Source: Calditrichaceae bacterium | GTDB lineage: Bacteria > Calditrichota > Calditrichia > Calditrichales > JBFXGD01 | Reading direction: 5' to 3' | Length of the DNA stretch: 64,000 nt | NCBI GenBank assembly: GCA_050178385.1 | Contig: JBFXGD010000002.1 | Span: 842-64,841, forward strand | Position numbers and translations under genes: made by a program | Shown here: positions 1-64,000 of the stretch, piece after piece | How positions within the stretch are numbered: the first letter of the stretch is position 1 | Layout of the letters: each line of letters opens with the position of its first letter | The notes under the pieces: generated by a model | Seen by the model: only the letters and a program-made list of their open reading frames with translations | The model's database searches: none | What the model was told of the DNA's origin: nothing

Positions 1-1003
1 GTAACATGATTGGGATGATGAGCAAAAATACGATTGGAAATGATAACTGCTGCGCTTCCTGATCAGTATTTGTAAGAGCGCCAACAGCAGCATAAAGTAT
101 TGAAAAAATAAAATATCCGAGAATATAAAAGAGAACAAAATATACAAACAGCATAGGGGAAAAGTTGAAATAATCCGATGAAATTGGCATGACTCTACCG
201 CCGAAAAATATCATTCCTATTCCAAAAACCGCCCAAATCAGATACTGAGTTAATCCGACAGAGCCCTGCCCCAGAATCTTCCCCGCCATCATTTGAAATG
301 GACTGGCAGATGAAAGCAAAACTTCGATAATTCTGGAGCTTTTCTCCTGGACAATACTTCTCATAATAGATGTACCATATAGAATTAGTGTGGCATATAG
401 AATTAATACAAAAATGAAGGTGCTGAAATATTCTTCGCCGAATCCCCGCTCTGATTCTTCTCCGCCTTTGGTGATTTTATATGTTTTTAAATTGATTGAT
501 TTAGTAAGTTTATTAATCAGTTCTGGATCGAGTTGTGAAGCAGCTAACCGCTTATTAACAACAATTTCAGTCACCGTGTTTTCAATTCTGCGGTTCAGGT
601 CAAAATTCGCGACATTTTTTGAATAAAAAGATAATTCACTACTCTCTGTGATATCCTCCGGAATAAAAAGGAAGCCGTCAACAACGCCCGTCTCAACCAT
701 TATTTTTTCGTTCGAAATGGAATATTCAGGATTTTCCGCGTCACTTTTTAAATTAAGAAAGTACTTTTTTGAACCGTTGCTGAGTGTGTCGGATAACGCG
801 GAATTAAGACGGGTAAAGATAAAACCAGTTTTGTCGACTACATTCAGGACTACAGGTTCCTCTGATTCAAGCCCAATGAGAAGTGACGGTATGACACCCA
901 GTGCAATCATGATCAGCGGAGTCAATAAGGTTATGAAAATAAAACTCTTCTTGAATACAGACTCCATATATTCTCTCTTAATCAATATCCATAGTTTTTT
1001 CAT
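1..1003 (-). CDS. ABC-2 type transporter permease (NatB-like), partial; the C-terminus lies beyond the window start
   Basis: Absent from the ORF track because it runs off the window. My translation of the minus strand from the ATG at 1003..1001 gives MKKLWILIKREYMESVFKKSFIFITLLTPLIMIALGVIPSLLIGLESEEPVVLNVVDKTG. The same frame is still open and hydrophobic at positions 2-61 (..SFPIVFLLIIPIM). Its ATG overlaps the TGA of the upstream ATPase gene (ATGA at 1000-1003). Confidence 0.7.
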   Translation of the reverse strand, partial: MKKLWILIKREYMESVFKKSFIFITLLTPLIMIALGVIPSLLIGLESEEPVVLNVVDKTGFIFTRLNSALSDTLSNGSKKYFLNLKSDAENPEYSISNEKIMVETGVVDGFLFIPEDITESSELSFYSKNVANFDLNRRIENTVTEIVVNKRLAASQLDPELINKLTKSINLKTYKITKGGEESERGFGEEYFSTFIFVLILYATLILYGTSIMRSIVQEKSSRIIEVLLSSASPFQMMAGKILGQGSVGLTQYLIWAVFGIGMIFFGGRVMPISSDYFNFSPMLFVYFVLFYILGYFIFSILYAAVGALTNTDQEAQQLSFPIVFLLIIPIML

Positions 1004-1905
1004 GCTTTGGCTCCTCCATGAGAAACTGAAATAAATATTTCATTTAAACTGGATCTCTGAGACTGAATACCTGTGACTTCTATCTTATCGGTAATTTCTT
1101 TCAGCAGATCATTGGTGGTATGTTTGTCATTGAGTACAACTTCAACATAATTGCCAAAATCGTTGAACTTATTTATAAATGGCAGATCTTTAATAAAGCG
1201 GGCATCGCCTTTATACTCAAGATGAACGGAATTATTACCATAATTCTTTTGAATTTCCCTGAGATTTCCGTCAAGAACTTTCCGGCCCTTGTTGATCAGC
1301 AGGATTTCATCACATATTTTTTCCGCGGCATCCATCATATGAGTAGATAGCATGATGGCCTTCCCTTGTTGTTTTAGTTCAAGCATTATATCTTTTACAA
1401 GGATAACATTGACCGGATCAAGTCCGGAAAATGGCTCATCAAAAATTATTAGCTCAGGATCATGGATAATAGAGCCGGCGATCTGCAGTTTTTGCTGCAT
1501 GCCTTTTGACAACTCCTGCACAGGGTTATCTCTATACCCCGATAATTCGAATCGTTCAAGCCAGAAATCGGTTTTTCGGGCAGACACGGCAGCAGAAAGC
1601 CCATGAAGTTCAGCAAGAAAAATAAGCATTTGACGGACCTTCATTTTTGGATAAAGTCCTCTTTCTTCAGGGAGATAACCAATTCTGCCCTTAAGACGGT
1701 CAGACATCTGCTCACCGAATAGTTGTATCGATCCGCTGTCAGGAATTAAAATATTCATTACCATACGGAGAGTCGTTGTTTTACCTGCGCCGTTTGGGCC
1801 TAATATTCCATAAATGTGACCCGGGTCCAGCGTAAAACTAACATCTTCAACCGCATTGTAATCACCAAATGATTTAAAAATATTCCGTACATCCAGAACT
1901 GACAT
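1000..1905 (-). CDS. ABC transporter ATP-binding protein (ABC-2/NatA-like)
   Basis: Walker A GPNGAGKTT, ABC signature LSKGMQQKL, Walker B LIIFDEP, H-loop STHMM. I place the start at the internal Met (MSVLDVRNIF, ATG 1905..1903), which is preceded by GGAGAA, rather than at the longer ORF-track start at 1959. Confidence 0.92.
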   Translation of the reverse strand: MSVLDVRNIFKSFGDYNAVEDVSFTLDPGHIYGILGPNGAGKTTTLRMVMNILIPDSGSIQLFGEQMSDRLKGRIGYLPEERGLYPKMKVRQMLIFLAELHGLSAAVSARKTDFWLERFELSGYRDNPVQELSKGMQQKLQIAGSIIHDPELIIFDEPFSGLDPVNVILVKDIMLELKQQGKAIMLSTHMMDAAEKICDEILLINKGRKVLDGNLREIQKNYGNNSVHLEYKGDARFIKDLPFINKFNDFGNYVEVVLNDKHTTNDLLKEITDKIEVTGIQSQRSSLNEIFISVSHGGAKA

Positions 1906-2170
1906 AGTTTCTCCTGATTTTGATATATGGCTATTTAACTCTATACACTGAAACCGCACCGCAGTATTGCCAACTATTTAATAATGTTAGAAATATGACA
2001 CCTGATCGCAAGGTTTAAAGAATAAAATTTAGAGATTTTTTAAATAATATAAGCATAATTAAAAAAGATACATATAGTTTTATGTTGAATAAACTGCTTA
2101 TTTTTTTTAATTTTATGTTTGATTAAAATATCATCATTTGAATATGCATTTCTAAGGATAGCGGCTTAAG

Positions 2171-3724
2171 ATGATTCGACGAAAATTTTTAAATGTGGTT
2201 TTATCATTATCCGGAAGTTTGCTTCTGATTCCGAATAAAATATTAAGCGCCGCTGGCAGGCCTGCTCAGTTTGATGATATGCCGGGGAAGAAAAAATTAA
2301 TTATCAATATTGCCGCCAAAGGCATCAACGCAAAAGAAATACGTGTGTTATATAAATGGAAAGAACCTTATCTCTCTCTCCCGGAATTCGTCGCGAGCTG
2401 CGATTATGGTATTTATACGAATCCGGCAAAAAGAAAATCAGTGGTCTATATCGGTAATGACAAAGCAACTTTTACCGCCGATAACACTTTTGTTATACTG
2501 AATGAACAAATTTATCAAAATTTATATGAGTCCATCTGGAAAGATTCCGAGTTGTGGATTCCGGTTCAGGCCTTATCTGATCTTTTCAGTAAGTATACAT
2601 CCCAACATATGGAATTTGATAAGGAAAATCTGCGGCTGAATATAGGAATGAAAGCCGTAAATATTTCAAATATAAAAATTTCAATAAAGGAAAACGGTAC
2701 TTTAATCCGTATTATGGTTCAAAAAAGGTTTGCCGAAAAAGATATCACCCTTGATATCAGGAACGGCTGGCTGCACGCAGATTTCTTAGGCGGTAAAGTT
2801 GACACCGAGATGCTAAGCAGGCAAAAAGCGGGAGGCATCGTCTCAAGTATTCAGGCCATTCAATTCGAACAGTTGGCATCGATCGCGTTCAAATTAAAGA
2901 CTGATATACTGTCAAAGGAACTTATTTTTGATCAGGATTCTGATGATGTCTGGATAAATATCAGGACAAAAGAGAATATATCACATGAAAAGACCGAAGA
3001 TCTGGAACGTCAGAAAAATAATTGGCTTATCGATACGATAATAATAGATGCCGGACACGGAGGTAAAGATCCCGGAGCGGTCGGGTATGGTAAGTTAAAT
3101 GAGAAGGAGATCAATCTTGCGGTTGCCTTAAAGCTGGGTGAAATAATTTCCAAGAAGAATCCGTCACTCAAAATCGTTTATACACGAAAAACGGATGTAT
3201 TTATTCCACTCTGGCAACGTACAAAGATTGCCAACGAAAACAAAGGGAAACTATTTATCAGCCTTCATTGCAACAGCAGCAAAAGCCAAAAGGCGTCAGG
3301 TTTTGAAACATACTTTTTGAGCGCCGACAAAAATGAGAAGGCCAAAGATGTAGTATTAAAGGAAAATGCTTCAATCGAATTTGAAGAATCACATGACCGG
3401 CAGCGTTACGAGGGTGTAAATTTTATATTGGCGACAATGGCTCAGAGCGCTTTTATCAGGCAAAGCCAATACTTGTCATCCCTTGTGCAGACTTCACTGA
3501 ACCGGAAACTAAATCCGCTCGGAATGGTCGACCGGGGGGTAAAACAAGGACCTTTTTGGGTTATGGTTGGGGCGACAATGCCCAACATCCTGATAGAAAT
3601 GGGATATATTTCAAATAAATATGAATCCAAAATGCTAAAAAACAAATCAACGCAGCTAAAACTCGCGGAAGCGATATATGAAGGTATTGCGAAATACAAA
3701 AATGATGTGGAAAGTTCTATATAA
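2171..3724 (+). CDS. N-acetylmuramoyl-L-alanine amidase (Amidase_3 family) with a long N-terminal domain
   Basis: Signal-like N-terminus. The C-terminal half has Amidase_3 hallmarks: IIIDAGHGGKDPGAVG, LFISLHCNS, GFETYFLS, ILIEMGYISN. Confidence 0.9.
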   Translation: MIRRKFLNVVLSLSGSLLLIPNKILSAAGRPAQFDDMPGKKKLIINIAAKGINAKEIRVLYKWKEPYLSLPEFVASCDYGIYTNPAKRKSVVYIGNDKATFTADNTFVILNEQIYQNLYESIWKDSELWIPVQALSDLFSKYTSQHMEFDKENLRLNIGMKAVNISNIKISIKENGTLIRIMVQKRFAEKDITLDIRNGWLHADFLGGKVDTEMLSRQKAGGIVSSIQAIQFEQLASIAFKLKTDILSKELIFDQDSDDVWINIRTKENISHEKTEDLERQKNNWLIDTIIIDAGHGGKDPGAVGYGKLNEKEINLAVALKLGEIISKKNPSLKIVYTRKTDVFIPLWQRTKIANENKGKLFISLHCNSSKSQKASGFETYFLSADKNEKAKDVVLKENASIEFEESHDRQRYEGVNFILATMAQSAFIRQSQYLSSLVQTSLNRKLNPLGMVDRGVKQGPFWVMVGATMPNILIEMGYISNKYESKMLKNKSTQLKLAEAIYEGIAKYKNDVESSI

Positions 3725-4575
3725 TGAGAAATCCAATAGGAATATTTGACTCGGGAATAGGCGGTTTAACGGTTGTAAAAGAACTCATAAAACTTCTGCC
3801 GGATGAACACCTTATATATTTCGGTGACACGGCAAGAATTCCCTACGGGACAAAATCAAAAAGACTGATCGAACAATATGCGTTGGAAGACGCGAATTTT
3901 TTACTTCAATATGATATAAAATTATTGGTTGTGGCATGTAATACGGCGTCATCTCTCGCGCTGCCGGTCCTCGAAGAAAAGCTGAAAATTCCGGTTGTAG
4001 GGGTTGTAAAGCCGGGCGCCAGGGCGGCTGTAAAAATGTCCAAAAACAAGAGAATAGGTGTGGTTGGAACCTCTGCTACTATAAACAGTTCATCTTACGG
4101 CAAAGAAATTAGTCTAATCTTAAAGGATGCGCAGGTATTTGGCCAGCCATGTCCACTCCTTGTTCAATTGGTTGAAGAAGGATGGCTGGATGATGAAATA
4201 ACCATGTTAACACTAAAAAAATATCTGGAGCCGATTTTAATAGAAAAAATAGATACGCTGATTTTGGGTTGTACTCATTATCCTTTATTGGAGAAAGCGA
4301 TACGTCAGGTAGCCGGGCCGGGTGTTAATCTTATTGATTCAGGACGGGAAACAGCAAAGGCGGTTAAAGAATTACTGAATGGTTTAAATATATTGAACAA
4401 TTCAGGCCGGTTTGGAGCGAACAGATATTATGTAAGTGATATTCCGGCGAAATTTGAAGAAATTGGTTCACGTTTTCTTGGTCAGCCTTTAAAAAATGTT
4501 GAACGGGTTGAATTTGAAAAATTTCTGATACAGTCAGGAATGAATATGGCTCATACTAAAATGTATGGGGCATAA
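3724..4575 (+). CDS. murI: Glutamate racemase
   Basis: IGIFDSGIGGLTV, FGDTARIPYG, VVACNTAS and LGCTHYP motifs. The TAATG overlap with the amidase stop suggests coupling. Confidence 0.95.
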   Translation: MRNPIGIFDSGIGGLTVVKELIKLLPDEHLIYFGDTARIPYGTKSKRLIEQYALEDANFLLQYDIKLLVVACNTASSLALPVLEEKLKIPVVGVVKPGARAAVKMSKNKRIGVVGTSATINSSSYGKEISLILKDAQVFGQPCPLLVQLVEEGWLDDEITMLTLKKYLEPILIEKIDTLILGCTHYPLLEKAIRQVAGPGVNLIDSGRETAKAVKELLNGLNILNNSGRFGANRYYVSDIPAKFEEIGSRFLGQPLKNVERVEFEKFLIQSGMNMAHTKMYGA

Positions 4576-4598
4576 TTTTTATGTATTGAAAGGTTTGT

Positions 4599-5555
4599 GT
4601 GATGAAAACAGTCTGCAGATTGTTTTGTTTAATTATCCTGGCAAGTTATCCGGTTTTTGCCGGTAATTCTTTAACAAGCGGGTTTGAGTTTTTAAGAACC
4701 GATTTCAGTCCAAGGACAGCCGCGCTGGGAAACGCGTTCACCGCTGTAAAAGGGGATATAAACGGTGTGTTTATAAATCCGGCCGGGTTGGCATATGTCG
4801 AAGACAGACAATACTGCTTTAATTATACAAACTACCTATTGGATATCTCCGGCGGATCAGCGGGTTATGTTCATCCGACCGAAGATTATGGTGTGCTTGG
4901 CATCAGTATTTTATACATGGATTATGGCGAATTTGAAAAAACAGATGATTTTGCAGTAAAGACGGGTGACAGTTTTGGAGCCAATGAACTCGCGCTGGCT
5001 TTTAGCATATCAAATTATCTTGACCGGCAGTTCAGTTATGGTGTCAATTTAAAATATGTATATTCAAAAATTGAAGATTATGATGCATCAGCAGTAGCTC
5101 TGGATTTTAGCATTATGTATCAGGCAGCCTTTCAGGAAGATCTGTATTTTGCCGTGTCACTGCTGAATGTAGGCCAGAATTTTGAATATTACGCCGGAAG
5201 GAAAGAATCAATGCCCACGAGTCTGCGTATCGGATTTACAAAAAAACTGGCCCATCTGCCGCTTGTGCTGGGGGGCAGCCTGAATGACATAAATATTGAA
5301 TCAGATACCATCACGGACAGGTTAAAAAGATTTTCAATTGGAGGCGAATTTCAGCTGAGTAAAATGCTTAATCTCCGATTGGGTTACAATAATGATCTGA
5401 GAAACAGCCTTGAAACCACATCTGAGACCGGATTTGACGGTATATCAGGCGGACTGGGGATCAACTGGCAGCAATTCAGGTTCGATTATTCATACTCGAG
5501 TTTCGGGCTGCTCGGAAGCACACATCGCGTAGGTATTTCTGGCGCGATTAAATAA
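4599..5555 (+). CDS. Outer-membrane beta-barrel protein, PorV/PorQ-like (UPF0164-like)
   Basis: Signal peptide. N-terminal motif FEFLRTDFSPRTAALGNAFTAVKGDINGVFINPAGLA resembles the PorV-type FL..ARs.g.G...A...D.n..f.NPA signature. Alternating beta-strand pattern throughout. Confidence 0.55.
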   Translation: MMKTVCRLFCLIILASYPVFAGNSLTSGFEFLRTDFSPRTAALGNAFTAVKGDINGVFINPAGLAYVEDRQYCFNYTNYLLDISGGSAGYVHPTEDYGVLGISILYMDYGEFEKTDDFAVKTGDSFGANELALAFSISNYLDRQFSYGVNLKYVYSKIEDYDASAVALDFSIMYQAAFQEDLYFAVSLLNVGQNFEYYAGRKESMPTSLRIGFTKKLAHLPLVLGGSLNDINIESDTITDRLKRFSIGGEFQLSKMLNLRLGYNNDLRNSLETTSETGFDGISGGLGINWQQFRFDYSYSSFGLLGSTHRVGISGAIK

Positions 5556-5586
5556 TTATTAATGAGAATGGATAGAGTGATAAATT

Positions 5587-6588
5587 ATGTTTATAGATTA
5601 TGTTAGAATTCATGTTAAAGCGGGACAGGGTGGGAGCGGATGTATGAGTTTTCACCGCGAAAAATTTGTAGATAAAGGCGGTCCTGATGGTGGCGACGGG
5701 GGAAAAGGCGGCAGTATCATTTTTAAAGCCAATAATCAGTTAAGAACACTGAGAGATTTTAAATACAGGAATGAATACCGGGTTAGACACGGCCAGCATG
5801 GAATGGGCTCCAACAGACATGGCCGGAAGACAGAAGATATCATTCTGGATGTACCGGTCGGAACTATTGTCAAAGATGAGGTTACCGGTGAGCTATTGGC
5901 CGATCTTATTGAAGATGGCCAGACCTTTATTGCGGCAAAAGGAGGAAGAGGCGGGAGAGGGAACGCCCGTTTTGCGACGCCGACACACAGAAGCCCGAGA
6001 GAGTGGGAGGTTGGGGACGCCGGAGAAGAGCGTTGGCTGACACTCGAGTTGAAGCTCATTGCCGATATAGGTCTTGTCGGTTTGCCGAATGCCGGAAAAA
6101 GTACTCTCCTTTCGCGTATATCAGCGGCAAAACCAAAAATTGCTGATTATCCGTTTACTACTCTGGAACCCAATCTGGGGATAGTCAATCACAGGGATTA
6201 CCAGAATTTTGTTGTTGCCGATATTCCGGGGCTCATTGAAGGAGCTCATGAGGGGAAAGGGCTTGGACATCAATTTTTAAGACATATCGAGCGAACGCGA
6301 ATTTTGGCCTATATTATAGATTGTACCGATGAAGACCCGGCAGAAACTTATAAAGTTTTGCGGAATGAGTTAAAATCTCACAGTAAATTTTTAGTAAAAA
6401 AACCATCGGTAATTATTTTGACAAAATTGGATATTTATCCCGGGGATAAAAAAGACCTGAAATTCAGGACAAAATTACCGGTTATAAAAATCTCCGCCGT
6501 TAGCGGGGAAAATTTATCAAATCTAAAAGATTCACTCTTTGAGTTAATTCAGTACACCGAAAAATTAGAAGAAGAAATTATTTCTTAA
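5587..6588 (+). CDS. obg: GTPase Obg/CgtA
   Basis: Gly-rich Obg fold (GGSGCMSFHREKF..GGPDGGDGGKGG). G-domain motifs GLPNAGKST, DIPGLIEGA and TKLD. Confidence 0.96.
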   Translation: MFIDYVRIHVKAGQGGSGCMSFHREKFVDKGGPDGGDGGKGGSIIFKANNQLRTLRDFKYRNEYRVRHGQHGMGSNRHGRKTEDIILDVPVGTIVKDEVTGELLADLIEDGQTFIAAKGGRGGRGNARFATPTHRSPREWEVGDAGEERWLTLELKLIADIGLVGLPNAGKSTLLSRISAAKPKIADYPFTTLEPNLGIVNHRDYQNFVVADIPGLIEGAHEGKGLGHQFLRHIERTRILAYIIDCTDEDPAETYKVLRNELKSHSKFLVKKPSVIILTKLDIYPGDKKDLKFRTKLPVIKISAVSGENLSNLKDSLFELIQYTEKLEEEIIS

Positions 6589-6589
6589 A

Positions 6590-7687
6590 ATGCACGAGAC
6601 TTTTTCTGTTGAAGCATTGATGGCATTGTACTCGATTCCTTCTATCGGTTCAGCCAAAATGCGAAAATTAATTTCCATTTTTAATTCGCCGCAGGCGGTG
6701 TTGGATGCAAGCGCTCGTCAATTGATGCATGTGGAAGGCATCGATCATAAAACCGCCGAAAAAATTAAGAGCGGTCCGGATGAAAAATTTGTTCGTGAAC
6801 AAATGGAGCTTATAAAATCTCACGAAGTCAAAATTTTAACATACTGGGATAAGCAGTACCCGGAAAGACTAAAACGAATTTATGATCCCCCGGCATTTTT
6901 GTTTGTCAAAGGAAATACGGATTGTCTCAACGGAACGGGTATCGGGGTTGTGGGTTCGCGGGTACCCAGTACTTATGGTAAAATTATTACTGAACAATTT
7001 GCCCGTGAACTCGTGCAGAATGATTTTACGATCGTTAGCGGATTTGCCCGTGGGGTCGATACAATAGCGCATAAAACAGCAATAAAAAACAATGGAATTA
7101 CGATTGCCGTTCTTGGAAACGGGGTTGATTTGGTATATCCTTCGGAGAATGTGCAGCTCCGTTCAGAGATTTTGAGCAAAGGCGCCGTTATAAGTGAATA
7201 TCCGATGAAGACGAATCCTGACGCAGTAAATTTTCCAAAAAGAAACAGGATCATAAGCGGTTTAAGTTATGGGGTATTAATCACGGAGGCGGGGGCAAAA
7301 AGCGGCGCCCTTATCACCGCATTTTACGCCCTTGATCAGAATCGCGAAGTTTTTTCTGTCCCGGGGCCTATAAATTCAGGGAAAAGCGCCGGTACGAATC
7401 GACTAATAAAAGAGGGCGCCAAACTTGTACAGGGCGTTCAGGATATACTTGTTGAACTTCCTGGGCAGATAAACCTGACAGGCAAAATAAAAGCTGCGGT
7501 TCCTCCACCGGATCTGAACGGATCATCAAAAGTTGTATATGATTTATTGAGCAGCGAACCACTGTATATTGATCAGATTGCGATTAAAGCTGATCTTTCA
7601 ACCGCGGAAACTTTGGGAGTTCTGCTAAGTCTTGAGCTGATGAATCTTATCCGGCAAATGGCGGGCAAAATGTTTGTTCGATTATGA
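6590..7687 (+). CDS. dprA: DNA-processing protein DprA (Smf)
   Basis: GSRVPSTYG, SGFARGVDTIAHK and AGAKSGALITA motifs typical of the DprA Rossmann-like domain. C-terminal winged-helix-like tail. Confidence 0.92.
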   Translation: MHETFSVEALMALYSIPSIGSAKMRKLISIFNSPQAVLDASARQLMHVEGIDHKTAEKIKSGPDEKFVREQMELIKSHEVKILTYWDKQYPERLKRIYDPPAFLFVKGNTDCLNGTGIGVVGSRVPSTYGKIITEQFARELVQNDFTIVSGFARGVDTIAHKTAIKNNGITIAVLGNGVDLVYPSENVQLRSEILSKGAVISEYPMKTNPDAVNFPKRNRIISGLSYGVLITEAGAKSGALITAFYALDQNREVFSVPGPINSGKSAGTNRLIKEGAKLVQGVQDILVELPGQINLTGKIKAAVPPPDLNGSSKVVYDLLSSEPLYIDQIAIKADLSTAETLGVLLSLELMNLIRQMAGKMFVRL

Positions 7688-7693
7688 CGATGT

Positions 7694-7724
7694 AAAAAAA
7701 ATGGCAGGGGTCAATACCTGCCAT
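7694..7724 (-). terminator. Intrinsic terminator for the minus-strand redox/two-component block (may also stop dprA read-through)
   Basis: Perfect 8-bp stem ATGGCAGG/CCTGCCAT (7701-7708 and 7717-7724) with an 8-nt loop. On the minus strand the hairpin is followed by a T7 run (plus-strand A-run 7694-7700). Confidence 0.8.
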
Positions 7725-7760
7725 TCATGTCTTAATTAAGAAGAATATTCGAAATTTCTA

Positions 7761-8924
7761 TTAACGTTTGAAGAAATCGTTAACCACCGTTTCAAGTTCT
7801 TTATCTTTTAACCCTGAAAGCTCACCTAAATAAAGATGACCGTCAGCCGGAAATTTATCTTCATCTTTGGATGCTATCGCTACCTTTTTGATAAATTCCT
7901 GCACCCGCTTAATGTCAGTATGATAAAAACTTACCGCGCTTTCACCGATTTTTAAATCTTTGATCTCTAAATCAAGCTGTGATGATTCCAGTTTACAAAT
8001 CCAGTTTTTGTCATATGTGGTAGTATCAAGTCTGTCGAGATCATCAAGCAGCGCTTTGTTGATCTTCTCAACTTTACCCGATACAGGTGCGTTGAAAGGG
8101 ATTGAATGCGTACCCTGGCGGATACTGAAAAGATTTTGCCCTTTTTTGATTTCCATCCCCAGATTGGGAAGTTCGATGGAATCAATTTTACCGATTAATT
8201 TTTTTGCAAAATCGTCAATACCCACATTCACTTTTCCGTCCTGGTCAATTCCGGCCCAGCAGTGGCCCTCGGAAATGAAAACACCACCTGGGATGGAAAA
8301 TTCGACCGAGGCCGGAATCTGTGTGTCTGTCAGATGTGTAATATTAACCTGAGGAACAAGCTGCCGATGGATGCGCTCTTGTCTTGTGATCAGTGATTTT
8401 TTGATCATGGCGAGCAGTTCATCTTCAGTAAACGGCTTCTGAACATAATCCAACGCACCGAATTTCATAGTCTCAACAGCTGTTTCGACAGACGCGTAAC
8501 CGGTAATAACAATCACATCTATATCCGGCCGCAAATGTTTTACGCTTTTGCATACATCCACACCATCCATTTCGGGCATTTTTAAATCGACAAATACAAA
8601 ATCATAATGGTGTTTTTGTATTAATCCTAACGCCTCTTGTCCTGATTCAACGGTATCGACGCAATATCCGTCAAGGACAAGAATTTTTCTGAAGCTGTCA
8701 AGAATTACGGCTTCGTCGTCTACCGCAAGAATTTTAGCTTTAGGATTCTCAACTTCGACGCGTTTAAGGCTTTTAGCCTCATGAGTGAAATCCAGATTCA
8801 GGCTGACTTTAAGCGCTTCTTCGCGTTCACCTAAAATTCTTTTTGTGTTGATTTTTTTGATTATCATGCGAATGATGATATCTGCAATCACAAAAAGAAT
8901 GACTGCTAAAACTAAAAATAGCAT
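7761..8924 (-). CDS. Membrane-anchored response regulator: N-terminal TM helix + REC + GcvH-like domain lacking the lipoyl lysine
   Basis: Hydrophobic N-terminus MLFLVLAVILFVIADIIIRMII. REC motifs LAVDDE, FVFVDLKMPEMDG (Asp113), VITGY, QKPF. Residues ~215-325 align by eye to glycine-cleavage H protein (HCWAGID.DGKVNVGIDDFA..IGKIDSIELP..G......APVSGKV..IN..L). The position of the lipoyl-Lys (ESVKA in E. coli GcvH) reads QGTHS. I see no DNA-binding or AAA+ domain. Confidence 0.75.
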   Translation of the reverse strand: MLFLVLAVILFVIADIIIRMIIKKINTKRILGEREEALKVSLNLDFTHEAKSLKRVEVENPKAKILAVDDEAVILDSFRKILVLDGYCVDTVESGQEALGLIQKHHYDFVFVDLKMPEMDGVDVCKSVKHLRPDIDVIVITGYASVETAVETMKFGALDYVQKPFTEDELLAMIKKSLITRQERIHRQLVPQVNITHLTDTQIPASVEFSIPGGVFISEGHCWAGIDQDGKVNVGIDDFAKKLIGKIDSIELPNLGMEIKKGQNLFSIRQGTHSIPFNAPVSGKVEKINKALLDDLDRLDTTTYDKNWICKLESSQLDLEIKDLKIGESAVSFYHTDIKRVQEFIKKVAIASKDEDKFPADGHLYLGELSGLKDKELETVVNDFFKR

Positions 8925-8996
8925 TTTTTGGCTCCTTGGATAAGATATACATTTATAATCACATTATAAGTTTAAATTTATTTTTTCTGCTCTCCT

Positions 8997-9803
8997 CTAA
9001 ATTCTGTCTGAGCTGCAGGGTGTTAAATGCTTTAGTTCGTATTCAAGGTCAGAAGGAATGATACGATAAAACCACCCTTTGAAATAGGGATCCTTTTCTA
9101 TAATCTGTTTATCCTTCAGCAAATGATCATTTATTTCTATAATTCTTCCCGTCATCGGCGCAAGAATATTGTGAACAAGATTATCAGTAGTGACAAGTTG
9201 GGCACACGCGTTACCCTGGACAATCTCTTCATCCATATTTAAAAGTTCTATATGGTCAATGCTGTCAACCGTTCTCAAAAGCAAATCTGTGATGCCTGTT
9301 AATACAGAACCGTCATGTTCGATGTAAAGCCAGCTCCCATAACCTAGACGAAAATATTTTGCGGGGCAGGGGATATATATAATCGATGCATCATTTTTTA
9401 CTGAATTTACATGTTTTAAAGATTTATTTATTTCAGCATATTTTAAACCCCGAAAAACAGAACTCAGCAGTTCATCTACCGTAAATGGTTTTGGCAGAAA
9501 ATCTATCGCGCCTGTGTATAACGATTTTACCGCATTTTCAACCGTGGAATATCCGGTAGTCATTATAACCGGAGAATCCAGATTCTGAGGAATGATCTCA
9601 TCCAGAAACATAAAACCGTCCATCTCAGGGAGCATAATATCACATATGATCAGCCGGTATCTGTTTTTGGCGATTTTATTCAAACCTTCATTCGCGTCAA
9701 GCGAAGAATCAACACTAAAGCCTTCGTTGGTACAAAGTTTGATTACGGAATCAATGATCACCTGTTCATCATCAATAATAAGTATATCATATTCTTTGCT
9801 CAT
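8997..9803 (-). CDS. Response regulator: REC + GcvH-like domain lacking the lipoyl lysine
   Basis: REC motifs IIDDEQ, LIICDIMLPEMDG, MTTGY, LPKPF. The C-terminal ~115 aa is GcvH-like (WLYIEHDGSVLTGITDLL..VDSIDHIELL......LAPMTGRIIEIN..L......DPYFKGWFYRI). The Lys position reads TTDNL. No HTH recognisable. Confidence 0.75.
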   Translation of the reverse strand: MSKEYDILIIDDEQVIIDSVIKLCTNEGFSVDSSLDANEGLNKIAKNRYRLIICDIMLPEMDGFMFLDEIIPQNLDSPVIMTTGYSTVENAVKSLYTGAIDFLPKPFTVDELLSSVFRGLKYAEINKSLKHVNSVKNDASIIYIPCPAKYFRLGYGSWLYIEHDGSVLTGITDLLLRTVDSIDHIELLNMDEEIVQGNACAQLVTTDNLVHNILAPMTGRIIEINDHLLKDKQIIEKDPYFKGWFYRIIPSDLEYELKHLTPCSSDRI

Positions 9804-9817
9804 CGGGATTCCTGATT

Positions 9818-11689
9818 TTAACTTGCTGACCTGGTGGCCGGGATCCTCATCGTGAAGGTTGTCCCTTCGCCGATATTGCTGTCGACGGTTATGGTACCGT
9901 TATGATTGTCAATAATACCCCAGATGATCGCCAGGCCAAGCCCCGTGCCTCGCTGGCCTTTTGTTGAATAAAATGGTTCAAATATGCGATAGAGATTCTC
10001 TTTTGGAATGCCGCATCCCGAGTCCGAAATTTTAATCTCTATAAATTCCCTTTTACCTTCCAGTTCAATCATCTTCCAGTTCTGCCATCCGCAATCCCTG
10101 TTTGTACAGCCGACAAACTCACCCTGTGTTGGAATTTCAAATGAATACACGGAAGATGCGCATTTTGGGCATTTGTTGTTTTTTTCTATTAGCGAAATAT
10201 CGCAATGGGGGCACAACAACTGTAGCGACTTATTTTTACTATATTCGATACCAAAGTAATGCCTTGATTTCCCGTAGATCGGGTCGAGATTAACAAAACC
10301 GGAGCTGCCGTTTGAAAGCGCCTTTAGTTTAATCGAAGGTAAACCGTCGATTTTAATTTCATTGTCGATAAGACTGTGTCCTTTTGGACAAGCGGCTCTT
10401 TTAATCTGCATATAGCCTTTTGGTGGAACAAAAAGTAAAGATGTTGACACATTTATGTTTCCACCGTTTTTCCCGATTGCATCATTCGCGTTAACCACCA
10501 GGTTGATAAAAACCTGTTCTATCTGGTTGGCGTCAATGGTTACTTTTGGCAGCTGTATATCAAGGTTTTTAATAATTTTTACATTGTTGATGGTCAATTG
10601 ATTCTCTACCACACCAATCGCGTGGTTAAGAATATCATTGATGTTCGAATTATTTTTTTTCGGAACTGATTGTCTGGCAAAATCCAGCAGTCCTTTTACA
10701 ATTTCCCTGCTTCTTTTTGTTTCTCTGACAATTACTTCTAAATCCGATTGCAATTCCGAATTGCCCTTGGTCCTCTTTAGTAAAAAACTGCTGTATGTTA
10801 AAATCCCGGTCAGCGGGTTGTTAATCTCGTGCGCGACGCCGGCCGCGAGACGGCCAAGTGAGGCCAGTTTATCTGATTGAAATAACTGCATTCTGGCTTC
10901 GGATAATTTTTGCGTCATGTTGTTAAATGAACGGGCAAGCATTCCCAATTCATCATTGCTGTGTTCCTTAATCGTGTAGTTCAGATTTCCGGCGGCGACA
11001 TTCTTCGTAGCCTGTAGCAGAGTGTTCACCGGTTTGTCAACCAAACTTTTCACGAAGTACCAAACGGTGCCGCTCAGGAGAATGATGGCAATGATGGCAA
11101 ACATGAGCATTTTGAATTTTGTTGACGCAATCTGATTGTCAATTGCCTTGATGGAAATAGTGACATCGAGGACGCCAAGAACGGTTTTTTCAGATGCGTG
11201 TGCATGACAATCGGCTTCCCAGCAGGAAGGTTCATTATAAATCGGATTAATTATACCTAACACCCTGGAAGAATCAGGTGCTAATTTATAGACACGCGTG
11301 CGCTTTTCAATCTCAAGTTTTTCCAGGGGTTTATTAGCCGCGTGACAAGCGTAACATGCTTCGGTCTTTTTGTCAACCATATGTCCGATTGCAGTAGTAT
11401 CAGAAGAATAGATGATCTCTCCTTCTTTATTAAAAACCCGGACTTCGTTAATGCAGGGTTGATTCCCGATTGTCTGAATAATGTTATGGATATGCGCGCG
11501 TTCATTAAGAAGCATTCCGTATCTGGTGCTATTCTTAACCGTTTCGCTTAGTTGGTTGACATGTCTCTCCACCTCATCAAAAAGAGCCTTACTCTGAGAT
11601 TGTACGTTCAGATAGGCAAATACGAATATGATGATGATGGTTGCCGTTCCTACGGCGGAGATTAATTTAAATCCAATTTTCTTGAACAT
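9818..11689 (-). CDS. Sensor histidine kinase: two TM helices, periplasmic domain with c-haem-type motifs, HAMP, DHp, and a HATPase domain split by a Cys-rich insertion
   Basis: TM1 at ~res 9-28 and TM2 at ~193-213. Between them lie CYACH (res 112-116) and CWEADCH (156-162). HAMP-like 214-265. H-box AGVAHEINNPL. N-box NLVVNANDA. Then a ~128-aa insertion (res ~418-545) containing CPKGH, CPHC..x10..CPKC and C-x4-C. This is followed by G1 DSGCGIP, the F-box FEPFYSTK and G2 GTGLGLA. Confidence 0.85.
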   Translation of the reverse strand: MFKKIGFKLISAVGTATIIIIFVFAYLNVQSQSKALFDEVERHVNQLSETVKNSTRYGMLLNERAHIHNIIQTIGNQPCINEVRVFNKEGEIIYSSDTTAIGHMVDKKTEACYACHAANKPLEKLEIEKRTRVYKLAPDSSRVLGIINPIYNEPSCWEADCHAHASEKTVLGVLDVTISIKAIDNQIASTKFKMLMFAIIAIILLSGTVWYFVKSLVDKPVNTLLQATKNVAAGNLNYTIKEHSNDELGMLARSFNNMTQKLSEARMQLFQSDKLASLGRLAAGVAHEINNPLTGILTYSSFLLKRTKGNSELQSDLEVIVRETKRSREIVKGLLDFARQSVPKKNNSNINDILNHAIGVVENQLTINNVKIIKNLDIQLPKVTIDANQIEQVFINLVVNANDAIGKNGGNINVSTSLLFVPPKGYMQIKRAACPKGHSLIDNEIKIDGLPSIKLKALSNGSSGFVNLDPIYGKSRHYFGIEYSKNKSLQLLCPHCDISLIEKNNKCPKCASSVYSFEIPTQGEFVGCTNRDCGWQNWKMIELEGKREFIEIKISDSGCGIPKENLYRIFEPFYSTKGQRGTGLGLAIIWGIIDNHNGTITVDSNIGEGTTFTMRIPATRSAS

Positions 11690-11732
11690 TTTATTCTTTC
11701 AGATGTCGAATTTTGTTGACTATGACATTAAG

Positions 11733-11794
11733 GGCGGTATGCATAATTTGAAAATTTCAGGGTTTGCCCGCGTGATTAAAGGATGCATACCGCC
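11733..11794. repeat. 12-bp perfect inverted repeat with a 38-nt spacer between the cytochrome gene and the kinase gene
   Basis: GGCGGTATGCAT (11733-11744) and ATGCATACCGCC (11783-11794) are exact reverse complements. They sit in the 156-bp gap between the cytochrome stop (11846) and the kinase start (11689). Confidence 0.7.
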
Positions 11795-11845
11795 TATTCT
11801 TATCTTACATAATATTACGAAACAAATATATGCCTGATCAATAAT

Positions 11846-13009
11846 TTAAAGTTTTGTTTTTGTTAAGCTGCCTGGCATTGCAGCCGGGTATTTATAATTA
11901 TCATGGCAATTGTCACATGTCGGTTTTTTGTTAAAATTGAGATCAATATGGCATGATTCACAATCCATTGCACTATGGTTTTCATCAAGGACTAATCCGG
12001 TTACGCGATGTTTGAATGACTCGGGATTCCAGTTTTTGTGACAGCTGGTGCATGTTGGATTCAGACTTGAAAAGATTTTATTCTCGCCATGACAAGTCTG
12101 ACATCTAAGGGATGCGTGGTAACTTTTGAGCGGCCATTTTGCGGTAACAGAATGGTCGAACGGTCCCTTTTGCTTGTTGCTGTGACACTTAGTACAATTA
12201 TCATCAGCATGGCAGGAGAAGCAGGTTTCATGTTTTTCATCAACTGATTTACTTGCAGCTACAGGTTTTGCCGTGGCTACCTGTTCCTTATAAGTTGATT
12301 TTGAAAGGTCGTGACAACGACTACAGCTCTCGTTGGTATGACAATCAACGCATTTAAATCCAAACTTTCCTGAATGTTCATTATGATAGAAAGTCACATA
12401 TTTGCCCTCTTTGGCCGCGGTTTCGTAAACCACTTTATCCGGTTCTGTAATCTTTGGGTGTTTTGAGCCAATAATGTCACTTTGATCAGAAATCTTTTTC
12501 TCGGGAGAGGCGGCACCTTTTAAAACATGGCATACATTGCAGTCAGTTGTATGACTCCATTCGCGGTGACAGCTTAAACACTGCCGGTGATAGGCGCCTT
12601 TTAGGCCCGGTTTGCTGAGATCAGCTCTTATGGGTTCTGTCTCATGACATTCCTTACACGCGGCAATCTTACCGGGAGGGTTATGATGATGACATGATGT
12701 ACAGCTTCCGGACATTTGTCCCATTTCAGCATGAAGCCTGTGCGGGAAAACCGTCGGTTCGTATATGTTTGATAAAATATCGATATTCAAAGTATCGGGT
12801 CCCTCATCAGGAGTATGGTGAATGGTTACCACATTCCGTTTAAATTCAGGGCAGCATGTAAGACACGGGTCCGCTTCCGTCGGATTGTCGCAGCTGTGAC
12901 AGGATTTGCAATCCAGAGCAAGTTTTGAATGATGTTCAGTACTGACTGTCTGTGCAAACAGCGGGGTGATGATGAGTAAAAAGCCAATAATCAGATTTAA
13001 TTTTTTCAT
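11846..13009 (-). CDS. Periplasmic multihaem c-type cytochrome (13 CXXCH motifs, cytochrome c3-family-like)
   Basis: Signal peptide MKKLNLIIGFLLIITPLFAQ. There are 13 CXXCH motifs: CKSCH, CTSCH, CKECH, CLSCH, CNVCH, CVDCH, CSRCH, CFSCH, CTKCH, CQTCH, CTSCH, CESCH, CDNCH. No CXXCK motif is present. The ATG overlaps the upstream gene's stop (ATGA at 13006-13009). Confidence 0.9.
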   Translation of the reverse strand: MKKLNLIIGFLLIITPLFAQTVSTEHHSKLALDCKSCHSCDNPTEADPCLTCCPEFKRNVVTIHHTPDEGPDTLNIDILSNIYEPTVFPHRLHAEMGQMSGSCTSCHHHNPPGKIAACKECHETEPIRADLSKPGLKGAYHRQCLSCHREWSHTTDCNVCHVLKGAASPEKKISDQSDIIGSKHPKITEPDKVVYETAAKEGKYVTFYHNEHSGKFGFKCVDCHTNESCSRCHDLSKSTYKEQVATAKPVAASKSVDEKHETCFSCHADDNCTKCHSNKQKGPFDHSVTAKWPLKSYHASLRCQTCHGENKIFSSLNPTCTSCHKNWNPESFKHRVTGLVLDENHSAMDCESCHIDLNFNKKPTCDNCHDNYKYPAAMPGSLTKTKL

Positions 13010-14250
13010 TTTGCAGCCCCTCGAATAGCGAATTTTGTTTTTGGCCTATATCCTTTAACCGGTTGGCTTATAACAGGGAATATCAAAACGAGGGTGCGGT
13101 ACAACAATACTTCAAGAGCGATAAAGCCTACCGTGACGGAAATTTCTCCGATTGACGGGAAATATGAATTCATTGCATAAGGTGGTGTGTAGGCAACGAT
13201 AAAGGTATTGATTCTGTTTATCAGTACTCCGAATATCACCAAAAGAGAAGCAGTGAATAACCAGGATGGGGATTTCAGAGCTTTATTCGAGAGGAAAATC
13301 CTTAGAGGGATAATCACGCCGAACAGCATTTCAATGATAAACATTATGCTTTCGATATTGAAATCGAGTAAATAAACATAGGTTCCCCGAATAACCATAT
13401 CGCCTATTTTAAATGCAAGGTAAATTCCCAACAACGGGCCGATTATACGTCCCAAATTGGAGAGTACATGCATTTCTCTTTTTAGTCCAAAGGACTTTGA
13501 CGCGATCATAGATTCAAGAACGACCATCGGAAATCCAACAGAGATCGCGGAGAGTAAAAACAGAAGTGGCGCGATAGGAGTCTGCCAGAGCGGGTGAATC
13601 TTAGAACCTGCTAAGATCATAAGTGTTCCAAGGGATGACTGATGCAGACAGGATAACACAACACCGGCAATCAAAAAGATGAACATGGCCGGATTCAGAA
13701 TTTTGTCAAGAAATTTTAGCAGTGATTCCAGGGGTTTTACAAGACCTGCCAGAAATCCGTTTAAATGCACCTGACCTTTAAACCGCTCAATGACAACAGG
13801 GATAAATTCAATGTACAAAACAGTGAGATATGTCATCACGCATATACCGACTTCGAACAACGCTGAATTTCCGTTCCACATATACATGACATGATAAATA
13901 GAATAATAACGTCCGAGATCAATAAAGACTCCCAGGGCGACAAATGTATATCCTAACATGGCTGTGAGCAGAGCAGGACGTACAATAACGTGATAGTCTC
14001 CTCTATGGAAAACATGTCCGAGCGCGGCAGTTGTAAATCCTCCCGCGGCAAGGGCTACTCCCGCAGCCACATCAATGCCGATCCAAATACCCCATGGATG
14101 CTGATTGTCAAGGTTAGTTACTGCTCCAAGTCCGAATACAAATCTCAATAAAGCGAATATCAAGCCGTTTACAGCTAGTATCGTCAAGAAAATTACACCG
14201 GGTGTAAAAAATTTTTTTTCAATACGAGCAGGTTTAATCATTTCGTCCAT
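13006..14250 (-). CDS. NrfD/PsrC/HmcC-like integral membrane quinone-interacting subunit
   Basis: 414 aa and almost entirely hydrophobic, with about 10 predicted helices. Its N-terminus and overall layout resemble the polysulfide reductase NrfD family. It is flanked by an FeS subunit and a cytochrome, as in Hmc/Nhc/Qrc-type complexes. Confidence 0.8.
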   Translation of the reverse strand: MDEMIKPARIEKKFFTPGVIFLTILAVNGLIFALLRFVFGLGAVTNLDNQHPWGIWIGIDVAAGVALAAGGFTTAALGHVFHRGDYHVIVRPALLTAMLGYTFVALGVFIDLGRYYSIYHVMYMWNGNSALFEVGICVMTYLTVLYIEFIPVVIERFKGQVHLNGFLAGLVKPLESLLKFLDKILNPAMFIFLIAGVVLSCLHQSSLGTLMILAGSKIHPLWQTPIAPLLFLLSAISVGFPMVVLESMIASKSFGLKREMHVLSNLGRIIGPLLGIYLAFKIGDMVIRGTYVYLLDFNIESIMFIIEMLFGVIIPLRIFLSNKALKSPSWLFTASLLVIFGVLINRINTFIVAYTPPYAMNSYFPSIGEISVTVGFIALEVLLYRTLVLIFPVISQPVKGYRPKTKFAIRGAAK

Positions 14251-14259
14251 TATCGCCTC

Positions 14260-15153
14260 CTACTCAACTTCTTCTTTGTTCTTGTTGATCCACATGATAC
14301 CGCCAAGCAGCGCATAAAGAGATACCGGTGGGATAAAATATTTAAATATTGCGTGCTGAATGGCTTCCGATACGCCGGGCGCCGGGTTATCAGCTAATTT
14401 TGGGAAATCCAGATCAGCGAAATCTGTCGATGAAAGATACAGCCATGATGTACCGCCGACTTCTTTCTCACCGTAAATATGGTCAAAATATTTTTCGGGA
14501 TTCTTTTTGATTCTTTCACGGGCGATTTTTAACAGATCGGAGCGTTTTCCATAGGTCAGAGCTTCCACAGGGCACATTTCTACGCATGCCGGAAGCAGAC
14601 CTTCTTTTGTTCTTTCAAAACAAAAATCACATTTTTGGACCTGTGGCGTAAGAGCATTTTTGTATTCATAGGAAGGGATCTGAAAAGGACAGGCGACCAT
14701 GCAGTACCGGCAGCCGATACACTTATTGACATCATATATCACCGATCCGTTCTCTTCTTTAGAAAGTGCGCCTACAATACATGCGGAAACGCAAGCCGGG
14801 TGATCGCAGTGCATGCACTGGACCTTGACGTTTATGGGGTATTTACCTCCATTGTTGTTGTCATATTCATTAACAACGGTGTGACCATCAAAATCCGGCC
14901 TTCTTAATTTTTCAAACACAGACCGGTCATCATATGATTCAATCGATCCGGTAGGGAAATCATGTGCCTTTTTACAGGCATACTCACATTTTCGGCAGCC
15001 AATGCAAACGGTCGTGTCAACAAGCACGCCCATCCGATCTTCCATCAATACATTTTTGGGGGCAGCCTTTGCCTGCTTGGCTCCCACACCGGTTAGACCG
15101 GCACCGACCAATCCGGCGGTTTTGAAAAAATCGCGTCGGCTCTGTTTACCCAT
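14260..15153 (-). CDS. TAT-exported 4x[4Fe-4S] ferredoxin subunit (NrfC/HybA/HmcB-like) with a C-terminal TM anchor
   Basis: Twin-arginine signal SRRDFFKTAGLVGAGL. Four Cys clusters: CIGCRKCEYAC, CMHCDHPACVSAC, CIGCRYCMVACP, CDFC..x13..CVEMCP. Hydrophobic C-terminal helix YFIPPVSLYALLGGIMWI. Confidence 0.88.
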   Translation of the reverse strand: MGKQSRRDFFKTAGLVGAGLTGVGAKQAKAAPKNVLMEDRMGVLVDTTVCIGCRKCEYACKKAHDFPTGSIESYDDRSVFEKLRRPDFDGHTVVNEYDNNNGGKYPINVKVQCMHCDHPACVSACIVGALSKEENGSVIYDVNKCIGCRYCMVACPFQIPSYEYKNALTPQVQKCDFCFERTKEGLLPACVEMCPVEALTYGKRSDLLKIARERIKKNPEKYFDHIYGEKEVGGTSWLYLSSTDFADLDFPKLADNPAPGVSEAIQHAIFKYFIPPVSLYALLGGIMWINKNKEEVE

Positions 15154-15267
15154 TTTCGACTCCTTGTATTCGATTTCAAAATAATAATTTCACAAAATCA
15201 GCACGACAGATAAACTAATCGCACAAATATTTAATACCAATAGAACCATTCGTTACAGTTGGTGATA

Positions 15268-15281
15268 GCAAAATTTGTGCC
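15268..15281 (-). promoter_or_regulatory. Candidate sigma-54 (-24/-12) promoter for the nrfC-like operon
   Basis: The minus strand reads aaaGGCACaaattTTGCta, which is GG-N10-GC with exact spacing and a good -12 TTGCT. It lies ~115 nt upstream of the ATG at 15153 and is followed by an AAGGAG RBS. Confidence 0.5.
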
Positions 15282-15376
15282 TTTCTTTCGGAGAACGCGT
15301 TTTTAGATGATTTAATCTGTTAAATCTATGACAACGCTGCTTCCTCGCAATGGGTGGAATTTTACTTTCTCAGGTT

Positions 15377-15401
15377 GGATTAATAATTTTCGGATTAATA
15401 A
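15377..15401. repeat. Direct repeat GGATTAATAA x2 (15-bp period) upstream of the sigma-54-like promoter
   Basis: GGATTAATAA occurs at 15377-15386 and again at 15392-15401. Confidence 0.6.
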
Positions 15402-15404
15402 ACA

Positions 15405-15454
15405 AAGTGTTTCAAAAAGTGTTTCATACGGGATAATTAAAATAGTATGTTTCA
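15405..15454. promoter_or_regulatory. Three copies of a GTTTCA-containing motif; candidate upstream activator sites
   Basis: AAGTGTTTCA at 15405-15414 and 15417-15426 is a perfect 10-nt direct repeat with a 12-bp period. A third copy, TATGTTTCA, is at 15446-15454. The motifs are 125-175 bp upstream of the -24 element on the minus strand. Confidence 0.4.
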
Positions 15455-15918
15455 AAACCTGTTAAACAATGTTAACCTGATAAAAATAAATGAATTATCA
15501 TTCAGTTGTGGAACATTTTGTTCCTGTTTTTTTTGATTTCACGCCCTGATTCTCGGGATAAATACTTTCAAAAATCAATTTTTATTAGAAACGAAGGATT
15601 ATTTTTTCTGAATGTTTACCGCTTTCGCATGTTGACCGAAGCCTGGATTAAATATAAATATTGAAAATATTTGTACCAAATAAAATAATTTAAAATACAT
15701 TTTTCCAATTTTTAATAAAAATACTCCTTTTAAACCCGCAGAAGCGCTTCGCAAAATCCGATGCAAATAATATTAAATAATGGAATTTCAGTCATTTAAC
15801 CGTATATGTTCAAGTATCCTATTAAACTGGATTTAATGAAATAAAATTAATTGAATGAATGGTATAATATTTGTAACTTTAATATTTAATAACATTGCAA
15901 GCGGAGGACTATTAAATA

Positions 15919-16797
15919 ATGTACAAAATTGTTGAAGCAGGCTTTCTTGCGGAAAATATTAAACGTTTTGTGATTGAAGCGCCGAGAATTGCCAGCAAAC
16001 GAAAAGCGGGTCAATTTGTTATTATACGAATTGATGAGCATGGCGAAAGAATCCCTTTGACCATCGCGGATTCCGACAAAGAAAAGGGAACGATTACGAT
16101 TATTGTCCAGGGGATTGGAAAAACCACAAGCGCTCTGAATCTGAAAGAAGCGGGAGATCAGATTCTGGATGTTGTCGGACCGTTGGGGCACGAGTCTGAA
16201 ATCGAAAAATTTGGTACTGTCGTAAGTATTGGCGGCGGAGTGGGAACGGCAATTGCTTTTCCGACAGCGGTTGCTCTAAAAGATGCCGGAAATTATGTGA
16301 TCACAATTAACGGCGCCAGAAGCAAGGATATGGTTATCCTGGAAGATGAACTAAGGTCAGTAAGCGATGAGGCATACGTGACTACTGATGACGGATCTTA
16401 CGGATTCCACGGTTTTGTAACCCAGAAACTGCAGGAACTGCTCGATGCCGGCAAAAAAATTGATTTTGTTCTGGCCATTGGTCCGATCCCGATGATGAAA
16501 GCGGTAGCCGAAGTGACACGGCCGTATAAAATAAAAACAATTGTCAGTCTGAACCCCATTATGGTTGACGGTACAGGAATGTGCGGTGGATGCCGGGTTG
16601 TTGTGGGTAATGAATCTAAATTTGCCTGTGTTGATGGTCCGGAATTTGACGCGCATCTTGTCGACTTCAAAAATCTTTCCGACCGGAACAAGATGTATTC
16701 CAAACACGAGAAACTATCACTGGAAAAATTCAAACACGAATGCAATCTGGATAAACAGGCTAAAGCGCACAAGGAGCTCGAACAAGTTGAGAGCTGA
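15919..16797 (+). CDS. nfnA: NADH-dependent reduced ferredoxin:NADP+ oxidoreductase subunit A (NfnA / SudB-like FAD + 2Fe-2S subunit)
   Basis: MYKIVEAGFLAENIKRFVIEAPRIASKRKAGQFVIIRIDEHGERIPLTIADSD..GTITIIVQGIGKTT is typical of NfnA/SudB. C-terminal CGGCRV...C cluster motif. Confidence 0.85.
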   Translation: MYKIVEAGFLAENIKRFVIEAPRIASKRKAGQFVIIRIDEHGERIPLTIADSDKEKGTITIIVQGIGKTTSALNLKEAGDQILDVVGPLGHESEIEKFGTVVSIGGGVGTAIAFPTAVALKDAGNYVITINGARSKDMVILEDELRSVSDEAYVTTDDGSYGFHGFVTQKLQELLDAGKKIDFVLAIGPIPMMKAVAEVTRPYKIKTIVSLNPIMVDGTGMCGGCRVVVGNESKFACVDGPEFDAHLVDFKNLSDRNKMYSKHEKLSLEKFKHECNLDKQAKAHKELEQVES

Positions 16798-16863
16798 TTT
16801 TTAAATTATTTAGAAATTTAATATTTAGAAGAAATAAATTTAAATAAAAAAAATGGTGAACGA

Positions 16864-18291
16864 ATGCAAAAGTTGACAGCAAAAGAACGCATGAAAATAG
16901 CCCGGCATCCTATGGTTGAACAGGATCATCTGGAACGGGGACATAATTTCAAAGAGGTAAACCTCGGATATACCACTCAGATGGCACAGGAAGAGGCGTT
17001 AAGATGTTTACAATGCGCGAAGCCGACATGTGTACAGGGGTGTCCGGTTAATATACAAATTAAGGATTTTGTTACTCTGATCGCGGAAGGTGATTTTATT
17101 GGTGCCGTGCACAAAATTAAAGAAGACAACGCTCTCCCCGCGATTTGCGGACGTGTTTGTCCTCAGGAAGAGCAGTGTGAGCAGGTTTGTGTCGTGGCGA
17201 AGAGAGGCGAACCTGTTGCCATTGGAAATCTGGAACGGTTTGTGGCTGATTATGAAAGAACAAGCGGGAAAGTCGAACTGCCGAAAGTGGGAGCTCCAAC
17301 TGGGAAAAAAGTTGCTATAGTTGGCAGCGGTCCGGCCGGATTGAGCTGCGCTAAAGATATGATTCAGATGGGACATAAAGTGACCGTATTCGAAGCGCTC
17401 CATGAGTTGGGCGGGGTGCTGGTCTATGGAATTCCGGAATTTCGTCTGCCGAAAGATATCGTGCGGCAGGAAATCGAAGGTCTACAAAAAATGGGCGTTG
17501 AGTTTGTTACCGATGCCGTAATCGGAAGGACAACCACTATCGATGAACTCATGGAAGAAGAAGGGTATGACTCCGTGTTTGTTGGCGTGGGCGCCGGACT
17601 GCCATGGTTTCTTGGAATTCCTGGTGAAAATCTGATCGGAGTTTATTCGGCAAATGAATTTCTTACCCGTGTTAATTTGATGAAGGCGTACGATTTTCCA
17701 AATTTCGATTCGCCTGTTTTGGATTGCAAAGATAAGAATATTGCTGTTTTCGGTGGTGGCAACACCGCGATGGACTCAGTACGCACCGCGCTCAGGTTAG
17801 GAGCGAAAAACGCTTATATTGTATATCGCCGTTCTGACAAGGAAATGCCGGCACGCGCTGAGGAAGTAAAACATGCCAAGGAAGAGGGAATCCAGTTTCT
17901 GATGCTGACGAGTCCGCTTGAATTTGTCGGGGACGAAAGCGGCTGGCTGAATTCCATGAGATGCATCAAAATGGAACTTGGTGAACCTGATGCATCGGGC
18001 CGGCGGCGTCCGGTACCCATTGAAGATTCAGAGTTCGTTATGGAAATTGATTTGGCAATTATCGCTATCGGAAATGGATCAAATCCCCTTATCAAACAAA
18101 CTTCACCCGAAATAGAATTCACAAAACGCGGCACGATCGCCGTTGATAGTGAGACAATGAAAACATCCAAAAAAGGCGTGTTCGCCGGCGGGGATATCGT
18201 AACCGGCGGGGCAACAGTCATTCTGGCGATGGGGGCCGGCAGAAAAGCCGCGGCCGCCATGAATGATTTTATGAATAACGGCGATTGGTAA
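16864..18291 (+). CDS. nfnB: NfnB / glutamate synthase small-chain-like (GltD/SudA family) FAD/NAD(P) oxidoreductase
   Basis: N-terminal FeS motifs CLQCAKPTCVQGCP and CGRVCPQEEQCEQVC. Dinucleotide folds VAIVGSGPAGLSCA and VFGGGNTAMD. C-terminal GVFAGGDIVTGGATVI. Confidence 0.88.
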   Translation: MQKLTAKERMKIARHPMVEQDHLERGHNFKEVNLGYTTQMAQEEALRCLQCAKPTCVQGCPVNIQIKDFVTLIAEGDFIGAVHKIKEDNALPAICGRVCPQEEQCEQVCVVAKRGEPVAIGNLERFVADYERTSGKVELPKVGAPTGKKVAIVGSGPAGLSCAKDMIQMGHKVTVFEALHELGGVLVYGIPEFRLPKDIVRQEIEGLQKMGVEFVTDAVIGRTTTIDELMEEEGYDSVFVGVGAGLPWFLGIPGENLIGVYSANEFLTRVNLMKAYDFPNFDSPVLDCKDKNIAVFGGGNTAMDSVRTALRLGAKNAYIVYRRSDKEMPARAEEVKHAKEEGIQFLMLTSPLEFVGDESGWLNSMRCIKMELGEPDASGRRRPVPIEDSEFVMEIDLAIIAIGNGSNPLIKQTSPEIEFTKRGTIAVDSETMKTSKKGVFAGGDIVTGGATVILAMGAGRKAAAAMNDFMNNGDW

Positions 18292-18305
18292 ATCACAAAA
18301 ATATA

Positions 18306-18344
18306 AACAGGGTAATTGAAAATTGATTGCCCTGTTTTTTTTTT
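18306..18344 (+). terminator. Intrinsic terminator after nfnB
   Basis: AACAGGGTAAT / ATTGCCCTGTT stem (one G-U pair), 9-nt loop, followed by a T10 run. Confidence 0.8.
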
Positions 18345-18487
18345 CTTCATTTGAATGAAAATATCATTTATTGCTTTGCATATACACAGAGGTTATATTT
18401 TTCTATCGTGTTATCTTCTTTGAAATCAATAATCCGGTATTACAACTATATTATTTTTCATCGTTTTAAAGTAAAAGGAGATCAGAA

Positions 18488-19444
18488 ATGTTAAACAAAA
18501 TTGCAGTTGTTGGCGGCGGGAATATCGGCGGCGTGCTGGTACAGGAAATCGTCCGGCGTCGTCTGGCGCGAACTGTTGCCCTCGTCGATGTGAAAGAGCC
18601 TGAGCTCGCTAAAGGGAAAACCCTGGATATCTCAGAGGGTTGTCCGGTTATCTCATCTGATATCAAAGTCATAGGGTCAAAAGAGTATGATGTGATAAAA
18701 GATGCCGAAATGGTCATCAATACTGCCGGTGTGCCACGCGCTGCCCGTCCGGACGGCACTCTTCCTACAAGAGAAGAACTTTTAGCGACCAATCTAAAGA
18801 TTACTGATTTTGTCAGCGCCGGAATTGGCAAGTATTGCCCCAAAGCGATGGTCATTTCTATAGCAAATCCGCTTGACGCAATCGTATATCGATTGAATAT
18901 GAACCTCAAGCCTGATCGCAAACGCATGATCGGTATGGCCGGTGTTTTGGATTCTGCCCGCTATCGCTATTTTATTGCCGAAGAAGCCGGTGTGAGTGTT
19001 GAAAATGTTGAGGCAATCGTATTGGGTGGACATGGTGACGATATGCTTCCGATACGCTCCGCATGCAGGATTGCAGGTATGCCCGTCGAGAAATTTGTAT
19101 CTTCGGAAAAACTGGATGCGATTGAGGCAAGAACCCGCAAAGCGGGCGGTGAAGTTGTAAAACTTCTGGGCTCCGGTTCCGCTTTTGTCTCACCTGCCTG
19201 GAGTGCTCTTGAGATGGCGGAAGCGATTATATTTGACAAAAAGAAAATTATGGCGGTTAGTGCGCTTCTGAATGGTGAATACGGAGTAAAAGGTCTGTTT
19301 ATAGGTGTTCCTGCAATTCTGGGCGCAAACGGTGTGGAAAAAATAATTGAGATGGATTTAACCGCTAAAGAAAAAGAAGCCTTCGCGAAGTCTGTTGAGT
19401 CGGTTCAGAAAACCGCGAATGAAGTTGTCTCAATGACTAAATAA
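18488..19444 (+). CDS. mdh: Malate dehydrogenase (LDH-like MDH family)
   Basis: KIAVVGGGNIGG Rossmann motif. TAGVPR, IANPLD and GGHGDDMLP (catalytic His) motifs. Confidence 0.93.
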   Translation: MLNKIAVVGGGNIGGVLVQEIVRRRLARTVALVDVKEPELAKGKTLDISEGCPVISSDIKVIGSKEYDVIKDAEMVINTAGVPRAARPDGTLPTREELLATNLKITDFVSAGIGKYCPKAMVISIANPLDAIVYRLNMNLKPDRKRMIGMAGVLDSARYRYFIAEEAGVSVENVEAIVLGGHGDDMLPIRSACRIAGMPVEKFVSSEKLDAIEARTRKAGGEVVKLLGSGSAFVSPAWSALEMAEAIIFDKKKIMAVSALLNGEYGVKGLFIGVPAILGANGVEKIIEMDLTAKEKEAFAKSVESVQKTANEVVSMTK

Positions 19445-19458
19445 TTAAAATATTAAAA

Positions 19459-19488
19459 AGGAATCCGGCTTACGGGTTCCTTTTTTTT
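19459..19488 (+). terminator. Intrinsic terminator after mdh
   Basis: GGAATCCG / CGGGTTCC stem (one G-U pair), 5-nt loop, T8 run at 19481-19488. Confidence 0.8.
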
Positions 19489-19608
19489 AGAAATACTGAC
19501 CGTTTCCCAGGCAATAAATTTCGGCTGACATACTCTCAGTTTCCGAAATGGAATCATGCAAAAAAAACCAGCCTTTCCCCAAAAATCCAGATATATTAAT
19601 CCGGAGAA

Positions 19609-20298
19609 ATGACAATGCGATTGATATCGGATGTACTGGAATCTCTGAGTAATATGGAAGATCCGGTACATGCAGAACGTCATCGCGCATATCATAAAAG
19701 CAATTTAAAATTTTACGGATTAAAAGTGCCGGTAATGCGCAAAATAGCAAAAAAAGCCGGAAAATCAATTTCCGGCAGGGATGACCTGCTTGAATTTTTT
19801 CGGCAATTGTGGACACTGGAATCTTTTGAAACAAGATCAATAGCAGTTTTTGCAATGATCAACCATATTGATTTTCTTGTAAGTGACGATTTTCATCTCT
19901 TCTATCCGGTTTTCCGGAAATGTGACGGCTGGGCGTTGACCGATTATCTTGCTACCGGTGTACTGGGTGAATTTTTATGGAAGTACAATTCCTATAGTAA
20001 AAATGTTGATGTGTGGAAATCCGATGATTGTCTATGGGTAAGACGGGCGGGTATTCTCCGTTTTATATCCCAGGCAAGGCACGAGTCTCTCTGGTCAAAA
20101 GAAATGGAAAATATTTTTAGTTTTCATCTTAAAGAAGAGAATTTTTTTATAAGAAAAGCAATCGGGTGGACTCTTAGGGAATGGGCAAAAAATCAGCCAA
20201 CTAAGGTCATGGAATATGTTGAAAAGAACAAAACTTTGATGAGTGGTCTGACATACAGGGAGGCTACAAAGCATATTGTCCGGAATGGCGGGAAATAG
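19609..20298 (+). CDS. DNA alkylation repair enzyme family protein (AlkD-like HEAT repeats)
   Basis: N-terminal pattern L..L....DP..AE....Y.KS...FYGLKVP..RKIAK and later W...D.WV.RRAGIL...........F.RKAIGW.LRE are typical of the PF08713-type family. Confidence 0.75.
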   Translation: MTMRLISDVLESLSNMEDPVHAERHRAYHKSNLKFYGLKVPVMRKIAKKAGKSISGRDDLLEFFRQLWTLESFETRSIAVFAMINHIDFLVSDDFHLFYPVFRKCDGWALTDYLATGVLGEFLWKYNSYSKNVDVWKSDDCLWVRRAGILRFISQARHESLWSKEMENIFSFHLKEENFFIRKAIGWTLREWAKNQPTKVMEYVEKNKTLMSGLTYREATKHIVRNGGK

Positions 20299-20412
20299 GA
20301 TCCGCGTGGATTTCCCGGAACTACAATTGTCAGCAATCAATTTTTATTTTGCTCAGAATTTATTAAATTTCAAGACAGATGGTTCGTATAACTATAAATT
20401 TTGGAGGTTTAT

Positions 20413-21090
20413 ATGATCAAATTGACCTATCTGAGTCATTCAGCATGGATGATAGAGACGGATCAGTATAAAATTGCCATAGATCCGTTTCTCGATGGAA
20501 ATCCAATGGCAAAATCAAAACCTTCCGACATCAAAGCCGATTTTATTATTGTTACCCATGCGCATGGCGATCATCTCGGGGACGCGATACCCATGGCAAA
20601 AGCGTCAAACGGAACCATTATATCAAATTTTGAGATTGTTAATTATTGCAGTTCCAAAGGCGCGAACGCTCATCCCATGCATATCGGAGGAGCTCATGAA
20701 TTCCCGTTTGGAAAAGTGAAGTTAACCCCCGCGTGGCATGGATCCTCATTCCCGGATGGCACATACGGCGGAACTCCCGCGGGATGTCTGTTGATGATCG
20801 ATGGCAAAACAATCTACCATACAGGAGATACCGGTCTGTTTCTGGATATGAAACTCATCGGAGAAATGAATCCTGTCGATGTCATGCTCGTCAGCATCGG
20901 CGATAATTTTACCATGGGAATTGATGACGCGGTTAAAGCAGTTGAGTTTGTAAAGCCAAAACTTGTAATTCCTATGCACTATAAGACATTTGACGTGATC
21001 GACGTTGATCCCGCGGAATTCGCGGACAAGATTAATTCAAAGGGGTTTTCGGCCAAAATTCTCGGTATCGGCGAGAGTCACCAAATATGA
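20413..21090 (+). CDS. UPF0173 metal-dependent hydrolase (metallo-beta-lactamase fold)
   Basis: MIKLTYLSHSAWMIE..IDPFLDGNP..THAHGDHLGD. Start placed at the ATG at 20413, preceded by GGAGG; the ORF track begins at the upstream TTG at 20401. Confidence 0.85.
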   Translation: MIKLTYLSHSAWMIETDQYKIAIDPFLDGNPMAKSKPSDIKADFIIVTHAHGDHLGDAIPMAKASNGTIISNFEIVNYCSSKGANAHPMHIGGAHEFPFGKVKLTPAWHGSSFPDGTYGGTPAGCLLMIDGKTIYHTGDTGLFLDMKLIGEMNPVDVMLVSIGDNFTMGIDDAVKAVEFVKPKLVIPMHYKTFDVIDVDPAEFADKINSKGFSAKILGIGESHQI

Positions 21091-21138
21091 TAATTTAGAT
21101 GGCGCCTGTGATGCAGGACAGGCGTCTCTCATTTCCGG

Positions 21139-21843
21139 ATGAAGAATTTTTTTATGACTGACACGCAGCTTCAAAGTTTGATGACAGAACAATATCAGTT
21201 CAATTTTCCGACTAAAAAGTACCGGTTAAAAGCAGAGTTCTATCCATCAAAATCCCTGCGTCATACTATCAGCTTGCGCTCCGGTCAAATTTTAATCAGA
21301 ATTTCCGAGACATTCAAATCAGTACCCGAAGAGATACTTGGTCTTCTCGGCATTATTTTGCTTGCAAAAATATTCAGGTATAAAGTTGAAAGGGATATCA
21401 ACCGCAAATACCGGGAATATGTTCGTGAATATATTTTGCCGCAGCACCCGGTTAATGAGCGTCGGCCGTCTGTCAAATATACAGCTGCAGGAAAATTTTA
21501 TGATCTTAATGAGATATTCAACAGCATAAATTCACAATTTTTTGAGAATAAGATACAAAAACCGGTACTTGGATGGAGTTTAAACAAAAGTTACGGGCGG
21601 CTGGGATTTTATTCGGACGCGAGAAATCTTCTGGTCATCAGCCGAATATTTGATTCCCGAAAAGCTCCTTTGCAGGTGGTCAGATATCTGATGTACCACG
21701 AGATGTTGCATATTTACCTGCCGGCCAGAATAGTCAACGGTCGAAAGTTGGTTCATACCGAGAGATTCAGAAAACTGGAAAGACAATTTCCTGATTTTGA
21801 GAACATTCAAAAATGGATTACCGGGAAACGATACAGGCTGTAA
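21139..21843 (+). CDS. SprT-like / DUF45-like zinc metallopeptidase domain protein
   Basis: HEMLH zinc motif in the context YLMYHEMLHIYLP, followed by HTERFRKLERQFP. Preceded by an SprT-like segment (FNSINSQFFENKI..VLGWS..SYGRLGFY). Confidence 0.55.
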   Translation: MKNFFMTDTQLQSLMTEQYQFNFPTKKYRLKAEFYPSKSLRHTISLRSGQILIRISETFKSVPEEILGLLGIILLAKIFRYKVERDINRKYREYVREYILPQHPVNERRPSVKYTAAGKFYDLNEIFNSINSQFFENKIQKPVLGWSLNKSYGRLGFYSDARNLLVISRIFDSRKAPLQVVRYLMYHEMLHIYLPARIVNGRKLVHTERFRKLERQFPDFENIQKWITGKRYRL

Positions 21844-22076
21844 AGATATAATTGTAACTTTAATTTTTTCAAATAATACGAGCTCAAGGTGTTGTCGGGA
21901 TATGATATTTTTGTTGCAAACAAAAAATGAATTTCTTACTTTTTATACTTATGTAATCGGGAGCTTTAGGATAAAGCGCGCAGGATATTTCGATATTTCG
22001 GAATGCAAAATCGAATTTACCTGAAGTTAAAATAAATCTATACATAAAAAAGAGAACCGTAGTAAAGGAGGCAACA

Positions 22077-24146
22077 TTGAAGGCTTTCCAGACTGAACAA
22101 ATCCGCAACATTGCTTTTGGGGCGCATGGAGGCGCGGGCAAAACCACACTTGTTGAGGCTATGCTGTTTGACCTGAAAGAGACTACAAGAATCGGAACTA
22201 TTGATCAGGGTTCGACAATCTCGGATTACAATGAAGATGAAATCAAAAGGCAAATATCACTCAATACGTCATTACTGCACGGAGTTTGGAAAGACCGCAA
22301 AATCAATATTATTGATACTCCCGGATATTCTGACTTTTTCGGTGAAGTAGTTGGGTCGATGAAAGCAGCCGATACGGTTTTTGTGGTGGTCTCCGCAAGC
22401 TCCGGTGTCGAAGTGGGTACTGAGATGGTATGGAATGAAGCAGAAAAGAATAAACTCCCCCGATTTATCATTTTGAATAAACTGGATCGTGAAAATATTA
22501 ATTTTGATTCTGTATTTGAAGGGCTCGTGGAAAGTCTTGGGCACAAGGCGGTACTGGCGCAATTTCCCGTTGAAACAGGACCTAATTTTGACCGGATCGT
22601 CGACCTGTTCAGAATGAAGGTTTTAAATTATGCAAAAGATGGAAGCGGTGAATATAAGGAAGAAGATATTCCGGATGGATTGAAAGAAAAAGCGAACGAA
22701 CTCCATCTCAAACTGGTTGAGGCCGTGGCGGAGAGCGATGATTCGCTGATGGAAAAATATTTTGAAGCAGGAACACTAAGTGAAGATGAATTCATTGTCG
22801 GTTTTAAAAAAGCGGTTGCAAATGATGAAGTTTACCCGGTGTTTTGTGTGTCGGCGACGGAAAATATAGGTGTTAAAAGGCTGCTCGATGTGATTGTTAA
22901 TTTCTGTCCTGCGCCGAACGAACACGGAGACAAAACGACGAAAGACGAAAAGACGGTAAAAGTCAGCTCTGCAGATCCCGTTTCGGCATTTATCTTTAAG
23001 ACTATATCTGAGCTGCATGTTGGAGAGCTTTCATATTTTAAAGTAATGTCCGGCACTTTAAAAACAGGGGATGACGTTATGAATACATCCCGGGATCATA
23101 TCGAGAGAATTGGTCAGATTTTTATTCTGAACGGTAAAAACAAGAAGAATATTGAGGAGCTCCATGCCGGGGATATCGGCGCGCTTGTAAAACTCAAAAA
23201 GACACATACCAGTGATACACTTGCGGCAAAAGAAAGACCTGTTGTGTTTCCTGTGATAGATTTTCCGGAACCGATTATCCGGGGCGCGATCAGACCGAAA
23301 GCAAAAGGTGATGAGGATAAAATTGGTCAAGGCCTGCATATACTTCATGAAGAAGATCCGACCTTTGTTTACCACCAGGATCCGGAACTGCATCAAACGA
23401 TCATATCAGGACAGGGCGAACTCCATCTCGCGATTATTTTACAGCGCCTGAAACAGAGATTCGGAGTGGAAGTTGAAGAAGAGGAGCCAAGAATACCATA
23501 TCGCGAAACAATAAAGGGGAAAGCCGAAGCCCAGGGTAAATATAAAAAACAATCCGGTGGCAGAGGCCAATACGGAGATTGCCATTTGAAAATTGAACCA
23601 ATGACCAGGGGTGAAAAATTTGAATTTGTTAATGCGATTGTCGGCGGTGTAATTCCCGGAAAATATATCCCCGCTGTCGAGAAGGGTGTCATTGAAATAA
23701 TGGAAAAAGGCGTGCTCGCGGGTTATCCGGTCGTTGACGTTCGTGTGGCTTGTTTTGACGGCAGTTATCATAATGTCGATTCATCTGAAATGGCATTTAA
23801 AATCGCGGCTTCCATGGGATTTAAAAAAGCGTTCCATGATGCTAAGCCGGTTTTGTTGGAGCCGATTTATTTACTGGAAGTCCGTGTTCCGGATGATTAT
23901 ATGGGTGATGTGATGGGTGATATCAGCAGCCGCCGCGGGAAAATTATGGGAATGGACAGTGACGGTAAATTTCAGGTAATTAAAGCGATGGTTCCTCTGG
24001 CAGAGTTATATAAATACTCAACCACATTACGGTCCATTACGCAGGGACGAGGAATTCATAAACGGACTTTCTCGCATTATGAGGATGTTCCGCCGGACAT
24101 CGCGGCTAAGATCATCTCTGAAGCAGAAAGTGAGAATGAAGAATAA
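22077..24146 (+). CDS. Elongation factor G paralogue (EF-G-like GTPase)
   Basis: 689 aa with the five-domain EF-G layout: G1 AHGGAGKTT, G3 DTPGYSDF, G4 NKLD, and domain IV/V motifs HNVDSSEMAFKIAA. TTG start at 22077, 6 nt after AAGGAGG. Confidence 0.9.
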   Translation: MKAFQTEQIRNIAFGAHGGAGKTTLVEAMLFDLKETTRIGTIDQGSTISDYNEDEIKRQISLNTSLLHGVWKDRKINIIDTPGYSDFFGEVVGSMKAADTVFVVVSASSGVEVGTEMVWNEAEKNKLPRFIILNKLDRENINFDSVFEGLVESLGHKAVLAQFPVETGPNFDRIVDLFRMKVLNYAKDGSGEYKEEDIPDGLKEKANELHLKLVEAVAESDDSLMEKYFEAGTLSEDEFIVGFKKAVANDEVYPVFCVSATENIGVKRLLDVIVNFCPAPNEHGDKTTKDEKTVKVSSADPVSAFIFKTISELHVGELSYFKVMSGTLKTGDDVMNTSRDHIERIGQIFILNGKNKKNIEELHAGDIGALVKLKKTHTSDTLAAKERPVVFPVIDFPEPIIRGAIRPKAKGDEDKIGQGLHILHEEDPTFVYHQDPELHQTIISGQGELHLAIILQRLKQRFGVEVEEEEPRIPYRETIKGKAEAQGKYKKQSGGRGQYGDCHLKIEPMTRGEKFEFVNAIVGGVIPGKYIPAVEKGVIEIMEKGVLAGYPVVDVRVACFDGSYHNVDSSEMAFKIAASMGFKKAFHDAKPVLLEPIYLLEVRVPDDYMGDVMGDISSRRGKIMGMDSDGKFQVIKAMVPLAELYKYSTTLRSITQGRGIHKRTFSHYEDVPPDIAAKIISEAESENEE

Positions 24147-24191
24147 TCTAGCTGTTGATATGAAGAAGCTATATTAATATTTAAAAATCTT

Positions 24192-24225
24192 AGCCCAATG
24201 CTGTTTAACGGTATTGGGCTATTTT
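24192..24225 (+). terminator. Probable intrinsic terminator after the EF-G paralogue
   Basis: AGCCCAAT / ATTGGGCT perfect 8-bp stem (24192-24199 and 24213-24220), followed by a weak ATTTTA tail. Confidence 0.5.
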
Positions 24226-24248
24226 ATCTTGAAAGGAAGGAACGATAA

Positions 24249-24749
24249 ATGAAACGGCTTTGGGCCCCGTGGAGAATGGAATATATTTTGAATGAAATTG
24301 ACAAATCGCCCGAGGGTTGTATCTTTTGTGATCTTCCCCCCCAGAAAGATGACCGGAAAAATTTGATTGTTTACAGGGCGGAAAAATGTTTTGTCATGCT
24401 AAATAAATTTCCATATAACAATGGACACCTGATGGTTGTGCCTTATTTGCATACAGGTAATATTTTGGATTTGGATGATGATATAATGCTTGATCTGCAA
24501 AAAGTCATTCAAATGGCTGTTAAAGTACTGGAAAATGAAATGAGTCCTCATGCTATGAACATCGGTATGAATCTGGGTCGCGTTGCAGGAGCGGGAATTG
24601 TCGATCATCTGCACTATCATATCGTGCCCCGGTGGGATGGCGACACAAATTTTATGCCTGTAATAAGCGATACGAAAGTGATTTCGGAGTCCCTGACCGT
24701 AAGCCGGGACAAGCTGCACAACGGATTTAAAAAAATATCAGATCAATAA
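24249..24749 (+). CDS. HIT family protein (Ap4A phosphorylase/GalT-branch-like)
   Basis: WAPWRMEYI N-terminus, CIFC motif, and histidine triad HLHYHIVPRW. Confidence 0.85.
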   Translation: MKRLWAPWRMEYILNEIDKSPEGCIFCDLPPQKDDRKNLIVYRAEKCFVMLNKFPYNNGHLMVVPYLHTGNILDLDDDIMLDLQKVIQMAVKVLENEMSPHAMNIGMNLGRVAGAGIVDHLHYHIVPRWDGDTNFMPVISDTKVISESLTVSRDKLHNGFKKISDQ

Positions 24750-24765
24750 TTTTCCGGGGATCAGG

Positions 24766-25995
24766 ATGAGTGTACTTATAAAAAATATCGGGAAAATATA
24801 TACTCCGGTTTCCGGAGAAAAATACGGTACCGTTCTGGAAATAGAGAATTGTCACCTGCTGATCGAAAATCAGAAGATTTCCAAAATCTATATCAAAAGC
24901 ACCAATTTGCCGGATGTAAATATGGTGATCGACGCCCATGGTAAAACTGTCCTGCCGGGCTTTGTAGATTCTCACACACATCCTGTTTTCTGGATGACGC
25001 GCGAAGATGAATTTATTATGCGGATTCAGGGAAAAAGTTATGAGGAAATTGCCGAAGCGGGAGGGGGCATCAGAAACAGCGTCAGAAGATTCCGTGAGGC
25101 CGATAAGACCCGGATAAAAGAGGTGACAAAGCACAGAATTAACCGTTTCCTTGAGTACGGGACAACAACAATAGAAGCGAAAAGCGGTTACGGTCTGTCT
25201 ACGGCGGATGAAATTAAATCTCTTGAAATCATAAAGGAACTGTCATCAGAGCAGGATCTGGAAATGATTCCCACTTTTCTCGGCGCTCATGAAATTCCCG
25301 ATGAGTATCAGACAAATCGTAAGGCATATATCGATATCGTAATAAAGGAAATGATACCTCTGGTAGCAAAACAAAAATTAGCGGTTTTCTGCGATGTATT
25401 CTGCGAAAAAGGTGTTTTTACGGTTGATGAAAGCAGGGCAATACTGGTCGCAGCAAAGGACTACGGATTGATGCCCAAAATTCATGCTGACGAACTTTCC
25501 GCATTTGGTGGCGGAGAATTAGCCGCGGAAGTCGGTGCTGTTTCGGCGGATCATCTTGTGAAGGTATCAGATAAGGGAATAAAAGATATGGCTGAGCAGG
25601 GTGTGATTCCCATATTGCTTCCGGGGACAACATTTTTTCTCCGTAAGGATGAGTACGCTCCGGCGCGTAAAATGATTGACGCCGGGTGTGAGCCGGCGGT
25701 GGCGACTGATTTTAATCCAGGCAGTTCCGCCACTCAGAATATTCAATTGATGTGGACCATCGGGGCCTTAAAAATGGGGCTTTTGCCAAATGAACTTTTA
25801 TGGGCGACTACTGTGACAGCGGCAAAAGCGATAGGAATGGATGAGAAAATCGGATCTGTTGAAGAAGGAAAATTTGCCGATCTTATATTACTGGATATCC
25901 CAAATTTGAATTATCTACCTTATCATTATGGCATTAATCACACATATATGACTATCAAAAGAGGAAAAATCGTCTATCACAGAGGATCAAACTAA
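24766..25995 (+). CDS. hutI: Imidazolonepropionase
   Basis: PGFVDSHTHPVF, YEEIAEAGGGIRNSV, EAKSGYGL, HADE and DFNPGSS motifs. Confidence 0.9.
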   Translation: MSVLIKNIGKIYTPVSGEKYGTVLEIENCHLLIENQKISKIYIKSTNLPDVNMVIDAHGKTVLPGFVDSHTHPVFWMTREDEFIMRIQGKSYEEIAEAGGGIRNSVRRFREADKTRIKEVTKHRINRFLEYGTTTIEAKSGYGLSTADEIKSLEIIKELSSEQDLEMIPTFLGAHEIPDEYQTNRKAYIDIVIKEMIPLVAKQKLAVFCDVFCEKGVFTVDESRAILVAAKDYGLMPKIHADELSAFGGGELAAEVGAVSADHLVKVSDKGIKDMAEQGVIPILLPGTTFFLRKDEYAPARKMIDAGCEPAVATDFNPGSSATQNIQLMWTIGALKMGLLPNELLWATTVTAAKAIGMDEKIGSVEEGKFADLILLDIPNLNYLPYHYGINHTYMTIKRGKIVYHRGSN

Positions 25996-26111
25996 ATTTT
26001 CCGAATTTGTCTGTATTATTCAAGTCACGATAAAAGCGTACGATACTAATTATACAATCCAATTCATCCTGAAGTATTTTAATTTTTAATCCAAAAAGAA
26101 GGAATTATTCC

Positions 26112-26651
26112 ATGAGCATTGAGATGCGTATCAATGAGAGTGTTCTTCATTTGGAGAAAGGCGATATTACCGCGATGTCGGTAGATGCCATTGTTAATGC
26201 CGCAAATCAGCACCTGATTCTCGGTGGAGGCGTTGCGGGGGCAATTTCAACAAAAGGCGGACCCTCGATACAAGAGGAATGCAACAGAATCGGAGGAACT
26301 TATGTCGGTGGGGCGGTTATCACCGGCGGCGGTAATCTCCCGGTTAAAAAGGTTATCCACGCTGTGGGACCCAAAATGGGTGAAGGGGAAGAAGATACCA
26401 AATTAAAAAACGCCACAATGAACAGTCTGATTCTTGCAGAAACATATGGACTTGAGAGTATCGCTTTCCCGGCGATCAGTACCGGTATATTCGGATACCC
26501 GGTTGAACGGTGCGCGGAGATAATGCTCAGCGCGGCAATTGGATACCTGCAAAGACCGACCAAAATCAAAGATCTTTATTTCTGTCTGTGGAGCGATGCC
26601 GATTACACGGTCTTCCAAACAACGTTAGAGTCAAAAATGGAAAATTTATAA
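26112..26651 (+). CDS. Macro domain protein (O-acetyl-ADP-ribose deacetylase-like)
   Basis: GDITAMSVDAIVNAAN..L..GGGVAGAI and IAFPAISTGIFGYP macro-domain signatures. Confidence 0.9.
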   Translation: MSIEMRINESVLHLEKGDITAMSVDAIVNAANQHLILGGGVAGAISTKGGPSIQEECNRIGGTYVGGAVITGGGNLPVKKVIHAVGPKMGEGEEDTKLKNATMNSLILAETYGLESIAFPAISTGIFGYPVERCAEIMLSAAIGYLQRPTKIKDLYFCLWSDADYTVFQTTLESKMENL

Positions 26652-26696
26652 ATCACGAATCATGACCGGTGTTTTGAAAAAGGAAGATAAAAAATT

Positions 26697-27437
26697 TCAG
26701 CAGGCTTCATCTATATTTTTATAGTGTTCCGCGATCACATTTGGGACATCGGTAATTATTCCCTTAACCTCATCAAAGCCGGAAAGTCTGCTCAAATCGT
26801 TAATATTATTGACGGTCCAGGCAAAAACAGGCATATCTCTTTTTCGGGCCTCAGACACCAGCCTTTCATCGATAATCGAATGAAGCGGATGCAACGTGTC
26901 AATCCCGGTCAAATTATTTATAACTCGGTGGAAAAGGAATAGACGTTTAAATAAATATCCCGTTCGGATTTTACCGTTTATTGATTTGAGTGCGTTAAGC
27001 AGAAACGGATTAAAAGAAGAAACCCAGATTTGCTCCGCGGCTCCGCTGTTTTGTATAACTTTATTGAGGTTATGGGCAAGTTTCCGGTTGCCGAAGATAC
27101 CTGATTTTGCCTCGATATTAATCGGTACTGTATTTTTAAAATGCTCGATAACTTCTGATAATTTTGGTATATGTACTTCTGCGGATTCAGGTAGATTTTC
27201 GAATTTCATACCACGTAACTGTTCTGAGGTCGTGCGACTGACACGAGCGGGAGAGCCAAATAACCGTTTTAACGAAAAATCGTGAAAAATTACCAGCTCA
27301 TGGTCACCACAAAGCCGGATATCAAGCTCCAGCCCGTTCGCGCCTTCCTTTAACGCTGTTTCCATGGCGGGAATGGTGTTTTCGGGGTAAAGATTACCGT
27401 TTCCCCGGTGGGAAATGATAAGTGGATTCAATTTCAA
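26697..27437 (-). CDS. Glycerophosphodiester phosphodiesterase
   Basis: ISHRGNGNLYPENT, LELDIRLCGDHELVIFHD, and a C-terminal VFAWTVN..GIITD pattern of the GDPD family. Confidence 0.88.
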   Translation of the reverse strand: MKLNPLIISHRGNGNLYPENTIPAMETALKEGANGLELDIRLCGDHELVIFHDFSLKRLFGSPARVSRTTSEQLRGMKFENLPESAEVHIPKLSEVIEHFKNTVPINIEAKSGIFGNRKLAHNLNKVIQNSGAAEQIWVSSFNPFLLNALKSINGKIRTGYLFKRLFLFHRVINNLTGIDTLHPLHSIIDERLVSEARKRDMPVFAWTVNNINDLSRLSGFDEVKGIITDVPNVIAEHYKNIDEAC

Positions 27438-27439
27438 TT

Positions 27440-28561
27440 CTACCGGTTCAATATTTCATTGTAATAATCTAAATAGAGTGGAACCACTTTGTCAGCATTA
27501 TATTTGCTGACGGCCAATTCCCTGGCGTTCTTACCAAATGAAATTCTCAGGTCCTTATCTTCGAGCAGACGACTTACGTACCCGGCAAATGCCCTGGTAT
27601 CTCCAATATCGACCGTAAAACCTGTTTCACCATGAATATTAACTTCGGGCAATCCACCGGCGTTAGTAGAGACGCAGGGTACGCCGCAGGCCATCGCTTC
27701 AAGCACCGCTAATCCGAAACTTTCGTTTTCACTCGGCAACAAGAATACATCGGTACCGGCCAGAATTTCACTAATATTTTCCTGTTTGCCCAGAAATAAT
27801 ATATATTTACATAATCCTTTTTCCCGGCATTCTTTTTCTACACGATAACGCTCAGGTCCATCGCCGACCATGAGAAGTTTGAATTTGAATTTTTTTGAAA
27901 GCTCCTCGACCACGGGGATCAATTCGTGGACCCTTTTCAGTGGCCTGAAATTTGAGATATGTGTAAGGACAAATTCATCATCACTTACACAGTAAGGTTT
28001 AACGCTTTTTGAATCACGTATTTCCAAAAAATCATCGGGAATAAAATTTGGAATAACCCGAATATCGTTTTTGATCTGAAAAGTGCTTTCCGTCTCTTTT
28101 TTTAGAAAATCTGATACGGCGGTTACACCATTACTTTGCTCTATGGAAAACTTTACGATTTTGATATAGGAAGGATCCGATCCGATTAGGGTAATATCCG
28201 TACCATGTAAGGTGGTGATGAATTTAAAATCCTTTTTTTCCGTCATCTCTCTCGCCAGATAAGCGCTGGTCGCGTGGGGAATGGCATAATGTACATGAAG
28301 TATGTCCAGATTGGCGGATTCTATGATTTCAGCCATTTTTGATGCCAGTGAAAGGGAATAGGGCGGATATTCAAATAAAGGATATTTGAGAACTTCAACT
28401 TCATGAAAGAAAAGATTCGCGGTAAATCGGTTCAATCTGTAGGGCAGGGCATAAGTAATAAAATGCACTTCATGCCCCATTTGCGCAAATTTTTTACCCA
28501 GTTCGGTTGCCACAACTCCGCTTCCGCCATAAGTCGGATAACATGTAATCCCTATTTTCAT
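27440..28561 (-). CDS. bshA: N-acetyl-alpha-D-glucosaminyl L-malate synthase (GT4 glycosyltransferase, bacillithiol biosynthesis)
   Basis: MKIGITCYPTYGGSGVVATELGKKFAQMGHEVHFI is the characteristic BshA N-terminus. C-terminal GT4 E-x7-E region (PSENESFGLAVLEAMACGVP). Confidence 0.85.
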   Translation of the reverse strand: MKIGITCYPTYGGSGVVATELGKKFAQMGHEVHFITYALPYRLNRFTANLFFHEVEVLKYPLFEYPPYSLSLASKMAEIIESANLDILHVHYAIPHATSAYLAREMTEKKDFKFITTLHGTDITLIGSDPSYIKIVKFSIEQSNGVTAVSDFLKKETESTFQIKNDIRVIPNFIPDDFLEIRDSKSVKPYCVSDDEFVLTHISNFRPLKRVHELIPVVEELSKKFKFKLLMVGDGPERYRVEKECREKGLCKYILFLGKQENISEILAGTDVFLLPSENESFGLAVLEAMACGVPCVSTNAGGLPEVNIHGETGFTVDIGDTRAFAGYVSRLLEDKDLRISFGKNARELAVSKYNADKVVPLYLDYYNEILNR

Positions 28562-28564
28562 CTG

Positions 28565-30091
28565 CTACATCACCATTTTTTCGTTAAATTCCTGAATCTG
28601 ATTTCGTCCGTTTCGTTTCGCATAATACAGCGCCGTGTCCGATTGATTTATTAAACTCTTATAATCCATAGAATCTTCCTGCAAAGATGCAACTCCGATG
28701 CTTACGGTAATATTTCCGTTGGGCTGCACCTCTTCGTGATCAAATTTGGCGCTTTCGATTCTTTCCCTTAAACGTTCGGCGAGAATTTTTGCTCCGTCTC
28801 TGTCAACCGCCGGCAGAATTACCGCAAATTCCTCCCCACCGTATCTTGCGACGATGTCGTTTTCACGAACGGTCTCTTTGAGTATATGACCGAGTTTACG
28901 AAGAACTTCATCACCGGCCTGATGACCAAGAGTATCGTTATAATTTTTAAAAAAATCAACATCCAGAATCAGAAGTGAGAGTCCAGTTTTGGTACGATTA
29001 TGACGTACCACCTCTTCTTTTAATCTCAGCTCAAAATATCGGAAATTGTGCAATTCAGTCATTCCGTCCGTATATGAAAGCTGTTCAACTTCATTATATA
29101 ACGCCGCGTTTGTTACGGCAACTGATATCATATTGCTTAGAATGGAAATCTGCTGTAATTCCCGTTCCTCATAATTCAGGTCCCTTACCCTGGGGCCCAG
29201 ACAGATAAGCCCTTCAAGTGAATTTTTAACAATAATGGGGGTAATAATCTCAATATGCAGGTTTAGCATCCTTTTTAACGCGGATGAATTTTTTAGTTTA
29301 TCGCTCATTTCCCTCAGCTTGACCGGATAACCGCGTGTTTCGAAAAATTTTTCCAGCGGATCACTTTTTTGAATCACAAGATCAGCGATATCTTTTTGAA
29401 AAAATCCCTTTGAATTAGTGACTTCGAGCCTTCTGGTCGCCGGCTTCATCGCATATAGAAATAACACGCTCTTGCAGGAAAACTGCCCAATAATAGTCAG
29501 CAGCGTGGAGTTGATCAGGCGCTTCATTTCAAGTATCGAATTGAGTTCCATAGAAATTTCAAACAAGGTATGAAGACCAAAAATATTTTTTCTCAATTCC
29601 CTGTTTTTCTCTATCAGAGTTTGATTAAGGTTGTTGATTTGCCTGTTAGCAGTGGTAAGCTGCAAGGATTGGCTAAGAAGTAGTTCATTCAGTTTTTTTA
29701 GCCGTAAGGCCGAATTGACGCGCGCGATGAGTTCATCCAGATGAAAAGGTTTTACCAAATAATCATCAGCGCCCGCACCGAGGCCCTGCACAATGTCACT
29801 CACCGTGTTTTTGGCGGTGATAATAATGATAGGGGTATAATTAGAGCCCTGATCAATCTTTTTTATTTCTTTAATTACCTCCAGCCCGGACATCCCCGGA
29901 AGCATTATATCCATAAGAATCAGGTCGGGTTCTTCATCCTTGAATTTTTGTAAACCCACTTCACCGTTTTCAGCTTCGATGGCCGTATAATTCTGAGATT
30001 TTAGATACTTTTTAAGTATCTTCATCATGTCCTGGTGGTCTTCGACGATCAATATTTTTTTTTGGTCTGTAACTTCCATATTTTTTCTCAT
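28565..30091 (-). CDS. Response regulator with GAF-like and GGDEF (diguanylate cyclase) domains
   Basis: REC motifs ILIVEDH, LILMDIMLPGMSG, KPF. Coiled linker, a central GAF-like segment, and a GGDEF domain with RYGGEEFAVILP. Confidence 0.88.
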   Translation of the reverse strand: MRKNMEVTDQKKILIVEDHQDMMKILKKYLKSQNYTAIEAENGEVGLQKFKDEEPDLILMDIMLPGMSGLEVIKEIKKIDQGSNYTPIIIITAKNTVSDIVQGLGAGADDYLVKPFHLDELIARVNSALRLKKLNELLLSQSLQLTTANRQINNLNQTLIEKNRELRKNIFGLHTLFEISMELNSILEMKRLINSTLLTIIGQFSCKSVLFLYAMKPATRRLEVTNSKGFFQKDIADLVIQKSDPLEKFFETRGYPVKLREMSDKLKNSSALKRMLNLHIEIITPIIVKNSLEGLICLGPRVRDLNYEERELQQISILSNMISVAVTNAALYNEVEQLSYTDGMTELHNFRYFELRLKEEVVRHNRTKTGLSLLILDVDFFKNYNDTLGHQAGDEVLRKLGHILKETVRENDIVARYGGEEFAVILPAVDRDGAKILAERLRERIESAKFDHEEVQPNGNITVSIGVASLQEDSMDYKSLINQSDTALYYAKRNGRNQIQEFNEKMVM

Positions 30092-30254
30092 GGCCTTTTG
30101 ATTAAATGATCATATTGATTTAGAATATATAAATATATAATTTCATTAAAAATATTTATTAAATTTTAGTCATCCGGACTCCAATTGAAGTTTCTGTTTG
30201 ATTATTTATACATCATATAATAAATATATTTAGAAAAATATCAGGGGTGTTGAT

Positions 30255-30704
30255 GTGAAGCAAATCAATTTTTACGCGTTTTTTATTTTCTGTTTGATTA
30301 TTTTGACCAATATTTTAATACAAAGCTGCGATAGCGGAACAAATCCGGCCGATATCGATTATGTGCTGCCTGAGAAAAATCTGAGTTATTATGATGACCT
30401 TCAGCCGATGTTCAATGGCAAATGCGCGTTTGAATCCGGATGTCATGGAACAAATACTAAATTTTCTTTAAGTTTCGATACAAAAGACGAGTTTATGAAC
30501 TATCGTTTTACACAGACAGGTGAAAAACTGGTGGACGTCGTGAGAGATCTCCCTGAACCTGAGTTATCACCATTATACCTGATTGTCACAGAGGGATATT
30601 TCTCCTATAAAGAAATAAAACGGATGCCACTGGATCGGAATCGTCTTCCCCAAAACAATACCGACGGCATTAAACAATGGATAAAAGAAGGCGCAAAGGA
30701 CTGA
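30255..30704 (+). CDS. Small lipoprotein with a PSCyt1-like (planctomycete cytochrome c-like) domain carrying C-x5-CH
   Basis: Lipobox LIQSC. The pattern LQPMFNGKCAFESGCHG...LSF....F.......G..LV...........SPLYL.........MPL.RNRLP....DGIKQWIKEGA mirrors the PSCyt1 layout, but with CAFESGCH in place of CXXCH. GTG start. Confidence 0.5.
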   Translation: MKQINFYAFFIFCLIILTNILIQSCDSGTNPADIDYVLPEKNLSYYDDLQPMFNGKCAFESGCHGTNTKFSLSFDTKDEFMNYRFTQTGEKLVDVVRDLPEPELSPLYLIVTEGYFSYKEIKRMPLDRNRLPQNNTDGIKQWIKEGAKD

Positions 30705-30715
30705 TAAATACCGAA

Positions 30716-33361
30716 TTATAATTTCAAATGTACCTGAGAATAGGGAATAAGCCGCACAGGCCCGTATAATCCATATTCCCTTGAAAAATACTCGTTCTGA
30801 CATCCGGCATTCTGTCCCGCCAGATAATTTGACAGGTTGTTCGCGACCGTGATGCTTATTTTATTTTCTCCCGACGTAACATAGTTTGTGATATCAAAAA
30901 ACCATGGAGGGGAATAAATACTCCCGACGAATTGATCATTAACGGATAATCTGCACCAGTCGCTTAAATCTCCCAGATCAAGCAGCAGTTTTTTGCTGTC
31001 CAGATAATCTTCGTTAATTACGATAAGTTTGTGATAAGTAAGAAAGTCGCTGTAGAACGGAAACGCGGCGCTCTGATCTCCAAGATGAACCTTATTTTTA
31101 AAATGTTTGCTTTCCAGGAACCAGTTTTCAGTGCTTACCACCAGAATCGCAAGTTTATTTTTTATTTGATAAGTTAATTTTTTAATCTCCGTGTCTTTCC
31201 TGACAGTCACTGAATAATCGCCCAGTTCTCTTTGCCATCCTGTGAGTTCCAGTTCAGATTCATTTTGTTTAAGAATCTCACAATGATCCATCTGCGACGC
31301 ACTTAGCTGCCAGTATTTTTCAGCTTTCGTCTTATCGATAATAATCAGATTGCTTTCTCCGCCGTGTAATTTTACAAAAAAGGTCAGACCGTCTGAGTCA
31401 CATATCCATTCCGGGACGGGTACTTTCCGCGTGCTTCCAAATTCCAGTTTGTAAGGGACGCCAATAAGACGCGTTCTAAATTTTATCTCAATTTTTTCAT
31501 CTCTATTGGAATTAAAAAGAAACAGAATATAGGATTCATCCGTTTCCCGTAAGATATATTTGAGTCCGGGTCGTTTTGTTTCAGGGAAGATAATTATATG
31601 CGGTTTAAGGTCCTGCAGAACTTCGGAGAAACGGTCGATATTTTCCTGAAAATATCCCATTCCTCCTGAACCGTTAAGTTTGAAATGCGTGCTGGGAAGA
31701 TCGGCTTCTTCCGGCCATATTTCACTCTTTAGCTCATTAAACCCGTCTTGATTATTTGATGAATAATCTTTTAAAGGGAGCTGCGCCAAAGCAATAACAA
31801 AGCCGCCATTGGCATAAAAAGCCGCCAATTTTTTCAAAGTGGTCAGAGGCAAAGTATCTATACCGGGTAAAATGATAAATTTGAAATTTTTGTCCCGAAA
31901 TTTTAACTTGCCGTTTTCAACCTGACAAAATTTATCATCTTCCAGAGTACTAAACTCAATCACATCATAATCAAGACTCAATTCTTCTGCTTTTTTTATC
32001 GTTTTAAAAAATGAAGTCTTGTCTTCATCAAGATCGGGATACACAATAAGGAATTCAGGTCTGTGTTTACCTTCCCGAAGATATAATTCCATTCCCCGGA
32101 GATGATCGTACCAGTGTATGTATTCTTTAAAATTGGGATCAGTTTCTGGAAGATCGCTGTAAAATTTGTTGTCAAACGCGGGTAGTTTAAAATAGAACCT
32201 GTTCACTCCGCGGCTCATGAGATAATCAATCTGATATTTCTTTTCGCGAAATGAATATCCGGTATTTATAATATCATGGATGCCCGCTTTAATTTCCGTG
32301 ATATTGTCTTTCAATGCTTGTGCGGAAGCTCTTTTCAAATTTGCGATTACCTGATATAAATATGGGCTTTCGGGATAGAATTGTTTTTCATCTATCATAA
32401 ATATGCATTTTGAACTGAATTGAGTTCCGGGAATGAGTGAATTTATCGCGTTAACCGTAAATTCATTTTTATTCTTCTTGCTGCTTAGGAGCGGGTGAAT
32501 TTCCGTGTCTATGTATCCGCAAAAAAACCGGTTGAATTTTATGCTTTGACTGAATGATTTTCCACCGTTTAGTAAAAATTCCGTCATATCATAAATAAAA
32601 TCACTTTGAGTCGATTTTTTATACGCTTTTCTGATGGAATCGGTTGAGGAAACTAAAAAATCATTCTTTATGATACGGTCCAGATCGAAGTAGATGCCTC
32701 TCTCGGGATGATTCTGATTTGAATCGATATTGTTGTCAATCTTACCGTCAGTTAAAGACGAATAGTCATGATAAAATACCGGCTTTTTTTCAAAGTAGAC
32801 CAGTAATTTCCGTATGACGATAATCCGAATATCATCAACAGGGGCAGTTCTGACGTGAAGTACGCCGCTATTTGGATTAAGATATTCTGTGATATCCTTA
32901 ATGTTCTGAGTCGGTGTTGTGCCTGGTGACATGAACACCGCTTCTATATCTTCAGGTGAAGGAATTGTAAGAATTGCGTGTTTTTTATTTGTTTTAATGA
33001 TATAAATTTCAGGTTCATCTCCCCAAAAACGAAAAATATCAAACCCGAAAAAATTCTGATTTTTATAGTACTGGTTCGTACAGAAAAGCAGAGGCTGTAT
33101 CATTTGCCTTAACCGATCCCGGTTTTTATTTAACAACAGGAGAGAATTATGCGAAATATACCGGGTGCAATTAATATCCGAATCAGAGTTTTGAACAGTA
33201 TGAAAAAATGATTCCGGTTCCCCGGAAATATTCCTTATCGACAGAGACTGTACCTTCATAGAATTGAGGATGACCAGAATGTCAGATAAATACGCGTTGT
33301 CAAGCCGGCCGTTAATGTCAATAAATGCTGAAACCGTCTGAGAAGGTTTTTGGGGTATCAA
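30716..33361 (-). CDS. Large hypothetical protein (881 aa), glycoside-hydrolase-like: GH42-middle-like flavodoxin-type segment and C-terminal galactose-binding-like jelly roll
   Basis: No signal peptide seen. The central FKFIILPGIDTLPLTTLKKLAAFYANGGFVIAL resembles the GH42 trimerisation/GATase-like domain. The C-terminal DWCRLSVNDQFVG..PPWFFDIT.YV.SGENKISITVANNL...YGLYGPVRLIPY resembles GH2-type sugar-binding domains. TTG start. Confidence 0.45.
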   Translation of the reverse strand: MIPQKPSQTVSAFIDINGRLDNAYLSDILVILNSMKVQSLSIRNISGEPESFFHTVQNSDSDINCTRYISHNSLLLLNKNRDRLRQMIQPLLFCTNQYYKNQNFFGFDIFRFWGDEPEIYIIKTNKKHAILTIPSPEDIEAVFMSPGTTPTQNIKDITEYLNPNSGVLHVRTAPVDDIRIIVIRKLLVYFEKKPVFYHDYSSLTDGKIDNNIDSNQNHPERGIYFDLDRIIKNDFLVSSTDSIRKAYKKSTQSDFIYDMTEFLLNGGKSFSQSIKFNRFFCGYIDTEIHPLLSSKKNKNEFTVNAINSLIPGTQFSSKCIFMIDEKQFYPESPYLYQVIANLKRASAQALKDNITEIKAGIHDIINTGYSFREKKYQIDYLMSRGVNRFYFKLPAFDNKFYSDLPETDPNFKEYIHWYDHLRGMELYLREGKHRPEFLIVYPDLDEDKTSFFKTIKKAEELSLDYDVIEFSTLEDDKFCQVENGKLKFRDKNFKFIILPGIDTLPLTTLKKLAAFYANGGFVIALAQLPLKDYSSNNQDGFNELKSEIWPEEADLPSTHFKLNGSGGMGYFQENIDRFSEVLQDLKPHIIIFPETKRPGLKYILRETDESYILFLFNSNRDEKIEIKFRTRLIGVPYKLEFGSTRKVPVPEWICDSDGLTFFVKLHGGESNLIIIDKTKAEKYWQLSASQMDHCEILKQNESELELTGWQRELGDYSVTVRKDTEIKKLTYQIKNKLAILVVSTENWFLESKHFKNKVHLGDQSAAFPFYSDFLTYHKLIVINEDYLDSKKLLLDLGDLSDWCRLSVNDQFVGSIYSPPWFFDITNYVTSGENKISITVANNLSNYLAGQNAGCQNEYFSREYGLYGPVRLIPYSQVHLKL

Positions 33362-33687
33362 AAGTACTCCTTTTTCAGTTATTCTTCACACACTGAATTC
33401 AGAATTAATCGCAATTGATGATATTTCCGGAAATTCCGGATCAGGACACCGGTTTAATAATTCGTTTTATCATCAAATATATTTGTTTTAAACGTAAATT
33501 ATTTTAAAATTCACTCTTGTTCGAAGGAATAACGGGTATATTGATAATTTTGAATTAAGTTATCATTATCATTATGACATTGTTGAGTAATAAGTCACAT
33601 TTCAACAATTTTTTTGATAATTTATAAAAAAGAAAAATAAATGTATCTCTTACAAGTTTTGAATGCTCAAGGATTAATAAATTAACA

Positions 33688-34440
33688 ATGTATATAAAAA
33701 AAACCGTATTGTTCGCGTCTCTCTTGTTATTCGGCGCCGGCCTCATCCTTGCAGGCTACATCTATTATTCAATACCCGATATGTCTTATCTGGAAAGAAA
33801 AAATCCGGATATGACCGCGCTTATGAAAATGAGAGTTGCGGATGAGAAGGCTGCCGGGAAAAAATTACACATCCGACAATACTGGGTAGCTTTTGACAAT
33901 GTCCCCGAAATCCTGAAAAAATCTATCCGCATTACTGAAGACGCGTCCTTTTATTCGCATGAGGGCGTTGATAGAATTGAATTATGGGAATCGGTAAAAA
34001 GAAACTGGGAGAAGGGCAGGTACGCGCGCGGAGGCAGTACCATAACGCAGCAGCTCGCGAAAAATTTATTCCTCAGTACCGAAAAAAGCCTGCTCCGCAA
34101 AGTCAAAGAAATTATAATTGCCCGAAAAATGGAGCAAACTCTGAGCAAAAACAGAATTTTCCAGCTGTATTTGAACGTCATTGAATTCGGTCCGGGAATC
34201 TTTGGAGTTGAAGCGGCATCAAGGTCATATTTCAGTAAAAGTGTTACTGAATTAAATTTGGAAGAAGCCGTCCGTCTGACAGCAGTAATCCCCAGGCCTC
34301 TGATCACAAGCCCGACCGATAACAGCAGATGGCTCAACTGGAAATCCAGATGGATTTTAGGCAAACTGTTGAAATACGGTTATATTAGCCAGGGTGAATA
34401 TGATGAAACTATTGAAAAATTCGTCTCCGGAAAAAATTGA
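33688..34440 (+). CDS. mtgA: Monofunctional biosynthetic peptidoglycan transglycosylase
   Basis: N-terminal TM anchor. GT51 motifs ITEDASFYSHEGVD, GGSTITQQLAKNLF, RKVKE and ILQLYLNVIEFG. Confidence 0.9.
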   Translation: MYIKKTVLFASLLLFGAGLILAGYIYYSIPDMSYLERKNPDMTALMKMRVADEKAAGKKLHIRQYWVAFDNVPEILKKSIRITEDASFYSHEGVDRIELWESVKRNWEKGRYARGGSTITQQLAKNLFLSTEKSLLRKVKEIIIARKMEQTLSKNRIFQLYLNVIEFGPGIFGVEAASRSYFSKSVTELNLEEAVRLTAVIPRPLITSPTDNSRWLNWKSRWILGKLLKYGYISQGEYDETIEKFVSGKN

Positions 34441-34494
34441 CCGCAGATCAAAAATCCTTTGTTAATTCAGGTATGATCAATTAAGCAGTTATCT

Positions 34495-36261
34495 ATGAAG
34501 AAAAATATATTTTATCTGGCATCTATTTTTGTCCTTATCCTTTGTTTAAGGTCATTTGGGCAAAACTCCGTCACGGTCACAAAGGTTGAGTTTGCCGGTA
34601 ACTTCATTGGCTCTAACGCCGAAGTTAAAAATGGGTGGGGGCTTAAAAAAGGGCGGATTTTTTATAAAAGACTGCTTGCGGAGAGTGTTGACAGTTATGG
34701 CAGGTACCTCAATGACCTGGGTTATCTTTTCGCCAGGATCGATTCAGTTCAGACAATATATGAAAATGATTCAACACAGGTTTTGCTCAAAATTTATGGT
34801 GACGAGGGAAAACGCGTTGTATGGGGAAAGATTGAGATCGAATCCGACTCCGTTTCAGCCGGCTTGTACCGCCGCCAATTAAACGTCAGTAAAAATTCAT
34901 ATTATTCGCGCGTACGTTTCGAAAAGGATTTGAAACGGCTCCTGTCCGTGGCTGCTGATTCCGGATTTTTATTTGCCGATGCTGATTTTGAGAATATGCA
35001 ATTCAGACCTGATGGCAATATATATTATTTAGACGTTAATCTTAAAATCAATGAGAACGAGCGGGCATATATACGGAACATAATAGTAAAGGGTAATCAT
35101 TATACAAGAGACGATGTCATTTTAAGAGAACTGAACATTAGCGGCGGGGATGTTTATTCCGATCGGAGGATAAAGCAGATACCTGAAAAATTGACACGTC
35201 TTTCATTTTTTAAAAATGTAAAAAAACCGGCCATTTTAATGAATGGTGACAAAGATATAGATCTGATAATCGAAGTGGAAGAGGGGAACGCCACATATTT
35301 TGACGGTGTTGTGGGCTATATACCGGGTGACAATACGGAAGCCAACCCTGACGGATATTTCACGGGACTGGTTGATCTGAATTTTAAGAATCTGTTTGGC
35401 ACAGGCCGCCGGTTTGATATTCACTGGAAAAAAGCCGATCAATATTCTGAGGAATTTAGTCTGGCATATACAGAGCCATGGATATTAGGTTATCCGTTTG
35501 ATCTTGGCCTGGGACTGGACAGGACCGTAAGAGACAGCACTTATGTTGAATGGAATTACAACCTGAATGCTCGTCTTAAAATATTTGATAATCTTTCGTT
35601 GGTAGGATTATTGGAACAAAAAACGGTGACTCCTGATTCGGCCGCGAGCAGGGATCTCAGACTGGCAAAAAATTCATTGTTTAATATGGAAATCGGGGTT
35701 GAATATGATACCAGAGATTATCAGATAAATCCGAGATCCGGAATATTTTATAATAGTTCCTATAGTTACGGGGTCAAAAATAATTCCGGTCCAGGCTATC
35801 TTCTGGAAGATGATGATATTTCAAAAAATGAAGAGATTCAGACAGTTAAATTAAGATTTGACTGGTTATATAATTTTTATAAAAATCAGGTGTTTTCCGT
35901 CTCATTGAACGCGAACCAGATCAAAGGGGACCGTCTGCAGTTGTCTGATTACTTTTGGTTTGGAGGTTCGAGAAGTCTGCGTGGATACAGGGAAAATCAG
36001 TTCAGGGGAGATATTGTGGCCTGGTCAAACATTGAGTACCGATTTATTCTTAACCGAAATTCTCGTATATTTCTGTTCAGTGACTGGGGGTATTACCAGT
36101 ATTCGGAAAATGACAAGATTATAGATGATACGCTTCCCGGCTATGGTATCGGCATTCGCATGGATACCCCGATGGGTATTCTTGGTGTAGATTTTGGTCT
36201 TGGACGGGGTGACAGTTTCAGCGAAGGTAAAATACATTTTGGCATTATTAACAGGTTTTAA
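34495..36261 (+). CDS. Omp85/BamA-family outer-membrane protein (POTRA + beta-barrel), short form
   Basis: Signal peptide. POTRA-like repeats (I..I.V.GN..T.D.VILRE..I..G). C-terminal barrel with GGSRSLRGY and a terminal ...HFGIINRF. Confidence 0.78.
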   Translation: MKKNIFYLASIFVLILCLRSFGQNSVTVTKVEFAGNFIGSNAEVKNGWGLKKGRIFYKRLLAESVDSYGRYLNDLGYLFARIDSVQTIYENDSTQVLLKIYGDEGKRVVWGKIEIESDSVSAGLYRRQLNVSKNSYYSRVRFEKDLKRLLSVAADSGFLFADADFENMQFRPDGNIYYLDVNLKINENERAYIRNIIVKGNHYTRDDVILRELNISGGDVYSDRRIKQIPEKLTRLSFFKNVKKPAILMNGDKDIDLIIEVEEGNATYFDGVVGYIPGDNTEANPDGYFTGLVDLNFKNLFGTGRRFDIHWKKADQYSEEFSLAYTEPWILGYPFDLGLGLDRTVRDSTYVEWNYNLNARLKIFDNLSLVGLLEQKTVTPDSAASRDLRLAKNSLFNMEIGVEYDTRDYQINPRSGIFYNSSYSYGVKNNSGPGYLLEDDDISKNEEIQTVKLRFDWLYNFYKNQVFSVSLNANQIKGDRLQLSDYFWFGGSRSLRGYRENQFRGDIVAWSNIEYRFILNRNSRIFLFSDWGYYQYSENDKIIDDTLPGYGIGIRMDTPMGILGVDFGLGRGDSFSEGKIHFGIINRF

Positions 36262-38023
36262 CGCACGGGTGATCAAAGACCGATCAAAATCGATCATAAA
36301 AGGTCTTGATATCCTTTTTTTGGTGGTAAGTCTGGGCGCCATCGCCAGTCTTATTGCACAGTATGGTTTTTATCTATCCATGACACTGGAACGATGGTTC
36401 GAACGCATGGATATATTAATCGTTCACTACTTTGTCCTCCACTATATTCTGAAACTGATATTTGTTCATGACAGGGTCGATTATCTTAAAAAGCACTGGT
36501 TTCAGGGAGTTCTGACCTTACTGATCATCTCGCAGACAGTTCTGATTATCAATACGCTGGGAATTGACTTAATTCAAAACTATTTTTCCAATTTGAATGT
36601 CACCGCAATCACAAAACTTACGATTGTGTCTGCTCAGGTAATTATTCTTCTTTCCGTTATCAGCGCGGCAATCCGTTACAACCGAAAGATCGCCTCTCTT
36701 AAATTTCATCCCGCCCAGACCATTTTGTTGAGCTTTTTGCTGGTAATTCTGGCGGGTACTATTTTATTGCAGATGCCAAGGGCAAGCGCATCGGGAGAAT
36801 CGATTGATTTTCTTGACGCGCTTTTCACTTCCACAAGCGCCACATGTGTGACTGGATTGATCGTTGTTGATACGGGAAGTTATTTTTCCTTAACCGGTCA
36901 AATAATTATCCTGATGCTAATTCAGATTGGCGGATTGGGTATCATGACACTTTCAAGTTTTCTGGCGATGTTTTTCGGCCAGGGTGTAGGGATCAGAGAA
37001 CGGGTTCTGCTTCAGGAGATGATGAATATCGACCGATTGGGAATGATAACGAAAAGTTTGCGAAATGCCGTTCTCATCACTTTCTCGTTTGAAGCAATAG
37101 GAGCGTTCATACTTTTCTTTTCCTGGAATCATCCGGATTGGTTGTTGGGTGAGAGGATTTATCATTCTGTTTTTCATTCAATTTCAGCTTTCTGCAATGC
37201 GGGATTTTCTCTGAATTCTGATTCTCTTATGGGATACAGTCATAATTACCCGGTTTTGCTGACGATTGCCGCTCTGATAATCTTTGGAGGGCTGGGATTT
37301 GTTGTAATTATGGAACTGGGTGGCGCGCGCGTATTAAGCGGAAAAAAAGTGACAAAAAGTAAAAAATGGTCAGTTCAGACGAAACTGGTTGTCCTTATTA
37401 CGACTATTTTACTCGCAGGCGGAACAATAGTTATATTTCTGCTTGAAAGCAACAGCGGTTCACCCGGAGACAGGTTAATGCAGGCATTCTTCAGTTCGGT
37501 AACAGCCCGCACAGCCGGTTTCAATACGGTGGATTTTGCCCGGTTATCCATGCCGGCGACATTGCTGATTTTGATATTGATGTTCATCGGAGCTTCACCG
37601 GGATCAACGGGTGGCGGGATAAAAACAACAACGCTTGGAGTGTTATTCGGAAGCTTGTATTCCATTATAACCGGTCAGAATAAAATTAAAATGTTCCGCC
37701 GGAATATTTCATATACGGTGCTGAACAGAGCCCTGGTGGTTTTTGCGTTTTCGATAACAGTGATTGCCGTCTCGACTTTTTTTCTTTCAATCACGGAAAA
37801 CGCGGAATATCTTGATATTTTATTTGAGGAAATCTCTGCTTTTGGCACGGTGGGACTTTCAAGGGGTTTAACACCAAATTTGTCGGGGTGGGGAAGATTC
37901 ATTATTATTCTGACAATGTTTATCGGGAGAATAGGACCGTTAACACTGGCATTTGCTATTACCACTCCAAAAGAAAATCAAAAAATTGAATATCCTGCCG
38001 AACGAAATATTATGGTAGGATAG
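36194..38023 (+). CDS. trkH: TrkH/KtrB-family K+ transporter subunit with an extra ~150-aa four-helix N-terminal extension
   Basis: Four repeated pore-loop signatures typical of TrkH/KtrB: TSATCVTGL, FCNAGFS, VTARTAGFN, FGTVGLS. The ORF-track start at 36194 overlaps the BamA-like gene by 68 nt. An in-frame GTG at 36269, just past that gene's stop, is an alternative start. Confidence 0.85.
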   Translation: MVLDGVTVSAKVKYILALLTGFNARVIKDRSKSIIKGLDILFLVVSLGAIASLIAQYGFYLSMTLERWFERMDILIVHYFVLHYILKLIFVHDRVDYLKKHWFQGVLTLLIISQTVLIINTLGIDLIQNYFSNLNVTAITKLTIVSAQVIILLSVISAAIRYNRKIASLKFHPAQTILLSFLLVILAGTILLQMPRASASGESIDFLDALFTSTSATCVTGLIVVDTGSYFSLTGQIIILMLIQIGGLGIMTLSSFLAMFFGQGVGIRERVLLQEMMNIDRLGMITKSLRNAVLITFSFEAIGAFILFFSWNHPDWLLGERIYHSVFHSISAFCNAGFSLNSDSLMGYSHNYPVLLTIAALIIFGGLGFVVIMELGGARVLSGKKVTKSKKWSVQTKLVVLITTILLAGGTIVIFLLESNSGSPGDRLMQAFFSSVTARTAGFNTVDFARLSMPATLLILILMFIGASPGSTGGGIKTTTLGVLFGSLYSIITGQNKIKMFRRNISYTVLNRALVVFAFSITVIAVSTFFLSITENAEYLDILFEEISAFGTVGLSRGLTPNLSGWGRFIIILTMFIGRIGPLTLAFAITTPKENQKIEYPAERNIMVG

Positions 38024-38034
38024 AGGAGATAATT

Positions 38035-38715
38035 ATGGATAAATATTTAATTGTCGGTCTGGGTGTCTTCGGGAAAGAACTGGCTACGAATTTAATTGAA
38101 AAAGGCGCCGAGGTGATTGGCGTGGATAAAAGCATGAATCTTGTTGAAGAAATGCAGGATATGGTCACTTACGCGGTAAAACTGGATGCCACGGACGAAT
38201 CCGCCTTATCCGCGCTTGGCGTAAGTGATATTGATGTGGCCGTCGTGTGCATAGGCGAGCATTTTGAATCGAATCTGCTGGCCGCTGTCAATCTTAAACA
38301 GCTTGGGGTAAAGAAGGTGATTGCCCGGGCATCTGACCCGGTTCATGTCAAAATTCTTAGAGCTGTCGGTGTGGATATGATCATCACTCCGGAAGTTGAA
38401 GCGGCGGAGAAGCTATCTTACCGCCTGATGCATAAAGGCTTGATTGACATTACCTTTATTGGTGACGGTAATGCGGCTGCCAAGGTGACAGCTCCTAAGG
38501 TATTTGTAGGCAAATCACTCGCTCAGATTGCATTGCGGGTGAAGTACGGCGTAAATCTGATAGCAATTCAGTCTCCGCAAAAGGAGAATATAGATGGAAA
38601 ATATCAGCCGACTGCCACTAATAATAATCCCGCGGCGGATACGATAATCAGGGAAGGAGACATCATGGTTGTCATCGGGAGAAACCGTGATTTGCAAAAT
38701 TTGACCAAATTATAG
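38035..38715 (+). CDS. trkA: TrkA/KtrA RCK-domain K+ uptake regulatory subunit
   Basis: Rossmann IVGLGVFGKELA (TrkA_N), plus a C-terminal TrkA_C-like segment (L....I....YGVNLIAI......G.....I.EGD.MVVIG). Confidence 0.88.
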   Translation: MDKYLIVGLGVFGKELATNLIEKGAEVIGVDKSMNLVEEMQDMVTYAVKLDATDESALSALGVSDIDVAVVCIGEHFESNLLAAVNLKQLGVKKVIARASDPVHVKILRAVGVDMIITPEVEAAEKLSYRLMHKGLIDITFIGDGNAAAKVTAPKVFVGKSLAQIALRVKYGVNLIAIQSPQKENIDGKYQPTATNNNPAADTIIREGDIMVVIGRNRDLQNLTKL

Positions 38716-38765
38716 CTGCCGAAACGGAATAAATGATTTAAATCTGTTTTAAAGTGTATTTTTTC

Positions 38766-38794
38766 TTGACATTAATGGCCTTGTGAAATATATT
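38766..38794 (+). promoter_or_regulatory. Sigma-70-type promoter of tRNA-Arg
   Basis: TTGACA (38766-38771), a 17-nt spacer, then TATATT (38789-38794). It lies ~20 nt upstream of the tRNA 5' end. Confidence 0.7.
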
Positions 38795-38814
38795 TCGCCT
38801 CCGTGTAAAATCAT

Positions 38815-38888
38815 GCGCCTGTAGCTCAATTGGATAGAGCGTTGGATTCCGGTTCCAAAGGTTGGGGGTTCGATTCCCTCCAGGCGTA
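38815..38888 (+). tRNA. tRNA-Arg (anticodon CCG)
   Basis: Hand-folded cloverleaf: acceptor GCGCCTG/CAGGCGT (G1-U72 wobble), D-arm GCTC..GAGC, anticodon stem TTGGA/TCCAA with loop TTCCGGT, T-arm GGGGG-TTCGATT-CCCTC, discriminator A. 74 nt, with no encoded CCA. Confidence 0.9.
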
Positions 38889-39028
38889 CTTTATATGAGT
38901 AAAATTAGTAACTGTGAAAGAGTCCCGAATTTAAATGCTTGACATCATGCCGAAGTTATTGTCCGGTTTTTTATCTTTCCAAACAGGATTTTTCACAATT
39001 ATAATATTTGTAATAAATTGGGGATGTT

Positions 39029-40459
39029 ATGGCTGAGAAGGTCACACCGAGAGATGTAGATTATTCACGCTGGTATACAGACGTTGTATTACAGGCAAAA
39101 CTGGCTGACTATTCACCGGTAAAAGGCGCTATGGTAATACGGCCCAACGGATATGCTATTTGGGAAATGATCCAGAGCAATCTGGATAAAATGTTCAAGG
39201 ATTCAGGACATGTGAATGCATATTTTCCGCTTCTGATACCCGAAAGCTTTATGAAGAAAGAAGCAGAGCATGTGGAGGGATTCGCCCCTGAGTGCGCGGT
39301 TGTGACCCACGGCGGTGGACAGGAGTTGGAAGAAAAATTATATATCCGGCCAACTTCGGAGACCATGATCTGGAGTATGTACAAAAAATGGATCATGAGT
39401 TACAGGGATTTGCCGATCCTGATAAATCAGTGGGCAAATGTGATGCGCTGGGAGCTTCGCACACGGTTATTCCTCAGAACATCCGAATTTCTTTGGCAGG
39501 AAGGTCATACCGCTCATGAAACCTATGATGAGGCGGAAGAAGAGGCACTAAAACTGCTCGAAATTTACCGGACTTTTTCAGAAGAATTTTTAGCGATACC
39601 TGTGATTCCGGGTAAAAAATCTGATTCCGAAAAGTTTGCCGGCGCGCTTCATACTTATTGCATCGAATCGATGATGCAGGACCGCAAGGCGCTTCAGGCG
39701 GGGACATCCCACCATCTGGGACAAAATTTTGCGAAAGCATTTGATGTGCAGTATCAGGACAGAGAAGGCAAACTAAATTATGTTTGGGCCACATCATGGG
39801 GAGTGAGCACAAGATTAATCGGCGCGCTAATCATGACTCACAGTGATGACCGTGGGGTTGTTATACCGCCGCGTGTCGCTCAGCGGCCCATCGTGATTGT
39901 TCCGATCTGGCGTGGAGATGATCAGAAAAAAGTTGTTCTTGATTATGCCGATTCAGTCTATAAAGAGTTAAAGACAAAACATAATGTAATATTTGATGAC
40001 CGGGATCAGTATAAACCGGGATATAAATTTGCCGACTGGGAACTGCAGGGAATTCCTATCCGGCTCGAGATCGGTCCCAAGGATGTGGATAATAATCAGA
40101 TGGTCATGGTTCGCAGGGATACGCTCGAGAAAAAGAACGTGAAAAGGGATGGTATTCTGGAACTGGTAACGTCAGAATTAGAGAAAATGCAGAAAGAATT
40201 ATTGGAGCGGGCAAGGAATTTTCAGAATGAGAATACGTTTGAAATTGATAATTATGACCGGTTCAAAGACGTGATCGCGAAGGACGGGGGATTCATCAGA
40301 AGTCATTGGTGTGGAAGCCCTGAGTGCGAATCAAAAGTAAAGGATGATACGAAAGCGACGCTTAGATGTATCCCGTTTGATCAGAAAAAAGAAAAGGGCA
40401 AATGCGTAATTTGCGGTAAAGATTCAAATGGACGTGTTATATTCGCGAAGGCATATTGA
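39029..40459 (+). CDS. proS: Prolyl-tRNA synthetase (archaeal/eukaryote-type, no INS editing domain)
   Basis: 476 aa. Class II motifs ([43 protein letters not shown]). C-terminal zinc-binding tail (CG..EC......C..C). Confidence 0.93.
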
Positions 40460-40545
40460 GAAATTTTTGCATTGTCCGGAAACCTGAAGGACGTTTTTGG
40501 AGTAGATTTTATAAAATCTGATATTTATCGAAATAAAGAAGAAAT

Positions 40546-41376
40546 ATGAATAACTACAAGTCTTTTGGTTTTGGCCCGGGTGGTGTTCTGCCACCGGCCG
40601 TAAAGAATATCGTCTTCCTCAATGGTGTGGTGTTTTTAATGCAGTTCATAAATCCGGGACTTAACAGTGTTCTGGTTAAAAATTTCGCGCTTGATCCATA
40701 CGGTGTGCTGCACCAATTCAAAATATGGCAATTAGTAACATATATGTTTCTGCATGGCGGGTTCTGGCATGTTTTTTTCAATATGTTCATCTTTTGGATG
40801 TTCGGAGCGGAACTGGAACGGGAATGGGGTACGAGGGAATTTTTAAAGTACTATTTTTTGACGGGAATCGGAGCGGGTTTAACGGTAATTTTACTATCCA
40901 ATGCTCCGACAATCGGCGCCTCGGGCGCGGTTTACGGTATCATGGTTGCATATGCATTAAGGTATCCGGACCGGATGATATATATATACTTTCTTTTTCC
41001 GGTTAAAGTTAAATATTTCATGGCGTTTCTTGCTCTGGTCTCTTTCTTTTCGACGGTTGGGCCGGCCACGGATGGGATTGCTCACGCTGCGCATCTCGGC
41101 GGAATGCTGATCGGATTTGTGTATTTGAAATACTGGTATCTGTTTTATAAAATTAAAGGCAGCCTTAATTCTATAACAAAAAAAGCCACTCATAACGCAG
41201 ATATGAAATTTACAAAAGGCGGTTCAGATAAAACCCAGTATTACAGACAAGTATTGGATGATTTGCTGGATAAAATGAATCGGGTCGGATTTATGAATCT
41301 GACCGAAGAGGAGAGGAAACTGCTTGATGAGAGCAGTAAATATCTCCGCGAACATGATGAAGGAAATTATAATTAA
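40546..41376 (+). CDS. Rhomboid family intramembrane serine protease with a cytoplasmic C-terminal extension
   Basis: Motifs W.L.T..F.H.G..H...NM, catalytic GASGAVYG, and AHLGG. Confidence 0.88.
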   Translation: MNNYKSFGFGPGGVLPPAVKNIVFLNGVVFLMQFINPGLNSVLVKNFALDPYGVLHQFKIWQLVTYMFLHGGFWHVFFNMFIFWMFGAELEREWGTREFLKYYFLTGIGAGLTVILLSNAPTIGASGAVYGIMVAYALRYPDRMIYIYFLFPVKVKYFMAFLALVSFFSTVGPATDGIAHAAHLGGMLIGFVYLKYWYLFYKIKGSLNSITKKATHNADMKFTKGGSDKTQYYRQVLDDLLDKMNRVGFMNLTEEERKLLDESSKYLREHDEGNYN

Positions 41377-41409
41377 TAACAGATCAGTCTTTCAAGGGAG
41401 GCTATCTCA

Positions 41410-41646
41410 ATGGCTTACTTCGAGAATTTGCGATGTAGCGCTGAAGATTGTCATTACAATCATGATATGTTATGTTATCGGGAATCAATCACGCTGGACT
41501 TAAACGGAACGTGTGAGGACATGACGGATTGCGAGGATTTTGAATGTCATGATTGTGAGTTTTTTGATTTTTGCAAAAAAGAGAAAAAATTCAATTCCGC
41601 TGCATTCACGGGGAACGAGGATTATTACAACGAAGACGAATATTGA
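41410..41646 (+). CDS. Small Cys-rich acidic protein (DUF1540-like)
   Basis: 78 aa. LRCSAEDCHYNHDMLCYRESITL resembles the DUF1540 C-x2-C-x-N...C motif. Very acidic tail. AGGGAGG RBS upstream. Confidence 0.5.
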   Translation: MAYFENLRCSAEDCHYNHDMLCYRESITLDLNGTCEDMTDCEDFECHDCEFFDFCKKEKKFNSAAFTGNEDYYNEDEY

Positions 41647-41666
41647 TCCCCGTCCTTATTTAAATT

Positions 41667-41698
41667 GAAAAGCCCGGCAATCACCGGGCTTTTTTTTT
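41667..41698. terminator. Bidirectional intrinsic terminator between convergent genes
   Basis: AGCCCGG / CCGGGCT 7-bp stem (41671-41677 and 41684-41690), flanked by an A4 run upstream and a T8 run downstream. It overlaps the stop of the minus-strand GNAT-like gene. Confidence 0.8.
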
Positions 41699-42824
41699 AC
41701 AAGGGAAATGAGTATATCCTGTATTTTTTATAAATTTTGGACCCAACAGCTTCTATCGCTCTGTTCATGGCGTTGTTATCCTCCAGTATCCAGGACATTT
41801 CACCCGCCTGATAGCCCAATTTTCTGGCTCTGCGTATAGATTCAATATAAAAGATGGAGCCTAATCCAATAAACTGATACTCTTTTTTTACTCCGAGTAT
41901 CACGACGCGGACGGTTTTTATCTTTTTTAGACCGGCAAGAAGTTTAAATATTCCGGTCGGCAGCAACCGGCCATTGGGGATCCTGGCTAAAATTTCATTA
42001 ATATTGGGGAGTGTGACACTAAATCCTATGGGTTCGCCGTTTTTCTCGGCCAGAAGGAGAAGATTCTCATCCGCGATGTCCTTTAAATCCGCCGCTACAT
42101 GGTTTATCTCCTCATCCGTGAAAGGAACAAAACCCCAGTTTTCACTCCAGGCGTTGTTGTATATTTCTTTGACCAGTTTGATCTCATTTTTTAGATCTTT
42201 TACCTTCAGATTACGGATTTTCAGGTCATATTTTTTAATGATTTTGTCGGAAACTCTTACCATTTTTTCGGTGATGTTTTTTTCCGCTTCCTCGGTTGTA
42301 ATTATCCAGGCGTAAAGATCTTTGGCTTTAACATTTCCGAAGCCCTCAACAATCCCGGGATAATAATCCGGATTGTGAGTCATCATTAAATATGGAGGTG
42401 TATCAAAACCCTCAATCAGAAGTCCCGCCTCGTCATTTGTGGATGGGTTCATGGGGCCGATCATCACATCACGTTTTTTCCCTTTAAGCCATTCCGCGGC
42501 AGCCCTGAAGAGGGCATTTGCGGTGTCCTGGTCATTGATACAATCAAAGAAGCCCCAGAATCCTGTTTTATCATTATGAAAATCGTTATAGTTCTGGTTT
42601 GTGATGGCCGCGATACGCCCGACAATTTTCCCGTTTTTGTGAGCCAGAAACATTTCAATTTCGGAGTGTAAAAAAAATGGATTCTTTTTAGGATTCAGCA
42701 AATCTTTTCTTGCCAGTTTTAGAGGACTAACCCAGTTGGGAGTTTCCCGGTTTGCCTCCCATTCAAAATTGATAAAGCTGCTTTTTTCTTTTGCGGATCG
42801 GACAGGTTCGACTCTTACTTCCAT
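41697..42824 (-). CDS. GNAT-fold-like N-acyltransferase (375 aa); candidate bacterial ceramide synthase-type enzyme
   Basis: Two-lobed acyl-CoA N-acyltransferase-like sequence; the C-terminal half (VVILGVKKEYQFIGLGSIFY...RKLGY) is a GNAT motif A-like segment. It lies 21 nt downstream of, and is co-oriented with, the Spt-like gene. Confidence 0.5.
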   Translation of the reverse strand: MEVRVEPVRSAKEKSSFINFEWEANRETPNWVSPLKLARKDLLNPKKNPFFLHSEIEMFLAHKNGKIVGRIAAITNQNYNDFHNDKTGFWGFFDCINDQDTANALFRAAAEWLKGKKRDVMIGPMNPSTNDEAGLLIEGFDTPPYLMMTHNPDYYPGIVEGFGNVKAKDLYAWIITTEEAEKNITEKMVRVSDKIIKKYDLKIRNLKVKDLKNEIKLVKEIYNNAWSENWGFVPFTDEEINHVAADLKDIADENLLLLAEKNGEPIGFSVTLPNINEILARIPNGRLLPTGIFKLLAGLKKIKTVRVVILGVKKEYQFIGLGSIFYIESIRRARKLGYQAGEMSWILEDNNAMNRAIEAVGSKIYKKYRIYSFPL

Positions 42825-42845
42825 ATTTTATCCTCGCTTAAAGAA

Positions 42846-44033
42846 TTATATGATTCCTATTTCTTTGCCGATTCTTTTCATAATTTCAAGAACCTGTTCC
42901 AGATCTTCATCAGAATGACTCGACATGAAGCTTGTTCTCAGGAGCGCCTGGTCAGGCGGCACCGCCGGGCTGATAACCGCGTTGGCAAATACACCCGCAT
43001 CAAATAGTTTCCGCCAGAAATAGAATGTTTTTTCATCATTCCGCACAAAAATAGGAATAATCGGCGTATCATTACTTACACCCGTATCAAAACCAATAGA
43101 TTTAAATTCTTTACGCATAAAAGACGCAATGTATTGAAGTCTTTGTAAATGTTCCGGTTCACTCTTAATGATGTCGATCGCTTTCATCACCGAAGCGGTT
43201 GCAGCCGGAGTCGGCGATGCGCTGAAAATTAACGGACTGGCTTTATGTTTCATATAACTGATTACTTCTTCGCTCCCGGCAATAAATCCGCCTATGGAAG
43301 CGAGTGATTTACTGAATGTACTCATGACAATATCCACATCATCTTCAAATCCGAGATGTTCGCAACTGCCTCTTCCGTTTTTTCCGAGTACGCCTACACC
43401 ATGGGCTTCGTCAATATAAACCCGCGCGTTATATTTTTTTGCGATTTTAACTAATTTAGCCAGGTTGACAAGATCGCCTTCCATACTGAAAACCCCGTCA
43501 CTGACGATCAACTTACCCTTTTCAGGTTCGAGACGCGAAATAACCCGTTCCAGATCTTCCATATCATTATGACGGTATCTCTTTATGGTGGCGCCCAGAG
43601 CGGCGATTGTTCCGGCATAAATTGATGCGTGATCCGCCTTATCCATGATAATATAATCATCTTTCCCCGCAAGGGTAGAGATGGCCCCCAGATTTGTCAT
43701 ATAGCCGGTGCTGAAAATGAGCGCGGCTTCACGTTTCATAAACCCGGCGATTTTCTGTTCCAGTTCAATATGCATATCAAGCGTGCCGTTTAAAAAACGT
43801 GAACCTGAACAACTGGTACCATATTTTTTAGTGGCTTCAATCGCGGCTTCGATTACACGGGGATCCTGGGTAAGCCCAAGATAATTGTTTGAACCAATCA
43901 TGATCACTTCATGTCCGTCCATGCGAACTCTCGGTCCGTCATTTCCGGAAAGAGGTATAAAGTAGGGATAAATCCCAGCGTCAATAGTTTCTTTTGCGCG
44001 TGTGAAATTTTTGCATTTAGTAAATATATCCAA
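42846..44033 (-). CDS. spt: Alpha-oxoamine synthase family PLP enzyme, serine palmitoyltransferase-like
   Basis: GSNNYLGL, SGSRFLNGT...H..LE, DEAHG, and the PLP-Lys context STFSKSLASIGG. The N-terminus (F.....DAGIYPYF.PL) is Spt-like rather than BioF-like. TTG start after GGAGG. Confidence 0.7.
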   Translation of the reverse strand: MDIFTKCKNFTRAKETIDAGIYPYFIPLSGNDGPRVRMDGHEVIMIGSNNYLGLTQDPRVIEAAIEATKKYGTSCSGSRFLNGTLDMHIELEQKIAGFMKREAALIFSTGYMTNLGAISTLAGKDDYIIMDKADHASIYAGTIAALGATIKRYRHNDMEDLERVISRLEPEKGKLIVSDGVFSMEGDLVNLAKLVKIAKKYNARVYIDEAHGVGVLGKNGRGSCEHLGFEDDVDIVMSTFSKSLASIGGFIAGSEEVISYMKHKASPLIFSASPTPAATASVMKAIDIIKSEPEHLQRLQYIASFMRKEFKSIGFDTGVSNDTPIIPIFVRNDEKTFYFWRKLFDAGVFANAVISPAVPPDQALLRTSFMSSHSDEDLEQVLEIMKRIGKEIGII

Positions 44034-44229
44034 TCATCCTCCAGGGGAAAATAAATTTACAAATTAGGATATCAGGATTTTTAAAGTCCTTTTAATAAAT
44101 AAAAAATAATAAATTAACGACAGTAAAAAGTTTGCGAAATTTAATAAACTTTTTTAAAATATGCTAATTATTTTATGTGAACGAAGCTGTAAAATTATAA
44201 AAAACAATAAATTGAAAAGAAAGTTCTTA

Positions 44230-45210
44230 ATGAAGATATTATTGACAGGCGCGACAGGGTTTATCGGCAGCTTCCTTGCTGAATCGTTGCTGAACAGGGG
44301 ATATGAGGTTCGTTGTCTCGTTCGAAGCACTAGTAACCTGCGGTGGATCGCGGATCTTGACGTTGAATGTTTTTACGGAAGTCTCAATGATCGGAAGTCG
44401 CTCGCGGATGCGATAAAAGACGTGGATTATGTTTATCATATTGCCGGTGTGACAAAAGCGGATAATGAAGAGAAGTTTTACCGGGGTAATTATGAAGGCA
44501 CAAAAAATCTGATTGACGCCGTTATAAATTCGAAGCACAAAATTAAGCGCTTTCTGATGGTGAGTTCGCAGGCTGCCTCCGGACCAAGCCCAACAATCAG
44601 CCCGGTTAATGAATCGGTTGAGCCTAAGCCCATCACATTTTATGGCAAAAGCAAGCTGGCAGCAGAGAGATATGTGATGGGACTCAGCAAAAAGGCGCCG
44701 GTAACTGTCGTTAGGCCCCCGGTCGTATACGGTCCTCGTGACACTGATGTGCTCGAAATGTTTAAAACCGCGAAAATGCGCCTGATCCCGCAGTTGGGCG
44801 GCAGGGAAAAATATTTTAGTCTGATTCACGCAAAAGATCTGGTGAGAGGTATCATTCTTGCCGCGGAAAACAAAAAATCCTTAGGTAAGATATACTTTCT
44901 GGCGAATTCAAAACCGGTCAGCGCGGATGAATTTGCGCGGATTATATTGGATTTGCTCGGGAAAAGAGGCATCCGGGTCAGTATTCCCATGCCGGTAATG
45001 AAATTGATCGCGACAATCTCCGAGGCCTACGCGAAATTTTCAGGGAAAAACACGATTCTCAACCGTCAGAAGATTCTTGAAATGGAACCGGATTTTTGGG
45101 TATGCAGCACTAAAAAAGCAAAGGAAGATTTTGGTTTTGAAGCTGAAATATCCCTGGAAGAAGGTATTCGGGAGACATTGAGCTGGTATGTCAGAAACAA
45201 CTGGTTATAA
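44230..45210 (+). CDS. NAD-dependent epimerase/dehydratase-family SDR; candidate ceramide/3-ketosphinganine reductase
   Basis: MKILLTGATGFIGS Rossmann start; I use this internal Met rather than the ORF-track start at 44161. Catalytic YGKSK. Divergent from the Spt-like gene across a 196-bp AT-rich spacer. Confidence 0.75.
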   Translation: MKILLTGATGFIGSFLAESLLNRGYEVRCLVRSTSNLRWIADLDVECFYGSLNDRKSLADAIKDVDYVYHIAGVTKADNEEKFYRGNYEGTKNLIDAVINSKHKIKRFLMVSSQAASGPSPTISPVNESVEPKPITFYGKSKLAAERYVMGLSKKAPVTVVRPPVVYGPRDTDVLEMFKTAKMRLIPQLGGREKYFSLIHAKDLVRGIILAAENKKSLGKIYFLANSKPVSADEFARIILDLLGKRGIRVSIPMPVMKLIATISEAYAKFSGKNTILNRQKILEMEPDFWVCSTKKAKEDFGFEAEISLEEGIRETLSWYVRNNWL

Positions 45211-45940
45211 TAAAAACTGGTACAAAGAATGGTTCGGTGAAGATTACCTGACCGTCTATGAACACCGTGACCAGGATGACGCGCTGAAATTAGTGGATCT
45301 AATCTTTAGAGAAGCCCCTATTAATCTCCAAAGCAGAATCCTCGATGTGGCGTGCGGTAACGGACGCCATTCGTATTTACTCGGGGATCAGTCATACAAA
45401 GTTTTCGGTGTGGACCTGTCGGCGCATCTTCTCCAAGAAGCCAAAAACCGGCAGACCGGGGGAACTTATCCTTCATTTGTACAGGCAGATATGCGCTATT
45501 TGCCGTTTCACCCGCAATATTTTGATATTATTTTTAGTTTGTTTACATCGTTCGGTTATTTTGAAAAAGACCGGACAAATCAATCCGTAGCTATGGAGCT
45601 GTCCAGGGTCTTAAAGAAAGATGGCTATTTTGTGATCGATTATTTAAATCCTGACTATGTTGTCGCCAATTTAAAGCCTCACGGACACCGAAAAGCGGGT
45701 GATCTTGAAATTGAAGAGGAACGCTGGGTTGATGAAAAAAGGGTCTATAAAAAAATTACGATTAATAAAAATGCCGGAAACAAGGTGTTTTATGAATCTG
45801 TCCGGTTGTATTCACCGGAAGAGATGACGAAAATTCTGGGCACAGCCGGTATTCTTGTCGAAAAACTATTTGGAGAGTATGACGGCAGCGTCTATCATCC
45901 GCGCTCGAGCCGAATGATCATATTTGGAAAGAAAGATTAA
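45188..45940 (+). CDS. Class I SAM-dependent methyltransferase
   Basis: Motif I ILDVACGNGRH. Post-I VFGVDLS. Motif II/III FDIIFSLFTSFGYF. Overlaps the preceding SDR gene by 23 nt. Confidence 0.85.
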   Translation: MSETTGYNKNWYKEWFGEDYLTVYEHRDQDDALKLVDLIFREAPINLQSRILDVACGNGRHSYLLGDQSYKVFGVDLSAHLLQEAKNRQTGGTYPSFVQADMRYLPFHPQYFDIIFSLFTSFGYFEKDRTNQSVAMELSRVLKKDGYFVIDYLNPDYVVANLKPHGHRKAGDLEIEEERWVDEKRVYKKITINKNAGNKVFYESVRLYSPEEMTKILGTAGILVEKLFGEYDGSVYHPRSSRMIIFGKKD

Positions 45941-45942
45941 AT

Positions 45943-47550
45943 TTGCATCCACTTTTCTATAATACAAACACCATCCATCAGGATTACATCGCAGAGTCCG
46001 GAAAATTAAATTCCTTCATAAGACAACCGCTGAACCCCGACTGGAAAAATATTTGCAGGGACATTTTAAAATCTGATCAACACCGGATTTTTATCAAAGA
46101 ACTAATCCGGCAGAATCAAATGAATGCGGATGCAAAAGTACTTGATAATCTAAATCTGCTCGAAGAAAAAAACACGGTCATCATAATAACGGGGCAGCAG
46201 CTCGGATTATTTTTATCACCGCTTTATACTGTTTACAAAACTATTACAACCATCATGCTGGCGGACAAATTAAACGCAGAGAATCACGGGTTTCATTTTG
46301 TGCCTGTTTTTTGGCTGGAAACGGAAGACCATGATTTTCAGGAAGTTAATCATTTTAATTTCTGGACCAAAGACGGAACGTTGGCAAACTTAAACTATGA
46401 AGATGTTCAGGGTGATAAATATGTTTCGATAGGTAACCGCGGTCTTGATGGTAAAATTGTTCCAATCCTAAATCAATTGCGGGAAAATCTTCAGGAGACT
46501 GAATTCACAAATTCATTGTTTGAAGCATTGGATAGAATTTACAAACCAGGAAGACCCTGGCACGAAGCTTTTTCTGAGCAGATGATGATGCTATTTAAGG
46601 AGTACGGGCTTCTGTTGTTTAATCCGTCAACGGAATCCGTAAAAGAAAAAAGTATTGGGTTTTTTGAAGAAATCGTTAAAAAAAATAGTGAATTGTTAAA
46701 TAAAATAGAAGATCAGTCAAGGCATCTTGAGCAATCAGGTTATTTTCAGCAGGTTCATGTGCAGGGTGATAAGAGTTATCTGTTTTATAAAACAAAAGAG
46801 GGAAAGCGCGAAGCCATTATCCGGGATGGTGATTTTTTCAGAATTTTTGATCACGATGAAAAATTATCAGGGGATCAATTAATCAGAATGATTCATGCAA
46901 ATCCGGGATTAGTCTCGTCAACCGTTCTGACAAGACCATTATGGCAAAGCTGGATGCTTCCCGTGGCATCTTATGTCGCCGGACCCGCGGAAATCGCATA
47001 CTGGGCACAAATCAGCGCCGCATTTGATTCGCTTGGTATCGTCATGCCCCATCTAAAATCGAGAATTTCCGCTACGCTGATTGAACCAAAAATTCAAAGA
47101 TTGCTTAATAAATATGAGATAGATCCGGATCGCCTTCAACCTGATGCGGATGAATTTATTGCGGATTTTTTTAGAGCTGATCAATTCAGGGATTTGGACG
47201 AGATTTTCATGAATCTGAAGAAGGCAATAGATCGATACCGGCAGGAAATAACCGGGAAAGCGATAATTCTTGATCCGACAGCGGCAGCTCCCGTTGAAAA
47301 AACATTTGATTCGATAGAAGCCAATATGGATCGGCTGGCCGGGAGACTGATCAAAAAAGCCCAGGAACAGAACGCTTTAATGACCGGGCACTTTGAAACA
47401 ATCTACAAAGCCGTTTTGCCTGAAAAACATATGCAGGAAAGATACATCGGGAGCATTTATTTTTTGAATAAATATGGCCCCGGTTGGATTCAGCATTTGT
47501 TTGATAATTTAAAGCTCGACCGCCGGTCACATCAGATCATTCAACTTTAA
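45943..47550 (+). CDS. bshC: Bacillithiol biosynthesis cysteine-adding enzyme BshC
   Basis: 535 aa, with the family-typical layout: TGQQLGLFLSPLYTVYK, WLETEDHDF, and GPAEIAYWAQ near the C-terminal third. TTG start. Confidence 0.8.
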   Translation: MHPLFYNTNTIHQDYIAESGKLNSFIRQPLNPDWKNICRDILKSDQHRIFIKELIRQNQMNADAKVLDNLNLLEEKNTVIIITGQQLGLFLSPLYTVYKTITTIMLADKLNAENHGFHFVPVFWLETEDHDFQEVNHFNFWTKDGTLANLNYEDVQGDKYVSIGNRGLDGKIVPILNQLRENLQETEFTNSLFEALDRIYKPGRPWHEAFSEQMMMLFKEYGLLLFNPSTESVKEKSIGFFEEIVKKNSELLNKIEDQSRHLEQSGYFQQVHVQGDKSYLFYKTKEGKREAIIRDGDFFRIFDHDEKLSGDQLIRMIHANPGLVSSTVLTRPLWQSWMLPVASYVAGPAEIAYWAQISAAFDSLGIVMPHLKSRISATLIEPKIQRLLNKYEIDPDRLQPDADEFIADFFRADQFRDLDEIFMNLKKAIDRYRQEITGKAIILDPTAAAPVEKTFDSIEANMDRLAGRLIKKAQEQNALMTGHFETIYKAVLPEKHMQERYIGSIYFLNKYGPGWIQHLFDNLKLDRRSHQIIQL

Positions 47551-47619
47551 TTTATTCCGCACTATATTGCTGCGCGGGTTTAGTTTCAGATGGAATTCCA
47601 ATGAGGTCCAAGATTAGTT

Positions 47620-47853
47620 ATGCCGGAAACGAATAATAATCGGAATATACCGGGGAAAAAACCGCTTTGGGAAGAGATAAAACACTTTACAAAGAAGAAA
47701 TCTTTACTCGCCACGCTGCTTATTGTAATAGGGTTGATCGGTTTTGTCATTCCTGTCATACCAGGGCTGCTACTGATTTTGTTCGCGGTGGCTTTGCTGA
47801 AACCCGGTTTAATGAAGCAAATACGTGAAAAATTAAAAAAATGGAAGATTTAA
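47620..47853 (+). CDS. Small membrane protein (PGPGW-like, two TM helices)
   Basis: 77 aa. The hydrophobic hairpin LLATLLIVIGLIGFVIPVIPGLLLILFAVALL is flanked by basic residues. Confidence 0.5.
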   Translation: MPETNNNRNIPGKKPLWEEIKHFTKKKSLLATLLIVIGLIGFVIPVIPGLLLILFAVALLKPGLMKQIREKLKKWKI

Positions 47854-47857
47854 CCGC

Positions 47858-48298
47858 TTACGGGCGGACAACGTCCGAATAAATGATCATTTCTATGGGC
47901 TGAACAGAGCGCTTGCACCATCCTTCGGTTTCCGAGCAATGCACATAAGAAATTTCCCCTTTTACAAGACATGAATCATGCCGGGATGCCCCGGTGCATT
48001 TAAAAACCAGCAGAAAAATTTCATCACCCGAGTAATAAGAATCATCACTATTTGTGTCATTCTCAACGCTGAAGCCCAGATAGACAAAAGCGCGAGCGGT
48101 ATCAGTCAACGCGAAATCAATTTCAGGTTCTCTGTTGAGATGTTGGTCATCGCCGGCAATCATTTTCAATGGAACTACAATATTACTGTCATTGTCCGCG
48201 GTGATCCGGTCGGTGTTTATTTCGAAATGGAGATCTTCGGCATAATTTATACCGATTAACAGAAGAACAAAGATGGCGGCCGTGGGTTTAAATTTCAC
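47858..48298 (-). CDS. Hypothetical secreted protein
   Basis: 146 aa ORF with a signal-like N-terminus (MKFKPTAAIFVLLLIGINYA). I recognise no motif. Confidence 0.4.
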   Translation of the reverse strand: MKFKPTAAIFVLLLIGINYAEDLHFEINTDRITADNDSNIVVPLKMIAGDDQHLNREPEIDFALTDTARAFVYLGFSVENDTNSDDSYYSGDEIFLLVFKCTGASRHDSCLVKGEISYVHCSETEGWCKRSVQPIEMIIYSDVVRP

Positions 48299-48306
48299 TT
48301 TTAAAC

Positions 48307-49335
48307 CTAATATTTCGATAAATCGGCGTTTACCATATTGAGCATAAGGGCTTTTTCACGCATGGGCAGAAAAGCGCTTTTAAAACCTCCCACGATGATA
48401 TCCTTTAAACCCTCAACATCAAGGTCGGCATATTTGGCAGCCAGATAAAGTTCATCGGTCATAGTCGTATTGGAAATCAGCCGGTTGTCGGTATTGATCG
48501 TCACACGCAGTCCGTATTCATAATAAAATTTTAACGGATGATTTTTAAATGACGAGGCCGCTTTGGTCTGAATATTACTCGTAAGACATATTTCCATGGG
48601 AATCCGATGGTCATTTACAAAGTTAAGTAAATCACCATTTTCTTTTAACCGGGTTCCATGGCCGATTCTGTGAGCGCCGCAATAATGGATGGCCTGATGA
48701 ATACTTTCCGGTCCATAGGCTTCACCGGCATGAGCAGTGCAGTTGATGTTGTTGTTCAAAATCAGATAAAACGCTTCGCGATGATGTTTGGCGGGGAAAT
48801 TTTCCTCGGCTCCGGCTAGATCAAAGCCTACCACACCCTGATTTTTGTAAGCGACGGACAATTCCGCAAGCAGAATAGACGTTTCCGGATTAATATTGCG
48901 CATCCCGCAGATAATAACGCCTGTTTTAATATGGTATTTTCTCTCAGCCTCTTTCAGGCCATGGAGAACCGCGTCGACTACGTCAGTGAGTTTCATGCCA
49001 TTATTTGTATGTAAGATAGGGGAATATCTTACTTCAAGATACCAGATGTTCTCCTTTGCCGCATCCTCGGCGAGCTCAAATGCCGCTCTTTTCAGTGCAT
49101 TAAACTCCTGGAGTACCGAAAGTGTGATGTCAAAAGGACGCAGGTATTCCACAAGGCTTTTACACTGCAGGCCCGGAACCAGAAGACGGGTCAGATCTTC
49201 TTTGTTGTCAGCGGGCAATTTTACATTTTGACTTTTTGCCAGGTCCAAAATTGTTTCAACTCTCATACTTCCGTCCAGGTGGCAGTGCAGGTCCGTTTTT
49301 GGCATCTGACGAATGAGTTTCTTATCTATTTCCAT
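48307..49335 (-). CDS. add: Adenosine deaminase
   Basis: PKTDLHCHLDGS, VVGFDLAG.E, HAGE and TINTDN motifs. Confidence 0.92.
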   Translation of the reverse strand: MEIDKKLIRQMPKTDLHCHLDGSMRVETILDLAKSQNVKLPADNKEDLTRLLVPGLQCKSLVEYLRPFDITLSVLQEFNALKRAAFELAEDAAKENIWYLEVRYSPILHTNNGMKLTDVVDAVLHGLKEAERKYHIKTGVIICGMRNINPETSILLAELSVAYKNQGVVGFDLAGAEENFPAKHHREAFYLILNNNINCTAHAGEAYGPESIHQAIHYCGAHRIGHGTRLKENGDLLNFVNDHRIPMEICLTSNIQTKAASSFKNHPLKFYYEYGLRVTINTDNRLISNTTMTDELYLAAKYADLDVEGLKDIIVGGFKSAFLPMREKALMLNMVNADLSKY

Positions 49336-49344
49336 GACAGCCTC

Positions 49345-49926
49345 TTATTTGTAAAATTTTGTATTTATAAATGGAATCATCGCGCTGATCAGAGCAGCTT
49401 CAAAAGCCCCTGTTCTGGTGAACAGGTTATTTGTTAATATGCCGAATGCGCCTTCTTTGGACCGGACATCTTCTTTACCGCTAACCTCATCGATAATTTC
49501 CGAAAGCTCCCTGTTCTTCTCATATAACTGAACTTCGATGGAGGCGGGTAGAGGGAGTCCCGGCGAGCAGCCAAAATGCCCTTCCACGCCGTTAAAAATA
49601 TAGACCCAGCTCTGCAGAATCGCTTGATGTCCACTGTTTTGAGAAAGATCGAGTCTGTAAGTTCCACCTTCCATCCCGATGGAATAATCCACAGACCGTT
49701 TTTGTTTTTTTAGTGAATCATATACAAAATGGGCTCTTTCCGCAGCGCCTTTTAGAATTTGTTCCAATGAAAGCGGCATATCGGGAACCGTTGTTTCAGC
49801 TATAAGGGGAATAAATTCTAAATTTGAATCTATGACTTCAGGAAATTTTCTCCTTATAATATCGAAAGCCTTTTTACAGGCATTTACCTTAGCATCATTT
49901 GTTGATCCGATTCCTACAATCATCAT
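49345..49926 (-). CDS. yjjX: Inosine/xanthosine triphosphatase (YjjX/DUF84 NTPase)
   Basis: N-terminal GSTN.AK..A....F. The C-terminal SKEGAFGILTNNLFTRTGAFEAALISAMIPF aligns by eye with E. coli YjjX [31 protein letters not shown]. Confidence 0.8.
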   Translation of the reverse strand: MMIVGIGSTNDAKVNACKKAFDIIRRKFPEVIDSNLEFIPLIAETTVPDMPLSLEQILKGAAERAHFVYDSLKKQKRSVDYSIGMEGGTYRLDLSQNSGHQAILQSWVYIFNGVEGHFGCSPGLPLPASIEVQLYEKNRELSEIIDEVSGKEDVRSKEGAFGILTNNLFTRTGAFEAALISAMIPFINTKFYK

Positions 49927-50843
49927 TGTACTGCTTGAGTTGAGTCGCTTTCCGATGGATTCATTTCTTCATCCGGAATCTCATCTGCCTGCGTCTCTGT
50001 GTCAGGCTGAATTTCGGGAGACACATCGTTTTCTGTTGATTCTTCGTCTATCATCTGCTCTTCCGGCACAATTTGCTTTAAATCGGAAGACGCGGCTTCA
50101 TCAACAGGTACGACTTTCCCGGGTTTAGAAGAAACGGGTTCCGCGCCGGTTTCTGAACTGAGACCGAGCTGTTCCTTGTAATTTTTTAATGATGATGCAT
50201 CGGTAGGTAATTCCTTCGAATCTTCCGGATTTAAAAGTTTGATTCGCGCAAGAATACTGAACATGGATTCAGGATACAGAATCGGCAATTTCTTATATTC
50301 ATTAACAGCCTCGTTTGTCATACCTGTTTTTGCTTTTACCAGCGCTTTGCGGTACTGGGCTTCCGATTTGCTAAACAGATCTTCACTGTCAGGATATTTT
50401 ACCGCCTTCTCATAATATCGGATGGCCAGTTGGTAATCACTGGAATCGGATGTGATAATCCCGGGATTAAACAAGGCGGCGCGTTCATAAAATCTGCCGA
50501 TCTGCGTATATATTCGGGGTACTCTGTCAGGGATAATATTTTCTTTTAAAAGCCGCAGAAGAAGATCCATTTGTTCTTCATATTTATCCATTGCTCCGTA
50601 TGCATCCGCCATTTTTAACTGGGTTTCGATATGAAGATCGGAAGTTGGGAATTTTAGCAAAAGAGACTCATACGTTTTTATCGCTTCATCGTATTTTCCG
50701 GCGTTGAACTCATCATTTCCAGCCTGTAGTAATTCTTCGGCGGTAATCTGTTCGGATTCAACACCCTTCTTTTTACCAAAGATACATCCGGTTGCAAAGA
50801 TCAGAATAAGAGCCAGGATAGATGCCATTTTGAGGTATTTCAT
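49923..50843 (-). CDS. TPR-repeat lipoprotein with an acidic C-terminal tail (BamD/YbgF-like)
   Basis: Lipobox FATGC. Several TPR-like units (AEELLQAGNDEFNAGKYDEAIKTYESLL..). Start placed at MKYLK (ATG 50843), preceded by GGAGA, rather than at the ORF-track start at 50876. Confidence 0.65.
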   Translation of the reverse strand: MKYLKMASILALILIFATGCIFGKKKGVESEQITAEELLQAGNDEFNAGKYDEAIKTYESLLLKFPTSDLHIETQLKMADAYGAMDKYEEQMDLLLRLLKENIIPDRVPRIYTQIGRFYERAALFNPGIITSDSSDYQLAIRYYEKAVKYPDSEDLFSKSEAQYRKALVKAKTGMTNEAVNEYKKLPILYPESMFSILARIKLLNPEDSKELPTDASSLKNYKEQLGLSSETGAEPVSSKPGKVVPVDEAASSDLKQIVPEEQMIDEESTENDVSPEIQPDTETQADEIPDEEMNPSESDSTQAVQ

Positions 50844-50872
50844 GATTTTATCTCCTGAAATAGATAATAATT

Positions 50873-52177
50873 TCATAGTACCGCTGAATAACTGTTAACC
50901 GAGTGAAGAATCTCAAGTTCATTTAATGTCAATAATTCTCTGTTCTTCATCAGCCATTTGCCATCTGTCATCACATGTTTCACATCTTCAGCTTTTGATG
51001 AATATACTACTTTTGCATAGATATCTTCGTACGGAACGGAATGAACTTGATTTAAATCTATAAATGTAAGATCCGCTTTCTTTCCTTCCTCGATACTGCC
51101 GATGGTATTCTGCATACCAAGTGTCTGCGCGCCGTTTATTGTGGCCATTTTAAATACTTCAAAAGCCGGCATAGCGGCGGGGCCGTATTTTGGTTTTTGA
51201 ATGAGAGCGGCGAGGCGCATTTCATTGAATATGTCCAGATTATTGTTGCAGGGCGCGCCGTCCGCTCCCAGCGAAACAGTTATTCCATTTTCAAGATATT
51301 CGGGTATTGGAGCGATGCCTGACGCGAGTTTTAGATTCGCGGAAGGACAATGAAGAACTTTTATGTCTTTTTCCTTTAAAAGGGAACGCTCTTCTTCATC
51401 GGTCCAGATACAGTGGGCAAGACATAGGTTTTCGCCCGCGACTCCTAATTCTTCAAACAGGCGGATATTTGAAACCCCGAAGCGTTCACGGACTAATTTC
51501 GCTTCATCTATGTTCTCTGACGCGTGTGTGTGGTACAGAACGTCATATTCCCGCGCGAGCCTGCCTGTTTCCGTTAAAAGTTCGTCCGAACAGGATAGAG
51601 CGAACCGCGGCGCGAACGCATATTGCAGCCGGCCATCATCAAACTGATGCCACTTTTTTAATAATCTTAAACTTTCGTCAATGCTTTCGTCGGTCTTTTC
51701 CTTAAGTTTTTCCGGAAGATTGCCGTAATCCATCATCGTTTTGCCGGCAAAAGCGCGCAAACCTGATTCCGCCAGAGCCTGGAAGATCATATCCTGATGA
51801 TTCACCGTACCCATATCCAGAATCGTTGTTGTACCGGATTTTATTAATTCGGCGATACCAAGTCTGGCGCTCAGCCCCAGACTCTCGGGAGTATGTCCGG
51901 CTTCAAAAGGCCAGATCTTTTTCTGCAGCCAGTCCAGAAGCTGCATATCATCGGCCATATTCCGGAATAATACCTGACAAAGGTGAATATGCGTCTGTAT
52001 AAATCCGGGAACAACCGCAAGGTTAGCAGCATTAAACACTTCATGACAAGGTTCATCAATTGTCTTTGCAATGCGCGTAATCCGGCGATCTTCAACCAGA
52101 ATGTCTCCGGTCAGAATTTCACTTTTAGGATTCATTGTAACGATCAGGGCGTTTTTGATAAGGATTTTTTGAGACAT
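50873..52177 (-). CDS. mtaD: Amidohydrolase-family deaminase (5-methylthioadenosine/S-adenosylhomocysteine deaminase-like)
   Basis: PGFIQTHIHLCQ metal-binding motif, HASE, and a C-terminal ..G.IE.GK.ADL pattern typical of MtaD/guanine-deaminase-type enzymes. Confidence 0.7.
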   Translation of the reverse strand: MSQKILIKNALIVTMNPKSEILTGDILVEDRRITRIAKTIDEPCHEVFNAANLAVVPGFIQTHIHLCQVLFRNMADDMQLLDWLQKKIWPFEAGHTPESLGLSARLGIAELIKSGTTTILDMGTVNHQDMIFQALAESGLRAFAGKTMMDYGNLPEKLKEKTDESIDESLRLLKKWHQFDDGRLQYAFAPRFALSCSDELLTETGRLAREYDVLYHTHASENIDEAKLVRERFGVSNIRLFEELGVAGENLCLAHCIWTDEEERSLLKEKDIKVLHCPSANLKLASGIAPIPEYLENGITVSLGADGAPCNNNLDIFNEMRLAALIQKPKYGPAAMPAFEVFKMATINGAQTLGMQNTIGSIEEGKKADLTFIDLNQVHSVPYEDIYAKVVYSSKAEDVKHVMTDGKWLMKNRELLTLNELEILHSVNSYSAVL

Positions 52178-52294
52178 TTTCTAAGCGTAACCCTATGTAA
52201 ATAAAAAGATAATATAAACGATGACCATATTTTTATCAAGTGAAAAAGTGATCAGGACTTTCTGCGGGGCATTCAAGCGCAGTCGGCTTTATCC

Positions 52295-52323
52295 TTGACA
52301 TATAATGGTAGATTAATTAAATT
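52295..52323 (+). promoter_or_regulatory. Candidate sigma-70-type promoter of gap
   Basis: TTGACA (52295-52300), a 17-nt spacer, then TAAATT (52318-52323). It lies ~60 nt upstream of the gap ATG. Confidence 0.45.
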
Positions 52324-52365
52324 TTGTAATTACGTAAACTTAATAAATACAAATTCTTTCCATAA

Positions 52366-53385
<1,020 letters not shown>

Positions 53386-53403
53386 GATTTATTGGGATAA
53401 ATG

Positions 53404-53433
53404 AGGCTATCTGTTTCAGATGGCCTTTTTTTT
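53404..53433 (+). terminator. Intrinsic terminator-like hairpin between gap and pgk
   Basis: AGGCTATCT / AGATGGCCT 9-bp stem (one G-U pair), 5-nt loop, T8 run at 53426-53433. Confidence 0.7.
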
Positions 53434-53451
53434 GCATCGAAGGAGAAAATC

Positions 53452-54648
53452 ATGGCAAAGCTCACTATAGATAAGATGAATTTTAAGGGTAAAAAGGTTC
53501 TGGTTCGTTGTGATTTTAATGTCCCTTTGGATAAGGATTTGCGGATAACAGATGACCGTAGAATTGTAGCATCTCTGCCGACAATAAAAAAGATCATCAA
53601 AGACGGCGGCAGCGCGGTCTTATGCAGTCACCTGGGTCGTCCAAAGGGAATGGTAAAAGATGAAATGCGTTTGAAGCCCGTGGCGGAGCGGCTTGCAGAG
53701 CTGTTGGGACGCGATGTGGTCATGGTTCCGGATTGTATAGGCGACAGCGTTAAAATACTAAAAAAAAATCTGAAGAGTGGTGATATACTCTTACTGGAAA
53801 ATTTAAGATTTCACAAAGAAGAGACGGATAATGATCCATCATTTGCGGCACAGTTGGCTGAAAATTTAGACGTATTTGTGAATGACGCGTTCGGAACTGC
53901 TCACAGGGCGCATGCATCAACGGAAGGTGTGACAAAATATTTTAATCAATCCGCGGCGGGATATCTTATTGAGAAAGAATTGAATTATCTCGGCGGCGCC
54001 ATCGAAACTCCAAAAAGACCATTGGTGGCAATACTCGGCGGAGCAAAGATTTCCGGAAAAATCGATGTTATTAAAAATCTTTTTAGTAAGGTTGACGCGC
54101 TAATCATCGGCGGTGGGATGATGTTTACGTTCTATAAATCCCGCGGTCTGGAAATAGGTCAGTCATTACTCGAGGAAGATAAACTTGGTCTGGCCCGGGA
54201 GATTCTGGCTGAGGCTGAAAAAACTAATGTAAAATTACTGCTGCCGACCGATGTGGTTGTCGCAGATAAATTCGATAATGAAGCAGCAAGGAGAGTAGTA
54301 TCGGCAAATTCAATACCGGAGAATTTCCTGGGTATGGATATAGGCCCGGAATCCATAAAGCTTTTTGTTTCTGTCATAGAAGGCGCGAAAACAATCATCT
54401 GGAATGGACCAATGGGAGTTTTTGAAATGCCTAATTTTGCCGCTGGCACTCGAAAAGTCGCTGAAGCGATGGCGAATGCAACAGCAAAAGGCGCGGTAAC
54501 GATCGTCGGTGGAGGAGATTCAGCCGCGGCGGTAAGCCAATTCGGGATGGATGAGCAGTTCTCACATATATCCACGGGCGGAGGCGCGTCGCTGGAATTT
54601 CTTGAGGGTAAAGAGCTGCCGGGTATATCAGCGTTAACCGATATTTAA
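53452..54648 (+). CDS. pgk: Phosphoglycerate kinase
   Basis: [20 protein letters not shown] and GGGDSAAA motifs. Start at the internal Met (53452) after AAGGAGAA. Confidence 0.96.
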
Positions 54649-54667
54649 AGTTGGAGAAGATGATACC

Positions 54668-55432
54668 ATGAAAAGAAACAAAGTCATTGCCGGAAACTGG
54701 AAAATGTATAAGACCAACTCGGAAGCGGTACAGTTGGCGAATCAAATCCGTATTAAAACAACTGACATAAAAAAAACTCAGATGATCCTGTGTCCGCCTT
54801 TTACTGCCTTGTCGGTCGTCTCGGAAGTGATTAAAGAGAGCCATATCGCTCTTGGGGCGCAAAATATGTACTGGGAAAAAGAAGGCGCGTTTACGGGCGA
54901 GATCAGCGCCGGAATGATAAAAAGCGCCGGGGCAATTTACGTCATTCTTGGGCATTCGGAACGTCGGCAGTATTTCGGAGAAACGGATGAAACAGTGAAC
55001 CGGAAAGTTAAATATGCATTAGATAACGGCTTAAAGACCATTGTATGTGTCGGCGAGTCACTTGAGCAGCGTGAATCCAATATCACCAAAAAGGTGGTTC
55101 AGAAACAGATACGCGGGGCGTTCGCCGATCTAAGCGGCGAAGATTTATCACATATCATCGTTGCCTATGAGCCGATCTGGGCCATAGGAACAGGAAAAAC
55201 CGCAAGCCCGGAACAAGCTCAGGAAGTTCATTATGAAATCCGTATGCTGATCAATGAAATGTATGGTGAACAAACCGCAGGGAAATTGGTGATACAGTAC
55301 GGAGGAAGCGTGAAGCCCGATAATGCCGATACACTATTGTCGCAGCCGGATATCGACGGCGCTCTGGTGGGAGGCGCTTGTCTCGTGGCGGACTCATTCT
55401 CGTCGATTATCCATACGGCAGAAAATATTTAA
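54668..55432 (+). CDS. tpiA: Triosephosphate isomerase
   Basis: AGNWKM, ILGHSERR, AYEPIWAIGTG and GGSVK motifs. Confidence 0.96.
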   Translation: MKRNKVIAGNWKMYKTNSEAVQLANQIRIKTTDIKKTQMILCPPFTALSVVSEVIKESHIALGAQNMYWEKEGAFTGEISAGMIKSAGAIYVILGHSERRQYFGETDETVNRKVKYALDNGLKTIVCVGESLEQRESNITKKVVQKQIRGAFADLSGEDLSHIIVAYEPIWAIGTGKTASPEQAQEVHYEIRMLINEMYGEQTAGKLVIQYGGSVKPDNADTLLSQPDIDGALVGGACLVADSFSSIIHTAENI

Positions 55433-55509
55433 AATTATCATAAAAGCACTTGAAACTTTATGATATATTATATAAATTAAAAGCTTTGATTTTAACCGGA
55501 GCGCGATAG

Positions 55510-55863
55510 ATGTATACATTTTTGATAATTTTGTTTGTACTGCTGAGTTTTTCCATGGTAGTAGTAATTCTTTTACAGGCCGGAAAAGGCCAGGGTCTTG
55601 CCGGATCAATCGGCGGGGGAATGGGCGGCAGTTCCGTTTTTGGCGGAAGAGGTGCAGCCGATTTTCTGAGTAAATCCACTACATGGATAGCTGCGGCATA
55701 TATGATTCTGGCGATTCTGATTGGATTTCTTTATAAATCGGAAGCTGAGACCACTCAGAAGAGTTTGATTCAGCAACGCGTTGAGGAACAGCAGTCACTG
55801 CCGGCCTCAAATATTCCTGTTGCGCCGATTCCTGAGACTGATCAGCCTTCACCGAATAATTAG
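55510..55863 (+). CDS. secG: Preprotein translocase subunit SecG
   Basis: TM1, then LLQ.GKG.GL..S.GGG......FG, then TM2. Lies in the conserved position after tpiA. Confidence 0.88.
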   Translation: MYTFLIILFVLLSFSMVVVILLQAGKGQGLAGSIGGGMGGSSVFGGRGAADFLSKSTTWIAAAYMILAILIGFLYKSEAETTQKSLIQQRVEEQQSLPASNIPVAPIPETDQPSPNN

Positions 55864-55871
55864 TTTTTGCT

Positions 55872-55957
55872 GCTGGAGTGGTGGAATTTGGTAGACACGC
55901 TATCTTGAGGGGGTAGTGGGTGAGATACCCGTGCGGGTTCAAGTCCCGCCTCCAGCA
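55872..55957 (+). tRNA. tRNA-Leu (anticodon GAG), class II with a long variable arm
   Basis: Acceptor GCTGGAG/CTCCAGC, anticodon stem CTATC/GGTAG with loop TTGAGGG, a long variable arm, T-arm GCGGG-TTCAAGT-CCCGC, discriminator A. 86 nt. Confidence 0.88.
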
Positions 55958-56001
55958 CATTTTAAATATCTAACGACTACACTTCTTACATATCTAATTT
56001 A

Positions 56002-56571
56002 TTGGCATTTTCTATGCTGGTTCAATTTTTCCAAAGAGTTGATACTTTTCTGTTTTACTTTATAAATGTTCATCTGGCCAATCCAATTTCAGATTGGATT
56101 ATGCCGATCATCACCAATAAATACACTTGGGCACCCGTATGGATCATTCTTGTGGTTGGCCTAATCTGGAAAGGCGGAGTGAAGGGAAGGTGGGCCGTTC
56201 TTATAGCGATTCTTGCCGTTGTTCTGGCAGATCAAATAGTAAATGAATTGATGAAGCCATATTTCCAGCGAATAAGACCTTGTAATGTACTTGAAAATAT
56301 AAATTTGCTTGGTAATAAAAAATCATCAAAATCCATGCCTTCATCCCACGCCGCAAACTTCTTTGCGCTTGCTACTGTTTTTTCCTGGTTCTACAGAAAA
56401 TATCAGTGGTATTTCTGGTTTTTCGCAACGCTTGTGGCGTATTCCAGAGTGGCTGTCGGCGTACATTATCCGTTTGATGTTCTTGTTGGCGCCATTTGCG
56501 GAATATTGTTTGGACTTACAGTGATATTCCTCGCCAAACGATACCCCGCTTTTGTACGTCAGGTTAAATGA
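56002..56571 (+). CDS. PAP2-family phosphatase (undecaprenyl-diphosphatase/lipid phosphatase type)
   Basis: Motifs K....R.RP, PSSHA and SRVAVGVHYPFDV, with multiple TM helices. Start is either the TTG at 56002 or the ATG at 56014. Confidence 0.85.
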   Translation: MAFSMLVQFFQRVDTFLFYFINVHLANPISDWIMPIITNKYTWAPVWIILVVGLIWKGGVKGRWAVLIAILAVVLADQIVNELMKPYFQRIRPCNVLENINLLGNKKSSKSMPSSHAANFFALATVFSWFYRKYQWYFWFFATLVAYSRVAVGVHYPFDVLVGAICGILFGLTVIFLAKRYPAFVRQVK

Positions 56572-56672
56572 TGTAGAACCGGATCATTTTATCCGGCATA
56601 ACATAGCCGCTCACCGGGAAGTATCACAACCAAATTCAAATAAATTTTTCTTTTTATTCAGCATTCCTTATA

Positions 56673-57704
56673 TTGATCACTTTTTTAGGAGGATCTGTAT
56701 TGAGCGCAAAAAAGCTGCCGTCAAAATATCCCGAAAAAATTTATGAATTCATTGTCTCTCATAATAACTTTCTGTTATCTGCCCATATGAATGCCGACGG
56801 AGACGCGATTGCTTCGGTTGTTGCGGTAAGTTTATTGCTTGATTCCTTAAAAAAAGACTATATCATGGTGTTTCATGATCAGAAGGTCGATATTAAGTAC
56901 CAGTATTTGAAAAACTCGGACCGGATCATGCGCTATTCAGAAGATGTTGATTTTGGAAAATATTTGCCATCCGGTAAAATTGAGAGCGCCATCATTCTTG
57001 ATGTTCCAAGCTATAAGCGGCTCGGTGATGTCTCTGCGCTTCTTCCCGATAAAAGTAATATTATCAAAATTGATCATCATCCCGTCGAGGATGTTATGGG
57101 TGAGATCGATTGGATTGATGAAAGCGCATCTTCGACTACCGCTATGTTTTATGAAGTCCTCGATATCTCAAAAACGGATATAGATATTGAACTGGCCAAG
57201 GCTATTTTTACTGGCATCGTTTATGATACCGGCCGATTTTCATTTTCAAATACGTCTTCCAGAGATCTTTATATCTGTTCCAGGATGGTTGAGAAAGGCG
57301 CGAAACCCGATGAAATAACGGACAGACTGTTTTTTCAGAACAGCATCGCCGCCCTCAAAACAATTGGAAAGGGTCTTAATTCTCTTGAAACTCATCTGGA
57401 CGGTCTGGTCAGTGTTGTTTATCTGAGCAACGAAGATCTGACAGGTAATAATCAAAGCGAGATTGAAGAACTTGCAAACTACAGCGCCGCAATAAAAGGC
57501 AGCAAAATAGGACTTTTCATTCGCGAAGCCCAACCCGGATTTCATAAAGTAAGCTTCCGTTCAAAGTGCGATATTGATGTTAATTTAGTCGCAAAAGCTC
57601 TTAACGGAGGCGGTCATGCCCGTGCCGCAGGCGCAAGATTGCATGGCACCAAAGATGAGATCATCGATAAAATTCTCCAGGAAATCAAAAAACAACTAAA
57701 ATAA
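56673..57704 (+). CDS. nrnA: DHH/DHHA1 phosphoesterase (NrnA-like oligoribonuclease/pAp phosphatase)
   Basis: HMNADGDAIASV, DHH (IKIDHHP) and GGGHARAAG (DHHA1) motifs. The real start is probably the TTG at 56700, 7 nt after AGGAGG. Confidence 0.85.
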   Translation: MITFLGGSVLSAKKLPSKYPEKIYEFIVSHNNFLLSAHMNADGDAIASVVAVSLLLDSLKKDYIMVFHDQKVDIKYQYLKNSDRIMRYSEDVDFGKYLPSGKIESAIILDVPSYKRLGDVSALLPDKSNIIKIDHHPVEDVMGEIDWIDESASSTTAMFYEVLDISKTDIDIELAKAIFTGIVYDTGRFSFSNTSSRDLYICSRMVEKGAKPDEITDRLFFQNSIAALKTIGKGLNSLETHLDGLVSVVYLSNEDLTGNNQSEIEELANYSAAIKGSKIGLFIREAQPGFHKVSFRSKCDIDVNLVAKALNGGGHARAAGARLHGTKDEIIDKILQEIKKQLK

Positions 57705-57726
57705 TCCCGTTTCATGAGCCCAAAAG

Positions 57727-57764
57727 TGTACGATACGGTACACTTTGCTGTACCGTCCGGTACA
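57727..57764. promoter_or_regulatory. Two tandem 16-bp palindromes (TGTACn-N4-GGTACA); candidate enhancer-binding-protein sites
   Basis: TGTACGatacGGTACA (57727-57742, arms match 5 of 6) and TGTACCgtccGGTACA (57749-57764, perfect 6-bp arms). Centres are 22 bp apart, about 90-125 bp upstream of the TGGCAC element. Confidence 0.55.
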
Positions 57765-57851
57765 AAATATCACGCCTGCCTCTCGCTTCCAAAATATTTC
57801 AATTTCCATAGACATCTGTTTTTCATGAGCTTAAATACCTGTGTAATTTCT

Positions 57852-57866
57852 TGGCACGGATTCTGT
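57852..57866 (+). promoter_or_regulatory. Candidate sigma-54 promoter upstream of the lipoprotein gene
   Basis: tTGGCACGgattCTGTa. The -24 half matches the consensus TGGCACG perfectly. The -12 half is degenerate (CTGT versus TTGC) but at the correct spacing. It lies ~100 nt upstream of the ATG at 57966. Confidence 0.45.
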
Positions 57867-57965
57867 AATATTACCCTGAAGAATGACAAATTCTATAAGG
57901 ATTAGTTCCGCGGGCCCGGAAAATATCCTATCATTTATCATCAAATCACATACGGGAGAATTAAA

Positions 57966-58943
57966 ATGAAGAAAATATTATTTATCATATCCGGTATCTC
58001 GATGCTGTTTTTCGCCGGTTGTCAAAATTCCAGTGACCCTTCAGTATCAGGTGTTGATGAAAGCGCCAACAACGAAGCGATTGAATATATCCTTGAACAG
58101 GATTCGGTCGATGTTCTTTTTGATCCGATTGATGATGTTTCCGAAGACAATTTCGGTGATGAGCCGGACTGGATGGCCGCGAAGATTTCGGATACAAGTT
58201 CGGACAGCGTATCTTACCGTTTTGGAAGAATCGGAACCCGGCCGGTGGAGCGAACAATCCAAATTATTTACGATACGGATACGACCGCGACAGCCTATAT
58301 CTATAAGAAGCTTGAAGGCAAATTTATCGTCATCAAAAAAGAAATTCTTCCTGACACATTGCAATTGACGAGATATGAAAAACCGATGATTCATGAAACC
58401 AATAAGATTGTTCATCTGAAAAAAATCCGTAATACCGATCAGCCGAGGTTAAACTGGAAAATCAGTGATATATCGCTCACGGAAGGAAATTCACCAGAAA
58501 ATACGGTCGAAATTGTAGAATTGACAATCATGCCTTCAGATCAGGATGATGTGGTGATTACCGATCCTCTTGATTACTGGTTAAACGGCGTCAACGTATT
58601 TACTTTCCCGAGATGGACCGATGTGACGCTTCGGGTTGTTGTAAAAAACAGTTCAGCAAATAAGATAGAATACCCGAAAGGTACACTGGCAACCGAGAAA
58701 GTATTGCTGCATTATGGTCGGAATCGCCGGGGAAATCATGCAAGAACTCCTTTGTTTTGGGTAGGTCAGAATGAGAATGGTAATAATGTATACGAAGGAA
58801 CCTGGACGGTAAAACAGTTCGCCGGATATCATCATGCCGTGGTAGATGTGATAGATAACGGCACGATTCTGGAAAGTGATGGCGACGCGTTCCCATACAA
58901 TTCGAATACCTGGTCAACACCATATCGTGTGACGAATTTTTGA
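57966..58943 (+). CDS. Hypothetical lipoprotein (325 aa)
   Basis: Lipobox MLFFAGC. Acidic N-terminal linker followed by a beta-rich body. I recognise no family motif. Confidence 0.5.
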   Translation: MKKILFIISGISMLFFAGCQNSSDPSVSGVDESANNEAIEYILEQDSVDVLFDPIDDVSEDNFGDEPDWMAAKISDTSSDSVSYRFGRIGTRPVERTIQIIYDTDTTATAYIYKKLEGKFIVIKKEILPDTLQLTRYEKPMIHETNKIVHLKKIRNTDQPRLNWKISDISLTEGNSPENTVEIVELTIMPSDQDDVVITDPLDYWLNGVNVFTFPRWTDVTLRVVVKNSSANKIEYPKGTLATEKVLLHYGRNRRGNHARTPLFWVGQNENGNNVYEGTWTVKQFAGYHHAVVDVIDNGTILESDGDAFPYNSNTWSTPYRVTNF

Positions 58944-58961
58944 ACAAATTTCCGGACTCCA

Positions 58962-58994
58962 GGCGCGTGGATTAAAACCCGCGCGCCATTTTTT
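58962..58994 (+). terminator. Intrinsic terminator after the lipoprotein gene
   Basis: GC-rich hairpin GGCGCGTGG...CCCGCGCGCC (58962-58987), followed by ATTTTTTG. Confidence 0.7.
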
Positions 58995-59096
58995 GTAACA
59001 TTATGTTGATGAAAATTAAGAAGTGAATGAAATTGCAATTAAACGGAGAATGGCTTAAACTTTTAATCAGATACTGTTTTCGGTGAAAGATAAAAG

Positions 59097-60593
59097 ATGA
59101 AAATAAAATATTTTATATTACTGCTTATGCTTGCGGTAAATCTTAATGGGCAGACTACTGATACGCAGGAAGTCCGGGACAGACTGCAAAGGCTCGCGCT
59201 GAAAATCACGGAAATTAGAAGGCAGGCTACCAGATATCAGAATCAGCCGGCGATAGAAAAGATTGAAACTGCTCAGCAGGAATATCTCCTTGCGGTTGAT
59301 TTTCTCAGACAGGATCCCCCCGAATTACTTAAAGCCAAATTTCATTTTCTGAATGCTGACCGGTTGGCGGACCAGGCGGCTAAACTGGTTTTATACAAAC
59401 CTCTTTCCAGATTGAAAAATGAGCTTGATCAGGCGATACATCGCGCCGAACTTGCGGTACACCGGTCAGGGAATGACGAAGCGCGTTATTTTCTGACAAA
59501 AGCAAGCGCTTTTCGCGGTAAAGCGGAAGAAGAGTTAAGGAATGGCAGACCGATTCGCAGCATGGAACTGGCGCGGATTTCTTACTATTTTGCTCAAAAA
59601 ACGATTGACATAGCAGAAGGTAATCTAAATACCGGCGACACGGATAATAGTTATGAAGATAAATTACTCAATATCGAAAATTTATATGGCGAAGTTTCAG
59701 GCAGCCAAAATAACAACGCGGATCTTGATGACCTTTTGAAAAAATCACGAATGTTTATAGATAAATCCGGGAGACTGTATGAACAGGGTTTGGTCAGACA
59801 GGCGCTGGTTCAATTACAGATAAGTGAGCGTCTTTTGTATCGCGCGCTGGATATTAGTCAGAGCAATGGAACAAACCGCGAGAATGAGTACAAAATTAAT
59901 TTATATTCATTAAGACGCTATATAGAAGCGGTGGAGGCCGGTTTTTCGGAGAACACTCCGGCGAGAGCCTCTGAATTTCTCCGCAAAGCCAGGCAATTTT
60001 ACCAGGACGCTGAGAAAGCATTGAACGCAAACCAATACGCCGAATTTGAGAAAAGTGTCGCCTTGTCCAACCGCTTCGCCGGAAAAGCGCTGCAGCTGAA
60101 CAACACAGAACCCACTGATGATATTGGGAACATTCCCGACAGGTTAAGTGAGATCGGGCAGATTTTCCGGTTACAAAATGCAAAGACAAACAATTCAGGG
60201 GATGCCATAGTAATCTTTTTCAACGAACAGGCGGAAAAAAATTTAGAGGTGGCCCGCCGCGCTTATGAAAACGGAAACAATGCAAAGGCTGTGGTAAGGC
60301 TGCAGATAGCGCTTCGTTTTATAAATCGCGCCGAATACCTGCTCGGCAGGCAAAAAGATTCCAATCTCAACAGCATGGATTATGAAGGTTTCATAGACAG
60401 ATATCGCGACATACTTGAAAGATTAAAACAAAATCGCGACATCGATAACAGAACCGTTTCCATGATAGAAGCCATAGATGATATGTTGGATGTCCTGGAA
60501 AAAAATTACAGAAAGGGAGATACCGGAACGGCTTCTGAGCTTGCCAATATTATTCAGAACCAGGTAAATGAATTGTTGAAAAATAGCCGTTGA
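59097..60593 (+). CDS. Secreted all-helical repeat protein (about six ~50-75-aa helical-hairpin repeats, DUF4398-like)
   Basis: Signal peptide MKIKYFILLLMLAVNLNG. Recurrent pattern ..A...L.KA......AE.....G......A......A......A (for example ARYFLTKASAFRGKAEEELRNG, ASEFLRKARQFYQDAEKALNAN, EKNLEVARRAYENGNNAKA). Confidence 0.55.
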   Translation: MKIKYFILLLMLAVNLNGQTTDTQEVRDRLQRLALKITEIRRQATRYQNQPAIEKIETAQQEYLLAVDFLRQDPPELLKAKFHFLNADRLADQAAKLVLYKPLSRLKNELDQAIHRAELAVHRSGNDEARYFLTKASAFRGKAEEELRNGRPIRSMELARISYYFAQKTIDIAEGNLNTGDTDNSYEDKLLNIENLYGEVSGSQNNNADLDDLLKKSRMFIDKSGRLYEQGLVRQALVQLQISERLLYRALDISQSNGTNRENEYKINLYSLRRYIEAVEAGFSENTPARASEFLRKARQFYQDAEKALNANQYAEFEKSVALSNRFAGKALQLNNTEPTDDIGNIPDRLSEIGQIFRLQNAKTNNSGDAIVIFFNEQAEKNLEVARRAYENGNNAKAVVRLQIALRFINRAEYLLGRQKDSNLNSMDYEGFIDRYRDILERLKQNRDIDNRTVSMIEAIDDMLDVLEKNYRKGDTGTASELANIIQNQVNELLKNSR

Positions 60594-62131
60594 GTAAGAA
60601 CCGCATGAATAAATCCATCCTTATGTTCATGGTTTTGACCTTAGCGGTAATGACCGGACAACTGACGGCCCAGACCGGCGCATCCCATAACTATCACCTC
60701 CTGATTGAAGAAATCAGCCTGTTCAGGCAATATTACCCAATGGAAAACGATAGTCAGGCGCTGATTGATTCAGCCGCCGGCTATGCGCAAAACAATGATT
60801 TCGATATGGCTGTGGTTTTTCTTGAGCAGATTATCTCAAAAATAAAAACAGAAAACGCCGTGGCTGCGCCCAATGCCGAAAATTCTCTAAATATTTATCC
60901 TGATCATAGTGATCGATTCGAATGGATGATCAGATCCGGAATTGATTTTAACCGCCAGGAATTTGAGATCAATTATGTGGAAAACGATTCACTCCTCACA
61001 GAAGAAATTCAAAAACCTTTTATTGGATTTCAGATGCTGTACTGGCTTATCCGAAAACCTGGAAACACGGGCCTGACGGTCAAAAACAATTTCCGGTATG
61101 ATGAAGAAAGCCTTGAAGAAAATTTGGAAATTAGACATATTTTTTCCGGTTTAAAAGTGAACGGGTATATGGAATATGGATTTAGTTATGACAAGAACAG
61201 CGTATATGAAGATTTTGGCTATATGGAGACCAGCGGTATCCAGCACCTGAGCTGGAATATTACGCCTGAAGATCAGTTACAAATAGACAATACAATCCGA
61301 TACAAAAAATATAAGAATGCGTCCAGAAGCATCCCTGATTTTGTAAAAAATACACTTAGTCTGAATCTTTTTCATCTCAATGAGCCCGGAAGCTCGACCA
61401 ATTTCTATTATAATGCGGATATGAATGAAAGTCTGAAGTACTCAAATAACGATTTTTTGGAACAGAATTTTAAATTATCACTAAGCAACTTGTTTACAAA
61501 TAGTTTTAAAAATGAATTAAGTCTGGGGTTCCGTCACAACCGTTATGCTTATTCGTTTGATGAAAGTGTCAACAGAAATCAGTCAAGAGTGTTCTCGGCG
61601 GAGACAGGAGCCGATTTTTTATTAAGGAAGAATTTGTTTTTGGAATCAGATTACATTCTGGATTACAAAAATTATTCACAAAAAACCGACCAGGAACCGG
61701 ATTACATTCAGCACCGGTTTGATACGGTATTAAAAAAATATTTTAATGATTATTTTGATTTTCAACTGGGTTACCTGTTTGAAACAAGGCATCACTTTTT
61801 GAGAGGGAATGCGGGGAAGGTATATGTAGATGAACAAAATTATACCGGCAATGGAATCATTACGGGGATTGATTATTCAGGGGGAAATAATACATTTATT
61901 TCCTTAAGTGGATCTTATACGTGGCGAAGATATCCCTATGCGCAGGATGCGGCGCTGTCCATTTATTCGGACCGTAATGTGTTTAGTCTTTTTTTAATAG
62001 GACAGATTCCGGTTGCCGGAAATATTATATTCAATATATTCGCTTCCTATGATAATGATCAGGATAAAGACTGGGATAAAAATGATACAAGAAGCGCGCT
62101 TTTTACATCCGAGATTGAATATAAGTTTTGA
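60590..62131 (+). CDS. Hypothetical outer-membrane beta-barrel protein (513 aa)
   Basis: Signal peptide. An N-terminal helical segment followed by alternating amphipathic strands rich in Y/N/D. C-terminal ...SEIEYKF (terminal Phe, OMP signature). The TTG start overlaps the upstream stop (GTTGA). Confidence 0.55.
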   Translation: MSKNRMNKSILMFMVLTLAVMTGQLTAQTGASHNYHLLIEEISLFRQYYPMENDSQALIDSAAGYAQNNDFDMAVVFLEQIISKIKTENAVAAPNAENSLNIYPDHSDRFEWMIRSGIDFNRQEFEINYVENDSLLTEEIQKPFIGFQMLYWLIRKPGNTGLTVKNNFRYDEESLEENLEIRHIFSGLKVNGYMEYGFSYDKNSVYEDFGYMETSGIQHLSWNITPEDQLQIDNTIRYKKYKNASRSIPDFVKNTLSLNLFHLNEPGSSTNFYYNADMNESLKYSNNDFLEQNFKLSLSNLFTNSFKNELSLGFRHNRYAYSFDESVNRNQSRVFSAETGADFLLRKNLFLESDYILDYKNYSQKTDQEPDYIQHRFDTVLKKYFNDYFDFQLGYLFETRHHFLRGNAGKVYVDEQNYTGNGIITGIDYSGGNNTFISLSGSYTWRRYPYAQDAALSIYSDRNVFSLFLIGQIPVAGNIIFNIFASYDNDQDKDWDKNDTRSALFTSEIEYKF

Positions 62132-62519
62132 ACTTCCGCTCTAAGATATTTAGCGGGTATCAAAATATATGGAAACAATAATTATAATAAGCCGTAAATT
62201 ATAAATGAAAATAAGGTTTTGTCTTTTAACTGATTAAAGTTTAATATTAAAAATGACTTGATTTAAACTTGGCATGTTTATATATTTCGTGTGATTTGAG
62301 TTCTCTGCCGTCAGTTAAATAAGACTAAAGTTTTAAGCCTTCAAGACTTTATTTATTTTATTATAACGGTTTTCTTTATTGGAAAATTTTGTATCAAGTA
62401 CAATTGATATTCTGAAATACTATAATATCGTGAAAACTAGTTCAGCAATACTTCATTTAATTTTATAGCGCGGGATTACTGCATTCAGAAAGATATTTTT
62501 AATCTTCTAGGAGTTACTA

Positions 62520-63719
62520 ATGGAATTATTTAATCTCTATCTTCTTTCAGCTTACCTGAAGAAGTGGTCATACGGAGATGGCCGGATTTCGATCAATTAT
62601 TCATACTGTACCGAACATGGATATGATCGCCACCATATTGATACGCGGATCGGTTCGCCCGGAAATATGGTTAATGAAATCATGAATAATGTTTTTTACA
62701 GGGCTAAGGAAAAGATTTTTAAGGATCAGAATGGATCCAACGAAGATGCCGCGAATACTCCCACCATCAATCTTGTAAATGATTCCGAAGTCAATCGTAA
62801 ATTATCAATATATATCTCAAAGATTCTTAAGGAATACAATCATAATAAACGAAGCCGGGGCAAATCGAGAATGATATCGACCCGCAGCCTTGATTTTTAT
62901 TATAATGATTTTGAATTTGAACCGTTGAGTGATGAAATAAAATTTTATGTCCATCTGAACAGAGGCGTCAATAAAATAAACGGTGATCTCTGGGAAAACG
63001 CGGTTGAAGACATTAAACAGGCTTTGCAGTACAAGCCGGATGATATCACCGCAAACAAATACATTGCGCAGGCACTGAATAAATTAGGTAGGCATGAACA
63101 AGCCCTTCCGCATTTAAAAATATGCGCTGAATATGAAAAAACACCTGAAAATCTGAATGCTCTGGCAGGGGGATATTCGCAGGTAGGAGAGTATAAGGAC
63201 GCGGAATCGGTTTATAAAGTAATCGGGAAAAAATATCCCGACTCTAATCTCGCCTTATTCGGCAGGGCGCAGCTTGCGTATAAGCTTGGAAAAGGGTTCA
63301 AATCGATTCTGGATAAAATATTTAAGAATGATCCCGAATGGCTTAAAAATCAGCTTAAAACCAATTGGGAGTATAAAATTCCGGAAAATTCAGAAGATGA
63401 ATCGACCATGTGGAACGCGGCTACTGCGGCCCGGTATCTGGGCTTTGAGCGTCCGTTTGATCTGACCCGCAGGGCATTTAATGACGATCTCCCGTCTTAT
63501 TTCGATTCTGAACGCGGGACTATCCGTTTTGTTAAATCGGAGCTGGACAATTGGGTTGAACTTACAAACCGTTACCAGGTGGACGGCGAGACCTATAAAA
63601 CATATGAAGACAGGTTGCTCCCCGCGGAAAAAGCAAAAGCGCGCAAAAAGAGAACAGTAAAAAAGAAAGAAGAAAAGGGTACTGAAGCGGATTATGATGA
63701 TGGGGCTGTTGCTCTCTAA
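62520..63719 (+). CDS. TPR-repeat protein with a C-terminal excisionase/MerR-type HTH and a Lys-rich tail
   Basis: TPR-like units (AVEDIKQALQYKPDD, ANKYIAQALNKLGRHEQALPHL, GEYKDAESVYKVIGKKYPDS). The HTH-like segment MWNAATAARYLGFERPFDLTRRAFNDDLPSYFDSERGTIRFVKSELDNWV follows the excisionase-family pattern. Tail KAKARKKRTVKKKEEK. Confidence 0.55.
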   Translation: MELFNLYLLSAYLKKWSYGDGRISINYSYCTEHGYDRHHIDTRIGSPGNMVNEIMNNVFYRAKEKIFKDQNGSNEDAANTPTINLVNDSEVNRKLSIYISKILKEYNHNKRSRGKSRMISTRSLDFYYNDFEFEPLSDEIKFYVHLNRGVNKINGDLWENAVEDIKQALQYKPDDITANKYIAQALNKLGRHEQALPHLKICAEYEKTPENLNALAGGYSQVGEYKDAESVYKVIGKKYPDSNLALFGRAQLAYKLGKGFKSILDKIFKNDPEWLKNQLKTNWEYKIPENSEDESTMWNAATAARYLGFERPFDLTRRAFNDDLPSYFDSERGTIRFVKSELDNWVELTNRYQVDGETYKTYEDRLLPAEKAKARKKRTVKKKEEKGTEADYDDGAVAL

Positions 63720-63748
63720 AGGTTAAAGTTATTACAGAATATATTTAA

Positions 63749-63783
63749 ATCCTTCCGGACTCTGAACGGGAGGATTTTTTTTT
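63749..63783 (+). terminator. Intrinsic terminator after the TPR-HTH gene
   Basis: ATCCTTCCG / CGGGAGGAT 9-bp stem (one G-U pair), 9-nt loop, T9 run. Confidence 0.85.
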
Positions 63784-63846
63784 GAGCATTTTTAGTGAGA
63801 TATTATTAAGTTTATAAGGATTTTGACTACAAGCAAACGGAATAAA

Positions 63847-64000
63847 ATGAGTAAAAACCTTTTATTAATAAATCCATGGATATATGATTTTACGGCGTAT
63901 GATTTATGGGGTAAACCGCTGGGACTTCTGTATATCGGATCATTTCTGAAAAAATTCGGATTTGATATAAATTATATTGATTGCCTTGATAAGCATTCCG
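63847..64000 (+). CDS. B12-binding-domain radical SAM protein, N-terminal fragment (continues beyond the window)
   Basis: My translation from the ATG at 63847 gives MSKNLLLINPWIYDFTAYDLWGKPLGLLYIGSFLKKFGFDINYIDCLDKH. This is the typical start of B12-binding (class B-like) radical SAM enzymes (LINP......P.GL.Y....L...G.....D). Confidence 0.6.
   Translation, partial: MSKNLLLINPWIYDFTAYDLWGKPLGLLYIGSFLKKFGFDINYIDCLDKHS

Follow-up and report, generated by a model that had tools for sequence, protein, structure and literature searches.

To our knowledge, haem-c sensors of the Cache/PAS-like type are the only known direct bacterial readout of periplasmic redox or gas signals, and those studied so far are single-haem forms. 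The best described examples are GSU0582 and GSU0935 (PDB 3B47 and 3B42; Pfam PF21563), two chemoreceptors in which a Met ligand works as a redox-linked on/off switch, with Em values of −156 and −251 mV (PMC8396549). CO and NO also bind both proteins reversibly, displacing Met60 (PMC8396549). A second group, sCache_heme (DUF3365/Tll0287, PF11845), was defined by Deshpande et al. 2026 (PMC12889525). These are extracytoplasmic Cache domains that bind a c haem covalently through an inserted helix. They frequently occur as fusions with kinases, MCPs, GGDEF or EAL domains, and those fused to signalling modules have properties of NO sensors (PMC12889525). Their single CXXCH is conserved in at least 99% of cases, and two-haem or CX4CH forms are absent from that account.

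Transducers with two haem motifs are on record as GSU0591 and GSU0599 of G. sulfurreducens and Adeh_2011 and Adeh_3383 of Anaeromyxobacter (PMC3831638, PMC8396549). By description alone, they resemble the kinase reported here in being GSU0582/GSU0935 homologues with an additional haem motif and a CX2-4CH signature. DcrA of Desulfovibrio vulgaris, a proposed sensor of redox potential or oxygen (PMC8396549), is a further transmembrane transducer with a c-type haem in its periplasmic domain; it differs, again by description, in its one haem, its MCP output and its sequence family.

Kinase architecture and conservation of the two motifs

The gene at 9818..11689 encodes a sensor histidine kinase of 623 aa, according to its ORF and Pfam matches (this and all features below lie on the minus strand of the window, the whole 64-kb stretch of DNA analysed). 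The domain order is TM1, a predicted two-haem sCache sensor, TM2, HAMP (residues 219–263), HisKA (278–339) and an interrupted HATPase_c (542–619). A hydropathy scan of the translation placed TM1 at residues 9–27 (11609..11665) and TM2 at residues 195–213 (11051..11107). The loop of about 165 aa between them is predicted to be periplasmic, because three lysines (K3, K4 and K8) stand ahead of TM1 and the HAMP domain lies past TM2. The sensor domain (residues 28–191; 11117..11608) is thus placed outside the cytoplasm and flanked by two TM helices, as in the haem-c sCache family. The phospho-acceptor, assigned from Pfam and the translation, is His287 in the HEINNP sequence of HisKA (10829..10831). 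The ATPase domain is interrupted between its N box and G1 box by a Cys-rich insert of about 100 aa (10091..10390), of the form CPKGH ... CPHC-x10-CPKC ... C. Across 69 orthologues, C434, H438, C493, C496, C507, C510 and C528 each reach a conservation of 91% or more, and the DZR zinc-ribbon family of Pfam matched the insert weakly.

A preliminary description of this DNA had reported two cysteine–histidine motifs in the loop between the TM helices, and the translated ORF agrees: CYACH occupies residues 112–116 (11342..11356) and CWEADCH residues 156–162 (11204–11224). The range it gave, 11204–11356, coincides precisely with the span of the pair. We refer to these motifs as candidate haem sites 1 and 2. 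With His164 included, site 2 reads CWEADCHAH (11198..11224).

Of more than 350 relatives of the kinase, down to about 34% identity, about 90% retain both motifs, and nearly all of 120 homologues hold the pair. Among representatives of 50%-identity clusters, 123 of 141 have CXXCH together with CX4CH; in 8 others, CX3CH or CXXCH takes the place of CX4CH. In a further set of more remote relatives, the pair was found in 94 of 104, with the same second-site variants in another 6. The second-site spacing varies among relatives only between CX4CH, CX3CH and CXXCH, and the sequences that depart from the motif pair are mostly truncated or visibly frameshifted. In CYACH itself, C112, C115 and H116 are 99–100% conserved. 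Loss of both motifs in close orthologues, which the preliminary description had named as a refutation, is not what the relatives show: throughout a large family the pair is almost invariant.

Besides the motifs, conservation extends to just two other potential haem-iron ligands. These are M59 (11513..11515), which is invariant (100%) in 248 aligned relatives, and H164, found in 94% here and in 94–100% across the sets of relatives and orthologues. When the residues of the loop were shuffled, both motifs co-occurred in 1.6 × 10−4 of trials; among ORFs of at least 100 aa in the window, CXXCH occurs only in the kinase and in the neighbouring 13-haem cytochrome. A chance or lineage-specific origin of the motifs was ruled out, since the pair is conserved in both homologue sets.

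Distant homology to the haem-c sensors of Geobacter

The preliminary description had seen no obvious resemblance between this domain and the Geobacter haem PAS-like sensors. That impression is corrected by profile and fold comparisons, by which the sensor domain is a distant homologue of those proteins. The top PDB match of the family profile was 3B42, the haem-c sensor of GSU0935 (E = 4 × 10−4). In this alignment, H162 falls on the proximal His144 of GSU0935 and M59 on Met60; M59 pairs with residue 26 of the 3B42 chain, which is Met60 once an offset of 34 is taken from His144 in the numbering of PMC8396549. CWEADCH aligns with the CQ--SCH haem site with a two-residue insertion, and site 2 occupies a short helix ahead of the last β strand, as CQSCH does in GSU0935. 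M59 stands on the N-terminal helix, the position of a Met60-type distal ligand.

The AlphaFold2 model of the sensor (mean pLDDT 85.6) has the helix and strand order typical of sCache domains, a single Cache (PDC) fold in which a long N-terminal helix is followed by a five-stranded sheet. The TM1 helix runs unbroken to residue 60 in this model. Foldseek matched it to the Cache domains of WalK, KinD, DctB, DcuS and CitA as well as to 3B42, all with a probability of 1.0. HMM comparison with DUF3365/Tll0287 (PF11845), which the preliminary description had put forward, gave no significant match; within the kinase family it barely matched, with hits in 3 of 25 sequences and an E value of 0.13 at best. 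PF21563 was the top Pfam family in 23 of 25 members of the kinase family; the kinase itself scores below its gathering threshold of 27 bits (18.8 for the whole protein, 23.2 for the domain alone).

The kinase shares with GSU0582 and GSU0935 a periplasmic sCache domain between TM helices, a haem site and a distal Met, and differs from them in several respects. It has two attachment motifs whereas they have one; the homologous site is CX4CH in the kinase and CXXCH in the chemoreceptors; the CYACH insert and a conserved His two residues past the proximal His are found in the kinase only; and the output is a histidine kinase rather than an MCP. The two conserved motifs also set the domain apart from sCache_heme, where a single CXXCH is strictly conserved in each domain (PMC12889525). 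The canonical haem site here is the CX4CH, and the CXXCH stands on a separate insert. This insert of about 20 aa lies between strands β2 and β3, where about 31 residues of the kinase align with about 14 in 3B42; the CYACH segment has a pLDDT of 56–70 in the apo model. Because CYACH lies in this extra insert, the sensor is predicted from its motifs to be a two-haem variant of the GSU0582/GSU0935-type domain. The near-invariance of the motifs, the alignment of site 2 with the GSU0935 site and the invariant distal Met all support the original suggestion of a c-type haem sensor in the periplasmic loop.

Linkage to a cytochrome/FeS/NrfD module

The kinase gene is the fourth of six contiguous genes. 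The first (14260..15153) encodes a Tat-exported 4Fe-4S protein resembling HmcB and HybA (Pfam Fer4_11 and TAT_signal), and the second (13006..14250) an NrfD-family integral membrane subunit resembling HybB and HmcC (Pfam NrfD). The third (11846..13009), directly upstream of the kinase as the preliminary description had it, encodes a periplasmic cytochrome c with c3/c7-type repeats (Pfam Cytochrom_CIII and Cytochrome_C7), in which we counted the 13 CXXCH motifs previously reported. The kinase is followed by two response regulators. The first (8997..9803) consists of a receiver and a GcvH-like domain (Pfam Response_reg and GCV_H); the second (7761..8924) has the same Pfam domains behind an N-terminal hydrophobic helix (N-terminus MLFLVLAVILFVIADIIIRMII). 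Directly past this last gene is a terminator-like hairpin with a 10-bp stem and a T run (7699..7726), at which the six-gene unit probably ends. A scan for sigma-70 promoters gave 28 sites compared with 23.3 expected from shuffles, no better than the shuffles themselves.

The first three genes resemble the Hmc/Nhc/Tmc and HybA/HybB modules in combining a Tat-exported 4Fe-4S protein, an NrfD-family membrane protein and a c3-type multihaem cytochrome. Membership is at the domain level only (Fer4_11, NrfD and Cytochrom_CIII), as every NCBIfam equivalog score fell below its cut-off: HmcB 338 (420), HybA 257.7 (263), HybB 360.8 (450), HmcC 262 (550) and HmcA 46 (400) bits. Where Hmc/Nhc/Tmc-type modules have cytochromes with 16, 9 or 4 haems, this one has 13; the stretch from the FeS gene to the kinase is free of HmcD/E/F-like and hydrogenase genes; and, unlike in the known modules, a kinase and two REC-GcvH-like regulators come after the module. 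The operon may parallel hmc-rrf1-rrf2 of Desulfovibrio; a literature search on REC-GcvH regulators and on Rrf1 of the hmc operon gave nothing usable. Both regulators have no DNA-binding domain. At the E-S-V-K hairpin that holds the lipoyl-lysine, the first has Asn and the second Thr, and the residue is not constant among the roughly 70 orthologues compared for either regulator, so that neither GcvH-like domain has the lipoyl-lysine of the glycine cleavage H protein. The Trp-rich motif of CcsA/CcmC/CcmF was not found in the window; therefore the cytochrome c maturation genes must be elsewhere.

The order FeS, NrfD-like, 13-haem cytochrome, kinase and two response regulators recurs in essentially all of 80 related loci, counted as far as each contig reaches. 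At seven distant loci from other phyla, where the kinase homologues are about 40–48% identical, the kinase adjoins an FeS/NrfD module in six, usually with a cytochrome c and in varied gene orders; in the seventh (L081), no such module was seen within reach. The partner cytochrome differs between loci, being a 13-haem, a c7-like or a monohaem protein. GcvH-like proteins are again encoded beside FeS/NrfD genes in two of the distant loci (L085 and L086), and a ResB/CcsA gene lies near the cluster in a third (L083).

The kinase family comprises 1176 clusters at 50% identity from at least 581 species genomes, and its members are named in their sources simply as 'HAMP domain-containing' or 'sensor kinase'. 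It extends over Ignavibacteria, Melioribacter, Calditrichia, Acidobacteriota, Methylomirabilales, Syntrophales and others, and a second profile search with the most distant members brought in more phyla. Neither Geobacter nor Anaeromyxobacter was among the named matches of that search. By locus number, GSU0599 adjoins GSU0598, which is BccR, the regulator that induces the quinol oxidoreductase CbcBA as the potential falls; this neighbourhood parallels the linkage of kinase and module. The same operon is present in the cultured hosts Melioribacter roseus, Ignavibacterium album and Rosettibacter primus, and the hypothesis set out below is therefore testable.

A probable redox-switched sensor and its alternatives

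Our main reading, to which we give a probability of roughly 60% from sequence and model, is that the kinase carries a two-haem sCache sensor that is switched by Met59, exchanges electrons with the periplasmic chain and phosphorylates the two REC-GcvH regulators. The scheme that we infer covers haem occupancy, ligand assignment, electron donor, switch direction and output, as follows. The loop would form one sCache domain with two covalent c-type haems. Haem 2, at CWEADCH, would have His162 as its proximal ligand and be the counterpart of the single haem in GSU0582 and GSU0935. Met59, located where the long helix continuing TM1 comes to its end, is the probable sixth ligand of haem 2. Haem 1 would be attached at CYACH on the inserted segment, with His116 as proximal ligand and probably the conserved His164 as second ligand. 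Such a bis-His haem would serve as the entry or relay haem for electrons, exchanged with the periplasmic cytochrome pool; the most direct partner would be the 13-haem cytochrome encoded with the kinase as part of the quinone-linked FeS/NrfD/cytochrome module. By the mechanism known from the Geobacter sensors, a redox change at haem 2 would then make the Met ligand attach or detach, and the resulting movement of the TM1-linked helix would set kinase activity through HAMP and HisKA, with the phosphoryl group passing to the two receiver–GcvH-like regulators.

The kinase probably reports the redox state of the cytochrome/FeS/membrane quinone chain, since it adjoins this module in most of the related genomes examined. 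The preliminary description had proposed that it reads the electron pool of its neighbour cytochrome. The linkage part of this proposal is borne out by the synteny at 80 loci and by the FeS/NrfD/cytochrome modules at distant loci, while that the signal is redox rather than NO or CO we infer from the context.

A diatomic gas (NO, CO or possibly O2) could instead be sensed by displacement of the Met, the respiratory module being a regulated or co-regulated target. This is conceivable because the signalling-fused sCache_heme relatives act as NO sensors (PMC12889525) and GSU0582 and GSU0935 take up CO and NO in place of Met60 (PMC8396549), the residue whose equivalent, M59, is invariant in the kinase family. 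However, a second haem that is probably six-coordinate fits electron transfer better than gas binding, the genes that keep company with the kinase are cytochrome/FeS/NrfD modules for electron transfer, and NO-metabolism gene families were not seen among the listed genes of the kinase clusters. We consider a gas signal possible but unlikely.

Less probable still is that the sensor acts as a docking subunit or co-sensor of a membrane complex, signalling occupancy or assembly through a protein–protein interaction whose partner is either the 13-haem cytochrome or the NrfD complex, with haems that are mainly structural. The tight and widespread linkage to FeS/NrfD/cytochrome modules would be expected for such an arrangement, and the GcvH-like proteins beside FeS/NrfD genes in L085 and L086 hint at a physical coupling of signalling and respiration. 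Yet the conserved switching Met and the homology to demonstrated redox-linked ligand-switch sensors argue for an active role of the haem, and the wide variation of the partner cytochrome between loci speaks against docking.

A haem-free site, in which the four Cys and three His would chelate Zn, Cu or Fe or form two disulfides and so sense metals or thiol redox, was rejected as very unlikely, because CX2-4CH, the known repertoire of haem-c attachment, covers all variation at the second site, which aligns with an experimentally solved haem site; moreover, the His always directly follows the second Cys, and the organism makes c-type cytochromes, as the 13 CXXCH of the neighbouring gene indicate.

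The redox-switched sensor can be extended to a more specific and rather doubtful proposal. Here the two-haem sensor would be coupled through direct electron transfer to the co-encoded multihaem cytochrome/FeS/NrfD quinone module and control this same module post-translationally, through phosphorylation-dependent binding of the GcvH-like domains; the control would not be transcriptional, and one of the two regulators would be membrane-anchored. In other phyla the sensor would have been reused with sigma-54 regulators, and BccR/CbcBA in Geobacter may, by analogy, be such a case. If true, a respiratory complex would here be governed by its own closed loop of redox feedback.

The kinase family represents a large, unannotated sister group of the haem-c Cache/PAS-like sensors, with two predicted haems. 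It is a concrete candidate for the sensing of periplasmic electron pools in anaerobes with branched chains, metal reducers included, and it suggests what kind of sensor may act on regulators such as BccR of Geobacter.

Predicted haem-attachment motifs in the sensor domain

The kinase is a 623-aa ORF on the minus strand (window 9818..11689), whose translation places CYACH at residues 112-116 (window 11342-11356, minus strand) and CWEADCH at residues 156-162 (window 11204-11224, minus strand). The preliminary description had located a CXXCH and a CX4CH motif at 11204-11356, and the two ends of this range coincide exactly with the outermost motif residues. A hydropathy scan marked residues 9-27 and 195-213 as hydrophobic. 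Since the first of these segments is preceded by K3, K4 and K8 and the second is followed by a HAMP domain (219-263), the loop of ~165 aa is predicted to lie in the periplasm, where c-type haem is attached. When the loop's own residues were shuffled, both motifs occurred together in 1.6e-4 of trials. Of all ORFs in the 64-kb window that reach 100 aa, only the kinase and the gene directly upstream (11846..13009) contain CXXCH; the latter does carry 13 such motifs, as described for the cytochrome.

A search with kinase residues 1-227 listed 120 matches (39-66% identity), nearly all of which kept CXXCH followed ~43 residues on by CX4CH. In a 70-sequence alignment, C112, C115, H116, C156, C161 and H162 were 99-100% conserved, and M59, H164, E110 and R132 were invariant. 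The sensor domain alone was searched exhaustively with phmmer against 1.84 billion cluster representatives, which gave relatives in 1176 clusters at E <= 1e-3; 613 were retained at E <= 1e-10. The 150 matches listed included 141 new representatives, 123 with CXXCH and CX4CH, five with CXXCH and CX3CH, three with two CXXCH motifs, and 10 with one motif or none, most of these being truncated or visibly frameshifted. A profile search from the most distant members gave the pair in 94/104 and CX3CH or CXXCH variants in 6/104. Fragmentary entries, and frameshifts that break up the gene on long-read contigs, are frequent among the homologues and explain most apparent motif losses.

The second site varies strictly within CX2-4CH and always keeps the His right after the second Cys. 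Such a pattern is to be expected of haem-c attachment but not of zinc binding or a disulfide, making a non-haem metal or disulfide site unlikely. Apart from the motif residues, only M59 (100%) and H164 (94%) were both conserved across 248 aligned sequences and capable of ligating haem iron. Two proximal His and two candidate distal ligands fit two six-coordinate haems.

On long contigs of one ENA project (L084-L087, P0008, P0088 and others), the kinase is broken into two ORFs, one of ~200-250 aa for the sensor and another for HAMP/HisKA/HATPase. These splits are probably frameshift errors of long-read assemblies, and account for many short homologues annotated as "hypothetical". Rare forms of the second site occur among the homologues P0195, P0207, P0135 and P0377: CX5CH (CYTSKECH, CWGASGCH), a variant without the first Cys (SYTSNCH), and, in one sequence, deletion of the entire segment, leaving the CXXCH insert alone.

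Homology and fold

The preliminary description saw no obvious resemblance to the haem sensors of Geobacter, an impression that was wrong. By family profile and by fold the domain is a distant homologue of them: the best match of the profile among all PDB sequences was 3B42, the haem-c sensor domain of Geobacter sulfurreducens GSU0935 (E = 4e-4). In the profile alignment, CWEADCH aligns to CQ--SCH of 3B42 and M59 to chain residue 26. The chain numbering is offset by 34 (chain His110 being His144), so H162 is the counterpart of the proximal His144 and M59 that of Met60, the redox-switched distal ligand of GSU0935 (review PMC8396549). Unlike the Geobacter sensors, the domain has a two-residue insertion in the canonical haem site and an additional segment bearing the second haem motif. 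It also has a conserved His at +2 of the proximal His, which both single-haem Geobacter sensors of solved structure, GSU0935 (CHDAG) and GSU0582 (CHEQG), lack. The Pfam family PF21563 (Mcp40H-20_sensor) was the top family in 23/25 members tested, though sub-threshold for the window kinase (18.8 bits for the whole protein and 23.2 bits for the domain alone, against a cut-off of 27). DUF3365/Tll0287 (PF11845), which had been proposed for comparison, barely matched in Pfam.

An AlphaFold2 model of the sensor domain (pLDDT 85.6) has an sCache fold: the TM1 helix continues unbroken as far as residue 60, and a sheet of five strands comes after it. CYACH falls within the beta2-beta3 connector, which is modelled at low confidence, as expected of an apo model, and CWEADCH on a short helix ahead of the last strand. 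Foldseek matched the model to the Cache domains of WalK, KinD, DctB, DcuS and CitA and to 3B42, the last with a high rmsd that is probably due to its crystallising as a swapped dimer.

Elsewhere in the kinase, an insert of ~100 aa interrupts the ATP-binding domain between the N box and the G1 box (residues 434-533; window 10091-10390, minus strand). Across 69 orthologues, each of its residues C434, H438, C493-x2-C496, C507-x2-C510 and C528 shows at least 91% conservation, and the insert resembles a zinc ribbon or other metal site facing the cytoplasm. Family members further removed probably lack it, being too short, at ~505-560 aa, for an insert of that size.

Linkage to electron-transfer modules

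The kinase is the fourth of six minus-strand genes running from 15153 down to 7761. Upstream of it are a Tat-exported 4Fe-4S (FeS) protein, HmcB/HybA-like, an NrfD-family membrane protein, HybB/HmcC-like, and the 13-haem cytochrome; downstream are two receiver + GcvH-like regulators, RR1 (8997-9803) and RR2 (7761-8924), with a terminator-like hairpin 3' of RR2. Sensor-domain relatives were found in at least 581 genomes when each species was represented by one genome, and in the best 80 of these matches the six-gene order was retained wherever the contig reaches. These 80 loci, mostly from Ignavibacteria, Melioribacter and Calditrichia, include MAGs of Melioribacter roseus and Ignavibacterium album and the genome of Rosettibacter primus.

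A 765-bp intergenic gap lies between the FeS gene and a divergently transcribed pair (window 15154-18291), the first with Cys-rich ferredoxin-reductase-like features and the second GltD-like, resembling NfnAB or SudAB; such a pair was not found beside the operon in any of the 80 related loci. The Trp-rich signature of CcsA/CcmC/CcmF is absent from window 1-64000, placing the cytochrome c maturation genes, needed by both the 13-haem cytochrome and the sensor, elsewhere in the genome.

Seven loci of distant kinase homologues (L081-L087) were examined. L082 has the kinase with two REC-GcvH regulators, a c3/c7-like cytochrome, FeS and NrfD; L083, whose protein is named by NCBI as from a Polarisedimenticolia MAG, has a c7 cytochrome, FeS, NrfD and the kinase. 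A sigma-54 regulator accompanies the kinase in the others: with a monohaem cytochrome c, FeS and NrfD in L084; adjoining an opposite-strand cluster of FeS, NrfD and a GCV_H protein in L085; fused to the kinase, alongside NiFe hydrogenase, a GCV_H protein, FeS and NrfD, in L086; divergent from a c3-like cytochrome, molybdopterin oxidoreductase, FeS and NrfD in L087; and with no FeS/NrfD/cytochrome module in reach in L081. That the linkage outlasts changes of gene order, cytochrome and regulator argues for a functional tie of the sensor to periplasmic, quinone-linked electron-transfer modules.

The GCV_H-family proteins beside the FeS/NrfD genes are stand-alone (L085 10556-11380; L086 4499-4795). 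A Peptidase_M54 (archaemetzincin-like) gene or domain abuts the kinase and sigma-54 regulator pair in 4/4 such loci (L084 10019-10540; L085 8630-9181; L086 9909-10490; L087 7587-9191).

Candidate mechanism and relation to known sensors

In GSU0582 and GSU0935 (Em values of -156 and -251 mV), Met is bound to the reduced haem and let go on oxidation (PMC8396549). We infer a similar mechanism for the kinase, in which haem 2 (His162/Met59) would be the switch. Because Met59 ends the modelled helix continuing from TM1, its ligand exchange would be relayed straight into TM1 and on to HAMP. Haem 1 (His116, probably with His164) would be a low-spin relay fed by the periplasmic cytochrome pool, most plausibly by the co-encoded 13-haem cytochrome, and the signal read would be the reduction level of that electron chain.

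Sensing of NO or CO is a serious rival reading: where sCache_heme sensors are fused to signalling modules, they behave as NO sensors (PMC12889525), and the GSU0582 and GSU0935 domains bind both gases (PMC8396549). A purely structural role of the haems, in docking, is less likely.

Downstream of the proposed redox switch the output is unusual: RR1 and RR2 each join a normal receiver domain, its acceptor Asp present, to a GcvH-like output domain, and neither contains a DNA-binding domain. The lipoyl-lysine is absent, its position being Asn in RR1 and Thr in RR2 and variable in ~70 orthologues of each, and RR2 has a hydrophobic helix at its N-terminus. These features, and the GCV_H proteins by FeS/NrfD in L085 and L086, lead us to speculate that the output may work not through transcription but through protein-protein contacts with the complex.

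The known c-type Cache/PAS-like sensors with a single haem are GSU0582/0935 and DcrA (PMC8396549) and Tll0287/sCache_heme (PMC12889525). Genome surveys noted an additional haem motif in GSU0591 and GSU0599 of Geobacter and Adeh_2011 and Adeh_3383 of Anaeromyxobacter, uncharacterised there (PMC3831638, PMC8396549). Judged by locus number, GSU0599 adjoins the gene for BccR (GSU0598), the sigma-54 regulator responsible for inducing the quinol oxidoreductase CbcBA when the potential drops, and the BccR study names no sensor. The apparent parallel with the sigma-54-linked distant loci is suggestive. A 2026 preprint defines sCache_heme by one CXXCH, at least 99% conserved, and mentions neither two-haem nor CX4CH forms (PMC12889525). 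Given these single-haem kinds and that definition, the sensor domain is, by sequence, a large branch with two predicted haems, under Pfam thresholds, within the known c-haem sensors. The branch has a conserved respiratory-module context and, in this lineage, GcvH-like outputs without DNA binding.

Follow-up and report, generated by a model that had tools for sequence, protein, structure and literature searches.

Three adjacent genes on the minus strand of the DNA stretch analysed here (the window, 64 kb) probably encode a quinone:multihaem-cytochrome oxidoreductase without a catalytic subunit, placed ahead of genes for putative haem-sensing signalling, and from the sequence comparisons described below we assign this reading a probability of roughly 0.68. 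Complexes of this type are already known; the variant with a 13-haem cytochrome of the c3 superfamily and conserved signalling genes is new. The trio is the first part of a six-gene operon, in which it is followed by the gene of a putative haem-c sensor kinase and by two genes for response regulators that combine a receiver (REC) with a GcvH-like domain.

Organisation and distribution of the operon

The first gene of the operon encodes the FeS protein (14260..15153, minus strand, as are all features given below; 297 aa), followed by the genes of the NrfD-family membrane subunit (13006..14250; 414 aa) and of the 13-CXXCH cytochrome c (11846..13009; 387 aa). The sequence-only reading had placed the three open reading frames at these positions and had pointed to their tight spacing, and it was right in both respects: a 9-nt gap with an upstream AGGAGG separates the FeS and membrane subunit genes, and the membrane subunit and cytochrome genes share an ATGA overlap, a 4-nt overlap that recurs in 35 related loci. 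The proposed three-gene unit was too narrow, as the sensor histidine kinase gene (9818..11689), the soluble response regulator gene (8997..9803) and the membrane-anchored response regulator gene (7761..8924) follow, and the operon ends at an intrinsic terminator (7699..7726) with a 10-bp stem, 5 GC pairs and a subsequent T-run, the strongest terminator-like site that the terminator scan found within 7600–16000. The spacer that separates the cytochrome gene from the kinase gene (11690..11845) contains a 12-bp perfect inverted repeat, and its RNA is predicted to fold with −34.3 kcal/mol (z −2.68); the terminator scan did not call it an intrinsic terminator, and it has no Rfam match.

Relatives of the cytochrome occur in at least 554 species-representative genomes and form 171 clusters at 50% identity (E ≤ 1e-30). 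In 71 of 73 loci the cytochrome gene is immediately preceded by the genes of the FeS and NrfD-family proteins, and of 65 loci from Ignavibacteria and Calditrichia, 56 have the kinase gene and both regulator genes after it. As the other nine loci lack signalling genes, the link between trio and signalling is not obligatory, and in Zixibacteria and other lineages the trio is found without them. The operon is not mentioned in the M. roseus multi-omics paper or in the C. abyssi genome paper.

The gene order had been regarded as unusual, but the succession of FeS, membrane subunit and cytochrome genes has already been reported (10.1101/2023.11.02.564894), and the order is therefore not unusual. That survey by the Palmer laboratory described stand-alone modules of a tail-anchored Tat ferredoxin, a HybB-like quinol oxidase and a periplasmic cytochrome, and as in our trio, a gene for an FeS protein with Tat signal and C-terminal tail is followed by a HybB-like gene and then by a cytochrome gene, with no catalytic gene. 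The cytochrome of the surveyed modules is frequently an octahaem protein of the tetrathionate-reductase family, and the flanks are not conserved—typical traits rather than strict requirements—whereas the trio described here has a 13-haem c3-superfamily cytochrome and, in the 56 of 65 loci, the kinase and the two REC–GcvH-like genes downstream.

Subunits of the putative oxidoreductase

The FeS protein carries the twin-arginine motif SRRDFFK, whose arginine pair is present in 70 of 72 relatives, and 16 cysteines in four [4Fe-4S] cluster motifs (C50/53/56/60, C113/116/121/125, C145/148/151/155, and C175/178/189/193). Pfam matches are Fer4_11 (E 6e-22) and TAT_signal. The hydrophobic C-terminal tail, the predicted anchor, aligns with the tail of HybA and stays under the 1.6 Kyte-Doolittle threshold used for transmembrane segments; identity with E. 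coli HybA is 36% over the full length, tail included. Among the NCBIfam models, HmcB gave 338 bits (cut-off 420) and HybA 258 bits (cut-off 263), a narrow miss by 5 bits. The HmcB score of eight further relatives is 314–339 bits, and HybA scores of relatives are 243–257 bits, to be compared with the same cut-offs. The NrfC-like label of the sequence-only reading has to be given up, since NrfC (101 bits, cut-off 378) is far below, as is QrcC (59 bits, cut-off 400). By its scores, the FeS protein is HybA/HmcB-like, and not NrfC-like or QrcC-like.

The same correction applies to the membrane subunit. It matches Pfam NrfD (E 7e-20) and has ten hydrophobic segments in the Kyte-Doolittle analysis, in agreement with the earlier estimate of about ten helices, and it contains no cofactor motifs. 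The NCBIfam scores are 361 bits for HybB (cut-off 450) and 262 bits for HmcC (cut-off 550), while QrcD (114 bits, cut-off 570) and NrfD (31 bits, cut-off 348) are far below; by this measure the subunit is HybB/HmcC-like, and not NrfD-like or QrcD-like. Relatives reach 341–375 bits with HybB, and eight further relatives 255–306 bits with HmcC. Identity with E. coli HybB is 33%. All 75 relatives share with the window protein the quinone-site residues D58, D109, S129 and E133 of HybB and its proton-path residues R89, Y99, E148 and H184. For Y141, E155, S186, S187, E291, K198, H200 and R329 of HybB, this holds in at least 74 of the 75. The earlier view of the trio, as a membrane module that reacts with quinone and is joined by a multihaem cytochrome in the periplasm, is supported. 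In the alignment, S190, R265 and E268 are replaced by T, K and D, respectively, and S105, T63 and S95 are not conserved. As none of the FeS, membrane and cytochrome proteins reaches the curated cut-off of any characterised equivalog, their function could have diverged.

In the cytochrome, a motif scan confirmed the signal peptide, the 13 CXXCH motifs and the lack of any CXXCK motif that had been described before. Exactly 13 CXXCH motifs are also present in 118 of the 120 closest homologues, and all 13 motifs together with 11 further histidines are invariant across 74 sequences. In a six-frame scan of the 64-kb window (open reading frames of at least 60 aa), the only other reading frame with CXXCH was that of the adjacent kinase, which has one. 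This scarcity, the constant motif number among the homologues and the gene overlap in 35 loci argue against a chance pattern. The protein is predicted to be Sec-exported and periplasmic, with one haem, a c3-type tetrahaem domain and eight more haems. Pfam assigns Cytochrom_CIII (PF02085) to residues 83–161 with 57.8 bits (gathering score 22.9), and Cytochrome_C7 and c3_2 to residues 270–370. Sequence matches in the PDB are HmcA and NhcA, which cover only residues 66–166, and a small tetrahaem cytochrome at residues 294–376. A Foldseek search with the AlphaFold2 model (pLDDT 75.5) likewise aligned NhcA or HmcA over just 115–170 columns (TMq about 0.2). The curated models scored 46 bits for HmcA (NF045713, cut-off 400; residues 56–162 only) and 31 bits for NhcA (NF045784, cut-off 640), which upholds the earlier view that the family is distinct from both. 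Judged by these matches, the protein belongs to the cytochrome c3 superfamily, and the resemblance to HmcA and NhcA is limited to the tetrahaem c3 domain.

Putative haem-binding kinase and receiver–GcvH-like proteins

The kinase has transmembrane segments at residues 9–27 and 195–213 that enclose a predicted periplasmic Cache/PDC sensor domain, followed by HAMP, HisKA and HATPase_c domains (Pfam), the latter with a Cys-rich insert. The sensor domain contains the haem motifs CYACH (CXXCH) and CWEADCH (CX4CH), both of which are conserved among relatives. In the AlphaFold2 model of this domain (pLDDT 83.5), the overall fold is nearer to the WalK extracellular domain (E 1e-7) than to the Geobacter haem-c sensor GSU0935 (3b42; E 1e-5, with a TM-score of only 0.47), and PF21563 scored 23.5 bits against a gathering score of 27. 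The domain probably shares the fold class of the PAS/Cache sensors GSU0935 and GSU0582 and, like them, has a covalent-haem motif but, unlike these chemoreceptor sensors, has the second motif CX4CH and sits on a kinase. With two covalent-haem motifs in its periplasmic domain, the kinase most likely reads the periplasmic redox state.

Both regulators combine a receiver with a GcvH-like domain (Response_reg E 2e-25 and GCV_H E 4e-15 in the soluble one, E 3e-30 and E 2e-18 in the membrane-anchored one; GCV_H 56 and 67 bits, respectively, against a cut-off of 22.2). The soluble regulator, which is 100% identical to a protein of a Calditrichaceae MAG, has a conserved phospho-acceptor Asp. The membrane-anchored one has a transmembrane segment at residues 4–22, a highly conserved GcvH-like domain and a conserved C-terminal extension. 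The column of the lipoyl-Lys (K65 in E. coli, at the hairpin tip) is occupied by D or N in 42 of about 60 sequences of the soluble regulator and by N, Q, S or T in 45 of 56 sequences of the membrane-anchored regulator, and in neither family does Lys rank among the four most frequent residues there. The operon is a defined, testable case of a GcvH-fold output domain without the lipoyl lysine. Pfam detected no DNA-binding output domain in either regulator.

The kinase probably phosphorylates both regulators, one being soluble and the other membrane-tethered, and their non-lipoylated GcvH-like outputs may work by contacting other proteins at the membrane. GcvH-like proteins, non-lipoylated where tested, adjoin three different FeS/NrfD pairs: that of the six-gene operon, that of a paralogous cluster in Ignavibacteria, in which the same type of sensor kinase is also found, and that of the Hmc-like locus L083. 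This recurrence is the reason to consider that the receiver–GcvH-like proteins are not transcription factors but modulators under direct phosphorylation control, which bind to the NrfD-type subunit from the cytoplasmic side. We regard this as unlikely, albeit worth stating: if it were true, post-translational gating of a respiratory quinone module would lie with a haem-c kinase that senses redox conditions in the periplasm.

Proposed electron transfer and alternative readings

In the mechanism that we propose for the oxidoreductase, the cofactor-less HybB-type subunit with its ten helices would bind the quinone near the periplasmic face and would provide a proton path to the cytoplasm. The Tat-exported, tail-anchored ferredoxin with its four [4Fe-4S] clusters would sit on this subunit in the periplasm, and the soluble 13-haem cytochrome would serve as a wire to periplasmic or outer redox partners of the cell. 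The three proteins may form one complex, although for the cytochrome it is solely the gene coupling that points to this. Electrons would pass from the quinone via the FeS chain to the haems, or in reverse, and by analogy with Hyd-2 and Qrc, the transfer could be coupled to the proton-motive force. The direction leans, at about 60:40, to oxidation of the quinol and an outward flow of electrons. Low potentials are usual for bis-His c3-type haems, and such haems fit electron input to the quinone as well as output from the quinol. That the acceptor is extracellular, as had been considered earlier, is weakly hinted at by extra multihaem genes near 7 of 82 loci.

The trio is of the same broad kind as the Hmc, Nhc and Cbc complexes, as had been recognised before. 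In design, a parallel is the Cbc4 complex (CbcSTU) of Geobacter sulfurreducens, a proposed quinone:cytochrome c oxidoreductase without a catalytic subunit (10.1101/2025.04.14.648717), which also combines a cytochrome with an FeS protein of four clusters and a subunit integral to the membrane. This is a comparison by design and not by subunit homology: CbcS is a membrane-anchored tetrahaem cytochrome of the NapC/NirT family, and its gene GSU0068 precedes the FeS and membrane subunit genes GSU0069-0070.

The lack of a catalytic partner, which the sequence-only reading had stressed, holds on a larger scale, as neither the annotated 47.5 kb of the window nor 80 related loci yielded a gene for a catalytic subunit, and no further cytochrome gene was found in this annotated part or in flanks of related loci. 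Hyd-2 HybAB, NhcABCD and Qrc are quinone-reactive NrfD-type modules, and mutagenesis of HybB has validated the proton-path residues R89, Y99, E148 and H184 (PMC8076601). The FeS tail-anchor topology is shared with HybA/HybB. HybB is the best overall match of the membrane subunit also among the NCBIfam models, its functional residues are kept, full-length identity amounts to 33% (HybB) and 36% (HybA), and HybA was missed by the 5 bits mentioned above. It could thus be argued that the FeS and membrane proteins are a HybA/HybB-type anchor of a periplasmic hydrogenase or other enzyme encoded elsewhere, with the cytochrome as an accessory. However, all nine members tested scored below the HybA and HybB cut-offs. 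A multihaem cytochrome takes the place of the hydrogenase subunits of HybOABC, and its gene is always there, often in 4-nt overlap with the membrane subunit gene. Genes for the small and large subunits of an [NiFe] hydrogenase were found neither in the annotated 47.5 kb nor in the related-locus flanks, and eight related loci whose flanking ORFs were listed showed no catalytic gene there and have unrelated neighbours. We therefore hold the anchor role to be improbable.

About as improbable is that the trio mainly feeds a signal, in that it brings the quinone pool into equilibrium with periplasmic haems, from which the haem-c kinase would read the redox state of the cell, rather than serving bulk respiration. 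This would agree with the conserved tight link of trio, kinase and two regulators in one operon, with the regulators lacking DNA-binding outputs, and with the paralogous FeS/NrfD cluster, where the same sensor kinase occurs together with a GcvH-like protein. Yet Zixibacteria and other lineages have the trio by itself, a two-component system beside an operon under its control is common, and the 13 haems, the sixteen Fe-S ligands and the conserved proton-path residues look energy-transducing.

Still less probable by a clear degree is a true Hmc/Nhc-type transmembrane complex as in sulfate reducers, in which periplasmic electrons would reach a cytoplasmic acceptor. Like the trio, Hmc (HmcABCDEF) and Nhc (NhcABCD) of Desulfovibrio bring together a multihaem c3-family cytochrome, a ferredoxin with four clusters and a tail anchor, and an NrfD-family subunit with ten helices. 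A gene for a receiver-domain protein, rrf1, comes after the hmc operon as well. HmcB is the top match of the FeS protein, HmcA and NhcA are the top structural matches of the cytochrome c3 domain, and the 'deltaproteobacterial' locus L083 encodes a 13-haem homologue together with proteins scoring 412 bits for HmcB (cut-off 420) and 399 bits for HmcC. But the likeness of the cytochrome comprises only about 100 residues, its tetrahaem domain being alignable to the c3 domain at the C-terminus of HmcA and NhcA, and it has 13 haems, not 16 or 9, with its gene in last and not in first position. The low HmcA and HmcC scores given above speak against such a complex as well. HmcD, the cytochrome b HmcE and the cytoplasmic CCG protein HmcF are absent at the operon and at related loci, and instead of an NhcD-type fourth structural gene, the kinase and the two regulator genes follow the cytochrome gene. 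The hosts, Calditrichia and Ignavibacteria, are not sulfate reducers. An NrfABCD-like nitrite reductase system, for which the general NrfC-like/NrfD-like domain content would speak, is ruled out by the NrfC and NrfD scores, by the missing CXXCK motif and by the absence of a pentahaem NrfA or NrfB.

Sediments, aquifers and bioelectrochemical systems harbour Ignavibacteria, Calditrichia and Zixibacteria in abundance, and the routes that link the quinone pool of these bacteria to redox chemistry in the periplasm and outside the cell are poorly mapped. With a cytochrome relative in so many species, the putative quinone:cytochrome oxidoreductase is a strong candidate for a main quinone–cytochrome junction in these phyla, and Ignavibacterium album and Melioribacter roseus are cultivated hosts in which it can be tested.

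The trio and the family of its subunits

The trio lies on the minus strand where the sequence-only reading had placed its three ORFs, and it encodes an FeS protein of 297 aa (14260-15153), a membrane protein of 414 aa with a Pfam NrfD match and ten hydrophobic segments (13006-14250), and a cytochrome of 387 aa with a signal peptide (11846-13009). The translational junctions, a 9-nt gap preceded by AGGAGG and an ATGA overlap, were also found as described, and motif counting reproduced the 13 CXXCH motifs and the lack of any CXXCK in the cytochrome. This is not a chance pattern, as the adjoining kinase is the only other ORF of the window with CXXCH, and 118 of the 120 closest cytochrome homologues have exactly 13 such motifs. 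The FeS protein has a twin-arginine motif (SRRDFFK) at its N-terminus, four cluster motifs comprising 16 cysteines, and a C-terminal hydrophobic tail that can be aligned to the E. coli HybA tail anchor.

When the subunits were scored against NCBI curated models, the FeS protein reached 338 bits with HmcB (cut-off 420) and 258 bits with HybA (cut-off 263), and it was distant from NrfC (101/378) and QrcC (59/400). The membrane subunit reached 361 bits with HybB (cut-off 450) and 262 bits with HmcC (cut-off 550), and was distant from QrcD (114/570) and NrfD (31/348). Eight diverse relatives gave the same score pattern, with 0/8 at any cut-off. The pair is thus not NrfCD-like in the strict sense, contrary to what its first label had implied. 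In full-length pairwise alignments, the membrane subunit is 33% identical to E. coli HybB and the FeS protein 36% identical to E. coli HybA, and no match at E<=1 was obtained for the membrane subunit in a sequence search of the PDB. The quinone-site and proton half-channel residues of HybB have been listed by Calisto and Pereira, and mutation of R89, Y99, E148 or H184 impairs Hyd-2 (PMC8076601). These four positions, and the quinone-site residues D58, D109, S129 and E133 (all in HybB numbering), are the same in all 75 family members. Judged by its sequence, the membrane subunit is equipped with the residues for quinone reaction and proton conduction, and the model scores together with the residue conservation argue for a distinct clade of FeS and membrane subunits within the HybAB/HmcBC group.

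The gene order, which had been regarded as unusual, is the known one for its class: a survey of tail-anchored Tat substrates by the Palmer laboratory describes the same layout, in which the gene for a Tat-dependent, tail-anchored ferredoxin immediately precedes that for a HybB-like quinol oxidase, and one or two genes for periplasmic cytochromes, frequently octahaem, come next; the flanks of this module are not conserved and it has no assigned role (10.1101/2023.11.02.564894). Geobacter Cbc4 is organized on the same principle around another cytochrome, and its role is likewise unassigned (10.1101/2025.04.14.648717). We found no literature on a 13-haem cytochrome of this family, nor any mention of the six-gene operon (trio, kinase and two regulators) in M. 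roseus or C. abyssi. The module type is already documented; as far as we could find, no description exists of the 13-haem family, of the distinct HybAB/HmcBC-like clade, or of the conserved kinase with a putative haem sensor and its two GcvH-like regulators without lipoyl lysine.

The cytochrome family and its gene neighbourhood

In the cytochrome, a c3 tetrahaem domain comes after a single N-terminal haem and before eight more haems, and all 13 motifs, together with 11 extra histidines, are invariant in 74 sequences. Resemblance to known proteins is limited to residues ~60-165, the tetrahaem c3 domain, which is like the C-terminal domains of HmcA and NhcA, and residues 294-376 show a weak likeness to a small tetrahaem cytochrome. 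The AlphaFold model (pLDDT 75.5) matched NhcA and HmcA over 115-170 columns with a TM-score of ~0.2. The cytochrome sequence has no exact match on record in public contigs. At E<=1e-30, the family has 171 clusters at 50% identity with 5 to 17 haems and a mode of 13, and 13 haems therefore mark a subfamily rather than a unique design. Giant distant relatives (P0377, P0418, P0496 and others) contain up to 94 CXXCH in 2321 residues, with the C-terminal haem module repeated along the chain.

A scan with one genome per species detected a cytochrome relative in at least 554 genomes, mostly of Ignavibacteria and Calditrichia, and also of Zixibacteria and a few others. Synteny was analyzed with 80 fetched loci and another four obtained by contig look-up; the genes for the FeS and membrane proteins lie directly upstream of the cytochrome gene in 71/73 loci, and the kinase and both regulators all follow downstream in 56/65. 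A 'Deltaproteobacteria' locus (bin617, CP070692; L083:7256-11596) has a cytochrome-first order, in which the gene for a GcvH-like protein precedes those for a 13-haem homologue (43% identity), an FeS protein (412 bits with HmcB, cut-off 420) and an NrfD-family protein (399 bits with HmcC); the 13-haem family therefore also pairs with near-Hmc partners.

A 100% match places the window in a metagenome-assembled genome of Calditrichaceae. The search for catalytic genes covered the annotated 47.5 kb of the window, and 47.8-64 kb were scanned for CXXCH and for homologues of cluster 2, a paralogous FeS/NrfD cluster of other genomes that is absent from the window. The neighbours in the annotated 47.5 kb are housekeeping genes and no catalytic gene is among them, which bears out the proposed lack of a catalytic partner for this part. 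Divergently from the operon, behind a 765-nt spacer, a plus-strand pair (15919-18291) encodes a ferredoxin-NADP reductase-like and a GltD-like FAD/FeS protein and resembles an NfnAB or sulfide-dehydrogenase-type pair; no NfnA/NfnB matches adjoin the operon in the related loci searched.

Proposed function of the trio

The targeting signals, the cofactor motifs, the conserved residues of quinone site and proton path, the coupling of the genes, the layout of the operon and the lack of a catalytic gene are direct observations, and we read the trio, with a probability of roughly 0.68, as a quinone:multihaem-cytochrome oxidoreductase that is free of a catalytic subunit. The FeS protein, the membrane subunit and the cytochrome would assemble into one complex, the electron path would comprise quinone, four clusters and 13 haems, and the complex may be coupled to the proton-motive force. 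As to the direction, the low potential of c3-type haems and the precedents of Hyd-2, Qrc and Nhc suit quinone reduction by periplasmic donors, whereas the organotrophic hosts and the occasionally adjoining multihaem genes suit quinol oxidation, towards which we lean slightly. Such extra genes, large and with 8-19 CXXCH, adjoin the cluster in 7/82 loci (e.g., L046:9130-11004, L075:13246-15687, L076:5023-10466, L066:13282-16143 and L010:2728-4644), among them an 11-haem/585-aa/10-haem set in a Zixibacteria genome that resembles a porin-cytochrome conduit, which weakly hints at outward electron transfer.

The HybAB likeness could also point to a membrane anchor for a hydrogenase encoded elsewhere; no hydrogenase or molybdoenzyme gene was evident in eight exceptional loci with flanks listed ORF by ORF or in the contig look-ups, and we consider this unlikely. 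Equally improbable is a device that mainly serves signalling, as the frequent company of kinase and regulators might suggest: the exceptions to this synteny are mainly Zixibacteria-type loci, in which the trio stands alone amid unrelated genes, and the signalling genes are thus not required for it to function. Hmc and Nhc contain the same kinds of subunit as the trio, but their gene order and haem number are different and they have additional subunits (PMC8076601), and a true Hmc/Nhc complex appears very improbable. An Nrf system is refuted by the missing CXXCK and by the NrfC and NrfD scores.

Signalling genes and non-coding elements

The kinase and the two regulator genes come after the trio on the same strand, and a strong intrinsic terminator (7726-7699, minus) closes the operon behind the second regulator. 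The spacer between cytochrome and kinase genes (11690-11845, minus) contains a perfect 12-bp inverted repeat (GGCGGTATGCAT...ATGCATACCGCC); with a fold z-score of -2.68 it does not qualify as a canonical terminator, and the repeat might balance the amounts of structural and regulatory transcripts. An Rfam scan of 7000-16500 gave zero matches. A sigma-54-like -24/-12 element with one mismatch (AGGCACAAATTTTGCT, 15267-15282, minus), the sole such site in the window, lies ~115 nt before the start codon of the FeS gene; we rejected a sigma-54 promoter as a conserved feature, as comparable sites precede 3/68 related FeS genes versus 15/395 control windows. In one Calditrichota genome (L001:7511-7858), a 115-aa gene with a likeness, judged by eye, to NifB/NifX-type cofactor-binding domains abuts the FeS gene; such a small upstream gene occurs in few loci and not in the window, and was rejected as a conserved element.

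The sensor kinase (9818-11689, minus) has two transmembrane segments, and the periplasmic domain between them carries a CXXCH and a CX4CH motif, both conserved; the putative haems of these motifs may sense redox. The modelled sensor domain (pLDDT 83.5) adopts a Cache/PDC fold, and its best fold matches are the extracellular domain of WalK and the Geobacter GSU0935 haem-c sensor. The HATPase_c domain is split by a conserved insert of ~125 residues (~418-540) with CPxC...CPxC and more Cys/His, which gave weak zinc-ribbon Pfam matches only; the insert is missing from the paralogous kinase of cluster 2.

The first regulator (8997-9803, minus) is a soluble receiver with a GCV_H domain, and the second (7761-8924, minus) has an N-terminal membrane helix before the same two domains. 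The lipoyl-lysine column mostly holds D or N in the first and N, Q, S or T in the second; in neither is Lys a common residue, so the GcvH-like domains are not lipoyl carriers. Pfam detected no DNA-binding domain in either regulator, and both may act through protein contacts. Because GcvH-like proteins recur next to three different FeS/NrfD pairs, direct docking on NrfD-type subunits and gating of these can be envisaged, albeit as a doubtful option. We found no literature on receiver-GcvH regulators. Rrf1 of the hmc operon was rejected as such a protein: in a preprint, it is aligned to CheY and other single-domain receivers and resembles such a receiver in structure, and the GcvH-like output domain is thus probably missing.

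Cluster 2 lies divergently from the trio at L007:233-5363 (minus), and similar clusters are present in ~21 Ignavibacteria loci (e.g., L003, L011, L014, L021, L028 and L030). It encodes a membrane-anchored GcvH-like protein of 223 aa without receiver, a tail-anchored four-cluster ferredoxin that lacks a twin-arginine signal in 21/21 cases, an NrfD-family protein, a Cys-rich 238-aa protein for which Pfam gave no match, a kinase whose putative haem-c sensor is the same as in the operon kinase, and a sigma-54 NtrC-type regulator.
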